From assembly GCA_963833985.1 (NCBI GenBank), contig CAWIAD010000001.1, forward strand, positions 3,296,001-3,360,000: a stretch of 64,000 nt of DNA. The letters are read 5' to 3'. Source of the DNA: an uncultured Planctomycetaceae bacterium. Its GTDB lineage: Bacteria > Planctomycetota > Planctomycetia > Isosphaerales > Isosphaeraceae. Position numbers and translations under genes: made by a program. Under the pieces are notes generated by a model. It was not told the origin of the DNA. It searched no databases and saw only the letters and a program-made list of their open reading frames with translations. Positions 1 through 64,000 of the stretch are shown in pieces; the first letter of the stretch is position 1; every line of letters starts with the position of its first letter.

Positions 1-677
1 AGCGTACCCCGGCACCCGATCCCGGAGATCGTGGGCGACGTCCGGCGCGCCGTCAGGTATGTTCGGTACCACGCGTCTCGGCTCGATCTCGACCCGGATC
101 GGATCGCCGTCATGGGGGGAGCTCCGGAGGTTACCTGGCGCTCACGACCGGCGCGAGCGAAGACGAGGCACCGCCGTTCCCGCCGTCGTACGATCCGCAA
201 CGCATGTTCGACCTCTCAAGCGATCCGTTGAACTCCGTCTCAGGAAAGGCGACGGCCATCGTGGCATACTTCCCGATCACGGACTGGCTGAACTACGGCG
301 CGTCGGGCAAGACGGTCTTCGATTACCCGGGCTGGCGCCCCTACCTTGGAATCCTCAACCTCGACGACTTCGACGACAAGACTCACGGTCTGACCCGCGT
401 CTCCGAACGCGCCGAGCAACTGCGGAGGCTAAAGGACCTCTCGCCAATAAATCGAGCCGGACGCGGGTTCTCGCCGACCCTCTTACTTCATGGCGAGAAG
501 GACCCAAACGTGCCTGTGCAACAGTCCGAGAGCCTGGCCCGGACGCTCAAGGCTGCGGGCGTGGATGTCGAACTGGTCGTCAAACCGAACGAAGGTCACG
601 GGTGGCCGGACGGCCCTGAAGATCAGAAGAGGATCGTCGCATGGTTGAATCAGCGATTGCTCGGAAAAGGTCGATGA
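1..677 (+). CDS. Alpha/beta hydrolase (esterase/lipase, BD-FAE/S9-like), 5' partial, with an apparent 1-nt frameshift in a G run at about 114-119
   Basis: Frame 1 reads DVRRAVRYVRYHASRLDLDPDRIAVMGG. One extra G gives the GxSxG nucleophile (G-G-S-S-G-G-Y-L) and joins ORF 204..677, which carries LLHGEKDPNVP (Asp) and EGHGW (His). Confidence 0.85.
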   Translation, partial: RTPAPDPGDRGRRPARRQVCSVPRVSARSRPGSDRRHGGSSGGYLALTTGASEDEAPPFPPSYDPQRMFDLSSDPLNSVSGKATAIVAYFPITDWLNYGASGKTVFDYPGWRPYLGILNLDDFDDKTHGLTRVSERAEQLRRLKDLSPINRAGRGFSPTLLLHGEKDPNVPVQQSESLARTLKAAGVDVELVVKPNEGHGWPDGPEDQKRIVAWLNQRLLGKGR

Positions 678-729
678 CCGAATTCGACTCCCTGTGAGGG
701 AGCGGACGCTTCGTGCTCCTACGGGTCGC

Positions 730-2058
730 TCAACAAAACGACTTGAGCGCACGCCGCATGGACGCGGCGTCGGTGAGCCGCTCCTTGGGGTCGCGCGCGA
801 GGCAGCGCTCGATGACGGCGGCGAGCGGCAGCGGGATGTCGGACCTGCGCGAGCGGATGGGCACCGGCTGCTCTTCCAGCAGCATGCGGATCAGGTCTCC
901 TCCGCCCGCCGGCTCGTCATATATATATTTGCATGTCAACAGGTAATAGAGAGTAGCGGCCGTGGCGTAGAGGTCGGCCAGCGGCGTGACCGTCTTGAAG
1001 TCGAGCATCTGCTCAGGGGGCATGAACGGCACGGTGCCGCGCATCTCGCCAGAGAAGGTAAGCCCGGAGAGGCCGACGCCGCGAAAGCTCTTGGCCAGGC
1101 CGAAATCGGAGAGCTTGGCAGTCAGGCCCTCCGCGGTATGGGCGATGAGCACGTTCTCGGGCTTGACGTCACGGTGCACGAAGCCCATGTGGTGCGCCTG
1201 CTCCAGCCCTTTGAGAATCTGGCAGGCAAGGCGGCAGGCCTGGTTCGTCGGGTACGCGCCGGGCTGCTCCTTGGCCAGTGCCTCGAGGTTCGAGCCCGCC
1301 ACGTACTCCATGGCGAACCAGAACTGGCCCCGGGTCATTCCCTGCTCGTACCACTCCACGACATTGGGATGCCGCAACTGGCTGATCACCGACATCTCGC
1401 GGTAGAAGCGGTCGATGGCCGTGCGGGTGGTCGCCGTCTCGGGCATGATCAGCTTCAGCGCGACAAGTTGTCCAGTCTGGTTGTGGCGGGCCTGATAGAC
1501 GACTCCCATCGCGCCACGGCCGATCTCGCGCAGTGTGGTGTAATGCGGTACCGGCTGAGGGAGGGACGCGGCCTCCGAACGGCACAGCGGGCACCACCAT
1601 TCCACCACTTCCGTGGCGTCGTCCCTCATCGGGCCGGCAATCGTGATGTTCTGAGGCGCGGGAGTGCCGCAGCCGGCGCAGCGGATGGCCGCCATCCCCG
1701 TCGCCTCGGAACGCGAGGACGGGGCCCCTCCGGAACCCCCTTCACTGCTCGACAGCGGGGCCTGGTCCACTTTCACGCGGAAGACGCTCTGGCCCGCGGC
1801 GATCACATCGCCGGACGCGAGCCGGATGCGATCCACCTTCTGGTTGTTCACGAATGTCCCATTCGTGCTCCCCAGGTCGCGCAGCTCGCACAGCGGAGGA
1901 TTGATCTCCACCATGAAATGATCACGCGAAAGAGCCATGTCCTCCGGCATCGAGCAGTGAACGAACCGCGACCGCCCCACGATGAACGTATCATGGCGGT
2001 CAAATATAAATGAACGACCTTTTCGTGAACCTTGCAGGATTTCCAGTATCACTCGCAT
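730..2058 (-). CDS. FHA domain + CxxC..CxxC linker + Ser/Thr protein kinase
   Basis: FHA motifs GRS..SRDH..DLGSTNGTFVN; CAGC...CPLC; kinase motifs GRGAMG, VALK, HRDVKPEN, DFG. Start chosen at MRVILEIL (2058) inside ORF 730..2190. Confidence 0.92.
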   Translation of the reverse strand: MRVILEILQGSRKGRSFIFDRHDTFIVGRSRFVHCSMPEDMALSRDHFMVEINPPLCELRDLGSTNGTFVNNQKVDRIRLASGDVIAAGQSVFRVKVDQAPLSSSEGGSGGAPSSRSEATGMAAIRCAGCGTPAPQNITIAGPMRDDATEVVEWWCPLCRSEAASLPQPVPHYTTLREIGRGAMGVVYQARHNQTGQLVALKLIMPETATTRTAIDRFYREMSVISQLRHPNVVEWYEQGMTRGQFWFAMEYVAGSNLEALAKEQPGAYPTNQACRLACQILKGLEQAHHMGFVHRDVKPENVLIAHTAEGLTAKLSDFGLAKSFRGVGLSGLTFSGEMRGTVPFMPPEQMLDFKTVTPLADLYATAATLYYLLTCKYIYDEPAGGGDLIRMLLEEQPVPIRSRRSDIPLPLAAVIERCLARDPKERLTDAASMRRALKSFC

Positions 2059-2487
2059 CGCTTCGTTCCGGAATTCTTCATGGCTTTCTGGTTCCACTCG
2101 GCGAGGGCCGCCGCCGTAGCCTCGGTCCGGCGAATCCCCGCGTTCAAACCTATCGCTCCGCATCGGTTGCGATGTGACGGATACAAGCACCGGCGAAAAT
2201 CAGGATGCAGCAATCCAACGCTCATTCGTTCCAGACCAAAGCGGACCTGGCCGAACGCCGCACTCAATCCACACTATCATGGCAAATCACGGCGGCCTCG
2301 ATGTCCTGCGGCTTCTCCCTCGATATATTAACTGTTGAGGTCCGCGGGCCGGACATGAGGCTGGTGTGCGCCGACCATTTTTCCAGAGCAGTCACCCACA
2401 CATCACAGATCTCTGGCAAGCAAGAAGACCTGAGATTTCTCCTGGGATTTGCGCTCCACCAAGACAATACGATGATCGTTTCGTAAT

Positions 2488-3486
2488 TTGATCAGAGCTT
2501 GCGACTCGATGGATGCATCGTCTGAGCAGGATTCACCTGGCTCCCCGCACCATACGCCGGTTCGTCCCCCATCCGTCTATCTCGAATCGACCGTGATCGC
2601 GCAGGGGTTGCCGTGGCCCGAGAACCTGGAAACGGCGCGGGAGATGGACGCCGCAATCCGCCAGGCCGGGGCGTCACCGGCCATGATCGCCGTGATCGAC
2701 GGCTCGATCCGTGTCGGTCTGGATTCCGGCGAGATCCAGGTGCTGGCCCGCTCCGCCGCACCTCCTGCGCACCTCGTGCCCCGGGGGCTGGCAGCCGACG
2801 ACCCTTTGAACCGGCCTCATGGCAAGGCGAACCGGCGTGATATCTCTGTTGTTGTGGCCGCGCGCGGCTGCGCGGCGACCACTGTCTCGGCCACGCTCTG
2901 GCTGGCCAGGCGGCATGAGGGAGGGCCCTGCATCATGGCCACCGGTGGGCTGGGCGGCGTTCATCGTTTCGCCGCTCAGACCTTCGACGTGTCCACCGAC
3001 CTCGACGAGCTAGCGAGCGCCCACGGCTCGCTGGTGGTTTGCTCCGGCTGCAAGTCAATCCTTGATGTTCCCGCAACGCTGGAGGCCCTGGAAACCCGGG
3101 GCGTGGCGATCGTCGGCTACCGGACCTCGGAGCTGCCCGCATTTTTCACGGCAGCCAGCGGACTGGCGCTCGAGCATCGGGTGGAGACCCCACAGGCGGT
3201 GGCGGACCTGCTCCGCACCCATCGCGCGCTGGGCTTGCCCGGCGCGATCGTCCTGGCCAACCCGGTACCAGCCGCCGAGGCCGTCGATCCCTTGGTCGTG
3301 GAAGAAGCCCTCGTCCGGGCGCTGGACGAGGCCAGGCAGCGCGGGCTCTCGGGCAAGGAGGTCACGCCGTTTCTCCTGGATGCCGTCCGCCTGGCCACCG
3401 GGGGGCAAAGCCTGCGCGCTAACCGGGCGTTACTCGTCTCCAACGCCCGGCTGGCCGCCGAGGTCGCCGTGGCGCTGGCCGGTTGA
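2488..3486 (+). CDS. psuG: Pseudouridine-5'-phosphate glycosidase (PsuG/IndA family)
   Basis: LESTVIAQGLPWPEN, ATTVSAT, ATGGLGGVHR, DVSTDL, CSGCKSILD and GKEVTPFLL are characteristic. The start may be at 2509. Confidence 0.93.
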   Translation: MIRACDSMDASSEQDSPGSPHHTPVRPPSVYLESTVIAQGLPWPENLETAREMDAAIRQAGASPAMIAVIDGSIRVGLDSGEIQVLARSAAPPAHLVPRGLAADDPLNRPHGKANRRDISVVVAARGCAATTVSATLWLARRHEGGPCIMATGGLGGVHRFAAQTFDVSTDLDELASAHGSLVVCSGCKSILDVPATLEALETRGVAIVGYRTSELPAFFTAASGLALEHRVETPQAVADLLRTHRALGLPGAIVLANPVPAAEAVDPLVVEEALVRALDEARQRGLSGKEVTPFLLDAVRLATGGQSLRANRALLVSNARLAAEVAVALAG

Positions 3487-5001
3487 AATCGTGCGAGGCC
3501 AGACCGACCGTATCCACCCGGGGCCGCGGCTGTGGGCCCGTCGCGCGGCAAGGCCCCCCACAACCAAAACAAGCAAGTGGGTGAGGCAGGGCTCGGGGAC
3601 GTTCTGGGGCAAGATCCCCAGCGCGAGCCCGCTTGCGGCCGCGTCCGGCGGCGGGCTCACCAGCGACGGCGCCGCAACCACCGGCGGCAGTGGCAGGGCC
3701 AGGCTCGCCGTTGCCGTTGCCGTCGCTGGAGCTGTTGCATTGTCGCCAGAAGAGGAGGTGCTGGTCGGGCCGGGGTTCGTTCCCAGAGCACTCTGCACAC
3801 CGGTCGCCGTGACCGGATTGGAGGCTGCGGCCACCGGGCCGGCCTGCGGGTTGAGCGCCGCATTCACGCTGGGAGAGAGAGCGACCAGAAGCTGGGCGGC
3901 GAGACTCGTGGAAACACCATTAACGGCGGTGCCGCCGGGCGCGGAACTCGCGGCTCCAGAAACCGTGGACGCTACGTTGGGATCCTGGCCGCCCTGGGAC
4001 TGGGATTGGGGGAGAGATTGGGTGCCGCCGGAAGCAGCCGCGACGCCCGTAGGAACCGCTGCCTGGCTGACCGTCGCGGCCGCGACGGCTCCGGCCGGCT
4101 GGGTGGCTGCGGCCGGAACCGCCGGGGCGGCCGGGACTGCGGTGGTGATTGGAACTGGAGATGCGGCAACGACCTGTGTCCCGCTAGCCGGTGCGGGCTG
4201 GCCGCCGACCACGGTGCTTGATGTCGCGCCCGGGACTACCGCCGCCACGGTAGATGTTGCCTGGCCGGTCTGGCTTGCCTGGGCGGTCTGCCCGGTCGAG
4301 ACCGCGGCAAGCGCCGCGCTGGCCGAGGGAACAATCGAGGTCGGCGTTTGCGAGAGCACGCTGACTGAGGTGCCCGGGCTCAAGCTTGCTCCGGAGGTGG
4401 ATGGATCCGCCACGGTCTTCCCCTGGGCTGGAGCCTGGATATTCTGCACCTGGGGCTGGTTGGGTTGCGTCGCAGTTGTCATTCCGGGGTTCGCGATGGC
4501 GACCCGGCTGGAAGGCTGGCCGGCGTCGCCATGCGACGCGACGGTGCCCGGCAGCGCGGCTGTGGCAGCGACGGCATTCCCCACGCTCCCCACATGATTC
4601 GCGGTCGCTGTTGCGTGCGGCACGGCGGGTTCTGAGTCCGGCACGGTCACGCCAGCGGGCGCCGAGGACCCGGCTGTGGGCGCGGCGTCCGTCGCTCCGT
4701 TCGGTTCCTGGCTCGATCGGGAGTCGTCGACGCCGACTCCCGAAGCTCCGGAAGCCGCAGTGACCGGGGCGGTGATCGCACTTGCCGCGGCCGCGGCCGG
4801 CTCCTCCACGACCGTTCCCTGGCTCAATCGGAAAGGAACGAGGGGCGATGCTGCCGCAGGTGAGCCGCCTGGACCGGTTGTCGTCCCGAGTGAGTGTGTG
4901 ATCAAGGGCCCGGCAAACAAGCCATGCGGGCACGCAGCCAGGAGGGCAAGGAGCCAGAGCTCGGGGCGTGACGCAAGGACACGAAGCGTGGATGAGATCA
5001 C
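3430..5001 (-). CDS. Secreted low-complexity Ala/Ser/Thr/Pro-rich protein with a PEP-CTERM-like anchor
   Basis: AGGAGG RBS 5 nt before the GTG at 5001, hydrophobic N-terminus, long A/S/T/P/Q-rich body, then VPEP + hydrophobic helix + ARRAHSR near the C-terminus. Confidence 0.7.
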   Translation of the reverse strand: MISSTLRVLASRPELWLLALLAACPHGLFAGPLITHSLGTTTGPGGSPAAASPLVPFRLSQGTVVEEPAAAAASAITAPVTAASGASGVGVDDSRSSQEPNGATDAAPTAGSSAPAGVTVPDSEPAVPHATATANHVGSVGNAVAATAALPGTVASHGDAGQPSSRVAIANPGMTTATQPNQPQVQNIQAPAQGKTVADPSTSGASLSPGTSVSVLSQTPTSIVPSASAALAAVSTGQTAQASQTGQATSTVAAVVPGATSSTVVGGQPAPASGTQVVAASPVPITTAVPAAPAVPAAATQPAGAVAAATVSQAAVPTGVAAASGGTQSLPQSQSQGGQDPNVASTVSGAASSAPGGTAVNGVSTSLAAQLLVALSPSVNAALNPQAGPVAAASNPVTATGVQSALGTNPGPTSTSSSGDNATAPATATATASLALPLPPVVAAPSLVSPPPDAAASGLALGILPQNVPEPCLTHLLVLVVGGLAARRAHSRGPGWIRSVWPRTISTGQRHGDLGGQPGVGDE

Positions 5002-5232
5002 AGCAACCTCCTGGTGTGACGGCAAAGCAGTGCGCCGGCGAGAATTCAGCCGGGGACCCTCCGTGCGCTCGTCACTGCTGGATCTCTGAGGCGATGACGA
5101 GCTGTCGAGCTGTTTCAAGGGCTCGAAGGCTACTCGGATCCTCCGGGCGTGTCAATGAAGAAATACCACGATGCTGATTGGTGACACGTGCGCATGCCCG
5201 CGTGCCCGGCGCGGCGAGCCTTGATCCTTCCT

Positions 5233-5946
5233 TCACTTTCCATCCTCACTCAGGCTCACGGTGATCTCCTTGATTGGTTCGCCATTCCCGTCCAGGAAGC
5301 GGGCGCAGAAATCGGTTGCGCCGCCGCCGTTCACGATGGCGCAGCGGACGATGTTTGGACCTTTCTTGAGCGTCAGGCGCTTCGAGACGCCGTCATCGAT
5401 CACAGTCTGACGGTCGCCGTAAATGCCGATGACCTCCTTGCCGTTGACCCACCAGACAGAGGCTGCGTTGGAGCCAATGGCTAGCCGGACATCCTTCATC
5501 TCCGTGGGGCACATGACGACGGTGACGGCCCAGAACAGCACGTTGGAAGTCGGCCGTTTCAAGCCCTCGGCGAAGTGATAGAGGTTGACGTTGTAGCCGG
5601 TCGTGTCCTCGGCATGCCACGTGAGCTGCGAGCCGTTCACCTCCACCTTGTCGCCATCCTTCGGAATGACCGTGAACTGGTCTGGAAAGTACCTGGTCTT
5701 CACGGCCGCCTGGACGGCACTGTCTGTCAGTCCGTTGACCGGAATGGGCTCAAGAATAAGCCAGCGCTGGATGAACCCTTCGGCATCGGCTGCCAGGGTG
5801 GGCGCGGTGGGACGGTGCAATGTCGGCGTGTGGCCGCGAGCGTCGTCGCCGGCACGGGCGCTCTGTTCGACGGGCGCGAGGACGACCGCGATCGTGACGG
5901 GCAGCACGGCGAGGGCCATCCTCGAAGAAAAGCCGTACTCTTTCAT
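5233..5946 (-). CDS. Secreted hypothetical protein, possibly a carbohydrate-related beta-sandwich, co-oriented with the GH43 gene
   Basis: Signal peptide; globular sequence with FIQRWLILEP, GSNAASVWWVNG and LKKGPN; lies directly downstream of the GH43 gene. Confidence 0.65.
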   Translation of the reverse strand: MKEYGFSSRMALAVLPVTIAVVLAPVEQSARAGDDARGHTPTLHRPTAPTLAADAEGFIQRWLILEPIPVNGLTDSAVQAAVKTRYFPDQFTVIPKDGDKVEVNGSQLTWHAEDTTGYNVNLYHFAEGLKRPTSNVLFWAVTVVMCPTEMKDVRLAIGSNAASVWWVNGKEVIGIYGDRQTVIDDGVSKRLTLKKGPNIVRCAIVNGGGATDFCARFLDGNGEPIKEITVSLSEDGK

Positions 5947-6021
5947 GGAAGCTCCCTGAGTGAATGGTCTTGGATCCTCAATGTAGATGACTGGATATGA
6001 GATGATCGCGGATTCCGCCGT

Positions 6022-7581
6022 TCACGGGGCTTTCAGATTCCACCGCTGCTTGTCGTTCGTGGGGTCAAACCTGGTCAGGGTGGCAAAGCTGCTGCCGATT
6101 GCAGTGAGGGCCATTGGTTCCGTGGAACCGGGGACAGACCTGGGCATGATCCGGTACGAGCCGTCGCCGAGCTGGTCGATGCGCCACAGTTGTTCCGGCC
6201 CGCCCGTGAAGGCGGGCACGGCCACCAGCTCGGCGTCATCCGTCGCGGCAAGCGCTCGATCAGTTCCGTCGACAGTGATCTTGAAATAGGGCGCGCCGAG
6301 GTATCCACCGGCGTTCGCCACTGGCGTGATCTTCCACTTCTGCTGTGCCTGGAGCAAGTAGTTGGACATGCGAATGTCGATGTTGCCGTCCGGCCATTTC
6401 ATCGACACCTGCGACACATCCTGGTTGGGGATCACCCCGCCCACGCCGGCGAACATACCCCCGCCTCCGCGTAGACCGGGCGCTCCGCCTGGGCCGGTGC
6501 CGGCTCCTCTGCCGGCGGGCGCTGTGGCTGGCCCCGCGCCTCTTCCGAGTGCTGCCGCAGGGGGCGCGGCACCACGCATGCCTCGGACCCGCCTGCCGCC
6601 CGCCGGCACACCCTCAACGGCCAGCTCCAGCGCGGTGCCGGTGCGCGCGGACTCGATCTCGTACGTACCTGCCTTGAGGTGGTCGCCGGCCAAGGGCCAG
6701 CCGTCTTTCCAGAGTAGGGGGCGGATGTCCAGCACGCTGCCACCACCGCGGTCCAGGTCTGCCTCATAATGGCACGAGAACTTCTGGACACCATCGCCGA
6801 GATCGATCAGGCCGAAATGGCCGGGCCCGACCACGCGGCCGCTGGACCCGACGAAGAGTTTGCCGCCCCCCCTGATCATGTCGATGCCCATGTGGTCAAT
6901 GAACGGTCCGGTGACGCTCCGGGAACGGCCCACGCGGATGTTGTAGCCGGAATCAGCGCCGCGACAGCAACTGCCGTGGGTCGCCAGCAGGTAATACCAA
7001 CCATCGTGGTAGATCATCACGGAGGCTTCGCAGTTGATTGCAATGTTCACCGGCCGGGCATCGGGGTCGAGACGCTTGCCGGTGCTGGGGTTGAGCTCCA
7101 CCAGCCGGATGTAGCCGTAATACGAGCCGTAGGTCAGCCAGAGTCTCTTGCTGGTGGGATCGAGAAAGACTCCCGGATCGATGGCGTTGCAGTCCTCGAC
7201 GCCGTCAGAGGACGCGACGACCCCACCGTCTTCCCATTTGTAGTCGGGGGAATCCGGGTCGAGGGTCTTGTTCGATATCATGTTGATGGCCGCTCTCGGC
7301 TGCCGCCCGATATTCGCGGCGACATACAGGAAGTAACGGTCACCAAGGTGAATGAGGTCGGGGGCCAGGCCGCTACGGGAAGCCCTGACCCCGCGACGCC
7401 AGGTCCAGCCGTCGTCGGAAACCAGGCTTCCGCCCCCCGTACCCCAGAGGTAGTACCTGCCCTGGCACGAAACGATGGTGGAGGGGTCGTGGATGCCGAT
7501 CTGCCCGTCCAGGGCCATGGCCTGACAGGCCATCAAGAGCGAGAGCAACACGCCTGGTGCTGCGAAAAAGCCAGGTTTCAT
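6022..7581 (-). CDS. GH43 glycoside hydrolase (endo-arabinanase-like) with a C-terminal ricin-type domain
   Basis: IHDPS (catalytic base), APD, NAIDP, EAS (catalytic acid), GPGHFG. QKW, QLW and QRW ricin-like motifs at the C-terminus. Signal peptide from MKPGFF (7581). Confidence 0.9.
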   Translation of the reverse strand: MKPGFFAAPGVLLSLLMACQAMALDGQIGIHDPSTIVSCQGRYYLWGTGGGSLVSDDGWTWRRGVRASRSGLAPDLIHLGDRYFLYVAANIGRQPRAAINMISNKTLDPDSPDYKWEDGGVVASSDGVEDCNAIDPGVFLDPTSKRLWLTYGSYYGYIRLVELNPSTGKRLDPDARPVNIAINCEASVMIYHDGWYYLLATHGSCCRGADSGYNIRVGRSRSVTGPFIDHMGIDMIRGGGKLFVGSSGRVVGPGHFGLIDLGDGVQKFSCHYEADLDRGGGSVLDIRPLLWKDGWPLAGDHLKAGTYEIESARTGTALELAVEGVPAGGRRVRGMRGAAPPAAALGRGAGPATAPAGRGAGTGPGGAPGLRGGGGMFAGVGGVIPNQDVSQVSMKWPDGNIDIRMSNYLLQAQQKWKITPVANAGGYLGAPYFKITVDGTDRALAATDDAELVAVPAFTGGPEQLWRIDQLGDGSYRIMPRSVPGSTEPMALTAIGSSFATLTRFDPTNDKQRWNLKAP

Positions 7582-7954
7582 GAAGGCCTCCGAGACCGAA
7601 GTGCCGGTTGAGTCGTTTACGTCCTGGGAACGGCAGTGTACCCGCATCTCTTTTCTAGCGTCGATCGGGCCCCGGCGGGCATCTCCCGGGTTCGGAATCT
7701 GGATCATACACTGTCGGAATGGGAGCAGGATGGAACCAGGGAGCCGGAAAAAAGACACGCAGGAGGCGGATGCGGAATCGAGGGTCCGATGGGTGGTGGC
7801 CGGGTCGGTGACGTCCGGCTCGGCGTCGCCGCCGGGTGCTGGCCGATCGCCCGGTTCCGGACCGCTCGTCGATCTGATAAGATAGGAGTGACGCCGGTTC
7901 ATCGCGGTATGAGTGGATCGGAGAATCGCCTGCCCCGAGAAGATCGGTGGAATC

Positions 7955-10900
7955 ATGTCCTCGAGCAAGCCGTTTGTTCATCTGCACTGCCATAGCCATT
8001 ACAGCTTGCTCGACGGCCAGAGCAAGATCCCCGACCTGATCCACCGCGTCAAGTCACTGGAGATGCCGGCGGTGGCGCTCACCGACCATGGCAACCTGTT
8101 CGGCGCCGTCGAGCTCCTGCGCGAGGCGAAGAGCGCAGGAGTGCTGCCCATCGTGGGCATCGAGGCCTATGTCGCTCCCGGCAAGCGGACAGATCGCACG
8201 GTGAGCGCGAGCGGCTCGGGGGACGAAAGGTATGCGTACCATCTGACGTTGCTGGCCCGCAACGGCACGGGATTCCGCAACCTGCTGCGGCTCTCTTCAC
8301 GAGCCTACCTGGAGGGCTATTACTACAAGCCGCGGATCGACAAGGAGATCCTCGCCCAGCACAGCGAGGGGCTCATCTGCCTATCGGGATGCGTCGGCTC
8401 GGAGTTCTCGCAACTGCTCCTGCGCGACCGCGTGGCCGAGGCCGAGAAGCTGGCGATGTGGTACTACAAGACCTTCGGCGAGAACAACTTCTTCATCGAG
8501 GTGCAGAATAACGGCCTGCAAATTCAGCGCGATTGCATGGTCCGCGAGCTCGACGTGGCCAACCGGCTCGGCCTGCCGGTGGTAGCCACCAGCGACGCCC
8601 ACTACCTGACGCAGGACGACTACCTGGCACACGACGTCCTGCTGTGCATCAACACGGGCAAGACGATGGACCAGCCGCTGGACAAGCCGCGGTTCGTGGC
8701 CGACGACGGCAAGCTCTCCGACCAGTTCCACGTGCGCAGTCCCGACGAGATGTACGACTTCCTGCCGGGCATGGACGAGGCCCTGGCGATGTCCCAGCGC
8801 ATCGCGCTGGACGTCGAGGAGAACTATGGCAGCCTGGGCCTGGGGAAGAGGCAGTTCCCCTCATTTCAGGCACCCGACCAGAAGACCGCGGAAGAGTACC
8901 TGCAAGAGCTCTGCGAGCAGGGCCTCAAGGAGCGCTACGGCGACCCACCGCCGCCGGCGGCCCGGGAGCGGCTGGAGCACGAGCTGGGCATCATCACCCG
9001 CATGGGCTTCGCCTCGTACTTCCTGATCGTCTGGGACTTCGTGCGGTACGCGCGGGAGCGGGGCATACCCGCCTCGGTGCGCGGCTCGGCCTGCGGCTCC
9101 ATCGTGAGTTACGTGCTGCGGCTCTCGAATGTCTGCCCGATGCAGTATGACCTGCTCTTCGAGCGGTTCCTCGACCCCAACCGTTCCGAGGCGCCCGATA
9201 TCGACATCGACCTCTGCCAGGAGCGGCGCTACGAGGTCATCGAGTACGTGCGCAAGAAATATGGCGACGCCAACGTGGCCCAGATCGGCACGTTCGGCAC
9301 CATGAAGGCCAAGGCAGCCATCAAGGACGTGGGGCGGGTCCTGAGCATCCCTTTGCCGCGCGTCGAGCAGATCAACCGGCTGATTCCCACCCGGCTGAAC
9401 ATCACTCTCGACGAGGCACTCAAGGAAGAGCCCGCGCTGCGGGCCATGGTGGACCAGGATCCGGAGATCGAGAAGCTCATCCGGTTCGCCCGGCGGCTGG
9501 AAGGTTCGGCACGGAACGCCAGCACGCACGCCGCGGGCGTGGTCATCGCCGATCAGCCCCTGGAATCGCTGGTCCCGCTCCAGGTCATCCGCCGTGGCGA
9601 CAAGGACGAGATCGTTTGCACCCAGTGGGACATGGGCGATGTTGAGAAGGCCGGCCTGCTGAAGATGGACTTCCTGGGCCTGCGCAACCTGACCACCCTG
9701 GAAGCGGCCGTGCGGCTGATCAACGAGCGCCATCCCGACGCTCCGGTGGATATCGAGAAGTTGCCGCTGGACGACACGCTCGCTTTCGAGCTGCTCCAGC
9801 GCGGTGAGACCAGGGGCGTCTTCCAGCTCGAGAGCTCGGGCATCCGCGACCTCTTGATCCGCATGAAGCCCGACCGTTTCGCCGACATCATCGCCACCAA
9901 TGCGCTGTATCGCCCCGGGCCGCTCAACGGCGGGATGGTCGACGAGTACGTCGACGTGAAGAACGGACGCAAGCAGGCGACCTACCTGCACCCCGTGCTC
10001 CGCGAGGTGCTCGAGGAAACCTATGGCGTGATGGTCTACCAGGAACAGGTGATGCGGATCCTCAACCGCCTGGGCGGCATCGAGCTCTCCAAGGCGTACG
10101 CCACCATCAAGGCCATCTCCAAGAAGAAGACCGAGCTCATCGCCGAGAGCCGCGGGCAGTTCGTTGCCGGGGCCGTCGAGCGCGGGCTCGACCGCGAGAA
10201 GGCTGTGAAGATCTTCGACCTGATCGAGTTCTTCGGCGGCTACGGGTTCAACAAGTCGCACAGCACCGCCTACGCGCTGGTGGCGTACCAGACGGCCTAT
10301 TTGAAGAGCCATTACCCGACCGAATACATGGCCGCCGTACTCACCTCCGAGATGGACGGCGCCGAGCGCGACAAGTTCCTGGTGGAGCATATCGAGGATT
10401 GCCGCCGGATGGGCATCGAGGTGCTGCCCCCGAACATCAACGAGGGAGTGCTGGCCTTCCGGGTGGGCAAGGAGGGTCAGGTGCACTTCGGCCTGGGTGC
10501 CATCAAGGGAGTGGGTGGCAAGGCCGTCGAGGCGATCATCAAGGCGCGGCAGGAATCCGGCCCGTTCCACAGCCTTGATGATTTCTTCGAGCGCGTCTCC
10601 ACGCGCGAGGTCTCCAGCGCCTGTGCCGAGACGCTCATCAGGGCCGGTGCCTTCGACTCCCTGGGCGCCCGCCGTTCGCAGTTGCTGGCGATCTTGCCGC
10701 GCGCCATCCAGGGAGGCCAGGCCAAGCAGGACGACCGCCGGCGCGGCCAGCGCGGGCTCTTCGACCATCTCGAAGCAGGCCCTACCAATGGCGCCGGCAC
10801 CGACGGGAACGGCAACGGCAAGAGCAACGGTCGAGAACTGGCTGCCGCCAACCTGCCGGACGTTCCGGAGCTGAACGACGCCGAGCTGCTGGGCGGTGAG

Positions 10901-11650
10901 AAGAAGGCGCTGGGGTTCTACATGTCGAACCATCCCCTGACGCGCCACGCCGCTCTGCTGCAAACGCTGGCGACCCACCGTGTCTCCGACCTGGCCGCGC
11001 TGCCAGACAAGTCCGAGGTCATCCTGGGCGGCATGATCGCCAGCATCAAGATCACGAACGTTCAGAAGAGCCGGTCCGGCCTGACGCGCATGGCGAAGCT
11101 CATGTTCGAGGATCTCAGCGGGATCACGCCGGCCATGCTCTGGCCCGAGGAATATGCCAAGCTTGGCGAGCTGGTGAAGAACGACCTGATCGGCTTCATC
11201 AAGGGGACGCTCGACCGCAGGCGCGAGCCGGCCGAGGTGGTCATCAGCAAGATCATGCCGGTCGAGACGGCCGCGTCCGATCTGGCGCGCGGCGTGGTGG
11301 TGCGGCTGCACAAGGGCGTGCATCAGGAGACCGACCTGGAGCGGCTGCTGCGATTCGTCCGCGTCCGTCCCGGCCATCTCGATCTCTACCTGGAGATCAT
11401 GGGGCTGGAGCACGTCCGCCGCGCCGTCTACCGGGCGGGCGCATCATTGCGGATCCGCTACCAGGAAAAGCTGCTCGCCGAGATGGAAGAGGTGGTCGGT
11501 ACCGGCAACGTGCGGTTGCTGGGCCAGCGCGGGGCCACGACACGCGTGGAATCGCCTGCTCAGACCACCACTCTTGCCCCGTCTTCCGTCTCTGCCACTG
11601 CGGAGCTGGAAGTGGACGAAACTGTGGCCGAAGAGATGGATGAAGACTGA
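7955..11650 (+). CDS. dnaE: DNA polymerase III alpha subunit
   Basis: PHP motifs HLHCHSHYSLLDG and TDHGN; RGSACGS; PDIDID; HAAGVVI; KMDFLGL; GYGFNKSH; C-terminal OB fold. Confidence 0.99.
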   Translation: MSSSKPFVHLHCHSHYSLLDGQSKIPDLIHRVKSLEMPAVALTDHGNLFGAVELLREAKSAGVLPIVGIEAYVAPGKRTDRTVSASGSGDERYAYHLTLLARNGTGFRNLLRLSSRAYLEGYYYKPRIDKEILAQHSEGLICLSGCVGSEFSQLLLRDRVAEAEKLAMWYYKTFGENNFFIEVQNNGLQIQRDCMVRELDVANRLGLPVVATSDAHYLTQDDYLAHDVLLCINTGKTMDQPLDKPRFVADDGKLSDQFHVRSPDEMYDFLPGMDEALAMSQRIALDVEENYGSLGLGKRQFPSFQAPDQKTAEEYLQELCEQGLKERYGDPPPPAARERLEHELGIITRMGFASYFLIVWDFVRYARERGIPASVRGSACGSIVSYVLRLSNVCPMQYDLLFERFLDPNRSEAPDIDIDLCQERRYEVIEYVRKKYGDANVAQIGTFGTMKAKAAIKDVGRVLSIPLPRVEQINRLIPTRLNITLDEALKEEPALRAMVDQDPEIEKLIRFARRLEGSARNASTHAAGVVIADQPLESLVPLQVIRRGDKDEIVCTQWDMGDVEKAGLLKMDFLGLRNLTTLEAAVRLINERHPDAPVDIEKLPLDDTLAFELLQRGETRGVFQLESSGIRDLLIRMKPDRFADIIATNALYRPGPLNGGMVDEYVDVKNGRKQATYLHPVLREVLEETYGVMVYQEQVMRILNRLGGIELSKAYATIKAISKKKTELIAESRGQFVAGAVERGLDREKAVKIFDLIEFFGGYGFNKSHSTAYALVAYQTAYLKSHYPTEYMAAVLTSEMDGAERDKFLVEHIEDCRRMGIEVLPPNINEGVLAFRVGKEGQVHFGLGAIKGVGGKAVEAIIKARQESGPFHSLDDFFERVSTREVSSACAETLIRAGAFDSLGARRSQLLAILPRAIQGGQAKQDDRRRGQRGLFDHLEAGPTNGAGTDGNGNGKSNGRELAAANLPDVPELNDAELLGGEKKALGFYMSNHPLTRHAALLQTLATHRVSDLAALPDKSEVILGGMIASIKITNVQKSRSGLTRMAKLMFEDLSGITPAMLWPEEYAKLGELVKNDLIGFIKGTLDRRREPAEVVISKIMPVETAASDLARGVVVRLHKGVHQETDLERLLRFVRVRPGHLDLYLEIMGLEHVRRAVYRAGASLRIRYQEKLLAEMEEVVGTGNVRLLGQRGATTRVESPAQTTTLAPSSVSATAELEVDETVAEEMDED

Positions 11651-12146
11651 GGTTTGAGGCCAGGCACGAACGGCACAGGCCGATTCCTGTGACCTTCATT
11701 CACAAAATCTTAACGCAAATGCTTGCCAGCCGACGTTAGAATTCGGACTATAAGCTACACTGAAGGTCCGAATTCCGTAGGCCTCATCGTTGGCCAGGGA
11801 TCCGCTCGGCAAACAGCCAAAGGGCGAACGGACGGACCTGCAAGCTCTGGTGTCGTGCTCGGAACTCACGCTCGTCAATCCCTCTATGCCGAACGGCTCG
11901 CAAGTAACCTTGCCTCCTTCACCAGAAATTCTTTTGGAATCCGAGCGTGAAGTTCCTATCTCTTAGAGCACACGCTGTGTGTACCGCGAGGCACGCCTGG
12001 CGCACGAGCGTTGCGGCCGCGGTACCTGGAGTGCTTCCCGCGCCTTCCATCCTGCTGTCTCGCCAGGCGTTTCGGGATGCGACACCATGACTTTCTCCGC
12101 GGATTTACCTCAACCCTTGACGATCTGGAACAATACTTTGAACATC

Positions 12147-12632
12147 ATGCAAGGTTCGAAGGCTCACCTCCGACGCGGAGGTCTCTCGCTCCTGGGCACA
12201 TTGCTCGCGTGCCTTTGCGGATGCGGCGAGCACTATGAGGCCCCCACTGTCTTCCCGGTGAAGGGCCAGGTCCTCCTGTCCGACGGCAAGCCTCTGACGA
12301 CAGGCTCCGTGGTCTTCGTCAACAAGATGGACGTCGAGATCCCGGCCGATATCGGGTCGGATGGACGGTTCACGATGAAGACGCCCTCCGCGGAGGGCAT
12401 ACCTTCTGGCGAATATCGGGTCCGCATCGACCCGGAGCAGCGCAAGGCAGGCGCACCGCGGGCAAAAAAATCCGCCCCCAACCTTCCGTACCCCCCGAAG
12501 TACGGGGATGAAACAACATCCGGCCTGACCGTCACCGTGCAAGCCGGCGAGAATAACCTCGAGCCGTTCAAACTGGTTGCCGGCTCTGCCGGAACGGACG
12601 GCGGGGGCAAGAAGGAAGGCTCAGACAGGTAA
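12147..12632 (+). CDS. Planctomycete small lipoprotein (carboxypeptidase-regulatory-like fold), the usual DUF1559 partner
   Basis: Lipobox-like CLCGC, then PVKGQV..DGKPL..G.VVF, DGRF.M, GEYRVRI and PPKYGD..TSGLTVTV..GEN. Confidence 0.85.
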   Translation: MQGSKAHLRRGGLSLLGTLLACLCGCGEHYEAPTVFPVKGQVLLSDGKPLTTGSVVFVNKMDVEIPADIGSDGRFTMKTPSAEGIPSGEYRVRIDPEQRKAGAPRAKKSAPNLPYPPKYGDETTSGLTVTVQAGENNLEPFKLVAGSAGTDGGGKKEGSDR

Positions 12633-12752
12633 GGTCCGGAAGCAGGGCCAACCGCGCATGACGCCGATCGACGTAAGTACTGAGTTCGCGCTGGAAAACC
12701 GTGGTTTTGAATCGAGCATCTGCACATTTTCGCTTACTGGAGACTCGCTTCC

Positions 12753-13850
12753 ATGAGATCTCAACCGAGATCACGTTTGCACCGACCTGCGTTCACCTTG
12801 ATTGAACTGCTCGTCGTCATTGCCATCATCGCCGTGCTCATATCGCTGCTGCTGCCTGCCGTGCAGTCGGCGCGCGAGGCCGCCCGCCGTGCCCAGTGCA
12901 CCAACAACCTGAAGCAGATGGGCCTGGCGATGCACAACTATGAAAGCACCAACGGCTGCTTCCCCCCCTCGGGTGAGTCGACGATGTTCGCCACGACATC
13001 CGGCATCCCCGGTACCCAGTTCGTGGACGGCGGCTGGAACGCCCTTGCCCGCATCTTGCCCTTCCTGGAGGGCAACACCCAGTTCAATGCCCTGAACTTC
13101 AACGTGGACTACAATGAGGCCACGGGCATGAATTTCACGGGCTGCTCAGTCATGGTGTCCTCCTACATCTGCCCGTCCGCCACCCGTCAGCCCGATGGCG
13201 GCAATGACGGCATCGATCCCAACGACCCGATCACCCAGCTCTTCGGCAAGGGTTACGGTTACGACGACTACGGACCGACCTGCTACACCGACATCAACCC
13301 CACTGGCGTGCAGACCGGTTACAGCGCGGCCACGCCGTTCCGCAACAAGGCGTCGCGCATGGACGGCCTGCTCAAGCAGGGCAAGACGCGGCTCTCGGAG
13401 TGCACCGACGGCCTGAGCAACACGATCGCCATCGGCGAAGACGCCGGTCGTGACCCACGCTACCTGAGCCCCTACACCGAGGGCTACCTCGACCCCAATG
13501 GCGATGTCCGGTACATTCTGGGCATGGGCCCGGCGGGCGGCCTGACTCCGGCGCGCCGCTACTGGCGCTGGGCCGAGCCTGATACGTCCTACGGCGTCTC
13601 CGGCCAGCCCAATAACAAGTACCGTCCGGCTTACGAGCAGACCGGCTTTCAACTTCCACCGGGAGCACTGTTGACCGCCGGCAACAACGCCGGTGCCAAC
13701 GACGAGCTCTTCTCTTACCATCCTGGCGGTGTGAACGTCCTCATGGGCGACGGCAGCGTGCGGTATCTGAAAGACTCCGTCAGCGTCGTCACCCTCCGCA
13801 GCCTCGTGACGCTGAGGGGCGGCGAGGTCATCTCGGCGGATAGCTATTGA
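12753..13850 (+). CDS. DUF1559 prepilin-type N-terminal cleavage/methylation protein with an H-X9-DG C-terminal motif
   Basis: AFTLIELLVVIAIIAVLISLLLPAVQSAREAARRAQCTNNLKQMGLAMHNYES; DGLSNT; SYHPGGVNVLMGDGSVR. Confidence 0.97.
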   Translation: MRSQPRSRLHRPAFTLIELLVVIAIIAVLISLLLPAVQSAREAARRAQCTNNLKQMGLAMHNYESTNGCFPPSGESTMFATTSGIPGTQFVDGGWNALARILPFLEGNTQFNALNFNVDYNEATGMNFTGCSVMVSSYICPSATRQPDGGNDGIDPNDPITQLFGKGYGYDDYGPTCYTDINPTGVQTGYSAATPFRNKASRMDGLLKQGKTRLSECTDGLSNTIAIGEDAGRDPRYLSPYTEGYLDPNGDVRYILGMGPAGGLTPARRYWRWAEPDTSYGVSGQPNNKYRPAYEQTGFQLPPGALLTAGNNAGANDELFSYHPGGVNVLMGDGSVRYLKDSVSVVTLRSLVTLRGGEVISADSY

Positions 13851-13900
13851 TCCGCAACAAGCGTGGCAGATGCCCAGCCCTTTGACCCGCTGAGGATTTC

Positions 13901-13949
13901 AGCCCGGAGCTTCGCCCCACGGCGGACTCCGGGCTCTTTCTTTCCTTTC
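13901..13949 (+). terminator. Rho-independent terminator after the DUF1559 gene
   Basis: Stem AGCCCGGAG(C)TTCGCC-CCAC-GGCGGACTCCGGGCT followed by CTTTCTTTCCTTTT. Confidence 0.8.
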
Positions 13950-13975
13950 CGGATCTCTGGCGCAGGAACCACAGG

Positions 13976-16891
13976 GTGATGGATCGTCTGGCCCGGCTCT
14001 CCTGCTGGCTGATCCTGGCCCTGGCGTGCTTCGCGCCTGTGCTCTTCCGCGATCGTCAGTTCGGCTTCCGCGATGCGGCCAATTTCTATTATCCGCTCCA
14101 TCTCCGCATCCAGCAGGAGTGGCGGGCAGGACGGTTGCCGCTCTGGGAGCCCGAGGAAAACGGCGGCGTCCCTCTGCTGGGCGATCCGTCAGCCGCGGTG
14201 CTCTACCCGGGCAAGCTTATCTACGCCGCCCTTCCCTGTCCCTGGGCGGCGCGGGTATACGTGATCGCGCACGTGCTCCTGGCCTACGCCGCCATGTCCG
14301 TGATGCTCCTCGGCTTTGAGGTCTCGCCTTCAGGTGCTGCACTGGGGGCTCTCGGCTACGCGTTCGGCGGGCCGGTGCTGCTCCAGTACTGCAACGTCAT
14401 CTTCCTGGTCGGCGCGGCGTGGATGCCGCTTGCGTTTCATCACGCGCACCGCTGGCTCAGAGGCGGCCAACGCCGGTCGCTGGCGTGGCTGGCGCTGGTG
14501 CTCTGCATGCAGACCCTGGGCGGCGATCCCGAGGCGGCGTATCTGGCGGTTTGCGCGGCCGGGGCTTTCGCAGTCGGTCTGGCGATATGCGCCAAGGTGC
14601 ACCGCCGGCTCCTCAGGCTCGCAATGGTTGTCCGGTCCCTGCTGCTGGTGTACCTGGGGCTCGTAAGCTGGAAGCTCTGGGGTGAAGGGTTCGGACCGCG
14701 GTTGGGCATCGGCTGGGGGCCGACCGCCGAAGAGCTCGCGCTGCGATGCTGGGGAATTGCCGCCGGAGTGATCCTGGTCCGCGGCCTGCGCCGGCGGCGG
14801 GGTCGCGGCGTTGAGCAGAATCTGCTCGGCCTCGGCGGAGCGGCCCTGCTGGCGCTATTGCTCGCCGCGGTCCAGTCTGTACCCTGCCTGGAATTCATCA
14901 GGCATACCACACGTGCCTCCGCCAGCGCGATGACCGCGGGCGTCTACGATTTCAGCATCCACCCGGCCCGCGTGTTCGAGGGACTCTGGCCCAACGTCTT
15001 CGGGACGATCACGCATGGCAACCATCGCTGGCTGGAAGCGCTTCCACCCACCTTTGACCATCAGGTCTGGCTGGAATCGCTCTACATGGGCGGTCCGGTC
15101 CTCATCCTCGCTCTTGCTGCCCTCGGAATGCGCCGCGGGCCGTCGCACCGGGCCTGGCTTACGGCCACGGCTGTTGTCGGTCTCGCCGCCGGGCTGGGGA
15201 CCTATGGCAGCCCGCTCTTCTGGGCGCGAAGCGTGACGTCGCTGGCGGCGCTCGTGGGCGAGCACAGCCAGGCCGGTGAGACGCAAGCCGTGCAAGCAGG
15301 GCTGCCCGACGGCTTCGGCGGAGTCTACTGGTTGCTGGCCACGGCCCTGCCTGGCTTCCACGCGTTTCGTTATCCCGGCAAGCTCCTCGTCCTGGCAAGC
15401 CTGGGGCTGTGCGGGCTGGCCGGTTCAGGATGGGATGAGCTGTGCCGCGTGGGATCGCGGCGCGCCTGGCGACTGACCGTTGCCGGTCTGGCGATCACGG
15501 GCTTGCTCTGGATTGCGCTGCGGATCTCTGCCGTCGACCGGCGATTTCAGGACTGGCTCTCGCTTCATCCCGATCTCACGACCACGGTCTTCGGCCCGCT
15601 TGACGTGCCCGGCGCGGTGGGCGACGTCTCGTGGTCACTGGCTCACGCGGCCGTCGTCCTGACCGCGTGCCTGCTGCTCTTCGGCTGGGCCAGGCGGTCG
15701 CCGCGGCGCGCCGGCAGCGGGCTCCTGGCGCTCGTGACTCTGGACCTGGCCCTGACGACCGCGCCCCTGGTTCACACGGTTCCTCAAAGTCTCTTTGATG
15801 CCAGGGCGCGAGCACTCGACGCCATCGACCGGGCCGAATCAAGCAGCCCCTCAGGCGGTCCGTTCCGCATTCACCGCATGCCCAACTGGGCGCCAGCGCG
15901 CTGGCAGATGGAGGGGGCACCCGACCGCTTCGAGGCGATCGTACAGTGGGAGCGCCAGAATGTGCGAGCCAAGTACGCGATCACGGAGGGACATTCCTAC
16001 ACACTGGCGATGGGCACCGCCGAGATTGCCGGCCTGCTGCCGTTCTTCGAGGTGATGCGTGTCCGGCTGGACGAGGAAACCAGCCGCAAGCATGGATTTC
16101 CCGTGGGTTACCAGGTCGTCTACCACACCCGGCGCGGGTTCGACCTCTGGAACGCCCGCTACTTCATCCTGCCGGCACGCCTCGCACTCGGCAGCCGGTT
16201 CCGCGGCGTCCTGGCGTTCCTGCCGCGGACGACCGAGATCGAACCGCCTCCGGGCGCGTTCGACGGTCCCGACGGAGCTCGGCTGCGGAAGCTCTGGCTC
16301 AGTGATGACGATGTCCAAGTCCTGCGCAACGAGTCCGCATTTCCCCGCGCCTGGGTCGTCCACCGCGCCCGCTTTTCCGCTCCCGTGTCCAGCGACAGCC
16401 CGGCGGAGCTGCACCGGTTGATGGATGAGATGCTCTACCAGGACGACGAGCTCTGGAGTGTCGATGGCCGCAAGGTGTATGATCCCCGTTCGCTCGGCTG
16501 GCTGGAGATGGAGCGCGAGGAGCGGGCGAGCATCGCGCGCGGGCTCTCCGGCGCCGATCCCGATCCGGCCGAGACCGTGACCATTGATCGCTACGAGCCG
16601 CAGCAGGTGGAGCTGACCGCGGCGCTCCAATCGCCGGGTCTGGTGATCCTGGCCGACATCTTCTATCCGGGCTGGGAGCTGATGCTCGACGGTGTGCCGG
16701 CAACCATTCTCCGGGCCAATCATGCGATGCGCGGGGCCCTGGTGCCGGCCGGAACGCACCGGCTTGTCTACCGTTACCGGCCGCGATCGCTCGTCGTGGG
16801 GGCGGCTGGCACGGCACTCGGACTCTTCATCCTCGTCGTGCTACTTGTCCCGCGGCGATCGCGTCGGAACGAACCGTCGTCTCCGGCGTAA
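13976..16891 (+). CDS. YfhO-family polytopic membrane protein (GT-C-like)
   Basis: N-terminal RD..FYYP and GRLPLWEP..NGGVPLL; many transmembrane helices; C-terminal LILADIFYPGW..DG..ILRANHAMRG..VPAGTHRLVYRYRP. Confidence 0.88.
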   Translation: MMDRLARLSCWLILALACFAPVLFRDRQFGFRDAANFYYPLHLRIQQEWRAGRLPLWEPEENGGVPLLGDPSAAVLYPGKLIYAALPCPWAARVYVIAHVLLAYAAMSVMLLGFEVSPSGAALGALGYAFGGPVLLQYCNVIFLVGAAWMPLAFHHAHRWLRGGQRRSLAWLALVLCMQTLGGDPEAAYLAVCAAGAFAVGLAICAKVHRRLLRLAMVVRSLLLVYLGLVSWKLWGEGFGPRLGIGWGPTAEELALRCWGIAAGVILVRGLRRRRGRGVEQNLLGLGGAALLALLLAAVQSVPCLEFIRHTTRASASAMTAGVYDFSIHPARVFEGLWPNVFGTITHGNHRWLEALPPTFDHQVWLESLYMGGPVLILALAALGMRRGPSHRAWLTATAVVGLAAGLGTYGSPLFWARSVTSLAALVGEHSQAGETQAVQAGLPDGFGGVYWLLATALPGFHAFRYPGKLLVLASLGLCGLAGSGWDELCRVGSRRAWRLTVAGLAITGLLWIALRISAVDRRFQDWLSLHPDLTTTVFGPLDVPGAVGDVSWSLAHAAVVLTACLLLFGWARRSPRRAGSGLLALVTLDLALTTAPLVHTVPQSLFDARARALDAIDRAESSSPSGGPFRIHRMPNWAPARWQMEGAPDRFEAIVQWERQNVRAKYAITEGHSYTLAMGTAEIAGLLPFFEVMRVRLDEETSRKHGFPVGYQVVYHTRRGFDLWNARYFILPARLALGSRFRGVLAFLPRTTEIEPPPGAFDGPDGARLRKLWLSDDDVQVLRNESAFPRAWVVHRARFSAPVSSDSPAELHRLMDEMLYQDDELWSVDGRKVYDPRSLGWLEMEREERASIARGLSGADPDPAETVTIDRYEPQQVELTAALQSPGLVILADIFYPGWELMLDGVPATILRANHAMRGALVPAGTHRLVYRYRPRSLVVGAAGTALGLFILVVLLVPRRSRRNEPSSPA

Positions 16892-16919
16892 AATCCTTTG
16901 GCGCCGATCCGGCCGGCCT

Positions 16920-19055
16920 TCACTCGCGCCGCGGCAGCTTTTCGATCCGCTCCAGGCCCGCGCGGGATTCCGCGTCCCGCGGGTCGATTGTGAGCGCTGC
17001 GCGGAACTGCTCGGCGGCCTCGCCAAGTCTCCCGGCGCGGGCGAGGGCGGAGGCCAGGAGGGAGTGGTTCGCCGCCCGCGTCGGCTCCATCCGGACGGCC
17101 TCGGTGTACTGAGCCAGTGCCTGGTCGAGCTTGCCTTGCTCTTCCTGTGCCATTCCCAGGTTGATGTGCGGTGAAGCCAGCGCGGGGTCGAGCCGGGACG
17201 CGACGGTGAAATGCTCGATGGCCTGGGAGAGATCCCCGGCCTGTGCCAGGGCAAGCCCGAGGTCGTTCTGGAGCATGGCGTCGAGAGGCGAACGGCGGAC
17301 GCCTTCCTGGAGCACGGCGATCGCCGGCCGGACGCGTCCCTGGCTCAGGAGGGCCCTGGCCAGGTTGCGATGGGCGAGTGGAAACCTTGGCTTCAGGCGA
17401 ATGGCCTCGCGGAAGTGGCCGACCGCCTCGGTGAGGTTTCCCTTCCGCGCCACCAGCGAGCCCAGGGAATTCTGAGCGTCCGCATATCCCGGCTCCAGCC
17501 GCACGGCCTCGGCCACCTCGCGCAGCGCCTCGTCGAACCCGCCCTGCCGCGCCAGCGCCGCGCCCAGCAGGTTGTGGACGTCCGGGTTCCTCGGATCGCT
17601 ACGCAGGGCCAGGGCGTAGTAGGCCATGGCCGATGTCTCGTCGCCTTGACCTGCCTTGATCAGGCCGAGGTTGAAGAGCACGGTGACGTCATTGGAATAG
17701 CCGTGCTCGTACTCGTGCTGCCAGAGAGACGCGGTGGTCTGCCAGGACCTGCACTGACGCCAGCTCAGCGTGGATAGGCCCGCGATCAGCAGCGTCGCCA
17801 TGACCGCGAAGCCAAGGGCCCGGAGGCCTCGGCATTCGGCCCACGGAAGAACGAGGCGGATTGCGTAGGCGAGCACGGCCACCAGACTCATCGTCGCCAC
17901 ATACGTGTATCGGTCGGCCGCGAGCTGGTTGCTGATCCGGACGAGCCCCAGGTTCGGCGCCAGGATCACGAGGTAGGCGAGCCAGGCGACAGGCAGCCCC
18001 GGCCAGCGCCTTCCCGTTCTCAGGATTGCCAGTGTGACTGTTACGATCAGCAACACGCTTCCCAGAAAGGGCCAGCTCATCAGGACCGGCCGGCGCGGCA
18101 GCGGATAGAACGCGACCAGGTCGAACGGCCAGACCGTCTTCGCCAGGTAGAAACAGACTCCGTAGCACGACTGGACGAGCCGTTCCAGCGGCCCGTAATG
18201 CTCGATCGAGATGAGCGATTCATTACTCCTCTTCGCCAGCATGGCCAGCCCCATGAAGAGGATCGCCAGGGCCAGGAAGGGGAGCTTCTCCCCGAGCAGG
18301 GCAAACGACTGGCGGCCGCGGCCTGAGGGTGCATGAATCCGGCGCAGGGGATAGACGTCGATCGCAAGCAGTACCAGCGGTAGAGTGACCGCCACGGCCT
18401 TCGAGAGCAAGGCCGCCGTGTAGCAGCAGAACGTTACGGTCCACCAGACCCGTCGCGTGCGGGTTGCTGGCGAATCAAGCCAGCGAAGGTACGAGAGCAC
18501 GGTCAGGATGGAGAAAAACGCACACGGCAAGTACGGCTGACAGGAGGCCCAGGCGACCACCTCGACCCGGAGCGGGTGCACCGCGAAGAGCGCCGCGGCC
18601 AGTGCGGCCGCGCCCGCGTTGTGGGCATCGCGGCGTGTCGCCCCCTCGGGAAGGTCACAACGCCTGAGGATCTCCTGAAGCAGGGCAAAGAGGGCAAGCG
18701 TCACAGCGGCATGAAGCACGATGCTGCAAAGATGGTAGCCGCGCGGATTCAGCCCGAAGATCACGTACTGGAGTTCCAGAATCATCCAGGCCAGGGGCTG
18801 GTACACTCCCAGGAGGAACGTGGTCCAGGCCCAGCGCAGCTCGTTCCATCCCAGGCCGCGGAACCAGGCATTGTCCAGGAAATTGTCGTCATCGTCGAAA
18901 ATCAGGAAGCCGTTGTTCAGGACGGGCAGAAAGGGGACCACAGCGGCGATCGCGAGTGCGATGACGAGCCACCAGCGGAAGGTCGGGTGAGCAAGCGGGA
19001 AGACATTGCGGTACGGAGCAGCATCGCGCGGCGGTTCATCGCGCTCACTTCTCAT
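16920..19055 (-). CDS. TMTC-like membrane protein with C-terminal TPR repeats (putative protein O-glycosyltransferase)
   Basis: FDDDDNF, YQPL, FAVHPLRVEVVAW, LLSK, EKLPF and ADRYTY, followed by several TPR repeats. Confidence 0.88.
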   Translation of the reverse strand: MRSERDEPPRDAAPYRNVFPLAHPTFRWWLVIALAIAAVVPFLPVLNNGFLIFDDDDNFLDNAWFRGLGWNELRWAWTTFLLGVYQPLAWMILELQYVIFGLNPRGYHLCSIVLHAAVTLALFALLQEILRRCDLPEGATRRDAHNAGAAALAAALFAVHPLRVEVVAWASCQPYLPCAFFSILTVLSYLRWLDSPATRTRRVWWTVTFCCYTAALLSKAVAVTLPLVLLAIDVYPLRRIHAPSGRGRQSFALLGEKLPFLALAILFMGLAMLAKRSNESLISIEHYGPLERLVQSCYGVCFYLAKTVWPFDLVAFYPLPRRPVLMSWPFLGSVLLIVTVTLAILRTGRRWPGLPVAWLAYLVILAPNLGLVRISNQLAADRYTYVATMSLVAVLAYAIRLVLPWAECRGLRALGFAVMATLLIAGLSTLSWRQCRSWQTTASLWQHEYEHGYSNDVTVLFNLGLIKAGQGDETSAMAYYALALRSDPRNPDVHNLLGAALARQGGFDEALREVAEAVRLEPGYADAQNSLGSLVARKGNLTEAVGHFREAIRLKPRFPLAHRNLARALLSQGRVRPAIAVLQEGVRRSPLDAMLQNDLGLALAQAGDLSQAIEHFTVASRLDPALASPHINLGMAQEEQGKLDQALAQYTEAVRMEPTRAANHSLLASALARAGRLGEAAEQFRAALTIDPRDAESRAGLERIEKLPRRE

Positions 19056-20094
19056 AAAGCGGCTCGCACGGGATGACGCGTGCCGTTTCGCCGTCGTGCA
19101 CGGCGATCTTACCGGCGGGGTAGATGCTTCCGCCGAAGAACTGGCCTTCCTTGTTCAGGGCATAGAACGACACGTTGAACGTGGTCCTGCCGTCGGCTTT
19201 GCGCCGCTTCGGGTCGCGGATGCTGGTCGCGGCGATGCGCTTGCAGGTTTCCATCACGGCGTCCTTCACGCTCATGCCCCGGCGCAGGTTTTCCACCACC
19301 AGGTAACTGGAGCAGTTCAGCAGGTTCGCCTCGCCCACGCCGGTGGAACCGCCGGAGCCGACCTCGTTGTCGAGGTAGAGCCCCGCGCCGAGGATGGGCG
19401 AATCGCCCACGCGGCCGGGTATCTTCCAGGACAGTCCTGAAGTCGTGGTCGTGCAGCCCAGGTTGCCGTGGGTATCGAGCGCCGAGCAGTGGATCGTGCC
19501 GGTGACGCGCTTTTTTATGTATTCGTGAACGTGCGAGGCGACGGCTTCCGGCGGCGGAGGGACCCAGTCGTCGTTGGGGTCATGGGTCTCCTTCCAGTGC
19601 AGCCAGATCTGCCGGGCCTCATCTGTGAGCAGATTGACCTCGGGAAAGCCGTGCGCCCTTGCGAACCGCAGCGCTCCGTCGCCGACGAGCAGGCAGTGAC
19701 GGGTGCGTTTCATCACCAGCCGGGCCACGGCGGCCGGATGGATAATATTGCGGATGGATGCCACCGAGCCCCCGCCATGCGTCGGGCCATGCATCACGGC
19801 CGCGTCCAGCTCGACGACGCCGTCCTCGTTGGGCAAGCCGCCCAGGCCGACGGAATGGTCCGTCGGATCGGCCTCGACGATGGCCACGCCCGCGATGGCC
19901 GCATCGAGCGGGTCGTGCCCTTCCTTGATCAGGGCCATCGCCTTCTCGACGGCGCGCAGGCCGTTACCGCTGGCCACCACCACCGGCCGCCGGGTTCCCG
20001 TCGGCTTCACGGGTGCCGCACCGATGGCCAGCGTGCCCAGGCTGGCGGCCGTGGTCGATTGCAAGAAAAGGCGACGGTTCACCGATCTGCGCAT
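19045..20094 (-). CDS. N(4)-(beta-N-acetylglucosaminyl)-L-asparaginase (glycosylasparaginase, Ntn hydrolase) with a Tat signal
   Basis: NRRLFLQ Tat motif; SVGLGGLPNEDGVVELDA; GTI autoproteolysis site; TTTSGLSWKIPGRVGDSPI.GAG. Confidence 0.92.
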   Translation of the reverse strand: MRRSVNRRLFLQSTTAASLGTLAIGAAPVKPTGTRRPVVVASGNGLRAVEKAMALIKEGHDPLDAAIAGVAIVEADPTDHSVGLGGLPNEDGVVELDAAVMHGPTHGGGSVASIRNIIHPAAVARLVMKRTRHCLLVGDGALRFARAHGFPEVNLLTDEARQIWLHWKETHDPNDDWVPPPPEAVASHVHEYIKKRVTGTIHCSALDTHGNLGCTTTTSGLSWKIPGRVGDSPILGAGLYLDNEVGSGGSTGVGEANLLNCSSYLVVENLRRGMSVKDAVMETCKRIAATSIRDPKRRKADGRTTFNVSFYALNKEGQFFGGSIYPAGKIAVHDGETARVIPCEPLYEK

Positions 20095-20285
20095 CGTGGT
20101 TGCTTCCTCTATGTTGAGCTGCGTGGCGTGGCGTGCGCCGGTCTGCCCTGGTCGCCGCGAACGTGGCCGCTCGGGCGGGACCGCGATGCCCGGCCAATGT
20201 TCACGACGATCTATTCTGCGCCGGGTCCACGAAAGAAAACAGGGCAGGCGGCTTCAAAGGCAGGGTCGGACCCGGGTGGGCCGGT

Positions 20286-20861
20286 TCACTGCCGCGTCTG
20301 GCCTGGCCGTTCCATTCCGGCCAGCTTGGACGGAGAGTTGAGGTAGCAGGTGAAGGCCTGGGCAGCGGAGTGCGCCGTTGTGCCGGCGGCTGGCCTGGGC
20401 GAGATCCGGAAACCGCGGTAAATGGTGCGCGACGACTGGCCCGCTTCGTGGACCGTGATGGAGAAGGTGCAGTTGTGCTCGGCGCCAAGCAGTTCGATGT
20501 CGCGAAAGACGAACCTGGCCTTGCCGCCCGACTCGACGCGTAGCCGCTGGGCTCGGAACCGGCTGCTCCGGTTGCCAGGCTTGACCTCGACCTCACAGCC
20601 TTCGGCACCCAGTCCGGCAATCATCAGGCTGAGCTCGACCGTCTGGCAGTCGGCACACGGTTTGTCTTCCGGCCGGCCGGCCGGCGGATTGCCTGGTTTT
20701 TTTGAGTCCGGGGCTTTCGGTGCCGCGGCGCCATTCTGAGCGGCGGATTTCGCCGCCGGAGGCTGGTCGATTGCCGGCTTCTGTGACCGGGCCACACCGC
20801 CCAGGAGGACGGTCACTACCGCAAGCAGTACCACCGCGGTCATCCCTGACCTGATTCGCAT
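20286..20861 (-). CDS. Secreted hypothetical protein
   Basis: Signal peptide MRIRSGMTAVVLLAVV, Pro/Ala linker, then a Cys-containing beta-rich domain. Confidence 0.65.
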   Translation of the reverse strand: MRIRSGMTAVVLLAVVTVLLGGVARSQKPAIDQPPAAKSAAQNGAAAPKAPDSKKPGNPPAGRPEDKPCADCQTVELSLMIAGLGAEGCEVEVKPGNRSSRFRAQRLRVESGGKARFVFRDIELLGAEHNCTFSITVHEAGQSSRTIYRGFRISPRPAAGTTAHSAAQAFTCYLNSPSKLAGMERPGQTRQ

Positions 20862-21172
20862 GGCGGTTGACTCCCTATTCGCGAAGGCTGGCTCACCCCG
20901 GGCCATCCTGGCACCGGGTCCAGTCAGCTTCCGGCTCGTTCCAAGGCAATTCTCCAGCCGCGCATCCGCCGCAGCCAGCGCGTCGAAGGCCGCGACAAGC
21001 GTGTCGATCGGTTGCGCCGGTTGGAAAGTATCATCAGGCGCGGAGGCTGGTAAAGCCCCCGCGAGCCGCGGTCTGCTCCGAGGTGGGCCGCAAGGTACAC
21101 GGGTTCCTTTGCCCGGGCAAGAGCATTCGCCGGAATTCCCTGCGCCGCTGCCCGCGTTTCCGGCCGGCAGCC

Positions 21173-22951
21173 TCAGGGCGAGCTCAGGTCCCGCGCCGCC
21201 ATCACCGGGGGCTGAGCCCTGGACGGACCCGCAATCGAGCCGGGCACGGACGGCACGGTCGTCCGGACGGCCCGGACTGATGTGGCGTTCAGCTCACGCG
21301 CACTGACCACGGAGTTGACCATCTGGTCGACCGAGGGGCTCACCCAGCTCAGCACCAGCGTGTTCGGCAACACTCCCATCGCGACGGTGAGGACGACCAG
21401 CGGCACGGCAATGGCGATTTCGCGCAGGTCCATGTCGGGCAGGCCTTTCCAGGTCTCACTCCGGCCCAGGAAGACGCGCTGGAGGGTCCAGAGGATGTAG
21501 CCGGCCGTGAGCACGACCGCGGTCGCCGCCAGGACGGCCAGCAGGATGCTGTAGTTGAAGGCGGAGAGCACCACGAACACCTCGGCGACGAAGCCGCAGA
21601 GCCCCGGCAAGCCCATGGAGCCGAAGAAGATGACGTACGAGATCGCCCCGTACAGAGGCATGATGTTGTTCAGGCCGCCGAGCTTGTTCAGGTCGCGGGT
21701 GTGAGCCCGGTCGTAGATCACGCCGACCAGGAAAAACATCCCCGCGCTGGTGATCCCGTGCGCCAGCATCATGAACATCGCACCGTTGACGCCGTAGGCG
21801 TAATACTGGGAGTTCGCCCCCAAGTTCATCGCTGCCATGCCCAGCGTGACATAGCCCATGTGGCTCACCGAGCTGTAAGCGACCAGCTTCTTGAAGTCGG
21901 TCTGGGCCATCGCCACCAGGGCCCCGTAGAGGATGCTGAAGACTCCAAGCGCCGCCACGAAGTACGCCCAGTCGTGCGCGCCCGCCGGCGCCAGCGGCCA
22001 GGCCAGGCGGATCAGGCCGTAGCCGCCGATCTTCAGCAGTACGCCGGCCAGGATCATGCTGATGGGAGTGGGCGCCTGCACGTGAGCATCGGGAAGCCAG
22101 GTGTGGAACGGGAACGAGGGGAGCTTGATGATGAAACCGATCAGGAACAGCACGAAGACCCACGACTGGATGCTGCGCCCGTAGTAGCTGGACATGCTGG
22201 CAACGCCCGTGAGCTCGACGATGTCAAACGAGTGGGCGGTGAATGGCTGGAGCTGGCCCGTGGAATTGTAGACGCTCTGGGCCGACTGCACGTCGCCGGG
22301 CCAGAAGTAGAGGATGAGCACGGCCACAAGGATGAATACCGAACCGAACAGCGTGTAGAGCAAGAACTTGATGGCCGCGTACTCGCGGTTCTCGCCGCCC
22401 CAGATGCCGATCAGGAAATACATCGGCAGCAGCATCACCTCGAAGAAGACGTAGAACAGGAACAGGTCCAGGGCGATGAAAACGCCCATCATGCTCGCCG
22501 TCAGCAGCAGGTACAGGGCGTAATAGCCCTTCACCTGTTTGGTGATGTTCCACGAGGCCAGGCAGGCCAGCACGCTCACCAGGCCGGTCAGGACGACCAG
22601 GCTCAGGCTGATGCCGTCCAGTCCAAGGAAGTACTGGATATTGAAGTAAGGAATCCAGGATCGGCGGATCACCAGGTCGTTCTGCCCGGCCGATTCATCG
22701 GAGATCGACAGCGCCCCGGTACCGTCCCGCAGCAGCAGGTTGTGCATCGCCCGTTCCTGGAGCGGCGTGCTCGATGGCCCTTCCTGCACATAGAGCCCCA
22801 GCGCGATCAGTGACACCACGAAGGTGAGCACCGTGGCGGCCAGTGCGACATATTTGATCGCACCCTCCGAGCGCCGGGGAATGATCAGAACGGCGACCAT
22901 TCCGATCACGGGAATCAGCCACAGGGAGCTCAGCAGCAGGTAGTCGCTCAT
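21173..22951 (-). CDS. nuoM: NADH-quinone oxidoreductase subunit M
   Basis: LGLDGIS, FYVFFEVMLLPMYFLIGIWG, PFHTWLPDAHVQAPT, LLKIGGYG, AYSSVSHMG. Confidence 0.96.
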   Translation of the reverse strand: MSDYLLLSSLWLIPVIGMVAVLIIPRRSEGAIKYVALAATVLTFVVSLIALGLYVQEGPSSTPLQERAMHNLLLRDGTGALSISDESAGQNDLVIRRSWIPYFNIQYFLGLDGISLSLVVLTGLVSVLACLASWNITKQVKGYYALYLLLTASMMGVFIALDLFLFYVFFEVMLLPMYFLIGIWGGENREYAAIKFLLYTLFGSVFILVAVLILYFWPGDVQSAQSVYNSTGQLQPFTAHSFDIVELTGVASMSSYYGRSIQSWVFVLFLIGFIIKLPSFPFHTWLPDAHVQAPTPISMILAGVLLKIGGYGLIRLAWPLAPAGAHDWAYFVAALGVFSILYGALVAMAQTDFKKLVAYSSVSHMGYVTLGMAAMNLGANSQYYAYGVNGAMFMMLAHGITSAGMFFLVGVIYDRAHTRDLNKLGGLNNIMPLYGAISYVIFFGSMGLPGLCGFVAEVFVVLSAFNYSILLAVLAATAVVLTAGYILWTLQRVFLGRSETWKGLPDMDLREIAIAVPLVVLTVAMGVLPNTLVLSWVSPSVDQMVNSVVSARELNATSVRAVRTTVPSVPGSIAGPSRAQPPVMAARDLSSP

Positions 22952-23038
22952 GTCGCGGTCACCAGTTTCGTGATCAGGGTTCGCGAGCTGGCCAGGACCG
23001 GCTCGCCGCTTCGGTTATGATCGATTCGGAACGGAGAA

Positions 23039-25384
23039 CTAACCGGAAATCCATACGAAGACGCCGGCGAACAGGCCCACCATCATGACGGCCAGGAACA
23101 TCAGGTAGTTGCGCAGCTTGCCGGTCTGGATGGCGCGGCTGCGGTCGCCAGCCACGTAGACCATCTGCCCGACCAGGTTCACCAGGCCGTCCACACCCAG
23201 CCGGTCGAAGACCCCGTCGAGGTGGCTGAGGCGCTCGGTAAGGTACGCCATCGAGTTCACCAGGCCGTCGACCAGGATCCGGTCCACGTCGGCACACAAT
23301 CGGGCCAAGGCCAGGCAGGGCCGGACGAACAGGGCCCAGTAAATTTCATCGAAGTACCATTTGTTCTTGAAGAGCTGGTAGAGCCCCGAGAACTGATGGG
23401 CTGCCCGCGCCGGGCTGAGGCGCGTGGACACGAAGTAAGGCAGGTTCGCCGGGGCGTAGTACAGGGCTGCCAGGCCAATTCCCAGGGCCGCGATCACCAG
23501 CGAACAGCCCAGGGCGTACCAGTGCGCCCAGTGGGATTCGATCACCGTGGTGGGCTCGCCATACTCGATCATCTTCTCGAGCACGGGCGTGCCCAGGGGC
23601 AGGCCGATGTACACGGTCCAGCCAACGAAGATGCTACAGAAGGCCAGGATCAGGAGCGGCCAGGTCATGACCGGCTCGCTCTCGTGGGCGTGAGCGGCCG
23701 GGTTCGGGTCGTGATGGCCCGGCCCGTGGCCGTGAGCCACCTCTTGCTGGACGAGCGTGTGCTCCTCGTCATGAACGTGGGCCGATGCGACGGTGGCGAC
23801 GCTGGGGAACCCGCGCGGCTCGCCGGCGAAGGTGAGGAACCACATCCGGAACATGTACAGCGCGGTGAGCACGGCACCCACGGCCGGCAGCACGAAGAGC
23901 AGGACCTGCCGGGGATCTTCCGCCACCCGCGCGATGGCCGCGGCAAGGATCGCGTCCTTCGAGTAGAACCCGCTGAAGAACGGCACCCCCGAGATCGCCA
24001 GCGTGCCCACCAGCATCGTGTACGCCGTGATCGGCATCTTCCTCTGAAGCCCGCCCAGCGCGGGCATCTCGTAGGTGTGCACGCTGTGGTAGACGCTGCC
24101 GGCGCCCAGGAAGAGGAGCGCCTTGAAGAAGGCATGCGTGAGTAAATGGAAGAGCCCTGCCGCACGGCCGCCTACGCCAAGGCCCAGCATCATGAACCCG
24201 AGCTGGCTGACCGTCGAGTAGGCCAGCACCTTCTTGTAGTCGGTCTGCACCATGGCGATTGTTGCCGCGATGAAGAGCGTGATCCCTCCTGTGTAGGCGA
24301 TGTACAGCAGGACCGGCGGCGTGAACACGGGGAAAAACCGGCCCACCAGGTAGACCCCCGCGGCCACCATCGTGGCGGCGTGGATCAGCGCGGAGACGGG
24401 CGTCGGCCCCGCCATCGCGTCGGGCAGCCACACGTGAAGCGGGAACTGTGCGCTCTTGCCCACGCAGCCCGCAAACACGCCAAGGCCGGCCACGGTGAGC
24501 ACCCAGTAAGGAATCCGTAGGGGCTGGGCATGCGGTTCGGCGGCAATCTGGGCGGGGTGGAACTCAACCACCTCTTGCCCGGACGCATCGACGGCGACGT
24601 TCAGCTCCCCGGTCGGACCGCGCAGGCCTTCGCTGATCTCGTGAAAACTGAACGTCCCCAGGCTGGTCCACAACAGTCCCAGACCCACCAGCATGCCAAC
24701 GTCGCCGATGCGGTTGACGATGAACGCCTTGTTGGCCGCATCGCTGTTGTTCTTCTCCTCGTACCAGAAACCGATCAGGAGATACGAGCAGACTCCCACC
24801 AGCTCCCAGAAGATAAAGATCATGAAGACGTTCGACGACGCCACCAGCCCCAGCATGGAAAAGCAAAAGAGTGACAGGTACGCGAAGAACCTGGGGTACC
24901 GCGCGTCGTCGTGCATGTAGCCCATCGAGTAGATATGGATCAGCGTGGCGATGAACGACACCATCAGGAACATGAGGACCGAAAGGTTGTCGATGTACAC
25001 GCCCAGCGGGAAGGTCAGCGCCTTGCCGGCCAGCGAATCGCCGCCGGGGTTGGCCAGCGGCTTGCCACCCAGCAGCACCCAGTCGAAGCTGGCCTGCCAG
25101 ACCAGGGGCTCGTGCGCCTCGCGGTGGGCCAGAGCCTCGCCCGTCTTCTCGCCCAGAACGCCTGGCTCGGCTTCGGCGGCCGCGTGATGCTCGGTCCAGA
25201 CCCCCTCGGCGGTGAGGTAATAACCGACGAAGCCAGCCAGGCTGAGCAGGAACGACAGCCCGATCGCCCCCGTGGCGAGGTAGGCGCAAAGCCTTTTCAA
25301 CTGGCGGATGAAGAGCACCTCGATGATGAACGCGGCCAGCGGAATCAAGACGGCTGCCGTGTAGAGAGGAACCTGCCACTTCAT
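23039..25384 (-). CDS. nuoL: NADH-quinone oxidoreductase subunit L
   Basis: WELVGVCSYLLIGFW, KAFIVNRIGD, GKSAQFPLHVWLPDAMAGPTPVSALIHAATMV, THAFFKALLFL, QTGKLRNY. Start at MKWQ (25384). Confidence 0.96.
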   Translation of the reverse strand: MKWQVPLYTAAVLIPLAAFIIEVLFIRQLKRLCAYLATGAIGLSFLLSLAGFVGYYLTAEGVWTEHHAAAEAEPGVLGEKTGEALAHREAHEPLVWQASFDWVLLGGKPLANPGGDSLAGKALTFPLGVYIDNLSVLMFLMVSFIATLIHIYSMGYMHDDARYPRFFAYLSLFCFSMLGLVASSNVFMIFIFWELVGVCSYLLIGFWYEEKNNSDAANKAFIVNRIGDVGMLVGLGLLWTSLGTFSFHEISEGLRGPTGELNVAVDASGQEVVEFHPAQIAAEPHAQPLRIPYWVLTVAGLGVFAGCVGKSAQFPLHVWLPDAMAGPTPVSALIHAATMVAAGVYLVGRFFPVFTPPVLLYIAYTGGITLFIAATIAMVQTDYKKVLAYSTVSQLGFMMLGLGVGGRAAGLFHLLTHAFFKALLFLGAGSVYHSVHTYEMPALGGLQRKMPITAYTMLVGTLAISGVPFFSGFYSKDAILAAAIARVAEDPRQVLLFVLPAVGAVLTALYMFRMWFLTFAGEPRGFPSVATVASAHVHDEEHTLVQQEVAHGHGPGHHDPNPAAHAHESEPVMTWPLLILAFCSIFVGWTVYIGLPLGTPVLEKMIEYGEPTTVIESHWAHWYALGCSLVIAALGIGLAALYYAPANLPYFVSTRLSPARAAHQFSGLYQLFKNKWYFDEIYWALFVRPCLALARLCADVDRILVDGLVNSMAYLTERLSHLDGVFDRLGVDGLVNLVGQMVYVAGDRSRAIQTGKLRNYLMFLAVMMVGLFAGVFVWISG

Positions 25385-25790
25385 GAAGTTCTGTTCCTTG
25401 GCGGTTTTCGTATCGGCTTGCGCCGGGTCTACCCGGGAGCCGAGTCCATCAGGCTCGATGCGCCTGATCGCCCCCGTTGTCTGGCCAGCCCCGGGCAACC
25501 CGCGACGGAAGCCTGGGTATTGCGCGCGATTGTGAAATATGTCACAGCCCCGCGCTCATTGCAAGACCCTGGAGGGACGGCGAACCGGCTCCGGTCGACG
25601 CCCGGTCCCGCGAGGATCGCGGCAGGCCGTGGCGCACCGCCCTGCGCTCCGCCGCAACCCGGCGCGCTCGTCCAACCCCTCCGCGCCGTTCAATGAGCAG
25701 GGAGAGGAGGCTTCCGGCCGGTCCGTGCTTACACGGGCCTGCCGTTGCCTCCTCTTCCTTCACGGCGGATCGGGTGCAGGGGGACGGCAC

Positions 25791-26441
25791 TCAGCGGTAG
25801 ATGAAGGTGCCGCTCGCCACCGAAGTCTGGACGTAGCCCGCCAGGTCGGCCTTGAGCTGCTGCACCATCTGAACGCCCGAGCCGGGCACCGTCGGGTCGT
25901 AGATGCTCGTATCGGCCTGCCACGTGGGCAGGAGGTCGCTGTGGCCGTAGGGGATCTGCGCGGAGATCTGCGACAGCTTGGCGAGGAACTGGTTCTCGTT
26001 GTGGGTCTTCGCGAAGGTGCCGGCCGCACGGTCAAGCTGGTGCAACACGTTACCCAGCGTCCGGTGTGAGAGGACCGGAAGCGCCGGGCTGGCCGGCGGA
26101 ACCACCGACGTGTTGTATGACTGGACATAGCTGCCCAGGTCGGCCTTGAGCTGCTGCACCATCTGGACGCCCGAGCCGGGCACCGTCGGGTCGTACAGCG
26201 TCGCGTCGCTTTGCCACGTCGGCAGCAGATTCATGCGTCCGTAGGGGATCTCGGCGGAGATCTGCGACAGCTTGGCAAGGAACTGGTTCTCGTTGTGGGT
26301 CTTGGCGAATGTGCCGGCCGCCCTGTCGAGCTGGTGCACCATGTTGCCCACGGTGTGCTGAGAGATCACTCCGAACCCCGAGAGCAGGGCTTTGCCTTCG
26401 AGTGACTCGACCCGCAGCGCGTAGTTTCGTCGGGTTCTCAT
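25791..26441 (-). CDS. Planctomycete extracellular protein made of two tandem domains of about 80-100 aa
   Basis: N-terminal VESLEGKALLS motif; two near-identical units HQLDRAAGTFAKTHNENQFLAKLSQISA.IPYG...YDPTVPGSGVQMVQQLKADL. Confidence 0.85.
   Translation of the reverse strand: MRTRRNYALRVESLEGKALLSGFGVISQHTVGNMVHQLDRAAGTFAKTHNENQFLAKLSQISAEIPYGRMNLLPTWQSDATLYDPTVPGSGVQMVQQLKADLGSYVQSYNTSVVPPASPALPVLSHRTLGNVLHQLDRAAGTFAKTHNENQFLAKLSQISAQIPYGHSDLLPTWQADTSIYDPTVPGSGVQMVQQLKADLAGYVQTSVASGTFIYR
25830..26360. repeat. Intragenic direct repeat, period 300 bp
   Basis: For example, gtcggccttgagctgctgcaccatctg occurs at about 25845 and 26139, and ggaactggttctcgttgtgggtctt at about 25985 and 26279. 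These markers are about 294 bp apart. Confidence 0.85.
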
Positions 26442-27032
26442 CGGATGCGGTCCTTTCTTCAGGATGTGGTCGCCAGTGATGGAGGGGCAGGTGGTGGCCG
26501 ACGCGCCGCTGCGAGGCGAGATCTCACGATGTGCGTGGCGCCTGGCCGTCTTGAATCCCGGAGAGCCCATCGCCCTCCGCATGCCCTCCACCAATGGCTC
26601 CGCGAATCCGCCTGAGGCATGCAACGCCCCTTGGAGGTTTTTTTCCGTTTGGAGGCACGGTCTACCCGAGCGAACCGTCCGGAAGCGGGTCGCCTTGCAC
26701 GAGCCGAGGGTAAGAAACCTGCAAGCATGGGAATCCCGCACGGCCTTGCGAACTTTGGAATCAACCGGAGAGGGGCGATCACGGCTCCCGGTCAGACGCG
26801 CACGGTTCAGCCGTCGGGTCGAGCCGTTCACGAAAAACCTGCTGCGTCGCAGTGCGCGGCTGCGATGCTGCTGTGGCCGGTATACGCAGGACCACGCATC
26901 GAGTAGACTGATCGCCGCAGGTCCGGGCAGATGCGCGGGTCCCCGAGCCGTTGGATGGTCATGACCGAGCCGCTCGCGGTTGGCGACTGATTCGAGGTGA
27001 AAGAAGAGGTCGGCCTCGCGGCCTGTGGTGAG

Positions 27033-28177
27033 ATGCCGGTGCCGGAGATCGAGCAGTGGGGGCAAGTGAGTACCACGCTCGACCAGGGAGGAACGGCCGA
27101 GCCCGCGTCGCAGCGTAAAATTATTCATATCGACATGGACGCGTTCTATGCGTCCGTCGAGCAGCGGGACAATCCAGAGCTGCTCGGCAAGCCCGTCGCG
27201 GTTGGCGGCGCACGCGAGCGCGGCGTTGTGGCGGCAGCCAGCTACGAGGCTCGCCGATTCGGCGTCAAGTCCGCCATGCCCTCGGTGACCGCCAGAAGAA
27301 AGTGCCCGGAGCTGATCTTCGTGAAACCGCGGTTCGAGGTCTATCGAGAGGTGTCGCAACAGATCCGCGAAGTCTTTGCCGCGTACACCGTCCTCGTCGA
27401 GCCGCTGTCCCTCGACGAGGCATATCTCGATGTCACACGGAACCTCAAGAACATGTCGTCGGCCACCGAGATCGCCAAGGAAATCCGGGCGCGGATCCGC
27501 TCCGAGACCGGGCTCACGGCGTCCGCGGGCGTCTCATACAACAAGTTCCTCGCCAAGATCGGGTCCGACGAGCGCAAGCCCGATGGGCTCTTCGTGATCA
27601 CGCCGAGGATGGGCCCGGCCTTCATCGAGCACCTCCCGGTCGGCAGGTTTCACGGGATTGGTCCGGTCACGGCGCCAGGATGGAGCAGCTTGGGATTCAC
27701 AACGGCGGCGACCTCCAGGCCCGGACCCTGTCTTTTCTGGAGCAGCATTTCGGCAAGGCGGGCCCGTACTATCATGCGCTGGCGCGGGGCATCGACGAAC
27801 GACAGGTCTGCGCGGATCGCGTTCGCAAATCCATCGGCGCTGAAACGACCTTCAATTCAGATCTCTTTACTCTCGATGAGGCTCGCGTGGCTCTGGGACC
27901 GCTCATCGCAAAGGTCTGGTCATACTCGGAAGACTCGAGTATCCGGGCGCGTACGGTGACGCTCAAGGCCAAGTACGCAGACTTCCAGCAGGTCACTCGC
28001 AGCCGCACGTGCCAGTCGCCGTTCGGCGCTCAAGCAGAAATCGAGGCCGTCGTCTACGAGCTGATTGACTTGCTCTTTCCTGTCCGCAAGGGCGTCCGTC
28101 TTCTCGGTGTGACGCTGTCGTCGCTGGGGGACGAGACCCGACCTGAGCGTCAACTTCGCCTGGCGTTTCCAGACTGA
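27033..28177 (+). CDS. dinB: DNA polymerase IV (DinB) with an apparent 1-nt frameshift at about 27672
   Basis: RKIIHIDMDAFYASVEQRD, SYEAR, SLDEAYLD and NKFLAK in ORF 26997..27959. The protein continues ARMEQLGI...RKSIGAETTF...VRLLGVTLS in ORF 27302..28177. The start is uncertain. Confidence 0.95.
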
Positions 28178-28269
28178 ACCGGCGAGACATGGGGACGGGC
28201 GGGTGAGCGAACGTGAATAAAACGACTTCCGTCCGCCGATCTCCACACCGCCTGAACCTGTGGTTCACC

Positions 28270-28309
28270 TCAGTGTGAACGCGATCCAGTCAGTGTGAAC
28301 GCGATCCAG
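28270..28309. repeat. Perfect 20-bp tandem duplication
   Basis: TCAGTGTGAACGCGATCCAG at 28270-28289 and again at 28290-28309. Confidence 0.95.
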
Positions 28310-29628
28310 CAGGTGGTCCACCGATCCGCTTCCGCGCCGGTGGCGTATTCCTGATACGTCCAGATTCTGGTCGGGTCGGAGGGGTCGAGACAGGTGGCGT
28401 TGTAGTTTCCCCATTGAATTCCGTACCGGCCTTCACGGCTGGATCTGAAGACTGTCGTTCCTGGCGCGGCGAGGATCGGTGGGCGCATCGTGTTTCTGGG
28501 ATCGCCGGCCGCGTGCATCATGACAACGGCCGAGGGGAATTCCTGCTCCGATGATCTTGTGCAGCCGAGACCCACGTTGCCGTTCGCGTCGACCGCCAGC
28601 GTGGGGATCAGGTAGTCGCATGCCGGGTCGTCGATGAAGCCTTCCTGTAACAGCGCGCCATCGCTGCCTCGGACTTCGCACCAGAAGATGCCCGGGCGCG
28701 AGTCGATCGCGCGCTTCGCCCCGTTGCACGTGAAGAAACCCCCCTTGTGCGCGTAGACGCACGTGGTGCGCCGGGCTTCGTCGGCACGAAGCCTGCGCCC
28801 CGGAGCGGGCTGGCTGGCCTGGTTCTTCAGTGATGCTCCATTGGGGCTCTCATACGTCTTGCTCAGCGGAACCGCCTGCAATTTCGAGATGCTCGCGGCA
28901 TTCCCCGCCCAGGTGATCTTGTACAGATAGAGCCTGGAAAAATGATTGCCGAACTCGCGGTTGAGCAGGATCTCAGGCGCATCGGCCGGCTTGTCCGGGT
29001 CAAGGTCAGTCGCCGGAAAGCAGTCGATTTCCAGATTGGCGAAAGTTCGCAGATGTTCGAGGCTCGGCCCGTCAGCGGCCAAGGCGTCCGCCTTCGGTAT
29101 TGCATGAACGCTCATCATTGTGTGGATATTACCGGTCAAAACAACATAAGCGATGTAGAGCCCGTTCTTGTCCACTCCCATCTTCATGCCCGGATCGGTC
29201 GGGGCCATGGGGAGCACGATCCCCCTCCAGCCCCTGGTGGGGTCCGACGTTTGCGACACGGCGAGGTATCCCACGGAGTCTTTCTTCAGCTCGGCGACGA
29301 CACCGAACCAGCGTCCGGAGAGCGGGTCATACAGCAGGCGCGGGTCGTTCAGCCCGGGCAAATTGAATCTCGGATTGGCGGCCTTCCAGAACTCCGTCTG
29401 GGTCATCTGCCGCACCACCTTGCCGGTTCTCTTGTCGTGGACCACCACGCAGGCATTCGTGAGGTCGACCACGTGATCTGGACCCACGGCGCCCACGTTG
29501 TCGGGGCAGTCCTTTGGCCCTGGCCCGGATGCCCCGGGAAACGTGGTGAGAATCTTCACTTCTCCTGCGTCCGTCGTGGCCGATACGAGAAGCGAAACGA
29601 GCAAGGCGATCCTCGACACTGTCGTCAT
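28270..29628 (-). CDS. Secreted hypothetical protein (beta-propeller-like)
   Basis: Signal peptide; PDNVGAVGPDHVV, DPRLLYDPLSGRW, AVSQTSDPT, WGNYNATCLDPSDPTRIWTYQEY. Divergent from the borosin operon. Confidence 0.75.
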   Translation of the reverse strand: MTTVSRIALLVSLLVSATTDAGEVKILTTFPGASGPGPKDCPDNVGAVGPDHVVDLTNACVVVHDKRTGKVVRQMTQTEFWKAANPRFNLPGLNDPRLLYDPLSGRWFGVVAELKKDSVGYLAVSQTSDPTRGWRGIVLPMAPTDPGMKMGVDKNGLYIAYVVLTGNIHTMMSVHAIPKADALAADGPSLEHLRTFANLEIDCFPATDLDPDKPADAPEILLNREFGNHFSRLYLYKITWAGNAASISKLQAVPLSKTYESPNGASLKNQASQPAPGRRLRADEARRTTCVYAHKGGFFTCNGAKRAIDSRPGIFWCEVRGSDGALLQEGFIDDPACDYLIPTLAVDANGNVGLGCTRSSEQEFPSAVVMMHAAGDPRNTMRPPILAAPGTTVFRSSREGRYGIQWGNYNATCLDPSDPTRIWTYQEYATGAEADRWTTCWIAFTLTGSRSH

Positions 29629-30052
29629 GTCGACTTCACTCCGCAATTGAAGAGGTCGCAGCGCATCCTTGGGATTGCCCGGTCCGTCCGCCCTGTCATA
29701 TCACTTCCCGATCAGCCTGCTTCCGCGTTGCGGCAAAGTCAAGGGTTGCGACCAGTCCCGACCTGGACCGAGATCGATGTCACGTGCTTCAATCCCATCG
29801 GCGGGCTGTCGGACACTCGACCCTTGCCAGGAGCCCGAAGAGATCTCCGGGAGCCCGGTTACCGGTTCCGGCGCATGGCCGTTTTCGAGTCAGTCAACTG
29901 TTTATTTGCACGCGCCGGGGCCGTTTGTGGAGAGACCTGTTGGCATTCGGGAGCGCCCGGGGCGGGTGAGCCGCCGGTACGCACTTGCTCCGGAACAGTC
30001 GGCCCAAAGGGGGTGTTCCGCTTGCATATCATCGGGATCGCGCTTTTTTCGT

Positions 30053-30081
30053 TTGCAAAGTGGATAGGGCTGTCTTAATCT
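30053..30081 (+). promoter_or_regulatory. Putative sigma70 promoter of the borosin operon
   Basis: TTGCAA (30053-30058), a 17-nt spacer, then TAATCT (30076-30081), preceded by a T-rich tract. An AAGGAG RBS precedes the ATG at 30146. Confidence 0.6.
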
Positions 30082-30145
30082 GTGACCTTCAACTCCCGAT
30101 CGCTCAATCGACCGGGCATCACTTCGATCGACCAAGGAGAAGACA

Positions 30146-30406
30146 ATGGCGACCTCTCTGCAACGGTTGCTGGTGCGGCTGGCAGTGGATGCGGAGCTGT
30201 ACGCGGAGTACCTCGAAGATCGCACCGCCGTCATGGGCCGGTTCGACCTGGACCCGGAGGAAATTGCCGCGATTGAGAGCCGCGACGTTGGGAAGATCGT
30301 CGCGCGGCTCTCTCCCGAAATGGCAGCGGGCATCCGGGGCACCGGTCAAGTGGTGGTCTCGCATAAGGCACTGATCCCTTCGATGGTGGAATTCGCCGGC
30401 GATTGA
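30146..30406 (+). CDS. Split-borosin RiPP precursor (SonA-like: LigA-type helical borosin-binding domain + C-terminal core)
   Basis: LAVDAELYAEYLEDRTAVMGRFDLDPEEIAAIESRD matches the SonA leader pattern as I recall it (LGQDAQLMEDYKQNPEAVMRAHGLTDEQINAVMTGD). The core QVVVSH parallels SonA YLVISH. Good RBS, directly upstream of a borosin methyltransferase. Confidence 0.88.
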   Translation: MATSLQRLLVRLAVDAELYAEYLEDRTAVMGRFDLDPEEIAAIESRDVGKIVARLSPEMAAGIRGTGQVVVSHKALIPSMVEFAGD

Positions 30407-30541
30407 TACAGCCGGCTGCTTGCCAGGTTTCGTTTTTCGGGGCGCCGTCAGCATCGTTGGCAACCAGACCGGGCTCAACTTGCATTGGCCGTCCTGCGGA
30501 AGACTCGCCCAGCCCGAGCAGAGCAGAGGGTCACGATTGCC

Positions 30542-31402
30542 ATGCACTTCAGATCGGGTCAAGGTTCGCTGATCGCAGTAGGAACGGGGATTCGCGTTGT
30601 GGGCCAGTTGACCACGGAGGCAATCGCCTGGATGAAGCGCGCGGATCGGCTTCTGTACTCCGTGTCCGACGTGCTCGCAGAGGAGACGATCCGGGAGTTG
30701 AACCCGGCCGGCGCGGAGTCACTGACGGTCTTCTACGCCGAGAACAAGCCGCGCGGGGTCACTTATCAGCAGATGGTGGAGCGAACGCTCCAGTGCGTGC
30801 GCTCGGGGATGCTCACCTGTGTCGCCCTCTATGGGCATCCCGGCGTCTTCGCCTACCCGGTGCACGAGGCGATCCGTCAAGCACGGGTGGAGGGCTACCC
30901 CGCGAGGATGCTGCCGGGAATCTCGTCCGACGCTTGCCTGTTCGCCGACCTGGGCGTTGACCCGGCCACCGCGGGCTGCCAGTCGTACGAGGCGACCGAT
31001 TTCCTGCTCTACGGCCGCACGGTCGACCCCTCCGCCGCGCTCATCCTCTGGCAGGTCGGGACGGTCGGTGACATCCTCTATCACCATGGCGCCTACGACC
31101 GCTCCCTGCTGCCGGTCCTGGTCGAACGGCTCTGCCGGTTCTATCCCGCGGACCACGTGTGCACGCTCTACGAGGCGGCCGTCCTGCCCGATGGCGAGCC
31201 CGAGATCCGGAAAGTGCCAATCGGCTTGCTTCACCAGGTGCCCGTCCCCTGGGCAACCACGGTGTATATTCCCCCTGCGCAGGTCCGCGGCCCCGATCTC
31301 GACATCCTGGCGCAGGATCGGGGCGGTTCTGGCCGTCGCGCCGCCGGCCGTGCCGGCAGCGAATGCAGAGCTCATCGAGATGGCCTGAGCGGGACAGTGT
31401 GA
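30542..31402 (+). CDS. Borosin alpha-N-methyltransferase (OphMA/SonM family, tetrapyrrole-methylase fold)
   Basis: GSLIAVGTGI, FYAENKPRGVTYQQM, YGHPGVF, MLPGISSDACLFADLGVDP, GCQSYEATDFLL, LILWQVG, YEAA. A probable extra base at about 31310 suggests the true end is PDLDILRRIG...IEMA* at 31388. Confidence 0.93.
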   Translation: MHFRSGQGSLIAVGTGIRVVGQLTTEAIAWMKRADRLLYSVSDVLAEETIRELNPAGAESLTVFYAENKPRGVTYQQMVERTLQCVRSGMLTCVALYGHPGVFAYPVHEAIRQARVEGYPARMLPGISSDACLFADLGVDPATAGCQSYEATDFLLYGRTVDPSAALILWQVGTVGDILYHHGAYDRSLLPVLVERLCRFYPADHVCTLYEAAVLPDGEPEIRKVPIGLLHQVPVPWATTVYIPPAQVRGPDLDILAQDRGGSGRRAAGRAGSECRAHRDGLSGTV

Positions 31403-31417
31403 CCAGGTCTGACATCG

Positions 31418-32857
31418 ATGCCGGAGGGATTGCCGATGCCCCTGAAACTGGCCCTCGTCATTGGCCCGATCCTCGCGGCCCTGTGCCAGGTCCTCGCGCC
31501 GGCACGCGGCGACCAGCTCCCTTTCACCGTGGAGCTGAAGGAGGTGACGTTCCCGGACGCACCTGCGCTCCAGTCCTTCGCGCTGGCTCAGGATTTCGAA
31601 GGGCCGCTGGCTCTGCCTCGGCGGCCGCACGGCCGGCATGCACGGGCAAAAGAATCAGAACTCCTCGGGGCAGCCCGTCAACTTCACGGACTTTAACGAT
31701 CGCGCCTGGGTGATCGACGTGGCAGATAACAAGGCGACTCCGCGATCGCTCTCGGAGCTGGGCCTTGTCCCGGCTGTGGTGGAGTCGCTGGCGGTCACCG
31801 GGGCAGAGTCGTTGCAGCTCGGAGACAAACTGTACATCGTCGGCGGCTACGGGAACTCCGCCACCTCGAAATACCCCATCACTTTTAGCCGTCTCACTGT
31901 TGTGGATGTAGGCGCTACTGCGGACGCAGTTGTCGGCAGTGCTCTTATCGGCAGCCATATCCGACAGAGCGCCCGGACAAGTATCTCCATGTGGCTGGCG
32001 GCGCGCTCGAGTCTCTGGGCGACTCATTCGTGCTGGCGCTGGGGCAAGCGTTCAACATCCCTTACAAAAAGAGTCTGTCGGGCAAGTATACAAACGAGCT
32101 TCGCCCCTTCCGAGTTGACGATGACGGCACCTCGGTCCAGGTCGTGAAGGGAACTCCGGGCGGCTCATGTGATCCGGAGCTTGGTCGCCGTCATATGAAC
32201 CTGGTTCCGGCGATCCGTGCCGACGGCACGCGCGGTCTGACCGTTTACGGCGGCGTCTTCACGCAACTTGGAGGACCCTGGTACCGGCCGATCGATATCG
32301 ATCGGCAGCAGTCGTCGATTATCCCATCGATGCGGTCGGCAGACTTCCAGCAGCGTCTCTGTCAGTACAGCTGCCCGGCGCTACCGATCCACCAAGCGTC
32401 CGATCAGTCAATGTACACGCTCTTCTTCGGTGGCATCTCCGAGGTTTATTACTCGGCCACGATGCCGGATGGATTCCAGCTCGATACCGGTCTCCCGTTT
32501 GTTGATCATGTCGGGTGCATCGGCCGCACGGCTACGAGTGCGAAGGAATGGCTGGTCTGCAAGGGCGGCTCGGGCTCGCCTGTCCCGCTCAGACTTCCCG
32601 ATCTACTGGGCACGACCGCGCAGTTTGTTCCACTCCATGCGGTGCAGACCACGCTCTATAACGGCGGCGTGCTCGAGCTCGGGAGCTTGACCGGCCAAAC
32701 GCTGGTCGGACATATCTACGGCGGAATTGTCGGCACCACTGTCGCTGGCGGTGCGACCACTGCCAGCAAGCGGATCTTCGAGGTCTATCTCACGGCCGTG
32801 CCCTCGACGGGCCTTCCCGTGGCTTCCGGAATGCGAATCTTCGGTCCACGTCTTTAA
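31418..32857 (+). CDS. Secreted Kelch-like beta-propeller protein, split by two apparent frameshifts (about 31603 and 31972)
   Basis: Signal peptide + ALQSFALAQ (31418 frame), then RWLCLGGRTAGMHG..LYIVGGYG..HIRQ (31638 frame), then YLHVAGGAL..VYGGVF..LFFGGIS..GHIYGGI (31991 frame). The repeated hydrophobic-GG motifs are typical of Kelch blades. Confidence 0.75.
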
Positions 32858-32874
32858 CTCCCTGGGGCCCTGTC

Positions 32875-34884
32875 ATGAGCGTGCTCTCTTATCCCCGCCT
32901 CCATTTCAAGGGGAACTGTATCATCAACCCGGCAACGGGTAATAGCGACGACGTCATGGTCAATATCGATACCGTCAACGCCAGGCTCATGCCGGCCCTG
33001 GCCGATCTTGACGACGCCGCGGCCCGCGCCTGGATGATGTCCGGGACCCAGCAGGTGAACCCGGTCACCGGACAATCCTTCGAGTATTGCCGATCGTCGT
33101 GGAATTACTTCGGGAATATGTCGGTCTCGTTCTCGGATACACGCATCACGTCCGTTGTCAACATCACGGGAGATGTATCCGAGACCGATCCGGTCGTCGG
33201 CAAGCTCTTGAATCTGATTCACTCGCTTCCGTTGAACAACAACGAGACAGACTTTCATGGTGTGATATGCGACCTTGATCCCCTGGGCACCGCGCTCTGC
33301 CAGATCTTCCTGGGCGGGTTCCAGCTCAGCGATTCAACCGACCCGGGGAGCCCCAGGTGGATCTTCGCACAGAACGACGCGCGTGCGTTCGGCCGCTGGG
33401 TCGGCTGGCGCAACGCAAGCAGTTTTCTCGACTCGTGCAGCTTCGCGGGTGCGGGCGCAGTCTGGCAGTTCGCCATCTCCAAGGACAAGCTCACCTTCGA
33501 TAACGCCTTACAGTCACCGGTCCTGGACCAGCTTCAGCAGGCTGCCCAGGGCAACAAGGGCATCGTGGTCCAGTTTTGCTTCTACCAGGTCATCCCCACG
33601 ATCGCCACGAAGGACCTCCTGGGGAATTACTCAATCAGCACTAAGGGAATCGAAAACCCGGCGCAAGGGTTGATGGTGGGGACCATCGGGGTGTGGGAGG
33701 AGGGCGAGCTGATGACCACGCCCAGCGACCGCTTGCTGCTCCGGCCGTCCACCCTGCCGCCTGAAACTGCTGTCAACACGGCCTGCCAGTTCATGGGGCC
33801 GGCCACCGCCCGGGTTCAGCGTGACGTGAAGGTGGTATCGCTGAACCTGATCACCGCGTTCCCCGAAGCGGGCTTTAAACCACCCTATGATAAGGCTGAC
33901 CTCGGAGATATCTATCTTGCGTACATCCCGGATTCCGGAGGCGGCCCCATTCTCCTCGGAGACCCCATAGAATATGACCGGGTCGAATACGATTTGACCG
34001 CGGGCATCGTGGACGTGGAATATCAAGACTCGAGTCTCTTGCCACAGGACCTCCAGGGCGGCGGGCTGCTCCTGTTGGCCTGGCCGGACAGGACGTTGAA
34101 CGTGGTGTACCCGATCCTCACCGAAGAGGACTCGACCATCAGGATCGAGACCGATGACCGCGGGATCTACAGCGATGTCCGCCAGGACGGGAAGCTGTCG
34201 ATCCTCGTCCGCGAGCGCGGCGGTCCACCCCAAAAGCCTGTCGATATCTATCTCTGGGAATACCAGTACGTGCCCTGCTCGGTGACTACATCACAGTCGC
34301 ATGCGCCGACATTGACGCTCGTGGAGGATGGGCCACCGCTCCAGCACCGGCTTGACTATTCAAGGAAGGTCACATTCCCGGCGGGGAGCCGAGATCCGTA
34401 TGAAATCAGGTTTCACACGCTGAGGCCCGGCGCCGTTGCGCTGGTATTCACTCGCGACGGCCAGCCGCTCTCCGGAGACTACCCCTGGGGTACTGCGTCC
34501 TACGCCGGCGTTCGGGTGCTTCCAGACGACGACTTCAGCTCGGTCGACAAGCAGTTACGAATTTCCTGGGATTATATTTATAATGTCATTTTCCGATACT
34601 ACCACCTTGTGTTTCCGGCCATGTCCGGGGTCATCGCTCTGAATGACAGGACGGAAATGGAACAGGCGGCCGATCTCCTGGTGGATTACACGGAGCCGGA
34701 TCGCCGCTACGGTACCACGTACATGCCACCCTCTCGTGACTTATCCACGGGCAAGCGTGCCTTGATCGTGGAATGGGCCAATTCGGTTCCGCCCTCGCAC
34801 AAGAGAAAAGCTCCATCCATCCGGCTCAGAGGCGCGGCACCGCCGACTCCGCCTCCGCCTCCAGCTCCGCCACGAACGCCTTGA
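32875..34884 (+). CDS. VioB/RebD/StaD-like protein lacking the C-terminal ferritin-like domain
   Basis: MSVLSYPRLHFKG..NPATGN versus VioB MSILDFPRIHFRG..NAPTAN; DLDP..QIFLGGF; WQFAISKD; GTIGVWEEGEL..P..RLL; VRVLPDD; FRYYHLVFPAMS; YMPPSRDLS..KRAL versus VioB YMPSTRELS..KARL. The ORF stops after a Pro-rich tail. VioB sequences are quoted from memory. Confidence 0.8.
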   Translation: MSVLSYPRLHFKGNCIINPATGNSDDVMVNIDTVNARLMPALADLDDAAARAWMMSGTQQVNPVTGQSFEYCRSSWNYFGNMSVSFSDTRITSVVNITGDVSETDPVVGKLLNLIHSLPLNNNETDFHGVICDLDPLGTALCQIFLGGFQLSDSTDPGSPRWIFAQNDARAFGRWVGWRNASSFLDSCSFAGAGAVWQFAISKDKLTFDNALQSPVLDQLQQAAQGNKGIVVQFCFYQVIPTIATKDLLGNYSISTKGIENPAQGLMVGTIGVWEEGELMTTPSDRLLLRPSTLPPETAVNTACQFMGPATARVQRDVKVVSLNLITAFPEAGFKPPYDKADLGDIYLAYIPDSGGGPILLGDPIEYDRVEYDLTAGIVDVEYQDSSLLPQDLQGGGLLLLAWPDRTLNVVYPILTEEDSTIRIETDDRGIYSDVRQDGKLSILVRERGGPPQKPVDIYLWEYQYVPCSVTTSQSHAPTLTLVEDGPPLQHRLDYSRKVTFPAGSRDPYEIRFHTLRPGAVALVFTRDGQPLSGDYPWGTASYAGVRVLPDDDFSSVDKQLRISWDYIYNVIFRYYHLVFPAMSGVIALNDRTEMEQAADLLVDYTEPDRRYGTTYMPPSRDLSTGKRALIVEWANSVPPSHKRKAPSIRLRGAAPPTPPPPPAPPRTP

Positions 34885-37686
34885 AGTCCTCGCGGCCGCG
34901 GAGCGGAGCCAGGTCGGGGTCATTGGATTTCAAGCCCAGGAACTGGAACGGCTGGCGAAAGAGCCCGGTAGTGCGGGTCTCGCGCAGCAACTGCATGGCA
35001 CGGTCCAGGTAGCTCTTCGCGCGGCGGGCTTGGTCCGCCACCGCCAGGTTGCCGTCGCGGCGCGCGGCCTCGGCGGAGACGCAACAACAGCAGGCTGCGT
35101 ACAGCAGTGCCATGCCGGAGCGCGACGAGGCCGCAAGGATCTCTTCGGTCGCCTCGATGGCGTACTGGTGCTTGCCGAGCTGTGCCTGATAGATCATGTA
35201 AAGGATCTCGATCAGGCAACGATTCTCCACGAAGAGAGCCACGTCGGGGTGCTCGCGCGCAGCCGCTCGCTGATCTGGCGGATCTTCGTGTGTAGCACGG
35301 GGACCTTGCCCGATTTCCGTGCGTTCGAGTAGACCGCGGCAATGAGCATGCACGAATCAACCAGGCTCGCCTGGTACTCGATGTCCGTGCCGTGCTCGAC
35401 CGCCAGCTTCTCCCGCACCTTCAGCACCTGGTCAAAGAGTTGCTCCGCCTGGGTCAGATCGCCGGAAAAACCCTGGACTGCTCCGCGCAGCAGCAGCGCC
35501 TCGGCCTGCTCGTTCAGGTAGACCGGGTCTTCCGGACTGCTCTCCAGCAGGTACCGGCATTGCCTCAGGCTCTCGCCCAGCACCTGCTCGCTGGCCCCCG
35601 GATCGCGTAGAACCAGGCCGAGAAGCCGGGCCAGATGGTTGAGCGTGGTAGCGGCCTGCAAGCGATGCTTCGGAACATGCTCGTGTTCCCGGAGGATCCC
35701 CTTCAGCAGGTCGATGGCCCGCTGGTAAGCGGCCCTGGCCTCGGCGGGCTGGCTGAGGGCCTTGTAATTGCTGCCCAGGCAATCGAGCGCTCGGGCCAGC
35801 TCGCCCCTGTACTCAAGATGCGCCGGGTAACTTTGCGCGAGTTGTTCGAAGATGCTACAGGCCTGCTGCGAGAGTGGGACCGCCGCTCCGGGCTGCCCCA
35901 GCTCCTGGTTGAACCTGGCGAGCCGGACGCAGAACCTGCCGCGCTCCGTCTCGACGCGCGGCTCGTGGTTTTCCTGCCGGGCGAAGATGTCGTAGAAGTC
36001 CTTGCCAAGCTGGAGAAGTTCCTGACGTTTGCGCTCCAGCCCGCGCGACTTGAGGGCGGGGTCGTCGACGATCGTGCCGTAGAGCTGATCGACGGCGGCC
36101 ATCGCGAGCTGCAAGTTGTTCCTGGCGCGCTCGTGCGCCGCGGTCTCGCGGATGGCTGACAGCTTGAGAAAGACCGTTGCTGCCGAGAGGACCATGGTCG
36201 CCACCAGCAAGCTGGCCAGGCAGGCCGTGGCCAGGGTGCGATGCCGGCTGGTCCAGCGCCTGGCCCTGGCGGTCCAGTGCTCCGGGTATGCGGAGACGGG
36301 CTCGTCCGCGAGGTACCTGCGCACGTCGTCGGCCAGGTCCGCCGCGTGGATGTAGCGGTCTTGCGGCGTCTTCGCCAGGCACTTCAGGCAAACCGCCTCG
36401 AGCGCCGGTGGTACTTCGCGGACCAGCTTCCGGGGCGGCTGGGGCAGCTCCTCCACCACCTGCCTGAGGACCTCGTTGACGCTTCCCCGGAACGGTGGCT
36501 CGCCGGTGAGGATCTCGTACAGGATGGCGCCCAGACCGTAGATATCGCTCCGTTCATCGACCAGGTCGGTCCGGCCCAGCGCCTGCTCGGGCGACATGTA
36601 GCAGGGCGTGCCCAGCAACTCGCCCGGTACGGTATCGGCCGAAGCGTCGGGGAATCGTTGGACGGCTGCCACCGGACTGTCCTGCGGTTCAGCCGCTGTG
36701 TGGTCGTGTTCCGCCGGCGATTCCTGGGCCTGCTCGACGATCCGCGCCAGGCCCCAGTCGAGCACCACAACCTCCCCAAAATCGCCCAGCACCACATTCT
36801 GGCCCTTGATGTCGCGGTGGATCACCCCGCGGCTGTGGGCGTAGGCGATCACCTGGCAGACGCTCTGGAATGCACCCAGCAGTTCGCGAAGCTGGATCGA
36901 GGGCTCCGTGCCGCCGGTGCGCTGGCGGTGATACTCGCGGGCAGACTCGGTCAGCGTCCGTCCGCTGATGAACCGCATGGTGTAAAAGGGCGCTTTGCCG
37001 TCGCCGCCGGGCTCAAGCTCGTACACCGGTGCGATGCCGGGATGGTGCAGCCGCCCAGTGACCCGTGCCTCTCTGAGGAATCGCGCCTGGGCAACGGGAC
37101 TCAGCGAAGTGAGGGGCCGCAAACGCTTCAGCGCGATCTCGCGCCCGAGGTGGTGGTCATAGGCGAGCCAGACCTGTCCGATGCCGCCCTGAGCATGAAT
37201 GCGGTCCAGCGTATATCGCCCGCCAGGGAAGACGCGTTGAGCCCGAGATGAAGCGGGCACACCATCGGCTCCGTGGTCGTCGCGTGGATCCTCCGGCGCC
37301 GGCGACGCCGACACAGTGTCCGTGCCCGCATCGGCCGCAGACGCTTCGCTGGGCCACCATGGCGCCGGGCACTCCGCCGGCAGCGATCTTGCCATCACCA
37401 GTTCGCGAAAAGCCGATTCGACCAGCGTGTGCTGGTCGGGAAAGCGGCTCAGGTAGTCCTGGGGGGTCGGCTCCTCCCCGCGGGTCCGGCGCAGCTCGAT
37501 CTCCAGCCCGATGAGCCGGTAGAGCACGGCGGCTCGATCCTCCGCGCTAGCCTCGCTCAGATACTCTTCAATGGGACGGGGAGCCTGGCGCCGCCAGTCG
37601 GCCTCGAACTGATCGCACACCTTGATGGCTCTCTGGAGCAGCGAGAGCGACACCGAGGCGGGTGCGGTCTTCTCGGCCTGGGTCAT
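34826..37686 (-). CDS. Ser/Thr protein kinase with a transmembrane helix and TPR-like C-terminus (apparent frameshift at about 35260)
   Basis: CDQFEADW N-terminal planctomycete motif; AQGGIG, IALK, HRDIKGQN, DWGLA, GTPCYMSPEQ. After QISERL it continues AREHPDVALF...DPDLAPLRGREDF in ORF 34826..35353. The ATG overlaps the ECF stop codon (ATGA). Confidence 0.9.
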
Positions 37687-38303
37687 GCGCTTTCTCCTGA
37701 GAGCCACTTCTTGCGAATGAACTCAAGCTTGTACGCCACCGTCCGCGGCGAGCACTCCAGCCGCCTGGCGATCTCGTCCTTCGTGTACCCTTCAAGCCGC
37801 CAGATCGCGATCTGGCGGATCGCGTCGTCCCCAAGCACCTCGAGCAGCCGGTCGAATTGCTCGGCGATCATGGCGGCGAACTCGGGCGTGGGATCATGCC
37901 CGATGATCGCGTCCAGACCCTCCTGCCAGCCGGATTCCGACCCCACGAGAGCCGATTCGGTGAGCACACGACCGGCACCGCGCTTCTGGCGGCCCTGCCG
38001 GACGCGCTGGTCCGCCACTTTCCGCGCGGTGATCACGACCAGCAGCCGCCAGAGATCGTCACGATCCTTCAGCAGGGGAAAACGACCCTGAGCGGCCCCC
38101 CGGCAGAAGCTGTCGAACGCGCTGAGTGCCGCGTCTTCTTCATCGGCCTCGGCGCTCCGCCTGGGGGAACTGATCAGCCTTGCGTGCGCCAGGCGCACCA
38201 GTCGAGCGAAGTAGCGCTCCCAGAGTTTCTGCGATGCCTCCTGGTCCCCCTCCTTGAGCAGCGAGATCCATGAAGTCACTGAACCCGACTCGTCTTCTGC
38301 CAT
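37683..38303 (-). CDS. ECF-type RNA polymerase sigma factor (planctomycete Sigma70_ECF type, kinase-associated)
   Basis: SVTSWI..LKEGDQEA..LWERYFARLVRLA, DEEDAALSAFDSF, DRDDLWRLLVVIT.RK, QKRG, LEGYTKDEIARRLECSPRTV. Confidence 0.92.
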   Translation of the reverse strand: MAEDESGSVTSWISLLKEGDQEASQKLWERYFARLVRLAHARLISSPRRSAEADEEDAALSAFDSFCRGAAQGRFPLLKDRDDLWRLLVVITARKVADQRVRQGRQKRGAGRVLTESALVGSESGWQEGLDAIIGHDPTPEFAAMIAEQFDRLLEVLGDDAIRQIAIWRLEGYTKDEIARRLECSPRTVAYKLEFIRKKWLSGESA

Positions 38304-38675
38304 CAGAACACCCTTGAGGTTCAGTCTTTGAGGAGACCGGTCGCCATCTGCGACGCGGACGTCCTTCAAACCGGTTATTCACTTCATGAATGGCGTGGCA
38401 TGCTGTCATCCCACGTGTCTCCGACCACGCACAGCAGTCTGCATGGTGCTTTATTCTAGCTCTGTTGTGTTGCGAGTGACACGGACAAAAGTCAAGTCGT
38501 GCGAGGCAAACACGAAGAGGCGGGATCCGACGTCAGTGGCGAGGCACCTGGCGGAGTTCGAAGTCTTGAAAACAAGCGGCTCGCGGCATACTCTGAAGCC
38601 CTGTCGATCCGAAGTCAGCAGGGTCTCCCCTGCGGAAGCTTCGGTCGATGCACGCCCCACAGGAGCCAGATCATC

Positions 38676-38999
38676 ATGCCGACTGTGACTGTTGATGGTG
38701 AAAAATCATTCGAGGTCGATCCGAACAAGAAACTGGTCCTCGCCATCGAGGACGCCGGCATCGATATCATGCACCGCTGTGGCGGGAACGCGAAGTGCAC
38801 GACGTGCCGCGTCGAGATCCTGGGCGGCAATGTGGAGCCTGCGACCGGACTCGAGGAGGCCCGGCTGGCTCGCGAAGGCGAGATCGCACCGAATATCCGC
38901 CTGTCGTGCCAGATCCGGGTTCAATCCGACCTCTGGGTGGCCGTCATCAATCGATCTTCCGTTCAGGGCATACCCCCGGGAAACCGGCCCCAGGATTGA
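38676..38999 (+). CDS. 2Fe-2S ferredoxin
   Basis: CGGNAKCTTC and RLSCQ. Confidence 0.92.
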   Translation: MPTVTVDGEKSFEVDPNKKLVLAIEDAGIDIMHRCGGNAKCTTCRVEILGGNVEPATGLEEARLAREGEIAPNIRLSCQIRVQSDLWVAVINRSSVQGIPPGNRPQD

Positions 39000-39110
39000 T
39001 GTGAGCGAGATCGACAACCGCCAGCAGCCCGCAGGGCCCGATCGAGGATCAGGGCCGTGCGGGCTGCCGGTCGTGCTGACGCGGCTTGCGTCGCCGCGGC
39101 CTGGGGGATC

Positions 39111-40307
39111 TCAGAGGTTGTTGGATCCGAGCACGGTGAGCGCCGCGATTGGCTGGCCGTTCGGGAAGGTGCCCGTGGGTCCGATATAGCGCGGAACCAC
39201 GATGCGGCTGGAGCCATTGATGCTGCCAAGAACGACGATCGGCTGGTCAACGCCCCGGCCGATGGCGAACACGCTGCCGGCGCCGATGTTCAGGTTACCC
39301 TGGATGTAGGCGCCCACCGACGGATAGACGATGTTGGTAGTCGTACCCACGATCGCCTGATTGAGCGTCAGCACGTTGCTGCCCGTGCCAGTTCCCTTGG
39401 GCGGCTGGAGCGTGGCGGCGATGTCCCGGCCCACCAGGATCTGCGACCCGTTTGTCAGGGTGATGCTCTGTCCCACGTTGAGCAGGTTCAAGTCCTGGCC
39501 GATCGTGATCCTCGTGCCCGTATTCAGCGTGATGCCCTGAAGTATGTCGAGCGTGTTCAGCGTGCCCCCCACCTGGATCGACCCACCGGGTCCAATCGAG
39601 TTGAACGCGATGCGATCGACGGTCTGGGTACCGCCAATGACGAGAGGCCCAACCAGGTTCGTCGTGTGGAAGCCCTCCACCGCGCCGATCGCGCCGCTGC
39701 TGACTGTGATCTGGCCGACGTTCAGGATGTGCGTGACTCCGGCCTGCCCGTACGCGAAACTGTGTGCGTAGTTTTTGCGGATCGGGTGTGGCAGGGGATT
39801 GATGGTAAGCTCGGTGTTGGACGTCGAACCGTCGACGATGATCCCCACCTGCCCGTTCGGCATGGCGTAAACCCGCAGGACGCCTTGCGGCTGGGGATAC
39901 TCCGAGGGCTGGAGGTTGGAGGCCGTCGAGGTGCTGGTTTGGGTGTAGGTTCCTCCGGCACCGTCACCGGCGGCCGTCGCAATGGTGTTGCCAATGTAGC
40001 CGAGCTGGAGGCGGAAGTACGAACCATCCGGCGCGATGACGTCAGCCGACTGGCCACCGCGTGCTGTCTGCACCACGGCGGCGGGAATCATGCGGAAGCC
40101 GCGCTGAAAATTTGGTGCGTTCTGGAGGAACCGCGGATTGTTCGCCCTGTAGGCCAGGCCGACCTTGGGATGGCTGAGCAGCTTGAGGTTCTCGGAGAGA
40201 TACTGGTGGACCGTCTGGGAAAGCAGCACACGATCCTCCAGCGTGCCGTCGAGCACTGGCCTGAAAGCGCGCAGTCCTGCCCGGCGTTTCGTGCGAGAGT
40301 CCGACAT
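39111..40307 (-). CDS. Planctomycete extracellular protein with beta-helix-like repeats
   Basis: RPVLDGTLEDRVLLS N-terminal motif; repeated I.VGG.LN.L.I...ITL units. Confidence 0.8.
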   Translation of the reverse strand: MSDSRTKRRAGLRAFRPVLDGTLEDRVLLSQTVHQYLSENLKLLSHPKVGLAYRANNPRFLQNAPNFQRGFRMIPAAVVQTARGGQSADVIAPDGSYFRLQLGYIGNTIATAAGDGAGGTYTQTSTSTASNLQPSEYPQPQGVLRVYAMPNGQVGIIVDGSTSNTELTINPLPHPIRKNYAHSFAYGQAGVTHILNVGQITVSSGAIGAVEGFHTTNLVGPLVIGGTQTVDRIAFNSIGPGGSIQVGGTLNTLDILQGITLNTGTRITIGQDLNLLNVGQSITLTNGSQILVGRDIAATLQPPKGTGTGSNVLTLNQAIVGTTTNIVYPSVGAYIQGNLNIGAGSVFAIGRGVDQPIVVLGSINGSSRIVVPRYIGPTGTFPNGQPIAALTVLGSNNL

Positions 40308-40587
40308 GACGACGATCCTTCCTGATCGCAGGGAATGTGCGCCTGTCCATCCTCTCCCGGGCGACACGAACGGGCGGGGCGGATCAAAGCCTGACCGGCC
40401 CCGGTCTCGCCGGGATCAAGCGCCTGGAACCTCGTGCGGGCCTGCCGCTGGATTCCGAACTGCTGGAGTTATCGGCCGGCTGAAGAAGCGGCCCACGCCC
40501 AAACAGCGTGGACCCTTCGTTCCATGGTCGGCGGAAAGGGATTGGCGCGGAGCCTGCGATTGTAGCGGTCGTGCTGACCTCTACGGG

Positions 40588-41451
40588 TCAGAGGTCGCTG
40601 CCGGCGTTGAATGTATCTCCGCCACGCATGTCGCCGCTCACCAGTCCCCTGCGAAACCATTTGACGCGCTGGGCCGAACTGCCATGTGTGAACGAGTCAG
40701 GAACGACGTAGCCTTGAGCCTGCTTCTGGAGGGCGTCATCGCCAATCGCCGTCGCTGCGTTCAGTCCTGATTCGATGTCGCCGTCCTCGAGAATGTGCTT
40801 TTTCTTTTCAGCGTGGTGCGCCCAGACACCGGCGTAATAATCGGCCTGAAGCTCGAGCATCACCGAGAGCTTCTTGGCGTCGGTCCCGCCGACCCTGCGC
40901 TGGAGTTGCGTGACCTTGTCGCTGGTTCCGAGCAAGTTCTGCACATGGTGGCCGATCTCGTGGGCAATCACGTAAGCCTGGGCGAACTCTCCCGGCGCGT
41001 GGAATCGCTTCTTCAGCTCGTCATAAAAGGCCAGGTCGATGTAGACCTTCTGATCTGCCGGGCAGTAGAAGGGGCCGACAGCCGTGCTGGCCAGGCCGCA
41101 ACCCTCGGTGCTCACCCGGTCCGTGAAGAGGACCAGCCGCGGCTTATCGTAGGTACGTCCTGCCTGGGCAAAAAGGTCGGTCCAGACGTCTTCCGTCATG
41201 GCCAGGGTCGCCTTGACAAAGTCGGCCTGGCGTTCCTCCTCAGGGTTCCTGGCCTGTGGCTTTTGCTGTGCGGCGCCGGGCTGGCCCACCTGCATCCGCT
41301 GGAGCAAGGCCCTGGGATCGGCTCCGGTGAGGAAGCTCATCACCAGGACAATCAGAATCGTGCCCAGGCCGCCCCCGACGGCCACCTGGCCGGCCGAGAC
41401 TCCGCGTCGGTCCTCGACGTTGTCGCTCTTTCGCTCGTCTTGCCAGCGCAT
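40588..41451 (-). CDS. Neutral zinc metallopeptidase, YpfJ family
   Basis: SDNVEDRRG, GPFYCPADQKVYIDL, AHEIGHHVQ (HExxH), ELQAD, DSFTHGSSAQR. Confidence 0.95.
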   Translation of the reverse strand: MRWQDERKSDNVEDRRGVSAGQVAVGGGLGTILIVLVMSFLTGADPRALLQRMQVGQPGAAQQKPQARNPEEERQADFVKATLAMTEDVWTDLFAQAGRTYDKPRLVLFTDRVSTEGCGLASTAVGPFYCPADQKVYIDLAFYDELKKRFHAPGEFAQAYVIAHEIGHHVQNLLGTSDKVTQLQRRVGGTDAKKLSVMLELQADYYAGVWAHHAEKKKHILEDGDIESGLNAATAIGDDALQKQAQGYVVPDSFTHGSSAQRVKWFRRGLVSGDMRGGDTFNAGSDL

Positions 41452-41631
41452 GTGTCGCTCTCCGAGGTCAATGCCACGCGAACCGGTCACGGCGCGGTCA
41501 TAGTTTTCTCACCACGAATTAGCCTATGAACAGCCAAGCCGAAATCAAGCCGACGGCATTCAGGAAATCCGCCGGTCGGCCGTGGCCTGTCGAGGAATCC
41601 GTACCATGCTGGCCGGATGGCCGGCCCCGAG

Positions 41632-42870
41632 TCACGATCTGCCCAGTCGAACCTGGATGTCAGTTGGCTGACTGTTCCGGATCACCGTCACCCGGAGCAC
41701 CTCGCCGGGCTGGTGCTTTTCTACCTCGGTCAGCAGTTCGTCCACGGTCTTGACGCGGCGATGCTCGACGCCCACGATCAGGTCCGCCGAGTCCACATCC
41801 AGGTAGCGCCGGGCCAGCCCGAAGCCAAGGCGCTCTTCCTTGATCTGGGCCGGCTGGATCCCGGCTTGTTCCGCCGGACCGCCTGCTACCACGGCCATGA
41901 CCAGAAGGCCTTCCTCGGTGGCATAAACACGGGTAATGCCCAGATCGGCCCGGATGACCCGGCCGTTTTCGATGAGCGGCTTGAGGATGCGGGTGATCGC
42001 GTTGATCGGGACAGCAAAGCTGATGCCGGCGGACTGGCCCACCTGGCTGATGATGGCCGTATTCATGCCAATGACCTGGCCGCGAGAGTTTAGCAGCGGT
42101 CCGCCCGAGTTGCCGGGGTTGACCGCCGCGTCGGTCTGGATGATTCCCTTGATCATCCGCCCGTTCTTGGCACGGAGCGACCGATCCAGACTGCTGACGA
42201 TTCCCGATGTGAGCGTCCGCTCCAGGCCGAAGGGGTTGCCCAGAGCCATGATCTTCTGCCCGACCAGCACGCGTGACGAATCGCCAAACTTGACAGGAAA
42301 AAGCTTCTCGGCCGGGACGCGGATGAGCAGGACCGCAACGTCGTTGGACGCGTCCTGGCCGACGACTCTGGCAGGATGGGTCGAGCCGTCGAACATCGTC
42401 ACCCGTACGGCGTTGGCCCCCTGGATGACGTGAAAGTTGGTCAGCAAGTGGCCTTGCTTGTCGATGACGAAACCCGACCCGGTGCCCGTCGAGCTTTCCT
42501 CGCCGAAAAAGCCCATGCCCTCGGACTCGGTGGTGATGTTGACCACGCTCTTGTTGACCGTGGCATAGACCAGAACGTTGTTGCGTTCTTCGGGATCCAG
42601 CTCTTTGAGGACGTCCTCCGGCGGCGCGGGAGACTTCGGGTCGGGCAGCGGGACGGCCGGCACGGTCCGGTCGAGATCGCGCGGTACCGGAACCGGAGCC
42701 GGCGGCTGCGACCCGGGCTCCTGGCTGAGCGCCGGGATCTGGGCCAATGGAGGCCTGCGCATCAGGCCCAGGCGGCCACCGAAGAAGACGGCGACCGCCA
42801 GCAGGGTGATCGCGACCGCGAGGGCATGCGACGCGAGCCAGTACCGCATCGACATCCTGCCGGAACTCAT
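41632..42870 (-). CDS. HtrA/DegP-like serine protease with a PDZ domain
   Basis: GTGSGF, LTNFHV, DVAVL, QTDAAVNPGNSGGPL; N-terminal transmembrane helix. Confidence 0.95.
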   Translation of the reverse strand: MSSGRMSMRYWLASHALAVAITLLAVAVFFGGRLGLMRRPPLAQIPALSQEPGSQPPAPVPVPRDLDRTVPAVPLPDPKSPAPPEDVLKELDPEERNNVLVYATVNKSVVNITTESEGMGFFGEESSTGTGSGFVIDKQGHLLTNFHVIQGANAVRVTMFDGSTHPARVVGQDASNDVAVLLIRVPAEKLFPVKFGDSSRVLVGQKIMALGNPFGLERTLTSGIVSSLDRSLRAKNGRMIKGIIQTDAAVNPGNSGGPLLNSRGQVIGMNTAIISQVGQSAGISFAVPINAITRILKPLIENGRVIRADLGITRVYATEEGLLVMAVVAGGPAEQAGIQPAQIKEERLGFGLARRYLDVDSADLIVGVEHRRVKTVDELLTEVEKHQPGEVLRVTVIRNSQPTDIQVRLGRS

Positions 42871-43339
42871 GGATTCGGCTCCTGTTCTGGTCTTCCAAAG
42901 CCGCGCCCTGTGGCTTGGCTTGCGTCGACATCATTCTACGGCGAGGAGAATGGACAACCAACACCTCTTGGGTAAGTGAACTATCGGGCGCAAATCACGC
43001 CAGGGCACTCACTGATCAGGGCTGCTGGCCAGCGCGCGGACGATCGACGTCTCGACATCCTTCTCTGCTCACGTCCCAGCCGGCAGGACGAGCAGACCAG
43101 GAAGGCGGGCTCGCGGAAGACCACGCTGGGTGTCCTCCGGTCCTCGTGCCGCATGGCGCCGATCTCCCGAACGACGTGGCTCCAGCCGGTTGTGCCGCCA
43201 GCGCCGACACAAGTCGAAGACCGGGCCGAAAGTCGAGCTTCCGGCCGGCTTCACGACAAGGCTGGCTCTTGCCCCGTGCCGATTACGCCCTGGAATAGCC
43301 GCAAGGGGTGTCCTCTTTTGACATTCCTGGGCATCGACA

Positions 43340-45055
43340 TCAGGAAGCGACTGGCTGAAGAGTGAACCCTGCCAGGCGACCGGCTCCCGGACCCATTCTG
43401 GCTGAGCCGTTTTCGCCGGGCCGGGCCGAGTGCACATCGTCCGAGGCGGCCTCGCCGCTCTGTTTGTACTGAAACCTTCCGACCTGCTTCTGAAGATCGA
43501 CGGCCAGCTCGGCCAGCTCGACAGCGGCTCTTCGAGTCTCGCTGACTCCGTCGGAGGTGTCGCGTGTCGCGGTCACGAGATCGGTGATGATGCGGTTGAT
43601 TTCGCCGCTTCCCATTGCGGATTCCTGCATGTTACGAGACATCTCGCTGGTGGTTGCCGTCTGCTCCTCCACGGCGCTGGCGATGTTGGCCTGAATCTCG
43701 TTGATCTGCTTGATGATCGTGCCGATCTGGTCGATCGCCTGCACGGCTCCGTACGTGTTCTTCTGGATGGCCTCGATTTTATGGCCGATGTCCTCGGTTG
43801 CGAGAGCGGTCTGCTTGGCCAGTTCCTTGACCTCGTTGGCGACCACGGCGAACCCCTTGCCCGCCTCGCCGGCGCGCGCCGCCTCGATGGTGGCGTTGAG
43901 GGCCAGGAGATTGGTCTGACCCGCAATGGACGTGATGACCTTGAGCACGCCACCAATCTCGGCGCTGGACTCGCCAAGCTGGGCGACAGTCGTGTTGGTC
44001 TGGTCCGCGACAGCGACCGCAATGGCGGCCACCTTGGCGGCCTCCGCGGCGTTCCTGGCAATCTCGCAAATCGTGGCGCTCATTTCCTCGCTGCCAGCCG
44101 AGACAGTGTGGATGCCGTTATTGACCTGCTCGGTCGCGCTGGACACCACGCCCGCCTGGGCCGCGGTCTCCTCGGACGCGGAGCTCAGGGACTGACTGAT
44201 CTCCGAGAGACGTGCTGAGGAGGTCGCGAGTTTCCTTGCGCCGCGGTCGATCGCCTCCAGTGCACGGCTCATATTCTCCAGGGCCTCGTTGAGCGCTTGA
44301 CCCATCAGGCCAATCTCATCATGCGAGTCCACGCTCAATCGGGACCTCAGATCGCCGCCGGACACAGCGCGGAGCACCTGCACCGTCTTGCTCAGGGGGC
44401 GGGTGATCCCTCGCACGATCCAGATCGACAGGCATATCACGGTTGCCATCAGGAAGCAGGTCAGTGTGGCGACCAGGACGATCCGGTCACGAACCGAATG
44501 CGCGGCGTTGGCCTCGATCTCCGCGTTTCGCTCGTTGGCGAGCTGGATCACTTGCTCGATGGCCTGCTGGTGCTCGCGAAATCGCCGATCAAGTTCTCCC
44601 TCGACGAGCCCCCGCGACTTCTCGCGATTCCCGGTCTCGACGGCCGGAATGAATTGCTCCTCAAGGATCCGGAAGTACTCCATTGCCGGGCGGTAACAGT
44701 CGCTGGTCGCCGCCTTCTTGAATGACCCGGAGGGAAGTTCCTTTTCCCAGAACGCATGGCGATCCTCGTACTCCCTCTTGAGCCTCCGGGAATGCTCGAC
44801 GAGTTGCTGCAATCCGTTGCGGTCGGTTATCGTCGCCATCTGATGAGCCAGCAGGTGGGACTCGATGATGTACTCCGGGGGCGGCAGGAAGTCAGCGACC
44901 AGATCCTTGCCCAGCACCAGATCTTTGTAGACGCTGCCATTGATCTTGTAGGTCTGGAAGGTAGAGAACACGAGCCCAGCAAAGAACAGAAAACCCACGA
45001 GGAACAGGGTCACCAGTATCGTCAGTCTGAATTTGATTGTCATGAAGCTTCTCAT
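43340..45055 (-). CDS. Methyl-accepting chemotaxis protein (periplasmic helical sensor, HAMP and signalling domains)
   Basis: Two transmembrane helices, HAMP (DEIG), and [37 protein letters not shown]. Confidence 0.96.
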
Positions 45056-45759
45056 CGTGCTCCCCAGGTGCTCGGCAACTGGTCGAAATGGCTTTCTTCG
45101 GGCAGAGTTCTTCGTGGCGCAGCAAATGCACGAGCAGAGCGCGGTCGTGCACCTGGAGCCTGAAGGGTCCTTCGAGTGTGAAACTCGGAATACCGCCAGG
45201 AATTCCTGTTTGCGCCAGGGTTCCGATGGGCCCTGCGCTTCCTTGCTCGGGTGTGAGAACACGCGGGCGCCTGGCTTCGGGATGCAGCCTGCCGCAATCT
45301 CATGCTATGGAACCCCTAGTACGCGAAAGCGACCCAGGCCAGCGCTGCGCGTTGAGAATCCCTCCTGGATGGTACTTTCCTCATTTCTCGTTCGTTCTTC
45401 GCCGTCGATCCGCATACTCCAATTCAGGGGCCGGCCCTGGCAGGCACGGATCGCGCGCCGTACGTGGTAGACCCTTCCGGCTCTGCCGCGATCGCGACAA
45501 CCGGGGAGAGAGTACCGAAGGGGATGGAAACACGGAACATCACGCGATGGCATGCCACAAACTCTAAACGCCATGAAGAAAATCAAAAAAGAACCAACAG
45601 CGACATAACTCAATCAGGAAACGCACGGCCCTTGTATCATGGCAAGGACTCGTGGAGGAAACTTGCGCCGCGGTCAGGGCGCAACGGAACACGGCGCGGA
45701 TGTGTCACCTGCTCCGAGAGGGCTTGAATCGCCACGCGTCCAACCGGTGGTGAGTCGAC

Positions 45760-45937
45760 AAGGAGATTCGAGATGATGACAGGAATCAGAGCTGTCGCGG
45801 TTGTGTTACTGCTCGGGCAGCTCGCGAGCGCCCAGGTGGGTGGGAACAAAGGAGATTCGAGATGATGACAGGAATCAGAGCTGTCGCGGTTGTGTTACTG
45901 CTCGGGCAGCTCGCGAGCGCCCAGGTGGGTGGGAACA
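45760..45937 (+). repeat. Perfect 89-bp tandem duplication of RBS + start codon + signal peptide
   Basis: AAGGAGATTCGAGATGATGACAGG...GGTGGGAACA at 45760-45848 and again at 45849-45937. Confidence 0.97.
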
Positions 45938-46773
45938 TCGGTTACGGTCAGCAGGGCGGACGCTCGCGGGCGGAGCAGAACGAGCATGCGAAGCGAGTTC
46001 TCACCCGCGAGGAGATGCCGCCGACGGATACGGCGATGTTCGTCGACGCGAGCGTTCTGATGAACGTCAAGGCCGATCAGTTCGTGGCCACCTTCGGAAT
46101 CGCGGAAGAGGCTCCCTCGATCGAGGAGTGTCAGCAACGCATGAACGCGACCGTGGCCGCATTCACCGAGGCAGTTCGGCCGCTGGGCATCGGGCCCGAG
46201 GCACTGTTCGTTGATTTCACTGCGGAGACGAAGGTTTACGACTACAAGCTCGATGGCAATGTCGCCAGCGAGCGGCTTGCGGGGTTTGAGGTCAAGAAAA
46301 CCATCGCAGTCCGCTACCGCGAGCAGGCATTGATCGACCGCCTGATCATCGCCGCAAGCAAGGCCAGGGTGCACGACCTGATCAAGGTGGATTATGTGGT
46401 GACGGACCTGGGGCCCATCCAGGATCGGGTCGGCGAGGAGGCGGTTGCCGTCATCAAGAGCAAGGCCGATCGCTACCAGCGGCTCCTTGGGATCAAGACT
46501 CGCTCCGCTCCCAGGGTCTACGCGGAGCGAATGTCTGCCTACTACCCCAGCGAGATGTACAGTTCCTACGTGGCCTCGGAATCCGGGAACGTGAATGCGG
46601 GCTTCGACCGCTCGCGCATGACAGTACACGACGTACGCAAGAGCCGCACATTTTTTTTCCACCCGCTCGATGGCAACGGGTTCGACCGCGTGATCAATCC
46701 CGTTGTCCTGGAGCCCGTGGTCCAGTTCACCCTCTACCTCAAGCTGAAATACGAGACCGACGGCAAGCCCTGA
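45862..46773 (+). CDS. SIMPL (DUF541) domain secreted protein
   Basis: Signal peptide; VLMNVKADQFVATFGI, GFEVKKTIAVRY, DLIKVDYVV, PVVQFTLYLKLKY. Confidence 0.8.
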   Translation: MMTGIRAVAVVLLLGQLASAQVGGNIGYGQQGGRSRAEQNEHAKRVLTREEMPPTDTAMFVDASVLMNVKADQFVATFGIAEEAPSIEECQQRMNATVAAFTEAVRPLGIGPEALFVDFTAETKVYDYKLDGNVASERLAGFEVKKTIAVRYREQALIDRLIIAASKARVHDLIKVDYVVTDLGPIQDRVGEEAVAVIKSKADRYQRLLGIKTRSAPRVYAERMSAYYPSEMYSSYVASESGNVNAGFDRSRMTVHDVRKSRTFFFHPLDGNGFDRVINPVVLEPVVQFTLYLKLKYETDGKP

Positions 46774-47001
46774 ACGGGCACCCGACCGGTCTGCCAGAGG
46801 CCGTGACCGTCAGGATGGAACACAGCCTGGAGAGACAGACCGAGAGTCCAGGCGAGCCGGGTGGGAGGTTGGACCGCACCTGGCTTGCTTGCGATCGCCC
46901 TTCCACCTCCGCCGCATGGCCGCTATGATCATGCACCCGGAGAGGGACGGATCCGAAGGGGGAACGCATCTGCCACCGCCTCGCTCACGGAGGAGCCCGC
47001 C

Positions 47002-48666
47002 ATGTCGCTCCCGACCCCGTCGAACGCTCCGCGCAACGCTGGGCCGGGCCGCACGACGGAGCGCGGGCCGGGCCTGTTCCACGACCCGGGAAACGTTCAC
47101 GACGTGTTCCTGGGTGCCTTCCGCCGCGACATCCAGGCATTCTACCCGGGAAGCCGCATCGAGCGCGAGCCCGGCCTGGTGCTGGCCGGACAGACGTTCT
47201 CCACGCCCCGCTCCGCCCCTGCATCCGGCCTCGAATTCCAGCTCGATGCGACCAGCGACTTCGGCGGCGCGATCCGGGTGGGCCTGTTCGGCGCCTGGTA
47301 TCGCCTTAGCCTGCCGTGCAAGCCCGCTCCGGCACCTCGCGACCTGGAGCTGATCCGGGCGATCGGGCAGGTAATGGAGATGCACCACCAGGCGCTCTTC
47401 GGCTGGTCTCGCGTGACGCTCTTGCAGCTCCGCCGGGGCATGCCCGAGGACCACTACGTCGCCGCCGCCGTGGACCCGTTCGCCTACGAGGCCACGTCAT
47501 CGTCGCTCAGCCGGATCGCCGACGCGATCCTCACCCTGCGCACGATGGCTCTGTCCACTTACGAGAATCGCCGCGTCACGACCGGCACGCTGATCCTGGG
47601 CCAGAGCGCTCTCACCGGCTCGCTGCCCCCGAGCTGGAATGGCCCGGCCGTTCCCGAGGCCCTCACGTTCGGAGTGGAACTGACCGCACTCAAGACGCTG
47701 CACCGACTGTGCGACGGACGCAGGACGGTCTTCCTGGTGGACGAGCACGGGAAGCTGGCCGACGTGGTGGACATTCGCCGCTGGGCCAGCCGCGCCGTCA
47801 AGGCTGATCATCCGCCCTTGTTCGCCGTTCCGCGGGATGAGCCGGACGCGATCGGGCCTCTGCTCTCGGTCCCTTGCCCGAGGATGTACACGTACCACGC
47901 CCTGGCCACGCAGGCCGGGGGCCATGTCTGCCTGGTGCTCAGCCCGAACCAGGAGATCAAGGTGTTCGCCGGCGGGGTGCAGGCGTTCGTCTTCGCGCAC
48001 GGCCGCTGGCGGGTGCTCGACCCGGAATCCAAGTTCGCGCTCTGGGCCGAGGCGGTGGCCCATCCCCGGCTGGCTCACGTCCTGTTCCAGACCGCGCTCG
48101 ACCTGGCCGAGGAACGGCAGGGAGGACTGCTGGTCGTCGTGTCCGACCCGGAGCAGGTGATCGGCCGGCTGGTGCCGCCTTACGACGTGCTGGAGATGGA
48201 TCTGGCGAGCGCTTCCGGAGCTGTCAGCAGTGATTCGCAGCAAACTCCGTTCGCCGTGGTGAGTGCGGTTCTGGATCCGGAAAGCTCGCGAACCGAGAGC
48301 GGAGCCCCCGATCTCACGGAGGTCCCGTTCCCGAGCCCGAACGAGCCGCTGTCGAAGCGATCCATCCACTACCTGGCTCGGGGTGCCCGGGTCACCGAGC
48401 TGGACCCCGCGGTGCTCGAATCCCTGGCCAGCCTGGACGGAGCCCTGGTCGCCGATACCCAGGGTCGACTGATCGCGTTCGGAGCCATTCTGCGCCACGA
48501 CCGCAAGTCGCTCTCCACTTATGACCTGGCGTCTCCCCCCGCGGCCGCCGAAGGCGCGCGCACCACCGCGGCCATCGTCGCCAGCCGTTTCGGCCCGGTC
48601 CTCAAGATCAGCGAGGACGGTATCGTTTCCTGCTTCATCGGCGGCGCCAGGGCATGGGACCTGTGA
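47002..48666 (+). CDS. DisA/diadenylate-cyclase (DAC)-like domain protein with a divergent RHR motif
   Basis: AEERQGGLLVV, LASLDGALV..GRLIAFGAIL and EGARTTAA..S..GPVLKISEDG match the DAC fold, with DGA intact and RHR replaced by RTT. Confidence 0.8.
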   Translation: MSLPTPSNAPRNAGPGRTTERGPGLFHDPGNVHDVFLGAFRRDIQAFYPGSRIEREPGLVLAGQTFSTPRSAPASGLEFQLDATSDFGGAIRVGLFGAWYRLSLPCKPAPAPRDLELIRAIGQVMEMHHQALFGWSRVTLLQLRRGMPEDHYVAAAVDPFAYEATSSSLSRIADAILTLRTMALSTYENRRVTTGTLILGQSALTGSLPPSWNGPAVPEALTFGVELTALKTLHRLCDGRRTVFLVDEHGKLADVVDIRRWASRAVKADHPPLFAVPRDEPDAIGPLLSVPCPRMYTYHALATQAGGHVCLVLSPNQEIKVFAGGVQAFVFAHGRWRVLDPESKFALWAEAVAHPRLAHVLFQTALDLAEERQGGLLVVVSDPEQVIGRLVPPYDVLEMDLASASGAVSSDSQQTPFAVVSAVLDPESSRTESGAPDLTEVPFPSPNEPLSKRSIHYLARGARVTELDPAVLESLASLDGALVADTQGRLIAFGAILRHDRKSLSTYDLASPPAAAEGARTTAAIVASRFGPVLKISEDGIVSCFIGGARAWDL

Positions 48667-48857
48667 CCGGAAACTCCCCGGTGTCCCAGGCCGTTCCGGC
48701 CCACCTGGCGAAACCTGACCGGCGCAGGCGGTAGTACCTAGCCAACTTGGGCCGGCAATCTGTATCTTGCGCACCGCAGGTCCAGGCTTGGCGGCATCCA
48801 GTCTGGTTCGATGATGCCGCGATGGAGACGCAGAGACGCGAGGCAAGGAGGATACCG

Positions 48858-50303
48858 ATGGTCCGGTGCTGGTGGTACGGATGGACCGCGCTGGCGGTTG
48901 GCTTGGTAGCGTGCGGAGACGGAACACCGGCACGGGCCCGCGATCGGGCAAGCGACGGAACACCGGCAGGCCTGGCGGCCCGACTGGCCGCCACACGCCC
49001 GCCCGAGGCTCAAGCCGGGAACGGACTGGCTCACCAGTTCGCGGCGATTCGCGACGAGTACGAGGCGGAGCTGAAACAGGCTTCGATCGAGTCCGAGAAG
49101 GGGAAGTCCGACTTCGAGCGCATCCAGATCTATGGCCGGCTCGTGCCGGATGAGGCGGCGTTTGCTCACCGCATGGTCGACCTGGCCGCCAGCGATCCGC
49201 TCAACCCGGCCGCGCGCGATGCAATGGTGTGGGTGATCGACAAGCCGGGCATGGGTCCCTCCGGCCCCTACAGCGACGAATTCACCCGCGCCGTGCTGCT
49301 ACTCTTGCGGAACCACGCCGACGATCCGGAGGTGGCCCGTGCCAGCCTGGCCCTCGACAATCTGTGCTCGCCGGCGCGCGACCTCTTGCTGGAGGGGCTT
49401 TATGTGCGTACCCGGGGGCACGAGGCACGGGGCCTGGCCACGGCGGCCCTGGCGCAGTATCTCCAGCAGAAATCCAGGATGGCGGCCGCGTTCAGGAATC
49501 CCGATAGTCCGACGAAGATGAAGTTCCGCACGCTCGATGAGCATGGCAAGCTCGTCGAGAAGGAGATGGAGCTCCCCCAGGAGGAGCTCGCCTACAGGAT
49601 CCATCTTCGGATGTCCGACCCGCAGTTGATTCAAGCTGAAGCCCGGCGGCTGTTCGACGAGCTCATCAAGGATTACGGCGATGTCCCGTACAGCACCCGG
49701 CAGGAGCGGCAGCTCGAAGCGATCCTGAGCCAGCCGCAACCCAGCTGGAACGGCCGCATGCTCACTCCCGATGAGATTCAGCAAGGCCGGCGCATGCTGG
49801 CCCACAAGAGAACGCTGGCGGACGCTGCCAGGGCGCGGCTCGACGAGATGGAGAACCTGGTGGCCGGCAAGCCCGCACCGCCCATCGGGGGCCTGGGCAT
49901 GGACGGCAAGCCGCTGAAGCTGGCCGACTATCGTGGCAAGGTCGTGGTGCTCGTCTTCTGGGGCACCTGGTGCGGGCCCTGCATGCAGGAAGTCCCTCAC
50001 GAGCGCGAACTGGTGGAGCGCTACAAGGGGCGCCCCTTCGCGCTGCTCGGCGTCGACTGCGAATCGAACAAGGCGGCCGCGCTGAAGGTCATGAAGGAGC
50101 AGAGGATCACGTGGCCGAACTGGAACGACGGCGACCCGGGCGAGGGCCCGATCGCCCGGGCCTATCACGTCCGCGGCTATCCGACGATCCTCGTCATCGA
50201 CGCCAAAGGGATGATTCGCCAGCTCAACGCTATCGGCTCCGCGCTGGACAAGGTCCTCGAGGATCTCCTGAAGGAGACGGAAGCCGCGGTCGCGGGGAAG
50301 TGA
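48858..50303 (+). CDS. TlpA-family thioredoxin-like (lipo)protein with a long helical N-terminus
   Basis: GKPAPPI.G..DGKPLKLADYRGKVVVLVFWGTWCGPC; YHVRGYPT; lipobox-like LVAC. Confidence 0.9.
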   Translation: MVRCWWYGWTALAVGLVACGDGTPARARDRASDGTPAGLAARLAATRPPEAQAGNGLAHQFAAIRDEYEAELKQASIESEKGKSDFERIQIYGRLVPDEAAFAHRMVDLAASDPLNPAARDAMVWVIDKPGMGPSGPYSDEFTRAVLLLLRNHADDPEVARASLALDNLCSPARDLLLEGLYVRTRGHEARGLATAALAQYLQQKSRMAAAFRNPDSPTKMKFRTLDEHGKLVEKEMELPQEELAYRIHLRMSDPQLIQAEARRLFDELIKDYGDVPYSTRQERQLEAILSQPQPSWNGRMLTPDEIQQGRRMLAHKRTLADAARARLDEMENLVAGKPAPPIGGLGMDGKPLKLADYRGKVVVLVFWGTWCGPCMQEVPHERELVERYKGRPFALLGVDCESNKAAALKVMKEQRITWPNWNDGDPGEGPIARAYHVRGYPTILVIDAKGMIRQLNAIGSALDKVLEDLLKETEAAVAGK

Positions 50304-50363
50304 CTGCGGCAACCAGCACCCGTAGGGCCGGGCCCAGGAGCCTGCTGAAGCTCGAGGCACGGG

Positions 50364-53300
50364 TTATGGCGGTGAGGGGACGGGCGGACGGGCAAGGCTT
50401 TCGATCACGCGCAGGAACGCAGCTTCGGAAGCGTTGATCGACAGTTGTCGGCAACGTCGAGCGGCATCCACCGCCTTGTCCGCCCTGCCAACCTCCGTCT
50501 GCGCCAGGGCAAGCCCGAAGCGTGCGTCAACAGACGCAGGGTCGAGCTCGAGGGTCTGCTGGTAGCCGTGGATCGCCGCATCGAAATCTAGACCGGTGAG
50601 GTCGGCAGTGGCGATGCGCGCCAGCCGCAACGCCGCCGAGGGAGCATCGTTGCCGCGTTCCCAGACCCCGCTCGCCTCGGCAGGCCGACCAAGATGGAGA
50701 AGCGCCAGGGCCACGGCGTCTCGACAGGGCCAGGATGGCTCTGCCCCTCGCGCCTCGGCCAGGCGGAACATCCTGGTCGCCGCTTCAGTCCGGCCGGACT
50801 GGAGCAACCGTGTCACGTCGCGATCCATGCGTACACGGTCGGTTGGGTCCACGAGAGAGGCAACCGGCGCAGGGCCCGAGGGAGTTGCTGGCGACGGCAG
50901 GGCATCATCCATCCGCCGGTCGCGAAGCAGGAAAGTGAGCGCCGAGAGCGCTTCGGGTTCCCCGGGGTTCAGCATCAGGGCGCGCCGGTAACAATAGGCC
51001 GCCTGCGCGAGCAGGAGTCCGCTCGTACGGTCCCAGGGCTCGGCAGGGCCCGCAGGAGGAGTCGTCAGATTGGGGACCATCCCTCGGTAGCAGTTCCCCA
51101 GGAGGCCCCACAGCACAGGATCGCGGGCCTGGGGTTCCGCGGCCATCCCATTCCGCAGTCGATCACACGCCAGCAGCATGAGCGAGAAGCGGAGCGGCCA
51201 GGATGATTCGGGGCGGGCACGCAGGGCAGATCGCAGGCGGTACAGAGCCCTCGCTTCGCCCAGGCCCCAGGGCTCGAAGGGAGCCTTGCGCCCGTCCTGG
51301 CCGGTGAACCCAAAATGGCGGGCGGCAAAGTTTATGCTGGGAAATGCGGCACCCGGCACGTCCTGGGTACGCGCGATAAAAACCGAACCCACGGCATCAT
51401 AGAAAATGCACCGCCAACCCGGGTGCAGCAACAGCGTGGCCTCGGCACCAGCGCTCTTGATGTGGTCCAGCAGGATCAGCGGGTTGCCCATCGCTCGAAC
51501 GGTGCTCTCCCAGTCCTCCCGTCCCTGGATCAGCGACTCATCAACCCGCATGTAGGTCTCGAAAACCTCACGCGGATGCACCTCGTTCTGACAGTCCATA
51601 AACAGCGTGTTCGGCGGGCAGTTGTGAAAGGTATAAACGCCCGCCTGCCGCAGACTGAAGGCCAGGGCACGCTTAGGAAGTCCTGGCTGGCCGGCAAACC
51701 GCGCGGCGTCGTGGGCGTAGGCCAGTGGCGATGCGAAGACGCCGAAGTGCCGGGATTCACCCGTTATGCGTGAGAAGCGGTCCGTCACGATGGCCCAGAG
51801 GAAAAAGACCGCGAACCCGCAAAGTGCCGAGTCAAGCACCAGACTGGCGCGCCCCGGGGGGGCGGGGGCGGAAGCCGTTGCACAAGCGCGGTCTACCGGA
51901 ACGGAGCCCGCGGCCCATTCCCCCAGGTTGCAGGTCAGGACATAGCCCGCGATGAGGGCGAAAAGGCTAATATTGCGAACGGCCTGGAGCGCCAGGTAGG
52001 TGAACGCCACGGCAAGCAGCAGGCGAAAGACCTGCTGGCGACCTCCGCTCCGGAGCGTCAGGAACGCCGCCGCCATGCCGCACCCAGCCGCCAGCCTGCC
52101 GACGCTGGACAGACTGGATGTGCCTGCCCAGTGCATGGGCCCTGCCAGAGATCCCGGAATTGCGGCCGGCTGAAGGTCGAAAAGGTACGCGCGAAGCCAG
52201 AAAACCCATGCAGCCTCGGCGATGCCCCCCAGCAGGGTCAGCAGGGCCGCGGACCCGGATACGGGCACAAGCAACAAGGCGCCCGTCACACCCAGAGCAG
52301 CCAGGGCAAGCGGAGCGATGCACGTCAGCTGCGCCAGCCAGTTCGGCACGGTTGCCGTGGGCAGGCTCAGCACGACAGCGCCGATGCAGAGAAGAGCCAG
52401 GCCAAGTCCAGCGCCCGGGCCGAGCGACGACGCCAACGTTGCGCGGTGCCTCGCGTGGCGGCGGATGTAACGCTCCATTGCCGGGATCAGGAAGCTTAGC
52501 GGCAGAGCCCCCATCAGGAATAAGGCACATCGGTAGTAGAGGTTGCTGGCCATCACGGACACGCCAAAGCGCTCGATACTTGCCTGAAGACTCATGTATT
52601 CGACGATCGAGGTCCTGTAGACCCCGCCCCACGGTGCGATCTTGGGAAGGATCTCCAGCGGAAAGAGAACGCCCCGCAGGCCATAGGGATTGACCAGGCA
52701 CGCGGCTGCGACTGCGGCTGTTGCAGCGATCGCGTGCCGGGAGCGGTCTGTGGTGCCTGCCTCTCCCCCCCCCCGTCTTCTGGTATCCGGCGTGGTGACC
52801 CGATCCACCCAGTACGCTCCCAGAATGAGCGGGCCCATGATGAAGAGGCCATGCATGTTGATCCAGAAAACCTGCACGACGGGCAGAATCCAGCAGAGTC
52901 GCGGCCTGCGATCCGCATGAAGGAGGACCGCGAGAAAAATCGCCATACAGAGTAACGAAAAGAGTCGGGCGCGGCGCGGCACGTTGAGCCATGGCCACCA
53001 TGGCCGGCAGCCAGCAAAACGCCGCTAGCCACAGGGGGCAGCGACGGTCGCGGGCAATCAGGTTCACAAGGAGAGTTGCCGTGCTCAGAGCCGCCGCCAG
53101 GAGGATGGTGCCGCCAATGCCGCCGAGCGCGAACGTGGCCGCGAGGCTCAATTGAAAGAGCCAGTGCAGATCAACCCAGGGGCGGTCCGTCGATGCGAAA
53201 CTGAACGGGTCGTGTGCGGGGACTTTCCCCTGGGCCCAGATCCACTGGCCAGACTTGAGGTGCCACCAGAAGTCGGAGTCGTAAAGTTCCTGGCAGCCCA

Positions 53301-53376
53301 GCGCGAAGGCGCACGAAAGCAGAAGGACCGTGAGAGTTGCCGCGAGAATGCGCTGGGCGTTGGTAGGAATGGCCAT
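50364..53376 (-). CDS. Polytopic membrane protein (GT-C-like) with C-terminal TPRs; apparent frameshift at about 52965
   Basis: DSDFWWHLKSGQWI..DPFSF..WVDLHWLFQ in ORF 51967..53457. At RP(E)LFSLL the frame switches to ORF 50364..52982 (WINMHGLF, LVNPYG, AVRNI, TPR-like end). Confidence 0.8.
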
Positions 53377-53809
53377 TTGGCACGCTGCCTCGCCCGGCTC
53401 CAGGATTGGCAGGCGTACGGTGGTTAAGGACGAAAGCACATCATTATAGGTTGACACCTGAGTTAAGTGGACGTCCAGATGTGCCCACTTGAAAGCGAGT
53501 CAGAAGAACGATTCCGACCACGCAGGCACGTACCACAGGCTAGCCTGGAGTGGTGTGCGTCAGACCTGATTGTCGAAGATCATCCCACGCGAGCTGGGCC
53601 CTGTCAATCTGGCAGGAAACGGAAATGGCGCATTGCTAAACGACGGCAAGCGCGTGCTATCGCTTGAGGACCTGTTGGACCTGAGAGCGCAATTCCATGG
53701 GTTCGAGCGTCCGTCCTGACTTGCCAGTCCAGGCAAGGCTGGCTTACCCTGGAATCGCCAGGAGAGAGTGTCTGCGGGTGAGCCAATGGACTTGAAGGAT
53801 CGGCGGGGA

Positions 53810-54613
53810 ATGAACGCAGCGTGGGGTGACGGCAGCGAGCTGGAGTTCGTCAAGGCGATAGCGCGCGAGGCGGCGGGCAGGGCGCTGGCCCAGGCGAAAC
53901 AGGTGACGCCCGTCGAGAAGGCGAACCAGAGCTTCGTCACCAGCCTCGATTTCGAGCTCGAGCAGTTCCTCCGCGGCCGGCTCGCGGCCGAGTATCCTGA
54001 CGACCAGCTCACGGGCGAGGAGTACACGGCCGGCGGCGGCGCGGGACCCCGGCGCTGGTCGATCGACCCGATCGACGGCACGGGCAACCTCGTCCACGGC
54101 TTGCCGCTGTGGGCCATCAGCATCGGCCTCATCGAAGACGGCCTCCCGGTCCTCGGCGTCATCGCCATCCCTCCACTGGGCGAGCTTTACTGGGCCGTCA
54201 AGGGGCAGGGGGCGTTCCTCGACGGCCGGCGGCTCCAGGCCCGGGACAGCGATTCGATCCACACGCAGGACAACATCTGCCTGGGCACCAACGCGTTGCG
54301 GGCCATCGACACGCGCACCTTTCCCGGACGCCTCCGGGACCTGGGAAGCGCCTGTTGCGAGCAGGTCTTCGTGGCGGCCAACCGCCTTCAGGCGTGCACC
54401 TTCCTTGGGGAGCAGACGCACGACGTGGCCGCCGGCGCGGTGATCGCCAGCGAGGCCGGATGCGTCTTCGGAACGCTTGATGGCGAAGCCCTGAGGCCGG
54501 CCGAAATGGTTCGCCGCACGCCGATCACCACTCCCACCTTCGTCGCCCCGCCCCAGCGGCTGGCCACGCTCCAGCGCCTGGCCCGCCCGCTGCCGCCCCG
54601 GGAGCGCTCCTGA
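53810..54613 (+). CDS. Inositol monophosphatase family protein
   Basis: VTSLD, GEE, WSIDPIDGTGNL, RDLGSA, HDVAAG. Confidence 0.93.
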   Translation: MNAAWGDGSELEFVKAIAREAAGRALAQAKQVTPVEKANQSFVTSLDFELEQFLRGRLAAEYPDDQLTGEEYTAGGGAGPRRWSIDPIDGTGNLVHGLPLWAISIGLIEDGLPVLGVIAIPPLGELYWAVKGQGAFLDGRRLQARDSDSIHTQDNICLGTNALRAIDTRTFPGRLRDLGSACCEQVFVAANRLQACTFLGEQTHDVAAGAVIASEAGCVFGTLDGEALRPAEMVRRTPITTPTFVAPPQRLATLQRLARPLPPRERS

Positions 54614-54615
54614 CC

Positions 54616-55085
54616 ATGAATCGCGTCATCGCCCGCCTTCCCGATTCGATCCCGGAGCTTTGCCTGGTGCGGCTGGGACTCCAGGTCAAGAGTCTCTCGG
54701 GCTGGCTCTTCGGCGCCGGCTACGATCGGCCATCGCGGCCGAGGCCCGCCGCGCCGTCGCCGAGGACAGCGGACTGCTGAGCTGCGATCTCTTCGCGATC
54801 ACACTGGACCATTTCGGCGTCCTGCAATACTGGCGCAGCTTCGATGACCTGGAATCCTGGGCGCGCCGGCCGCCTCATTCCGAGTGGTGGGGCAGCGCCG
54901 TGGACCGGATGCGCCGCAAGCGCGACATCGGCATCTATCACGAGACCTTCCTGGTGCGAGCCGCCGATATCGAGTCCATCTCCATGAATTGCAGCCCCGC
55001 GGGCCTGGCCAGCTTCGGTCTGCTGGGCGAACCCGTGGGCCCGATGACCACCAGCCGGGGCCGGCTGGGGCGAGCCAGGTCGTGA
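54616..55085 (+). CDS. DUF4188/aldoxime-dehydratase-like small protein; apparent frameshift at about 54712
   Basis: Starts MNRVIARLP..LCLVRLGLQV 2 nt after the upstream stop and continues LQYWRSFDDLESWAR..PHSEWW..GIYHETF in another frame. Confidence 0.75.
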
Positions 55086-55093
55086 GGCCAGCC

Positions 55094-55561
55094 ATGGGCT
55101 ACTGGGGCGTCCGGAGCTACGAGAACGACGACGCGGACGATGCCCTCGACGCCGGCTTCGAGGACGTCCACGGCGCGCTCTACGAGGAGCTGATGGACGA
55201 CCGCAACCCCCTGTCGCTCGAGCAGGTTCAGAAACGACTGGCCGATGCGCGCACCCTCTGCGCGGCCGTCGCGGCTCTGGAAGAGATGGTGGGCGCACCC
55301 TTCGGGCCAGACCTGGAAGCCTGGGACGACGCGGCCCGCCTGGCGCTGGCCGGGATCGTTGTCCGCCACGCCGAGTGCGGAGTGGCCATACCGGAACCGC
55401 TCCGTGCACGCGCCGTCGCCTGGCTGGAGAATGAGGCGATCGAGTGGGAGGAGGCCACGAAGCGGCAACTCCGGCGCGACAAGGAACTCTCGCTGCTGCG
55501 CAAGGCGCGGACTACAACAGCAGCGGGCGATGGGCCGTACCCAGCTTCGCCCGAGTCATGA
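55094..55561 (+). CDS. DUF4259-like hypothetical protein
   Basis: MGYWGVRSYENDDADD N-terminal signature. Confidence 0.75.
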   Translation: MGYWGVRSYENDDADDALDAGFEDVHGALYEELMDDRNPLSLEQVQKRLADARTLCAAVAALEEMVGAPFGPDLEAWDDAARLALAGIVVRHAECGVAIPEPLRARAVAWLENEAIEWEEATKRQLRRDKELSLLRKARTTTAAGDGPYPASPES

Positions 55562-55592
55562 TCTTCACACAGTGAACCAACAGGGAACCGCC

Positions 55593-55913
55593 ATGAGCAT
55601 CATCATCAAGGAGTCCCGCACCGGCACGGTACTGGCGCAGGGCGAGCCAGGAAATGACGTGATGAACTACGAAGGGAACCTTTATTTCGCGCCGTCGGCC
55701 GTGAACCAGCAATCGCTCAGGGTCACGGAACGGACCTACACGTGCCCGGTCAAGGGCACCTGCAACTGGGTCGATTTCGCTGCCGCGGACGGTGGCGTGG
55801 TGCGCGACGTGGCCTGGGTTTATCCGCGGGTCAAGCCGGGCCATGAGGCAATCCAGGGCCGATTCGGCTTCTACGCCGGGACCCGTGGAAGCACGCGTCA
55901 GGAGCAGGCATGA
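55593..55913 (+). CDS. DUF427 family protein
   Basis: EGNLYFAPSAV, TCPVKG, VAWVYP. Confidence 0.85.
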   Translation: MSIIIKESRTGTVLAQGEPGNDVMNYEGNLYFAPSAVNQQSLRVTERTYTCPVKGTCNWVDFAAADGGVVRDVAWVYPRVKPGHEAIQGRFGFYAGTRGSTRQEQA

Positions 55914-56331
55914 ACGGTGCGCGGGTGCTGCCGGCGAGAGTCCGCAGCACCCCTCGATTTTTCCTGGAGGCAGTGCGTTTCGTACGTTATAGTCTTGGTA
56001 ACAGGTCGGGCTCTTGCGGTCCGGCCGCCGTCGGATCTCCTGGTCACCGGACCGGGGGCGGGCTGAGCTTGATTTTGGACCTTGCCGCGCACCAGCGGCT
56101 GCGATCGCAGCCTCCCACTCCCGGGCCAGCCACTGGCAAGTCCGGGCACGAGGCAATTGCACGATCGTCAGTCCTGTTGTCACACCTCCCGATCCCGGAC
56201 CTTTCGGACAAGCGGAAGCTGGCTCGCAGCGAGGCGATCCACCGCGGCGACGAAGGGTCCGGGCTGACGTTTTTCCGGCACCCCAGCAAACCGCTGGCCC
56301 GGCGGAATTGCCGGGGTGGGACGTGCGTGCG

Positions 56332-58145
56332 ATGACGCCTCCCTCACTCGCCGCAAGCCACGACCTACCGATCGATCCCGCACAGCCGCCCCTTGCGAGC
56401 GACAGCCGCAGCCGTCGCCGCCTCGTCACCGGCTGGTTGCTCGTCGCGGCTCTGCTTGCGCCGGTGACCGTTGCCATCTGGACTGTCCCGGGATTCTCCA
56501 CCCAGGACGGCCCGGCCCACCTGTACAACGCCTGGATCCTCGCGCACTCGTTCGACGCGGAATCTCCCTACCGGCCTTTTTTCCAGGTACACTGGCAACC
56601 CCTGCCGAACTGGGCGGGACACCTGGCCCTCGCGGTTCTTGTCCGCCTGGTCACGCCGGCCACGGCGGACCGGCTCATGATCACGGTCACCCTGCTGGGA
56701 TTTGCCGGCTCGCTGGTCTGGCTGCGCTGGCGGATCCGTGGGAGCGAGGCGCTCGCCGGAAGCTGCGTATTCATCGCCTGTCTGACGCCCAACTTCCTCT
56801 GGCTCATGGGATTCTCAAGCTTCCTGCTGGGCTGTTGCCTCTTTCCGATCACGATCGGCGTGTGGTGGGGCGGGCGCGATCGTCCGGGTGTAGCACGCAT
56901 GCTCAGCCTCGCGGCCCTGCTGGTGCTCGGGTACTTCTGCCACCTGGCAAGCCTGGGCCTGACGGTCATCGGCCTGGCGTTCCTTGCGGCCTTCGCGCCT
57001 CCGGAAGTCACCACCCCGAGGGCCTGGAGGTCGTGTGCATCACGGCTTTCCCGGACGGCCCTTTGCCTGGCCCCCTTGGTGGCGCTGCTCGTGGTTTACC
57101 TCCGGCTCTCGCGCCAGGGGGGACCCATGCAGCCGCACTGGCCGCATCTGGCAAGTCTTGGTGGACTCTCGGTCTGGACGGCCAGACTGGGCTGGGTGGA
57201 TCCGCTGACCCTTTCCAGGAAGGTGGCCCTGCCATTCACCGAGCGGACCAGCCCGACCTTCGCCATCCTCGCCCCGGTGCTCTGGCTCGGCATGGCCGGC
57301 CTCTCGTGCCTGGAGGCGAAAGTGATCAATCGCCTGGCGCGCTGGCAGCAGCGCTCGGCCCGTGGTGAACGGATTGACACCAGCGCGCCCGAACCCGCCG
57401 ACTCGACCCGGACCACCAGGCGGGTCTGGCTGGCCCTTGGCGTACTGTTCATTCTGGGCGGCGTTCTTGGCCCGGACTCGCTCGGACCGGGGCACGGTGA
57501 ATACCTGCCGCAGAGGCCATTCCTGCTTGGACTTGCGGCGCTGGTCCCGGCCCTGGATTTTCCCCGCGGTGCTCGATGGGGACGCCAGGCCATCGGCTGC
57601 CTGGGAATCGCGCTGGCACTCCAGACCGTCATCGTCTGGGATTACGCCTGGCATTGCCAGCGCACCGCGGCTCAGTTCCCCCGGGCGGCAGCCTTGGCCG
57701 GCCGGAACCAGCGGATCGCCCCACTGCTCACGGCCATCCGCAGCCGGTTCCGGGCCAATCCGCTCATGCATGCGGATTGCTGGCTCGGTATTGCCACCGG
57801 CAACATTCTCTGGAGCAACTACGAGACGCGCTACTACTACTTTCCGGTGCAGTTTCAGCCGGGCCTGGATCGCACCGACCCGAAGGATTACGAGTACCTC
57901 AGCCTGCTGTCCGACCCGCGCCCCGCGCCGAATGCGCGCGGCTGTGGGAACAGATCCTCACCCGCCACCACGCGTCGATTGACCGGGTCGTGGCCTGGAA
58001 ACGGCAGCCTCTGCTCGACGCGATCACGGCACGCTGGTATGACCTGGTGGCGACGGAGGGCGACGTGCGAATCTTCGCGCGCCGCCCAGTGGCCGCGCCA
58101 GAAGCTTCTCAACGAGGTGGCGAAACGACAACCGCTACAAAGTGA
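56332..58145 (+). CDS. Polytopic membrane protein (GT-C-like); apparent frameshift at about 57925
   Basis: QDGPAHLYNA, PLPNWAGH, MGFSSF, NYET..YYFPV. The C-terminus continues ARLWEQIL..IDRVVAW..GDVRIFARR in ORF 57576..58145. Confidence 0.75.
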
Positions 58146-58176
58146 TCGGGAGGCGAAGAATTACCCCCGCCCGCGG

Positions 58177-58635
58177 CTAGCCTTTCTTCGCCTTCTTCAA
58201 CTCGAAGAGATACACCTCGTCGGGCACCGGCTCGAAATCCTTGGGCCGGTCATGACCGGGCATGGAAACCGAGATCACCAGCTTCTCGCCTTCCAGCTTG
58301 TAGATCGCCTTGCCAGTCTTGCCCTTGGACTCCTCGGGACCTTCCGAGATGGCAATATCCAGCGTGGAATGCGGCTTGGCGTGGTCGTCCAGTTTCACCT
58401 TGCCGACATACTCCATCCCGTTGACGTTTACTTCAACCGTCTCGCCCTTGAACGTCCACTTGGCGTCCAGTGGGTCATTTTCTGACGTTGCCCAGGTTCC
58501 CTGGATTGCCTTGAGCGCCGGCGAATCGGCCGACTCGTCCGCGGCAGCACTGAGGGGGGCCAGTCCCGCGGTCGCTGCCAGCAAGGCCAGGGTGCATCCG
58601 AGAGCAAACCCAAAGAGGCGATTTGTCACTACCAT
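58177..58635 (-). CDS. TIGR03067-type planctomycete secreted domain protein
   Basis: Signal peptide; IQGTW, KLD..KP..LDI, GKT.KAIYKLEGEKL.I, RPKDF. Confidence 0.85.
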   Translation of the reverse strand: MVVTNRLFGFALGCTLALLAATAGLAPLSAAADESADSPALKAIQGTWATSENDPLDAKWTFKGETVEVNVNGMEYVGKVKLDDHAKPHSTLDIAISEGPEESKGKTGKAIYKLEGEKLVISVSMPGHDRPKDFEPVPDEVYLFELKKAKKG

Positions 58636-59022
58636 GGTCAGGTTCTCTTGTTGTGGGACGTCCACCGGACGATGATCTGTTCCAGTTCCGGTCACCGGCG
58701 CTTCAACCATTGAAAGCGGCGGAGCTTGTGGACCAGCGAATTGAATCATTTCCTCGGCGCACCTGCAAGGGAGTCTTCCGCCAGGGATACCAGGGCGCTT
58801 ATAATTGGGCGATTGCACCGCAGTATCGTTTCGTCACAGTCTGCCCGGAGCCGCGGGTTCGCTGTTCAGGCCTCCGGGCCACGACCCGGTTGGCCCTATC
58901 AAAGGGAATCGCTGGATCGCCATCGGACGCGGACAGGTAGTGGACCTCTTGAAGGCTGGCATGGGCGCAGGGAGGAATCTCTACCGATCATGAGCGGGGC
59001 AGAGCGAATATCAGCTCGGGTC

Positions 59023-59964
59023 ATGCAGGCGCGGCGCATCATGCTTGCCGTCGGGCTGGCACTGCTTGTCTCGGTCGGCGATCACGCCTGCCGGAGCGAC
59101 GAACCCGACCCCGATACCGCGACGACAGCCGGGCACATCGTCAAGCCGCAGGCTGCGGTCCCGTCCACTGGTCCCCGACCGCCTGACGCGGTCCGGGAAT
59201 CGGACAACTGGACGTTTCGCGCCACGGTCCTGGTACGCCGTGGAACGTCCCAGGGATCCGGCACCATCATCGCATCGCTCGACGGCGAGACGCTGGTCCT
59301 CACCGCCGCGCACGTGATCCGTGGCCGCGGTCCGACGACCGTGGAGCTGCACCGGTACAACCTGGGCATCGAGCGCCAGCCCGCCCTGCCCGGGCTCTGG
59401 CCGCGTAAGGTCCCAGCCGAGACGGTGATCTCCGACGGAGTTTCGGACCTGGCCATCCTCCGGCTCCGCAACCTGATCACACTTCCTTACGTGGCGCGGC
59501 TGGGGCGGGACGAGCAAGAGGTCGCGCCGGACACGGGGCTGGTCTCGGTGGGGATCGACCTGGGAACCAAGCTCTCGAGCTGGAAGACCCGGCTCGTGGA
59601 GGTTCTCTGGTTCGAGCTCAATGACAGCGGGACCGACCGGCCGTTTCTCGTCACCGCGCGGATTCCGGAACACGGACGCTCGGGCGGCGGGCTTTTCGAC
59701 ACCGAGGGGACCCTCGTGGGCGTCTGCGTGGGCCATGCCGAGCTGGTCAAGGGGCGCCGCATGGGGGTCTTTTCCTCCGTCGAAAGCCTTCGCCAGTTGC
59801 TTCGCGAGCATGCACTGCTGTCGATCGTTGAGCAGTCCGACGCACGGCATGCGCGCTCGGCGCTGCGATACAGAGAGCCGCCGGGTCATCGGCCTGCGCG
59901 GCCCGCGCCTTCTGACGTCACGACCACGGGAGCCCGGCAGGACCCTGTCTTGAGCCGGCCCTGA
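59023..59964 (+). CDS. Trypsin-like serine protease
   Basis: GSGTII, LTAAHV, DLAIL, GRSGGGLF. Confidence 0.88.
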   Translation: MQARRIMLAVGLALLVSVGDHACRSDEPDPDTATTAGHIVKPQAAVPSTGPRPPDAVRESDNWTFRATVLVRRGTSQGSGTIIASLDGETLVLTAAHVIRGRGPTTVELHRYNLGIERQPALPGLWPRKVPAETVISDGVSDLAILRLRNLITLPYVARLGRDEQEVAPDTGLVSVGIDLGTKLSSWKTRLVEVLWFELNDSGTDRPFLVTARIPEHGRSGGGLFDTEGTLVGVCVGHAELVKGRRMGVFSSVESLRQLLREHALLSIVEQSDARHARSALRYREPPGHRPARPAPSDVTTTGARQDPVLSRP

Positions 59965-59973
59965 AGGGGTGCC

Positions 59974-60417
59974 CTACTGGCGACGGGACGGCACCCGTAT
60001 CAGCATGACCAGGAAAACCGCGGCGAGGATGCCGAAGATGACCATGCTGTGAGGGCTGTGCTCCAGCCAGGCGAGCAGCAACAGCAGGCCGGACACGAAG
60101 AGCCCCGTGGAGATGATCAGCCGGGCGGGACTTGAAGCCTGGGAGGCCTGCACCGCGGCCTTGATGCGTGCGGTCGTTTCGTCCGCCGTGCCAGCCGTGC
60201 TGGCGAGCTGTGGCTCGGGCTGGTGACCGTTCTGCCCCACCGCCGGAGCCACCGCGCGGCGTTGCCTCCGGCGTCTGGTGGAACGCTCCGGAGGCAGCCA
60301 AGGCAGGCCGCACTCCGGACACAGCATCCAGCCTCCCCACGGCTTCCCTGCATCTACAAGACTCGCATGGCAGTGAGGGCAGGAGAGGACTGAAGGCACG
60401 ATGATCTCGGTGCTCAT
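59974..60417 (-). CDS. Zn-ribbon protein with two C-terminal transmembrane helices
   Basis: CPHC...CPEC, then two hydrophobic helices. Confidence 0.7.
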   Translation of the reverse strand: MSTEIIVPSVLSCPHCHASLVDAGKPWGGWMLCPECGLPWLPPERSTRRRRQRRAVAPAVGQNGHQPEPQLASTAGTADETTARIKAAVQASQASSPARLIISTGLFVSGLLLLLAWLEHSPHSMVIFGILAAVFLVMLIRVPSRRQ

Positions 60418-60560
60418 GAACAGGCTCCCTTACGGTCCGATCGAGCTTCATGCATCGAGGAAGCCGGGTGATAACAAATCGCTTCCCATTTTATCCACCC
60501 ATCCTGTCTGCCTCACTCAATCCTCCTCGAATCCCTCCGACGCTCGCGTGGGTGTTCAGA

Positions 60561-60908
60561 TCAGATGCCCAAGAGAACTCGCAGGCGATATTCGATCTTT
60601 TCCATGATCTCGGGCGAAACCATCCCACGTCGTCGAGTCATTCGTTCGAGTGAGATCGACCGCATCGCCTCGCACATCGCGAAACTCCGCGTTTTGCATC
60701 CGCCTTCACCGGCTTCGATCGTGACCCATGATCGGATGTTCCTGTTCTTCGATGTTATTGGCACGACGAGCACGAGGCCGCTCGGACCCTGGTTGAACTC
60801 GTTCACTGAGACGACCAGAGCCGGGCGTTTCCCACCTTGCTCGTGACCGAGGACCGGATTCAACTCGACGTCCCATACCTCACCACGGACTGGCTTATCA
60901 TGAACCAT
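60561..60908 (-). CDS. mazF: MazF/PemK-family toxin (type II toxin-antitoxin)
   Basis: RGEVW.V.L.P..GHEQGGKRPALVVS, VVPITSK. Confidence 0.95.
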   Translation of the reverse strand: MVHDKPVRGEVWDVELNPVLGHEQGGKRPALVVSVNEFNQGPSGLVLVVPITSKNRNIRSWVTIEAGEGGCKTRSFAMCEAMRSISLERMTRRRGMVSPEIMEKIEYRLRVLLGI

Positions 60909-60913
60909 CTAGG

Positions 60914-61165
60914 CTATTCCTGAAGGCCATCGGAGAGCGTGGCGTCCCATGCTTTCCTTTCCTGTTGTTCTTCCTCCCAGGCAGCTCGATTCTGTCGCAA
61001 GGCGGCAAAGTCTCCATTCAGGCCAGCAAGAAAGCTCGACCGCTGGTAAGCCTCGATTGCCTTGTCCAGAACTTCCGTCATGGACACGTCAGCCTCTTCG
61101 GCCAGCGAACGGAGTACCGCATGAGCGGAACGCGTGATGCGCACAGTGAGGCTTTCGTTCGTCAT
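60914..61165 (-). CDS. Ribbon-helix-helix antitoxin
   Basis: TVRIT..AH..L..LA...SMTEVL..AIE with an acidic tail WDATLSDGL; ends 5 nt upstream of the toxin start. Confidence 0.88.
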   Translation of the reverse strand: MTNESLTVRITRSAHAVLRSLAEEADVSMTEVLDKAIEAYQRSSFLAGLNGDFAALRQNRAAWEEEQQERKAWDATLSDGLQE

Positions 61166-61292
61166 GAGATTCTCTCCGCGACGTATGCGCGGAGCGTCCT
61201 TTCCAGATCTTGCTTGCCTTGGTTCGTTGCGACCACTGGCTATAACGGATCGACCGAGTTTTCAGCGCCCCTCGTATGCCCGGCCTGTCTAC

Positions 61293-61303
61293 AGTATAGT
61301 ATA
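61293..61303 (-). promoter_or_regulatory. Possible -10 element or operator of the toxin-antitoxin operon
   Basis: The minus strand reads TATACTATACT (two overlapping TATACT) about 130 nt upstream of the antitoxin. There is no convincing -35. Confidence 0.3.
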
Positions 61304-61754
61304 CGTCAGCGCCGACAGAAACCACGACAGAATCTTGGACCCAAGCGTTTCGCGGCGGGTCAGAACGTGAGCACCCTCAAGTCGCGGTCGAAGGATCGAA
61401 CGGGCTCGGCTGGTCACCAGCCCACGACGCTGGCGAGAATACAGGCTCGCGAGCACGCAGTCGCGGGTTCCGTAGAGCCTTGAGCTCCCTGACGAGATGC
61501 CGTTTGGAGTGACCCCAGGCCGGTGCAGCGGACGGTGCCACGGGCTGGACTGGAGCAGGCGATACCCGGGCGTGGGCAAGGAGATTCTGAGCTTAACCTG
61601 GGTAGCGGGGAAAGTTAGACTCCGGATGGTGGATGGGCGTCTGGCGGGTCGGCCCAATGCAACCGTGCACCGGCCCGCACGCGCGCGATCCGGGAATGCG
61701 GCCGCGACCCTCGGGCGGCAGCTTCCACCTCATGCTGATCTCGAAAGGAAGACC

Positions 61755-63365
61755 ATGCCGCAGGTTCCCAAGAGGGCGTACCTCGCCGTTTCTCTGGCTC
61801 TGGCGGTGCTCGCTTACGTCGGCTGCACGAACTCGTCACCGCCGGCCGGGGCACGCGCGCCTGCCAGTTCGGGCTCGAACCCGGCGGCACCCACTGCGGG
61901 TAAGGCCAGCGCCCACGCGGGGAAGCTGCTGGCTGACTGGTCTACACCGCGGGGCGTACTGATCATCTCGGGGCAGATGGACGGGTACCTGGAACCCTGC
62001 GGCTGCACGCAGGGACAGCAGGGCGGTCTCATTCGACGGTACGATTTCGTGGAACGGCTGAAGGCCCAGAAGTGGCCCGTGGCGCTGGTGGACCTGGGTA
62101 GCCTGATCAAGGATCCCGCGGCCGCGCGGGGCGGGTTCGAGCAGGCCAAGATCAAGTTCGCCACCGCGCTGAAGGCGTTCAGCACGCTCAAATATGACGC
62201 GATTGCATTGAGCGCGGAGGACCTCAAGGTCGGGATCGGCGAGGCGTTCGCCCAGTTCCTCAACGGCCTGGGCGATACGACGAAGATCCTCACGGCCAAC
62301 GTTCAGGCGGCTCCCGGGTTCGAGTCGCGGATCCAGGCCAGCCAGATCATCTCGGCGGGCGATGTGAAGCTAGGGGTGACGGCGGTCACCGATCCCGAGG
62401 CGATCGCGAAGCTGAACGATCCCGACAAGGCCGAACTGCTACCGGTCGTCAAGCGTCCCGACGAGGTGCTAAGCCCGATCCTCGCCGATCTGGAGGGCAA
62501 GAGCGAGTACCAGGTGCTGCTGGTGCAGGGTCCGCCCGAGCTGGCCCGGCGCCTGGCCACGGCCTACCCGGGGTTCGATGTGGTGGTGTCGACGTCCCAG
62601 TTCGCCGACCCGCTGGACCGCGAACCGCTCTCGCTGAATGGCGGCAAAACCATGCTGGTGACCGTGGGCCGGCGCGGGAAGTACGTGGGAGCGATCGGGT
62701 TCTTCAGCGACGGCGACCGCAGCATGCGGTTCTATCCGGTCACCCTCGACCACAAGTACGACGGCCCGGGAACCGAGGTAAAAAAGGTAATCGAGGATGA
62801 GTACCGGGCCATGCTCAAGGGGGCGGGCGTGGTCGAGAGCTTCCCACGCCACGACTACGCCGGGGGGACGGCCGGCGCCCTGTTCGTCGGGGCGGAGACC
62901 TGCCGCCAGTGCCATCCCAACACCTTCGCGAGGTGGTCCACGACCAAGCACGCCCAGGCTTTTGCCGCCCTGGAAAAGGACGCTCGGCCTGACACCATCT
63001 ACGACGCCGAATGCATCAGTTGCCACACGACTGGCTTCGAGTACAACTCGGGCTGGAAGTCCGCGGCCGCGACACCGCACCTCAAGGGCAACCAGTGCGA
63101 GAACTGCCACGGGCCGGGGTCCAAGCATGTCTCTGCCCCCGATAACCTGGCGTTTCGCGCTCCGCTCAAGCTCTCGGCCGAGGTGGCGAACAAGAACGGG
63201 CTGTGCACCCACTGCCACGATGAGGACAACGCGCCGAAGTTCGAATTCGTCAAGGACTGGAGCCAGATCGTCCACAAGGGTCTGGACGATTACAAGGACC
63301 CCAAGGTGCACCAGGGCATCGCGGCCCGGGTGGCGCGGTCGGCGGCATCGAGCGCCGAGAAATGA
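61755..63365 (+). CDS. Lipoprotein with a UshA/5'-nucleotidase-like domain fused to a tetraheme cytochrome c (c554-like)
   Basis: Lipobox YVGC; GYLEPCGC..QGGL.RR, VDLG, ANV; four CxxCH motifs: CRQCH, CISCH, CENCH, CTHCH. Confidence 0.9.
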   Translation: MPQVPKRAYLAVSLALAVLAYVGCTNSSPPAGARAPASSGSNPAAPTAGKASAHAGKLLADWSTPRGVLIISGQMDGYLEPCGCTQGQQGGLIRRYDFVERLKAQKWPVALVDLGSLIKDPAAARGGFEQAKIKFATALKAFSTLKYDAIALSAEDLKVGIGEAFAQFLNGLGDTTKILTANVQAAPGFESRIQASQIISAGDVKLGVTAVTDPEAIAKLNDPDKAELLPVVKRPDEVLSPILADLEGKSEYQVLLVQGPPELARRLATAYPGFDVVVSTSQFADPLDREPLSLNGGKTMLVTVGRRGKYVGAIGFFSDGDRSMRFYPVTLDHKYDGPGTEVKKVIEDEYRAMLKGAGVVESFPRHDYAGGTAGALFVGAETCRQCHPNTFARWSTTKHAQAFAALEKDARPDTIYDAECISCHTTGFEYNSGWKSAAATPHLKGNQCENCHGPGSKHVSAPDNLAFRAPLKLSAEVANKNGLCTHCHDEDNAPKFEFVKDWSQIVHKGLDDYKDPKVHQGIAARVARSAASSAEK

Positions 63366-63393
63366 ATCTCCGACCCGAAAAGGAATTCCGCTC

Positions 63394-63756
63394 GTGAGCA
63401 ACCTGGAATCGCCGGCCGGTCCGATCCTCGAGGTCAGCGAAGGCTCCGCATTCGACCGGCTGGTCGCCCGCTACCGCGAGGACCATCGCAACCCGGTCAA
63501 CCACGTTTTGCATGTGGGTGTCGGCTGGCCCATCATGGCTCTGGCCGTACTGCTCGTGCCGTTTCGCCCGCCCTGGTCGCTCGGCCTGTTCGTGCTCTCG
63601 TACGCGATCATGTGGTTTGGCCATTTCGTCTTCGAGCGCAACCTGCCCACCGTGTTCCGGCATCCCACCACCCCGTTCGTCATCGCCTGGGCCGTGATCC
63701 GCAACCTTTGCCGGCGGGTGCTGGGCCACAAACGGAGGAACGAACGGGGGGAGTGA
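63394..63756 (+). CDS. DUF962/Mpo1-like small membrane protein
   Basis: YREDHRNPVNHVLH and WFGHFVFERNLP..F.HP; GTG start at 63394. Confidence 0.85.
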   Translation: MSNLESPAGPILEVSEGSAFDRLVARYREDHRNPVNHVLHVGVGWPIMALAVLLVPFRPPWSLGLFVLSYAIMWFGHFVFERNLPTVFRHPTTPFVIAWAVIRNLCRRVLGHKRRNERGE

Positions 63757-63865
63757 ACCAGTAAAGAATGGCGGAAGACGGGAGTGTGAACCACAAAGGA
63801 CACGAAGAGCACCAAGGGATGCAAGAAAGAATGATCGAGAAGGAGAGAAGGGGCGAGGGAGGAGC

Positions 63866-64000
63866 ATGAACTGGGAACCGATCGGGGAGGGCGATGAGGC
63901 ACTCGGTCATCGGGTGATCGGTGCGGCAATCGAGGTTCACCGGGTGCTGGGTCAGGGATTTCTCGAGTCGATCTATCACAAGGCGATGGAGTACGAGTTG
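63866..64000 (+). CDS. GxxExxY protein (PD-(D/E)xK-like), 3' partial
   Basis: MNWEPIGEGDEALGHRVIGAAIEVHRVLGQGFLESIYHKAMEYEL, with a GGAGGAG RBS. Confidence 0.92.
   Translation, partial: MNWEPIGEGDEALGHRVIGAAIEVHRVLGQGFLESIYHKAMEYEL

What the first reader, a model, noticed from the sequence alone, without database searches (positions are those of the whole stretch)
30053..34884. Split-borosin RiPP operon coupled to a Kelch propeller and a truncated VioB/RebD-like enzyme
Seen in the sequence: a promoter-like site and four co-oriented, closely spaced genes (precursor, N-methyltransferase, secreted Kelch-like protein, VioB-like protein), with gaps of only about 15-30 nt between the last three. 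Established: SonM/SonA-type split borosins methylate the backbone amides of a separate precursor, while VioB/RebD/StaD are heme enzymes of bisindole pathways. Inference: I know of no described pathway that combines these two families. This may be a new planctomycete borosin system with oxidative tailoring or an extracellular partner.
Basis: partly seen in the sequence, partly recalled or inferred. Interest (0 to 1): 0.92.

Follow-up and report, generated by a model that had tools for sequence, protein, structure and literature searches.

The report
Borosin cassette with VioB-like heme protein
In one family of planctomycete bacteria, the genes for a backbone-methylated peptide travel together with an unstudied relative of the violacein enzyme VioB and a membrane kinase, which points to a peptide-modifying or peptide-signalling pathway that the papers searched do not describe.

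Summary
The operon is real. The precursor (30146-30406) and methyltransferase (30542-31402) form a type IV split borosin, with all four SonM active-site residues present.

The VioB-like gene (32875-34884) is complete, not truncated. It belongs to a large stand-alone family that equals VioB minus its ferritin-like domain. Among 121 genomes of the family, all 10 close-clade copies lie directly downstream of a borosin methyltransferase. None of 109 more distant VioB-like loci has one.

The propeller gene is optional (4 of 11 clusters), has a predicted signal peptide, and carries two frameshifts here, probably assembly errors. Its kinase sits beside 9 of 11 clusters and shares their history. The promoter at 30053 recurs in 7 of 11 clusters.

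The protein's last domain looks like a cytochrome c without CxxCH, with two near-invariant methionines (M583, M617), also present in true VioB. This is a candidate bis-Met heme site, with moderate support.

Best reading (about 0.45): a heme oxidoreductase that tailors His/Tyr residues in methylated V-T-H/Y repeats. No activity or binding is shown. Verdict: new variant of a known kind.

The parts
30053..30081 (+). Sigma70-type promoter-like site TTGCAA-17 nt-TAATCT
   Evidence: Same pattern at the same distance in 7 of 11 homologous clusters; background 0.3-0.8%. Below the threshold of the consensus scan.
30146..30406 (+). Borosin precursor, 86 aa: borosin-binding (LigA-like) domain at residues about 5-53, core with Q-V69-V-V71-S-H73
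   Evidence: Pfam LigA over cut-off; SonA is the top PDB hit but weak, E 0.21; AAGGAG ribosome-binding site; SonA core YLVISH is methylated at L63 and I65.
30542..31402 (+). SonM-type backbone alpha-N-methyltransferase. A frameshift near 31315 may alter the last 25 or so residues.
   Evidence: SonM E 7e-57; Y65/R71/Y75/Y97 align to SonM Y58/R67/Y71/Y93; homolog tails compared.
31436..32857 (+). Kelch-like beta-propeller with predicted signal peptide, in three frames (shifts at about 31601-31604 and 31970-31973); optional in the cassette
   Evidence: 44-53% identity to intact 468-504 aa homologs over the two longer pieces; hydrophobic N-terminus; the family carries T9SS and PEP-CTERM tails and has TM 0.59-0.62 to Kelch clusters; present in 4 of 11 clusters.
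32875..34884 (+). Stand-alone VioB-like protein, 669 aa, matching VioB residues 1-589 without the ferritin-like domain: N-terminal beta-barrel, Ig-like domain 421-550, helical domain 555-640
   Evidence: TIGR04492 113 bits; BLASTP to a full VioB; AlphaFold pLDDT 85, pTM 0.88; fold matches.
34537..34794 (+). Candidate CxxCH-less cytochrome c-like heme domain with near-invariant M583 and M617-P618
   Evidence: M583 in 130 of 135 and M617 in 134 of 135 family representatives; HHalign to cytochrome c domains, probability 59%; top three VIA hits are c-type cytochromes, but Z is only 3.4-3.9.
34826..37686 (-). Ser/Thr kinase - transmembrane helix - TPR protein. One frameshift near 35250; the C-terminal piece is 34826-35353 and overlaps the end of the VioB-like gene by 59 nt.
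   Evidence: Pfam Pkinase and TPR; transmembrane segment and frameshift; best G000 hit for 7 of 7 cassette-adjacent kinases tested, about 1.6-1.9 times the score of the next paralog.
37683..38303 (-). ECF sigma factor, with an ATGA overlap to the kinase gene
   Evidence: NCBIfam ECF models below cut-off; best G000 hit for 3 of 3 cassette-adjacent ECFs, by a small margin; overlap seen.

Best explanation
This is a conserved peptide-modification cassette of Isosphaeraceae-type planctomycetes: precursor + SonM-type methyltransferase + stand-alone VioB-like protein, with a dedicated membrane kinase-TPR (and ECF sigma factor) and an optional exported propeller. STEP 1 (strong homology): the methyltransferase docks on the precursor's borosin-binding domain and N-methylates backbone amides, here probably V69 and V71 by analogy with SonA L63/I65. 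STEP 2 (inferred): the VioB-like protein binds heme b non-covalently in a cytochrome c-like C-terminal domain with M583/M617 as ligands. It has no ferritin-like partner and uses its beta-barrel as a substrate pocket. It oxidises the His/Tyr that follows the methylated residues in the repeated V/L/A-T-H/Y cores, for example by radical aromatic coupling, as VioB couples two indole units. STEP 3 (inferred, weaker): the product acts outside the cytoplasm, where the propeller and the kinase's TPR domain could bind it, and the kinase signals through the ECF sigma factor.
For: LINKAGE: 10 of 10 close-clade VioB-like genes in 121 family genomes sit directly downstream of the methyltransferase. Of 120 VioB-like loci, 11 have a borosin methyltransferase, all planctomycete close-clade, and 0 of the other 109 do (some of the 11 are overlapping views of one cluster). 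The link holds across 35-82% identity of the VioB-like protein and through rearrangement of the kinase. Pairwise identities of methyltransferase, VioB-like protein and kinase co-vary (Mantel r 0.62-0.75). CORES: a hydrophobic-[TSA]-[HY] motif occurs in 10 of 11 precursors, often as 3-6 Pro-spaced repeats, against 1 of 14 precursors from borosin loci without the VioB-like gene. SonM contacts are mostly blind to side chains (PMC8429565), so something else may read the His/Tyr. HEME SITE. PARTNERS: no PF12902 domain anywhere in G000. Distant family members pair with ferritin-like proteins (48 of 109 loci) or with CxxCH proteins (6 of 6 checked), so the module is used with varying redox partners. 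No signal peptide is seen on precursor, methyltransferase or VioB-like protein.
Against: All linked clusters descend essentially from one acquisition (9 of 11 methyltransferases form one clade, support 0.876), so the counts are not independent. SonA itself ends in V-I-S-H with no VioB-like partner described, so the motif is not diagnostic. Control cores are short, which lowers their chance of holding it. One linked precursor (L017) has no His or Tyr in its core. The cytochrome c fold match is weak (Z at most 3.9; Foldseek found nothing), and a bis-Met heme suggests electron transfer rather than catalysis (recalled). No protease or transporter is conserved in the cassette. Most of the wider family has no peptide partner, so its ancestral substrate is not a RiPP precursor. 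The window's copy carries several frameshifts.
Confidence: 0.45

Rival explanations
1. Co-regulated but parallel activities. The VioB-like protein is a heme enzyme for a small molecule (an aromatic compound or peroxide; VioB has catalase activity) in the same kinase/ECF-linked response, and it never touches the precursor. The methylated peptide is the signal or a structural product.
For: The family is large (1,369 clusters at 50% identity) and outside this clade never lay next to a borosin gene (0 of 109 loci). VioB acts on IPA imine and has catalase activity (PMC9705886). Borosin clusters commonly carry signalling genes such as GGDEF (56%; 10.1101/2021.12.24.474128). The kinase-TPR is as conserved as the VioB-like gene.
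Against: No amino-acid oxidase, ferritin-like protein or other substrate-supplying enzyme is conserved in the cassette. Cores are enriched in repeated His/Tyr motifs.
Confidence: 0.3
2. Protein-level signalling module with no released natural product. The Pro/Thr-rich precursor stays intact as a methylated scaffold or kinase substrate, and the VioB-like protein is a heme redox or gas sensor feeding the kinase/ECF pair.
For: No conserved protease or exporter. Cores up to 219 aa are rich in Pro and Thr. The kinase is orthologous across clusters. Kinase-associated ECFs are thought to be activated by direct phosphorylation (PMC7826278).
Against: Cores are hypervariable and multi-copy, as in RiPP precursors. 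Borosin proteases can be encoded distally (10.1101/2024.01.09.574750). The kinase's TPR lies beyond a transmembrane helix, away from cytoplasmic partners.
Confidence: 0.15
3. No functional link. The genes were brought together once on a mobile segment and have hitch-hiked since; the window's copy may already be decaying.
For: One clade and a patchy distribution (9 of 121 genomes; 0 of 400 in a phylum-wide sample). Four frameshifts in about 8 kb here against 0.14 per kb background (Poisson p about 0.03). Frameshifted VioB-like genes in L017 and L149.
Against: Gene order and the promoter motif persist at 35-55% protein identity, with no close-clade VioB-like gene found alone. The kinase stays attached after inversion. 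Intact clusters exist. 13 of 67 ordinary G000 genes also show frameshifts.
Confidence: 0.1

Closest known systems
Type IV split borosin SonM/SonA, Shewanella oneidensis (PDB 7LTC; PMC8429565)
   Same: Separate methyltransferase with the four active-site residues; precursor with borosin-binding domain and a V-x-V/I-S-H core.
   Different: Conserved VioB-like gene, kinase-TPR/ECF pair and optional propeller instead of a GGDEF protein; homologous precursors carry long Pro-rich multi-repeat cores with T-H/T-Y.
VioB (TIGR04492) and the related RebD/StaD dimer synthases
   Same: Homologous over VioB residues 1-589, including the N-terminal MSVL-x-[YF]PR-x-HF-x-G motif and the Y/M/MP/R residues of the helical domain.
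   Different: No ferritin-like domain in the protein or genome, 113 against 1250 bits, no tryptophan oxidase gene in the cassette, linked to a peptide precursor.
Stand-alone VioB-N-like proteins of other bacteria (uncharacterised; ESM Atlas clusters of 52-682 members)
   Same: Same three-part architecture and length.
   Different: They pair with ferritin-like proteins, CxxCH proteins or tandem paralogs; none of 109 such loci held a borosin methyltransferase.
Type X borosins (TPR-TM-GGDEF-methyltransferase fusions; 10.1101/2021.12.24.474128)
   Same: Borosin chemistry tied to a membrane receptor with an extracytoplasmic TPR domain.
   Different: Here the receptor is a separate Ser/Thr kinase with an ECF sigma factor rather than a fused diguanylate cyclase.
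Class I cytochrome c domains (e.g. planctomycete cytochrome c domains; PccH 4RLR)
   Same: Helix order, distal Met-Pro and C-terminal helix align; M583 falls on the proximal His.
   Different: No CxxCH, so any heme would be non-covalent with Met/Met ligation; the structural match is weak.

Membership tests
Type IV split borosin | Stand-alone ~260-290 aa TP_methylase-fold enzyme closest to borosin methyltransferases | tested here: met
   Pfam PF00590; all 25 PDB hits are borosin methyltransferases, SonM first.
Type IV split borosin | Active-site Y58, R67, Y71, Y93 (SonM) and the YGHP / CLFAD motifs | tested here: met
   Y65, R71, Y75, Y97 and both motifs.
Type IV split borosin | Separate precursor with borosin-binding domain and C-terminal core | tested here: met
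   LigA 25.8 bits over cut-off 25.3; SonA best but weak PDB hit; present in 11 of 11 clusters.
Type IV split borosin | SAM-dependent backbone N-methylation of the core | not testable with these tools
   Needs co-expression and LC-MS/MS.
VioB/RebD/StaD dimer synthase | TIGR04492 score over cut-off | tested here: not met
   113 against 1250 bits; a true VioB scores 1505.
VioB/RebD/StaD dimer synthase | C-terminal ferritin-like domain PF12902, fused or adjacent | tested here: not met
   Absent from the protein and not found in G000, 96% complete.
VioB/RebD/StaD dimer synthase | Neighbouring tryptophan oxidase (VioA/RebO/StaO type) | tested here: not met
   None in the ORF list or among conserved neighbours; the rest of the genome was not searched for it.
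VioB/RebD/StaD dimer synthase | Homology to the N-terminal 590 residues with conserved residues | tested here: met
   BLASTP E 6e-21 (residues 1-288) and 1e-10 (531-641); shared invariant residues.
VioB/RebD/StaD dimer synthase | Heme b binding and oxidative coupling activity | not testable with these tools
   Needs purification and spectroscopy.
Class I cytochrome c domain | CxxCH heme-attachment motif | tested here: not met
   Replaced by L-V-F-P-A-M583 in the profile alignment.
Class I cytochrome c domain | Cytochrome c fold with distal Met-Pro and C-terminal helix | tested here: inconclusive
   HHalign probability 59%, score 28.3 against at most 13.7 for 30 column shuffles and at most 14.0 for 8 control profiles. 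VIA top three are c-type cytochrome proteins and 10 of 50 rows are, but Z is 3.9 or less (rmsd 4.0 over 80 residues). Foldseek and Pfam found nothing relevant.
Kelch-repeat beta-propeller | Pfam Kelch repeats over cut-off | tested here: not met
   E 0.02, below cut-off; two intact homologs have no Pfam hit at E 0.01.
Kelch-repeat beta-propeller | Propeller fold like Kelch proteins | tested here: met
   The Atlas model of an intact homolog has TM 0.59-0.62 to named Kelch clusters (predicted models on both sides).
Kinase-associated ECF sigma factor groups | ECF coupled to a Ser/Thr kinase gene | tested here: met
   ATGA overlap of ECF and kinase genes; such groups are described in PMC7826278.
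Kinase-associated ECF sigma factor groups | Assignment to a numbered group (ECF59-62, ECF217) and control of this promoter | not tested
   No group profiles available. The conserved promoter looks sigma70-like rather than ECF-like (recalled consensus).

The most novel reading that the evidence does not exclude
The stand-alone VioB-like protein is the first VioB/StaD-family member recruited as a RiPP tailoring enzyme. It oxidatively couples His/Tyr side chains in backbone-N-methylated repeats to make a signal peptide read by its own kinase-TPR receptor. Its CxxCH-less, bis-methionine cytochrome c-like domain is the long-unlocated heme site of VioB, RebD and StaD.
Probability: 0.3. Interest if true: 0.9.

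Novelty: new variant of a known kind. Interest (0 to 1): 0.72.

Why it matters
The borosin papers read here report no modification beyond N-methylation for the tested split systems, so a dedicated oxidative partner would add new chemistry to the class. VioB had no solved structure in a 2021 review (PMC9705886), and no VioB-like chain was found in the 2026 PDB copy by sequence or fold. A well-modelled 650-aa stand-alone relative and two named methionines (M530 and M565 in the L035 VioB) make the heme-site question directly testable, independent of the borosin link. The cassette also gives planctomycete kinase/ECF pairs a candidate peptide ligand, and named cultured relatives carry the genes.

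Tried and rejected
1. Complex prediction of VioB-like protein + heme + precursor returned no verdict; it is not used either way.
2. Sequencing runs for 29900-35000: none was listed, so the frameshifts and expression could not be checked on reads.
3. PDB sequence searches with the whole-protein and C-terminal profiles gave nothing significant. Foldseek on the whole model matched only Ig-like parts. Foldseek and its VIA second look on the C-terminal domain gave nothing. A Pfam scan of 76 C-terminal domains gave only chance hits.
4. 'Truncated VioB' was rejected: family length, end motifs and 1,369 representative clusters.
5. Tyr576 as a catalase-like heme ligand was set aside: it is Phe or Trp in 20 of 136 relatives, while both methionines are near-invariant.
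6. The propeller as core tailoring enzyme was rejected: absent from 7 of 11 clusters, signal peptide, widespread exported family. No invariant Cys, as a galactose-oxidase cofactor would need (requirement recalled).
7. A propeller-VioB-like fusion (P0169) is not accepted as a true fusion: it is a single contig, one of two long hits, and the junction lacks both genes' normal end and start motifs.
8. No second origin of the borosin/VioB-like pairing was found: no VioB-like gene in 32 control loci (about 1.5 kb flanks) from two other phyla. One of 5 such genomes has VioB-like genes, but more than 50 kb from its methyltransferases or on other contigs.
9. The paper search returned only unrelated cryo-EM papers.
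10. Look-ups in earlier scan findings by sequence, by place and by two word sets were empty.
Full report
OBSERVATION. The four genes are present on the + strand. The precursor (30146-30406) passes the Pfam LigA cut-off, and the methyltransferase (30542-31402) is TP_methylase. All 25 PDB hits of the methyltransferase are borosin enzymes, SonM first at E 7e-57. Y65, R71, Y75 and Y97 align with SonM Y58, R67, Y71 and Y93, the residues mutated in PMC8429565 (passages; numbering). The SonA C-terminus is given as DSSYQSYLVISHGNGD in PMC10549244 (passage), with methylation at L63 and I65. The window's QVVVSH therefore predicts V69 and V71 (inference).

THE PROPELLER GENE. Gene 3 is spread over three frames, with shifts near 31601-31604 and 31970-31973, both in G/C runs. 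This assembly is error-prone: 13 of 67 orthologs of genes from a related genome show a frame change, 0.14 per kb. Two shifts in 1.4 kb are still more than that rate predicts (p about 0.02), so decay is not excluded. Intact homologs are 468-504 aa. They belong to a widespread family with T9SS and PEP-CTERM tails (188 hits among 8000 candidates scored) and a Kelch-like predicted fold. The gene is in 4 of 11 clusters.

THE VIOB-LIKE GENE IS COMPLETE. It scores 113 bits on TIGR04492 and aligns with residues 1-589 of a full VioB, whose ferritin-like domain starts at 618. Close homologs are about 620-670 aa at 42-50% identity; the named ones come from Aquisphaera species. A profile search finds 1,369 clusters at 50% identity, and most of the 150 listed are 560-760 aa. 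G000 has no PF12902 domain. AlphaFold gives pLDDT 85 and pTM 0.88. Residues 421-550 are Ig-like (Z up to 10.1, rmsd 2.6 over 93 residues). The N-terminal part resembles streptavidin/YceI-type barrels at Z about 7, which may be only a common arrangement.

CANDIDATE HEME SITE. The helical domain 555-640 is shared with true VioB and its cyanobacterial relatives. M583 is kept in 130 of 135 and M617 in 134 of 135 representatives, while Y576 is often Phe. Folded alone, its top three VIA matches are c-type cytochrome proteins and 10 of 50 rows are, but Z is at most 3.9, below the tool's stated noise level, and Foldseek finds nothing. HHalign against 23 cytochrome c domains from G000 gives probability 59% and score 28.3. 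Controls score at most 13.7 for 30 column shuffles, 9.8 for the reversed profile and at most 14.0 for 8 unrelated profiles. In the end-to-end alignment, which itself scores weakly (1.7%), M583 falls on the His of CxxCH; M617-P618 falls on the distal Met-Pro. I chose that template after seeing the resemblance. I put a non-covalent, bis-Met heme domain at about 0.6. VioB is reported to use heme b and to lack a structure (PMC9705886, passages).

SYNTENY. Across 121 genomes of the window's family, 11 match the close-clade profile and 13 have a borosin methyltransferase. In 9 genomes (10 clusters, G000 included) the VioB-like gene follows the methyltransferase directly or across the propeller. The other two genomes hold distant members with a ferritin-like gene behind them. 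Four methyltransferase genomes lack the VioB-like gene. A phylum-wide sample had 0 of 400. One metagenome cluster (L093) brings the total to 11 distinct clusters; duplicate views were counted once. Of 120 VioB-like loci, 31 are ferritin fusions, 17 have a ferritin-like gene nearby, 61 have neither, and 11 have a borosin methyltransferase, all close-clade. The genome scan kept only the best 80 of 144 confirmed matches, and some loci are short. Nine of 11 linked methyltransferases form one clade, so this is one conserved acquisition and not repeated independent pairing. The VioB-like gene is frameshifted in 2 of 11 clusters (L017, L149).

THE MISSED PART. A Ser/Thr kinase-TM-TPR gene lies beside 9 of 11 clusters, upstream in four and convergent downstream in five. 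The two exceptions end at or near contig limits. G000 gives about 100 or more kinase matches per query, yet 7 of 7 cassette kinases tested hit the window's kinase best, at about 1.6-1.9 times the next score; 2 of 2 control kinases hit other paralogs. An ECF gene was seen in 4 of 11 clusters. Pairwise identities of methyltransferase, VioB-like protein and kinase co-vary (Mantel r 0.62-0.75 on 8-9 clusters; kinship alone can give this). No other neighbour is conserved. Kinase-linked ECFs are described in PMC7826278 (passages).

PROMOTER. The site at 30053 fails the consensus scan but recurs 91-115 nt upstream of the precursor in 7 of 11 clusters. Two of the four without it follow the kinase gene directly.

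PRECURSORS. Cores range from 15 to 219 aa. Eight of 11 are long, mostly Pro-rich, and 10 of 11 hold hydrophobic-[TSA]-[HY], up to six times. Fourteen precursors from borosin loci without the VioB-like gene have short cores, and 1 of 14 has the motif (methyltransferase fusions were dropped before counting). Against reading this as diagnostic: SonA has it, control cores are short, and L017 lacks it.

MECHANISM. Shown by homology and conservation: a type IV borosin pair, a tightly linked complete VioB-like gene, a linked kinase and a shared promoter. Inferred: heme binding, oxidation of His/Tyr in the core, export and sensing. Aromatic cross-linking by heme enzymes in other RiPP classes and bis-Met heme in bacterioferritin are recalled precedents, not tested here. 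I weigh tailoring at 0.45, a parallel small-molecule activity at 0.30, protein-level signalling at 0.15 and hitch-hiking at 0.10.

LITERATURE. Full-text searches gave 0 papers for borosin + VioB. Borosin + Planctomycet gave 2 listings, not read. RiPP + VioB + precursor peptide gave 1 paper, whose single VioB passage is about violacein engineering. Searches on the VioB heme site or structure gave reviews and pathway papers, seen as listings. I read parts 1-3 of 4 plus passages of 10.1101/2021.12.24.474128, parts 2-3 of 4 plus passages of 10.1101/2024.01.09.574750 and passages of PMC11395268. The term counts show no mention of planctomycetes or heme in the two preprints. Their supplementary datasets of borosin clusters and Pfam domains were not seen and may list these loci. 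Most subscription papers are not searched.

VERDICT. A real and conserved new variant of the split borosins, with an uncharacterised VioB-family partner and a dedicated kinase. It also yields a testable proposal for the VioB heme site. The function is unproven and the pairing is confined to one lineage. Interest 0.72.

Noticed in passing
P0169 (single 6,205-bp metagenome contig): A 1150-aa protein joining the cassette-type propeller (about residues 34-468) to a VioB-like domain (494-1148). It may be a true fusion or two adjacent genes merged by an indel; either way the two genes are neighbours in a more distant organism.
   Followed up: partly
L054:6836-7987, L032:6750-7946, L021:6741-7964, L047:6849-7982, L038:6987-7994, L075:6762-7976: Distant stand-alone VioB-like genes are preceded by a ~340-410 aa protein with one S-C-x-x-C-H motif and, in those scanned, no Pfam family: an undescribed two-protein redox module. 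Several lie in what look by eye like ebo-type clusters.
   Followed up: partly
L024, L034, L048, L061, L064, L077-L079, L084: Acidobacterial loci with two or three tandem VioB-like paralogs, most with a GAF protein and some with a ferritin-like gene.
   Followed up: no
window 32875-32910: The extreme N-terminus M-S-[VI]-L is near-invariant across the family, including true VioB. The free N-terminal Ser could be structural or catalytic.
   Followed up: no
window 29993-30020: Inverted repeat GGAACA-16 nt-TGTTCC just upstream of the promoter, a possible regulator site; not seen by eye in homologous clusters.
   Followed up: no
window 26997-28177 (+): A DinB-like polymerase gene split over two frames (recognised by eye), another likely assembly frameshift.
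   Followed up: no
window 28270-29646 (-): Divergent gene for a ~450-aa protein with a possible signal peptide and no Pfam or NCBIfam hit; not conserved next to the other clusters.
   Followed up: partly
L146:8176-10500 and L147:4812-8412: Borosin-type methyltransferases with degenerate active-site motifs directly downstream of what look like YcaO/TfuA genes (recognised by eye, not scanned): a possible thioamide + N-methyl RiPP system.
   Followed up: no
L143:7905-10410 and L144:5943-8378: Fusions of borosin-binding domain and methyltransferase next to a long coiled-coil membrane protein with a Thr/Pro-repeat tail, a candidate unusual precursor.
   Followed up: no
L172:7757-9609: Borosin locus with several precursor-like genes, one with tandem borosin-binding domains, convergent on a STAND/TPR-like gene.
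   Followed up: no
L008:14050-15345: A glycosyltransferase-like gene (by eye) between two paralogous cassettes about 9 kb apart in one genome; not conserved elsewhere.
   Followed up: no
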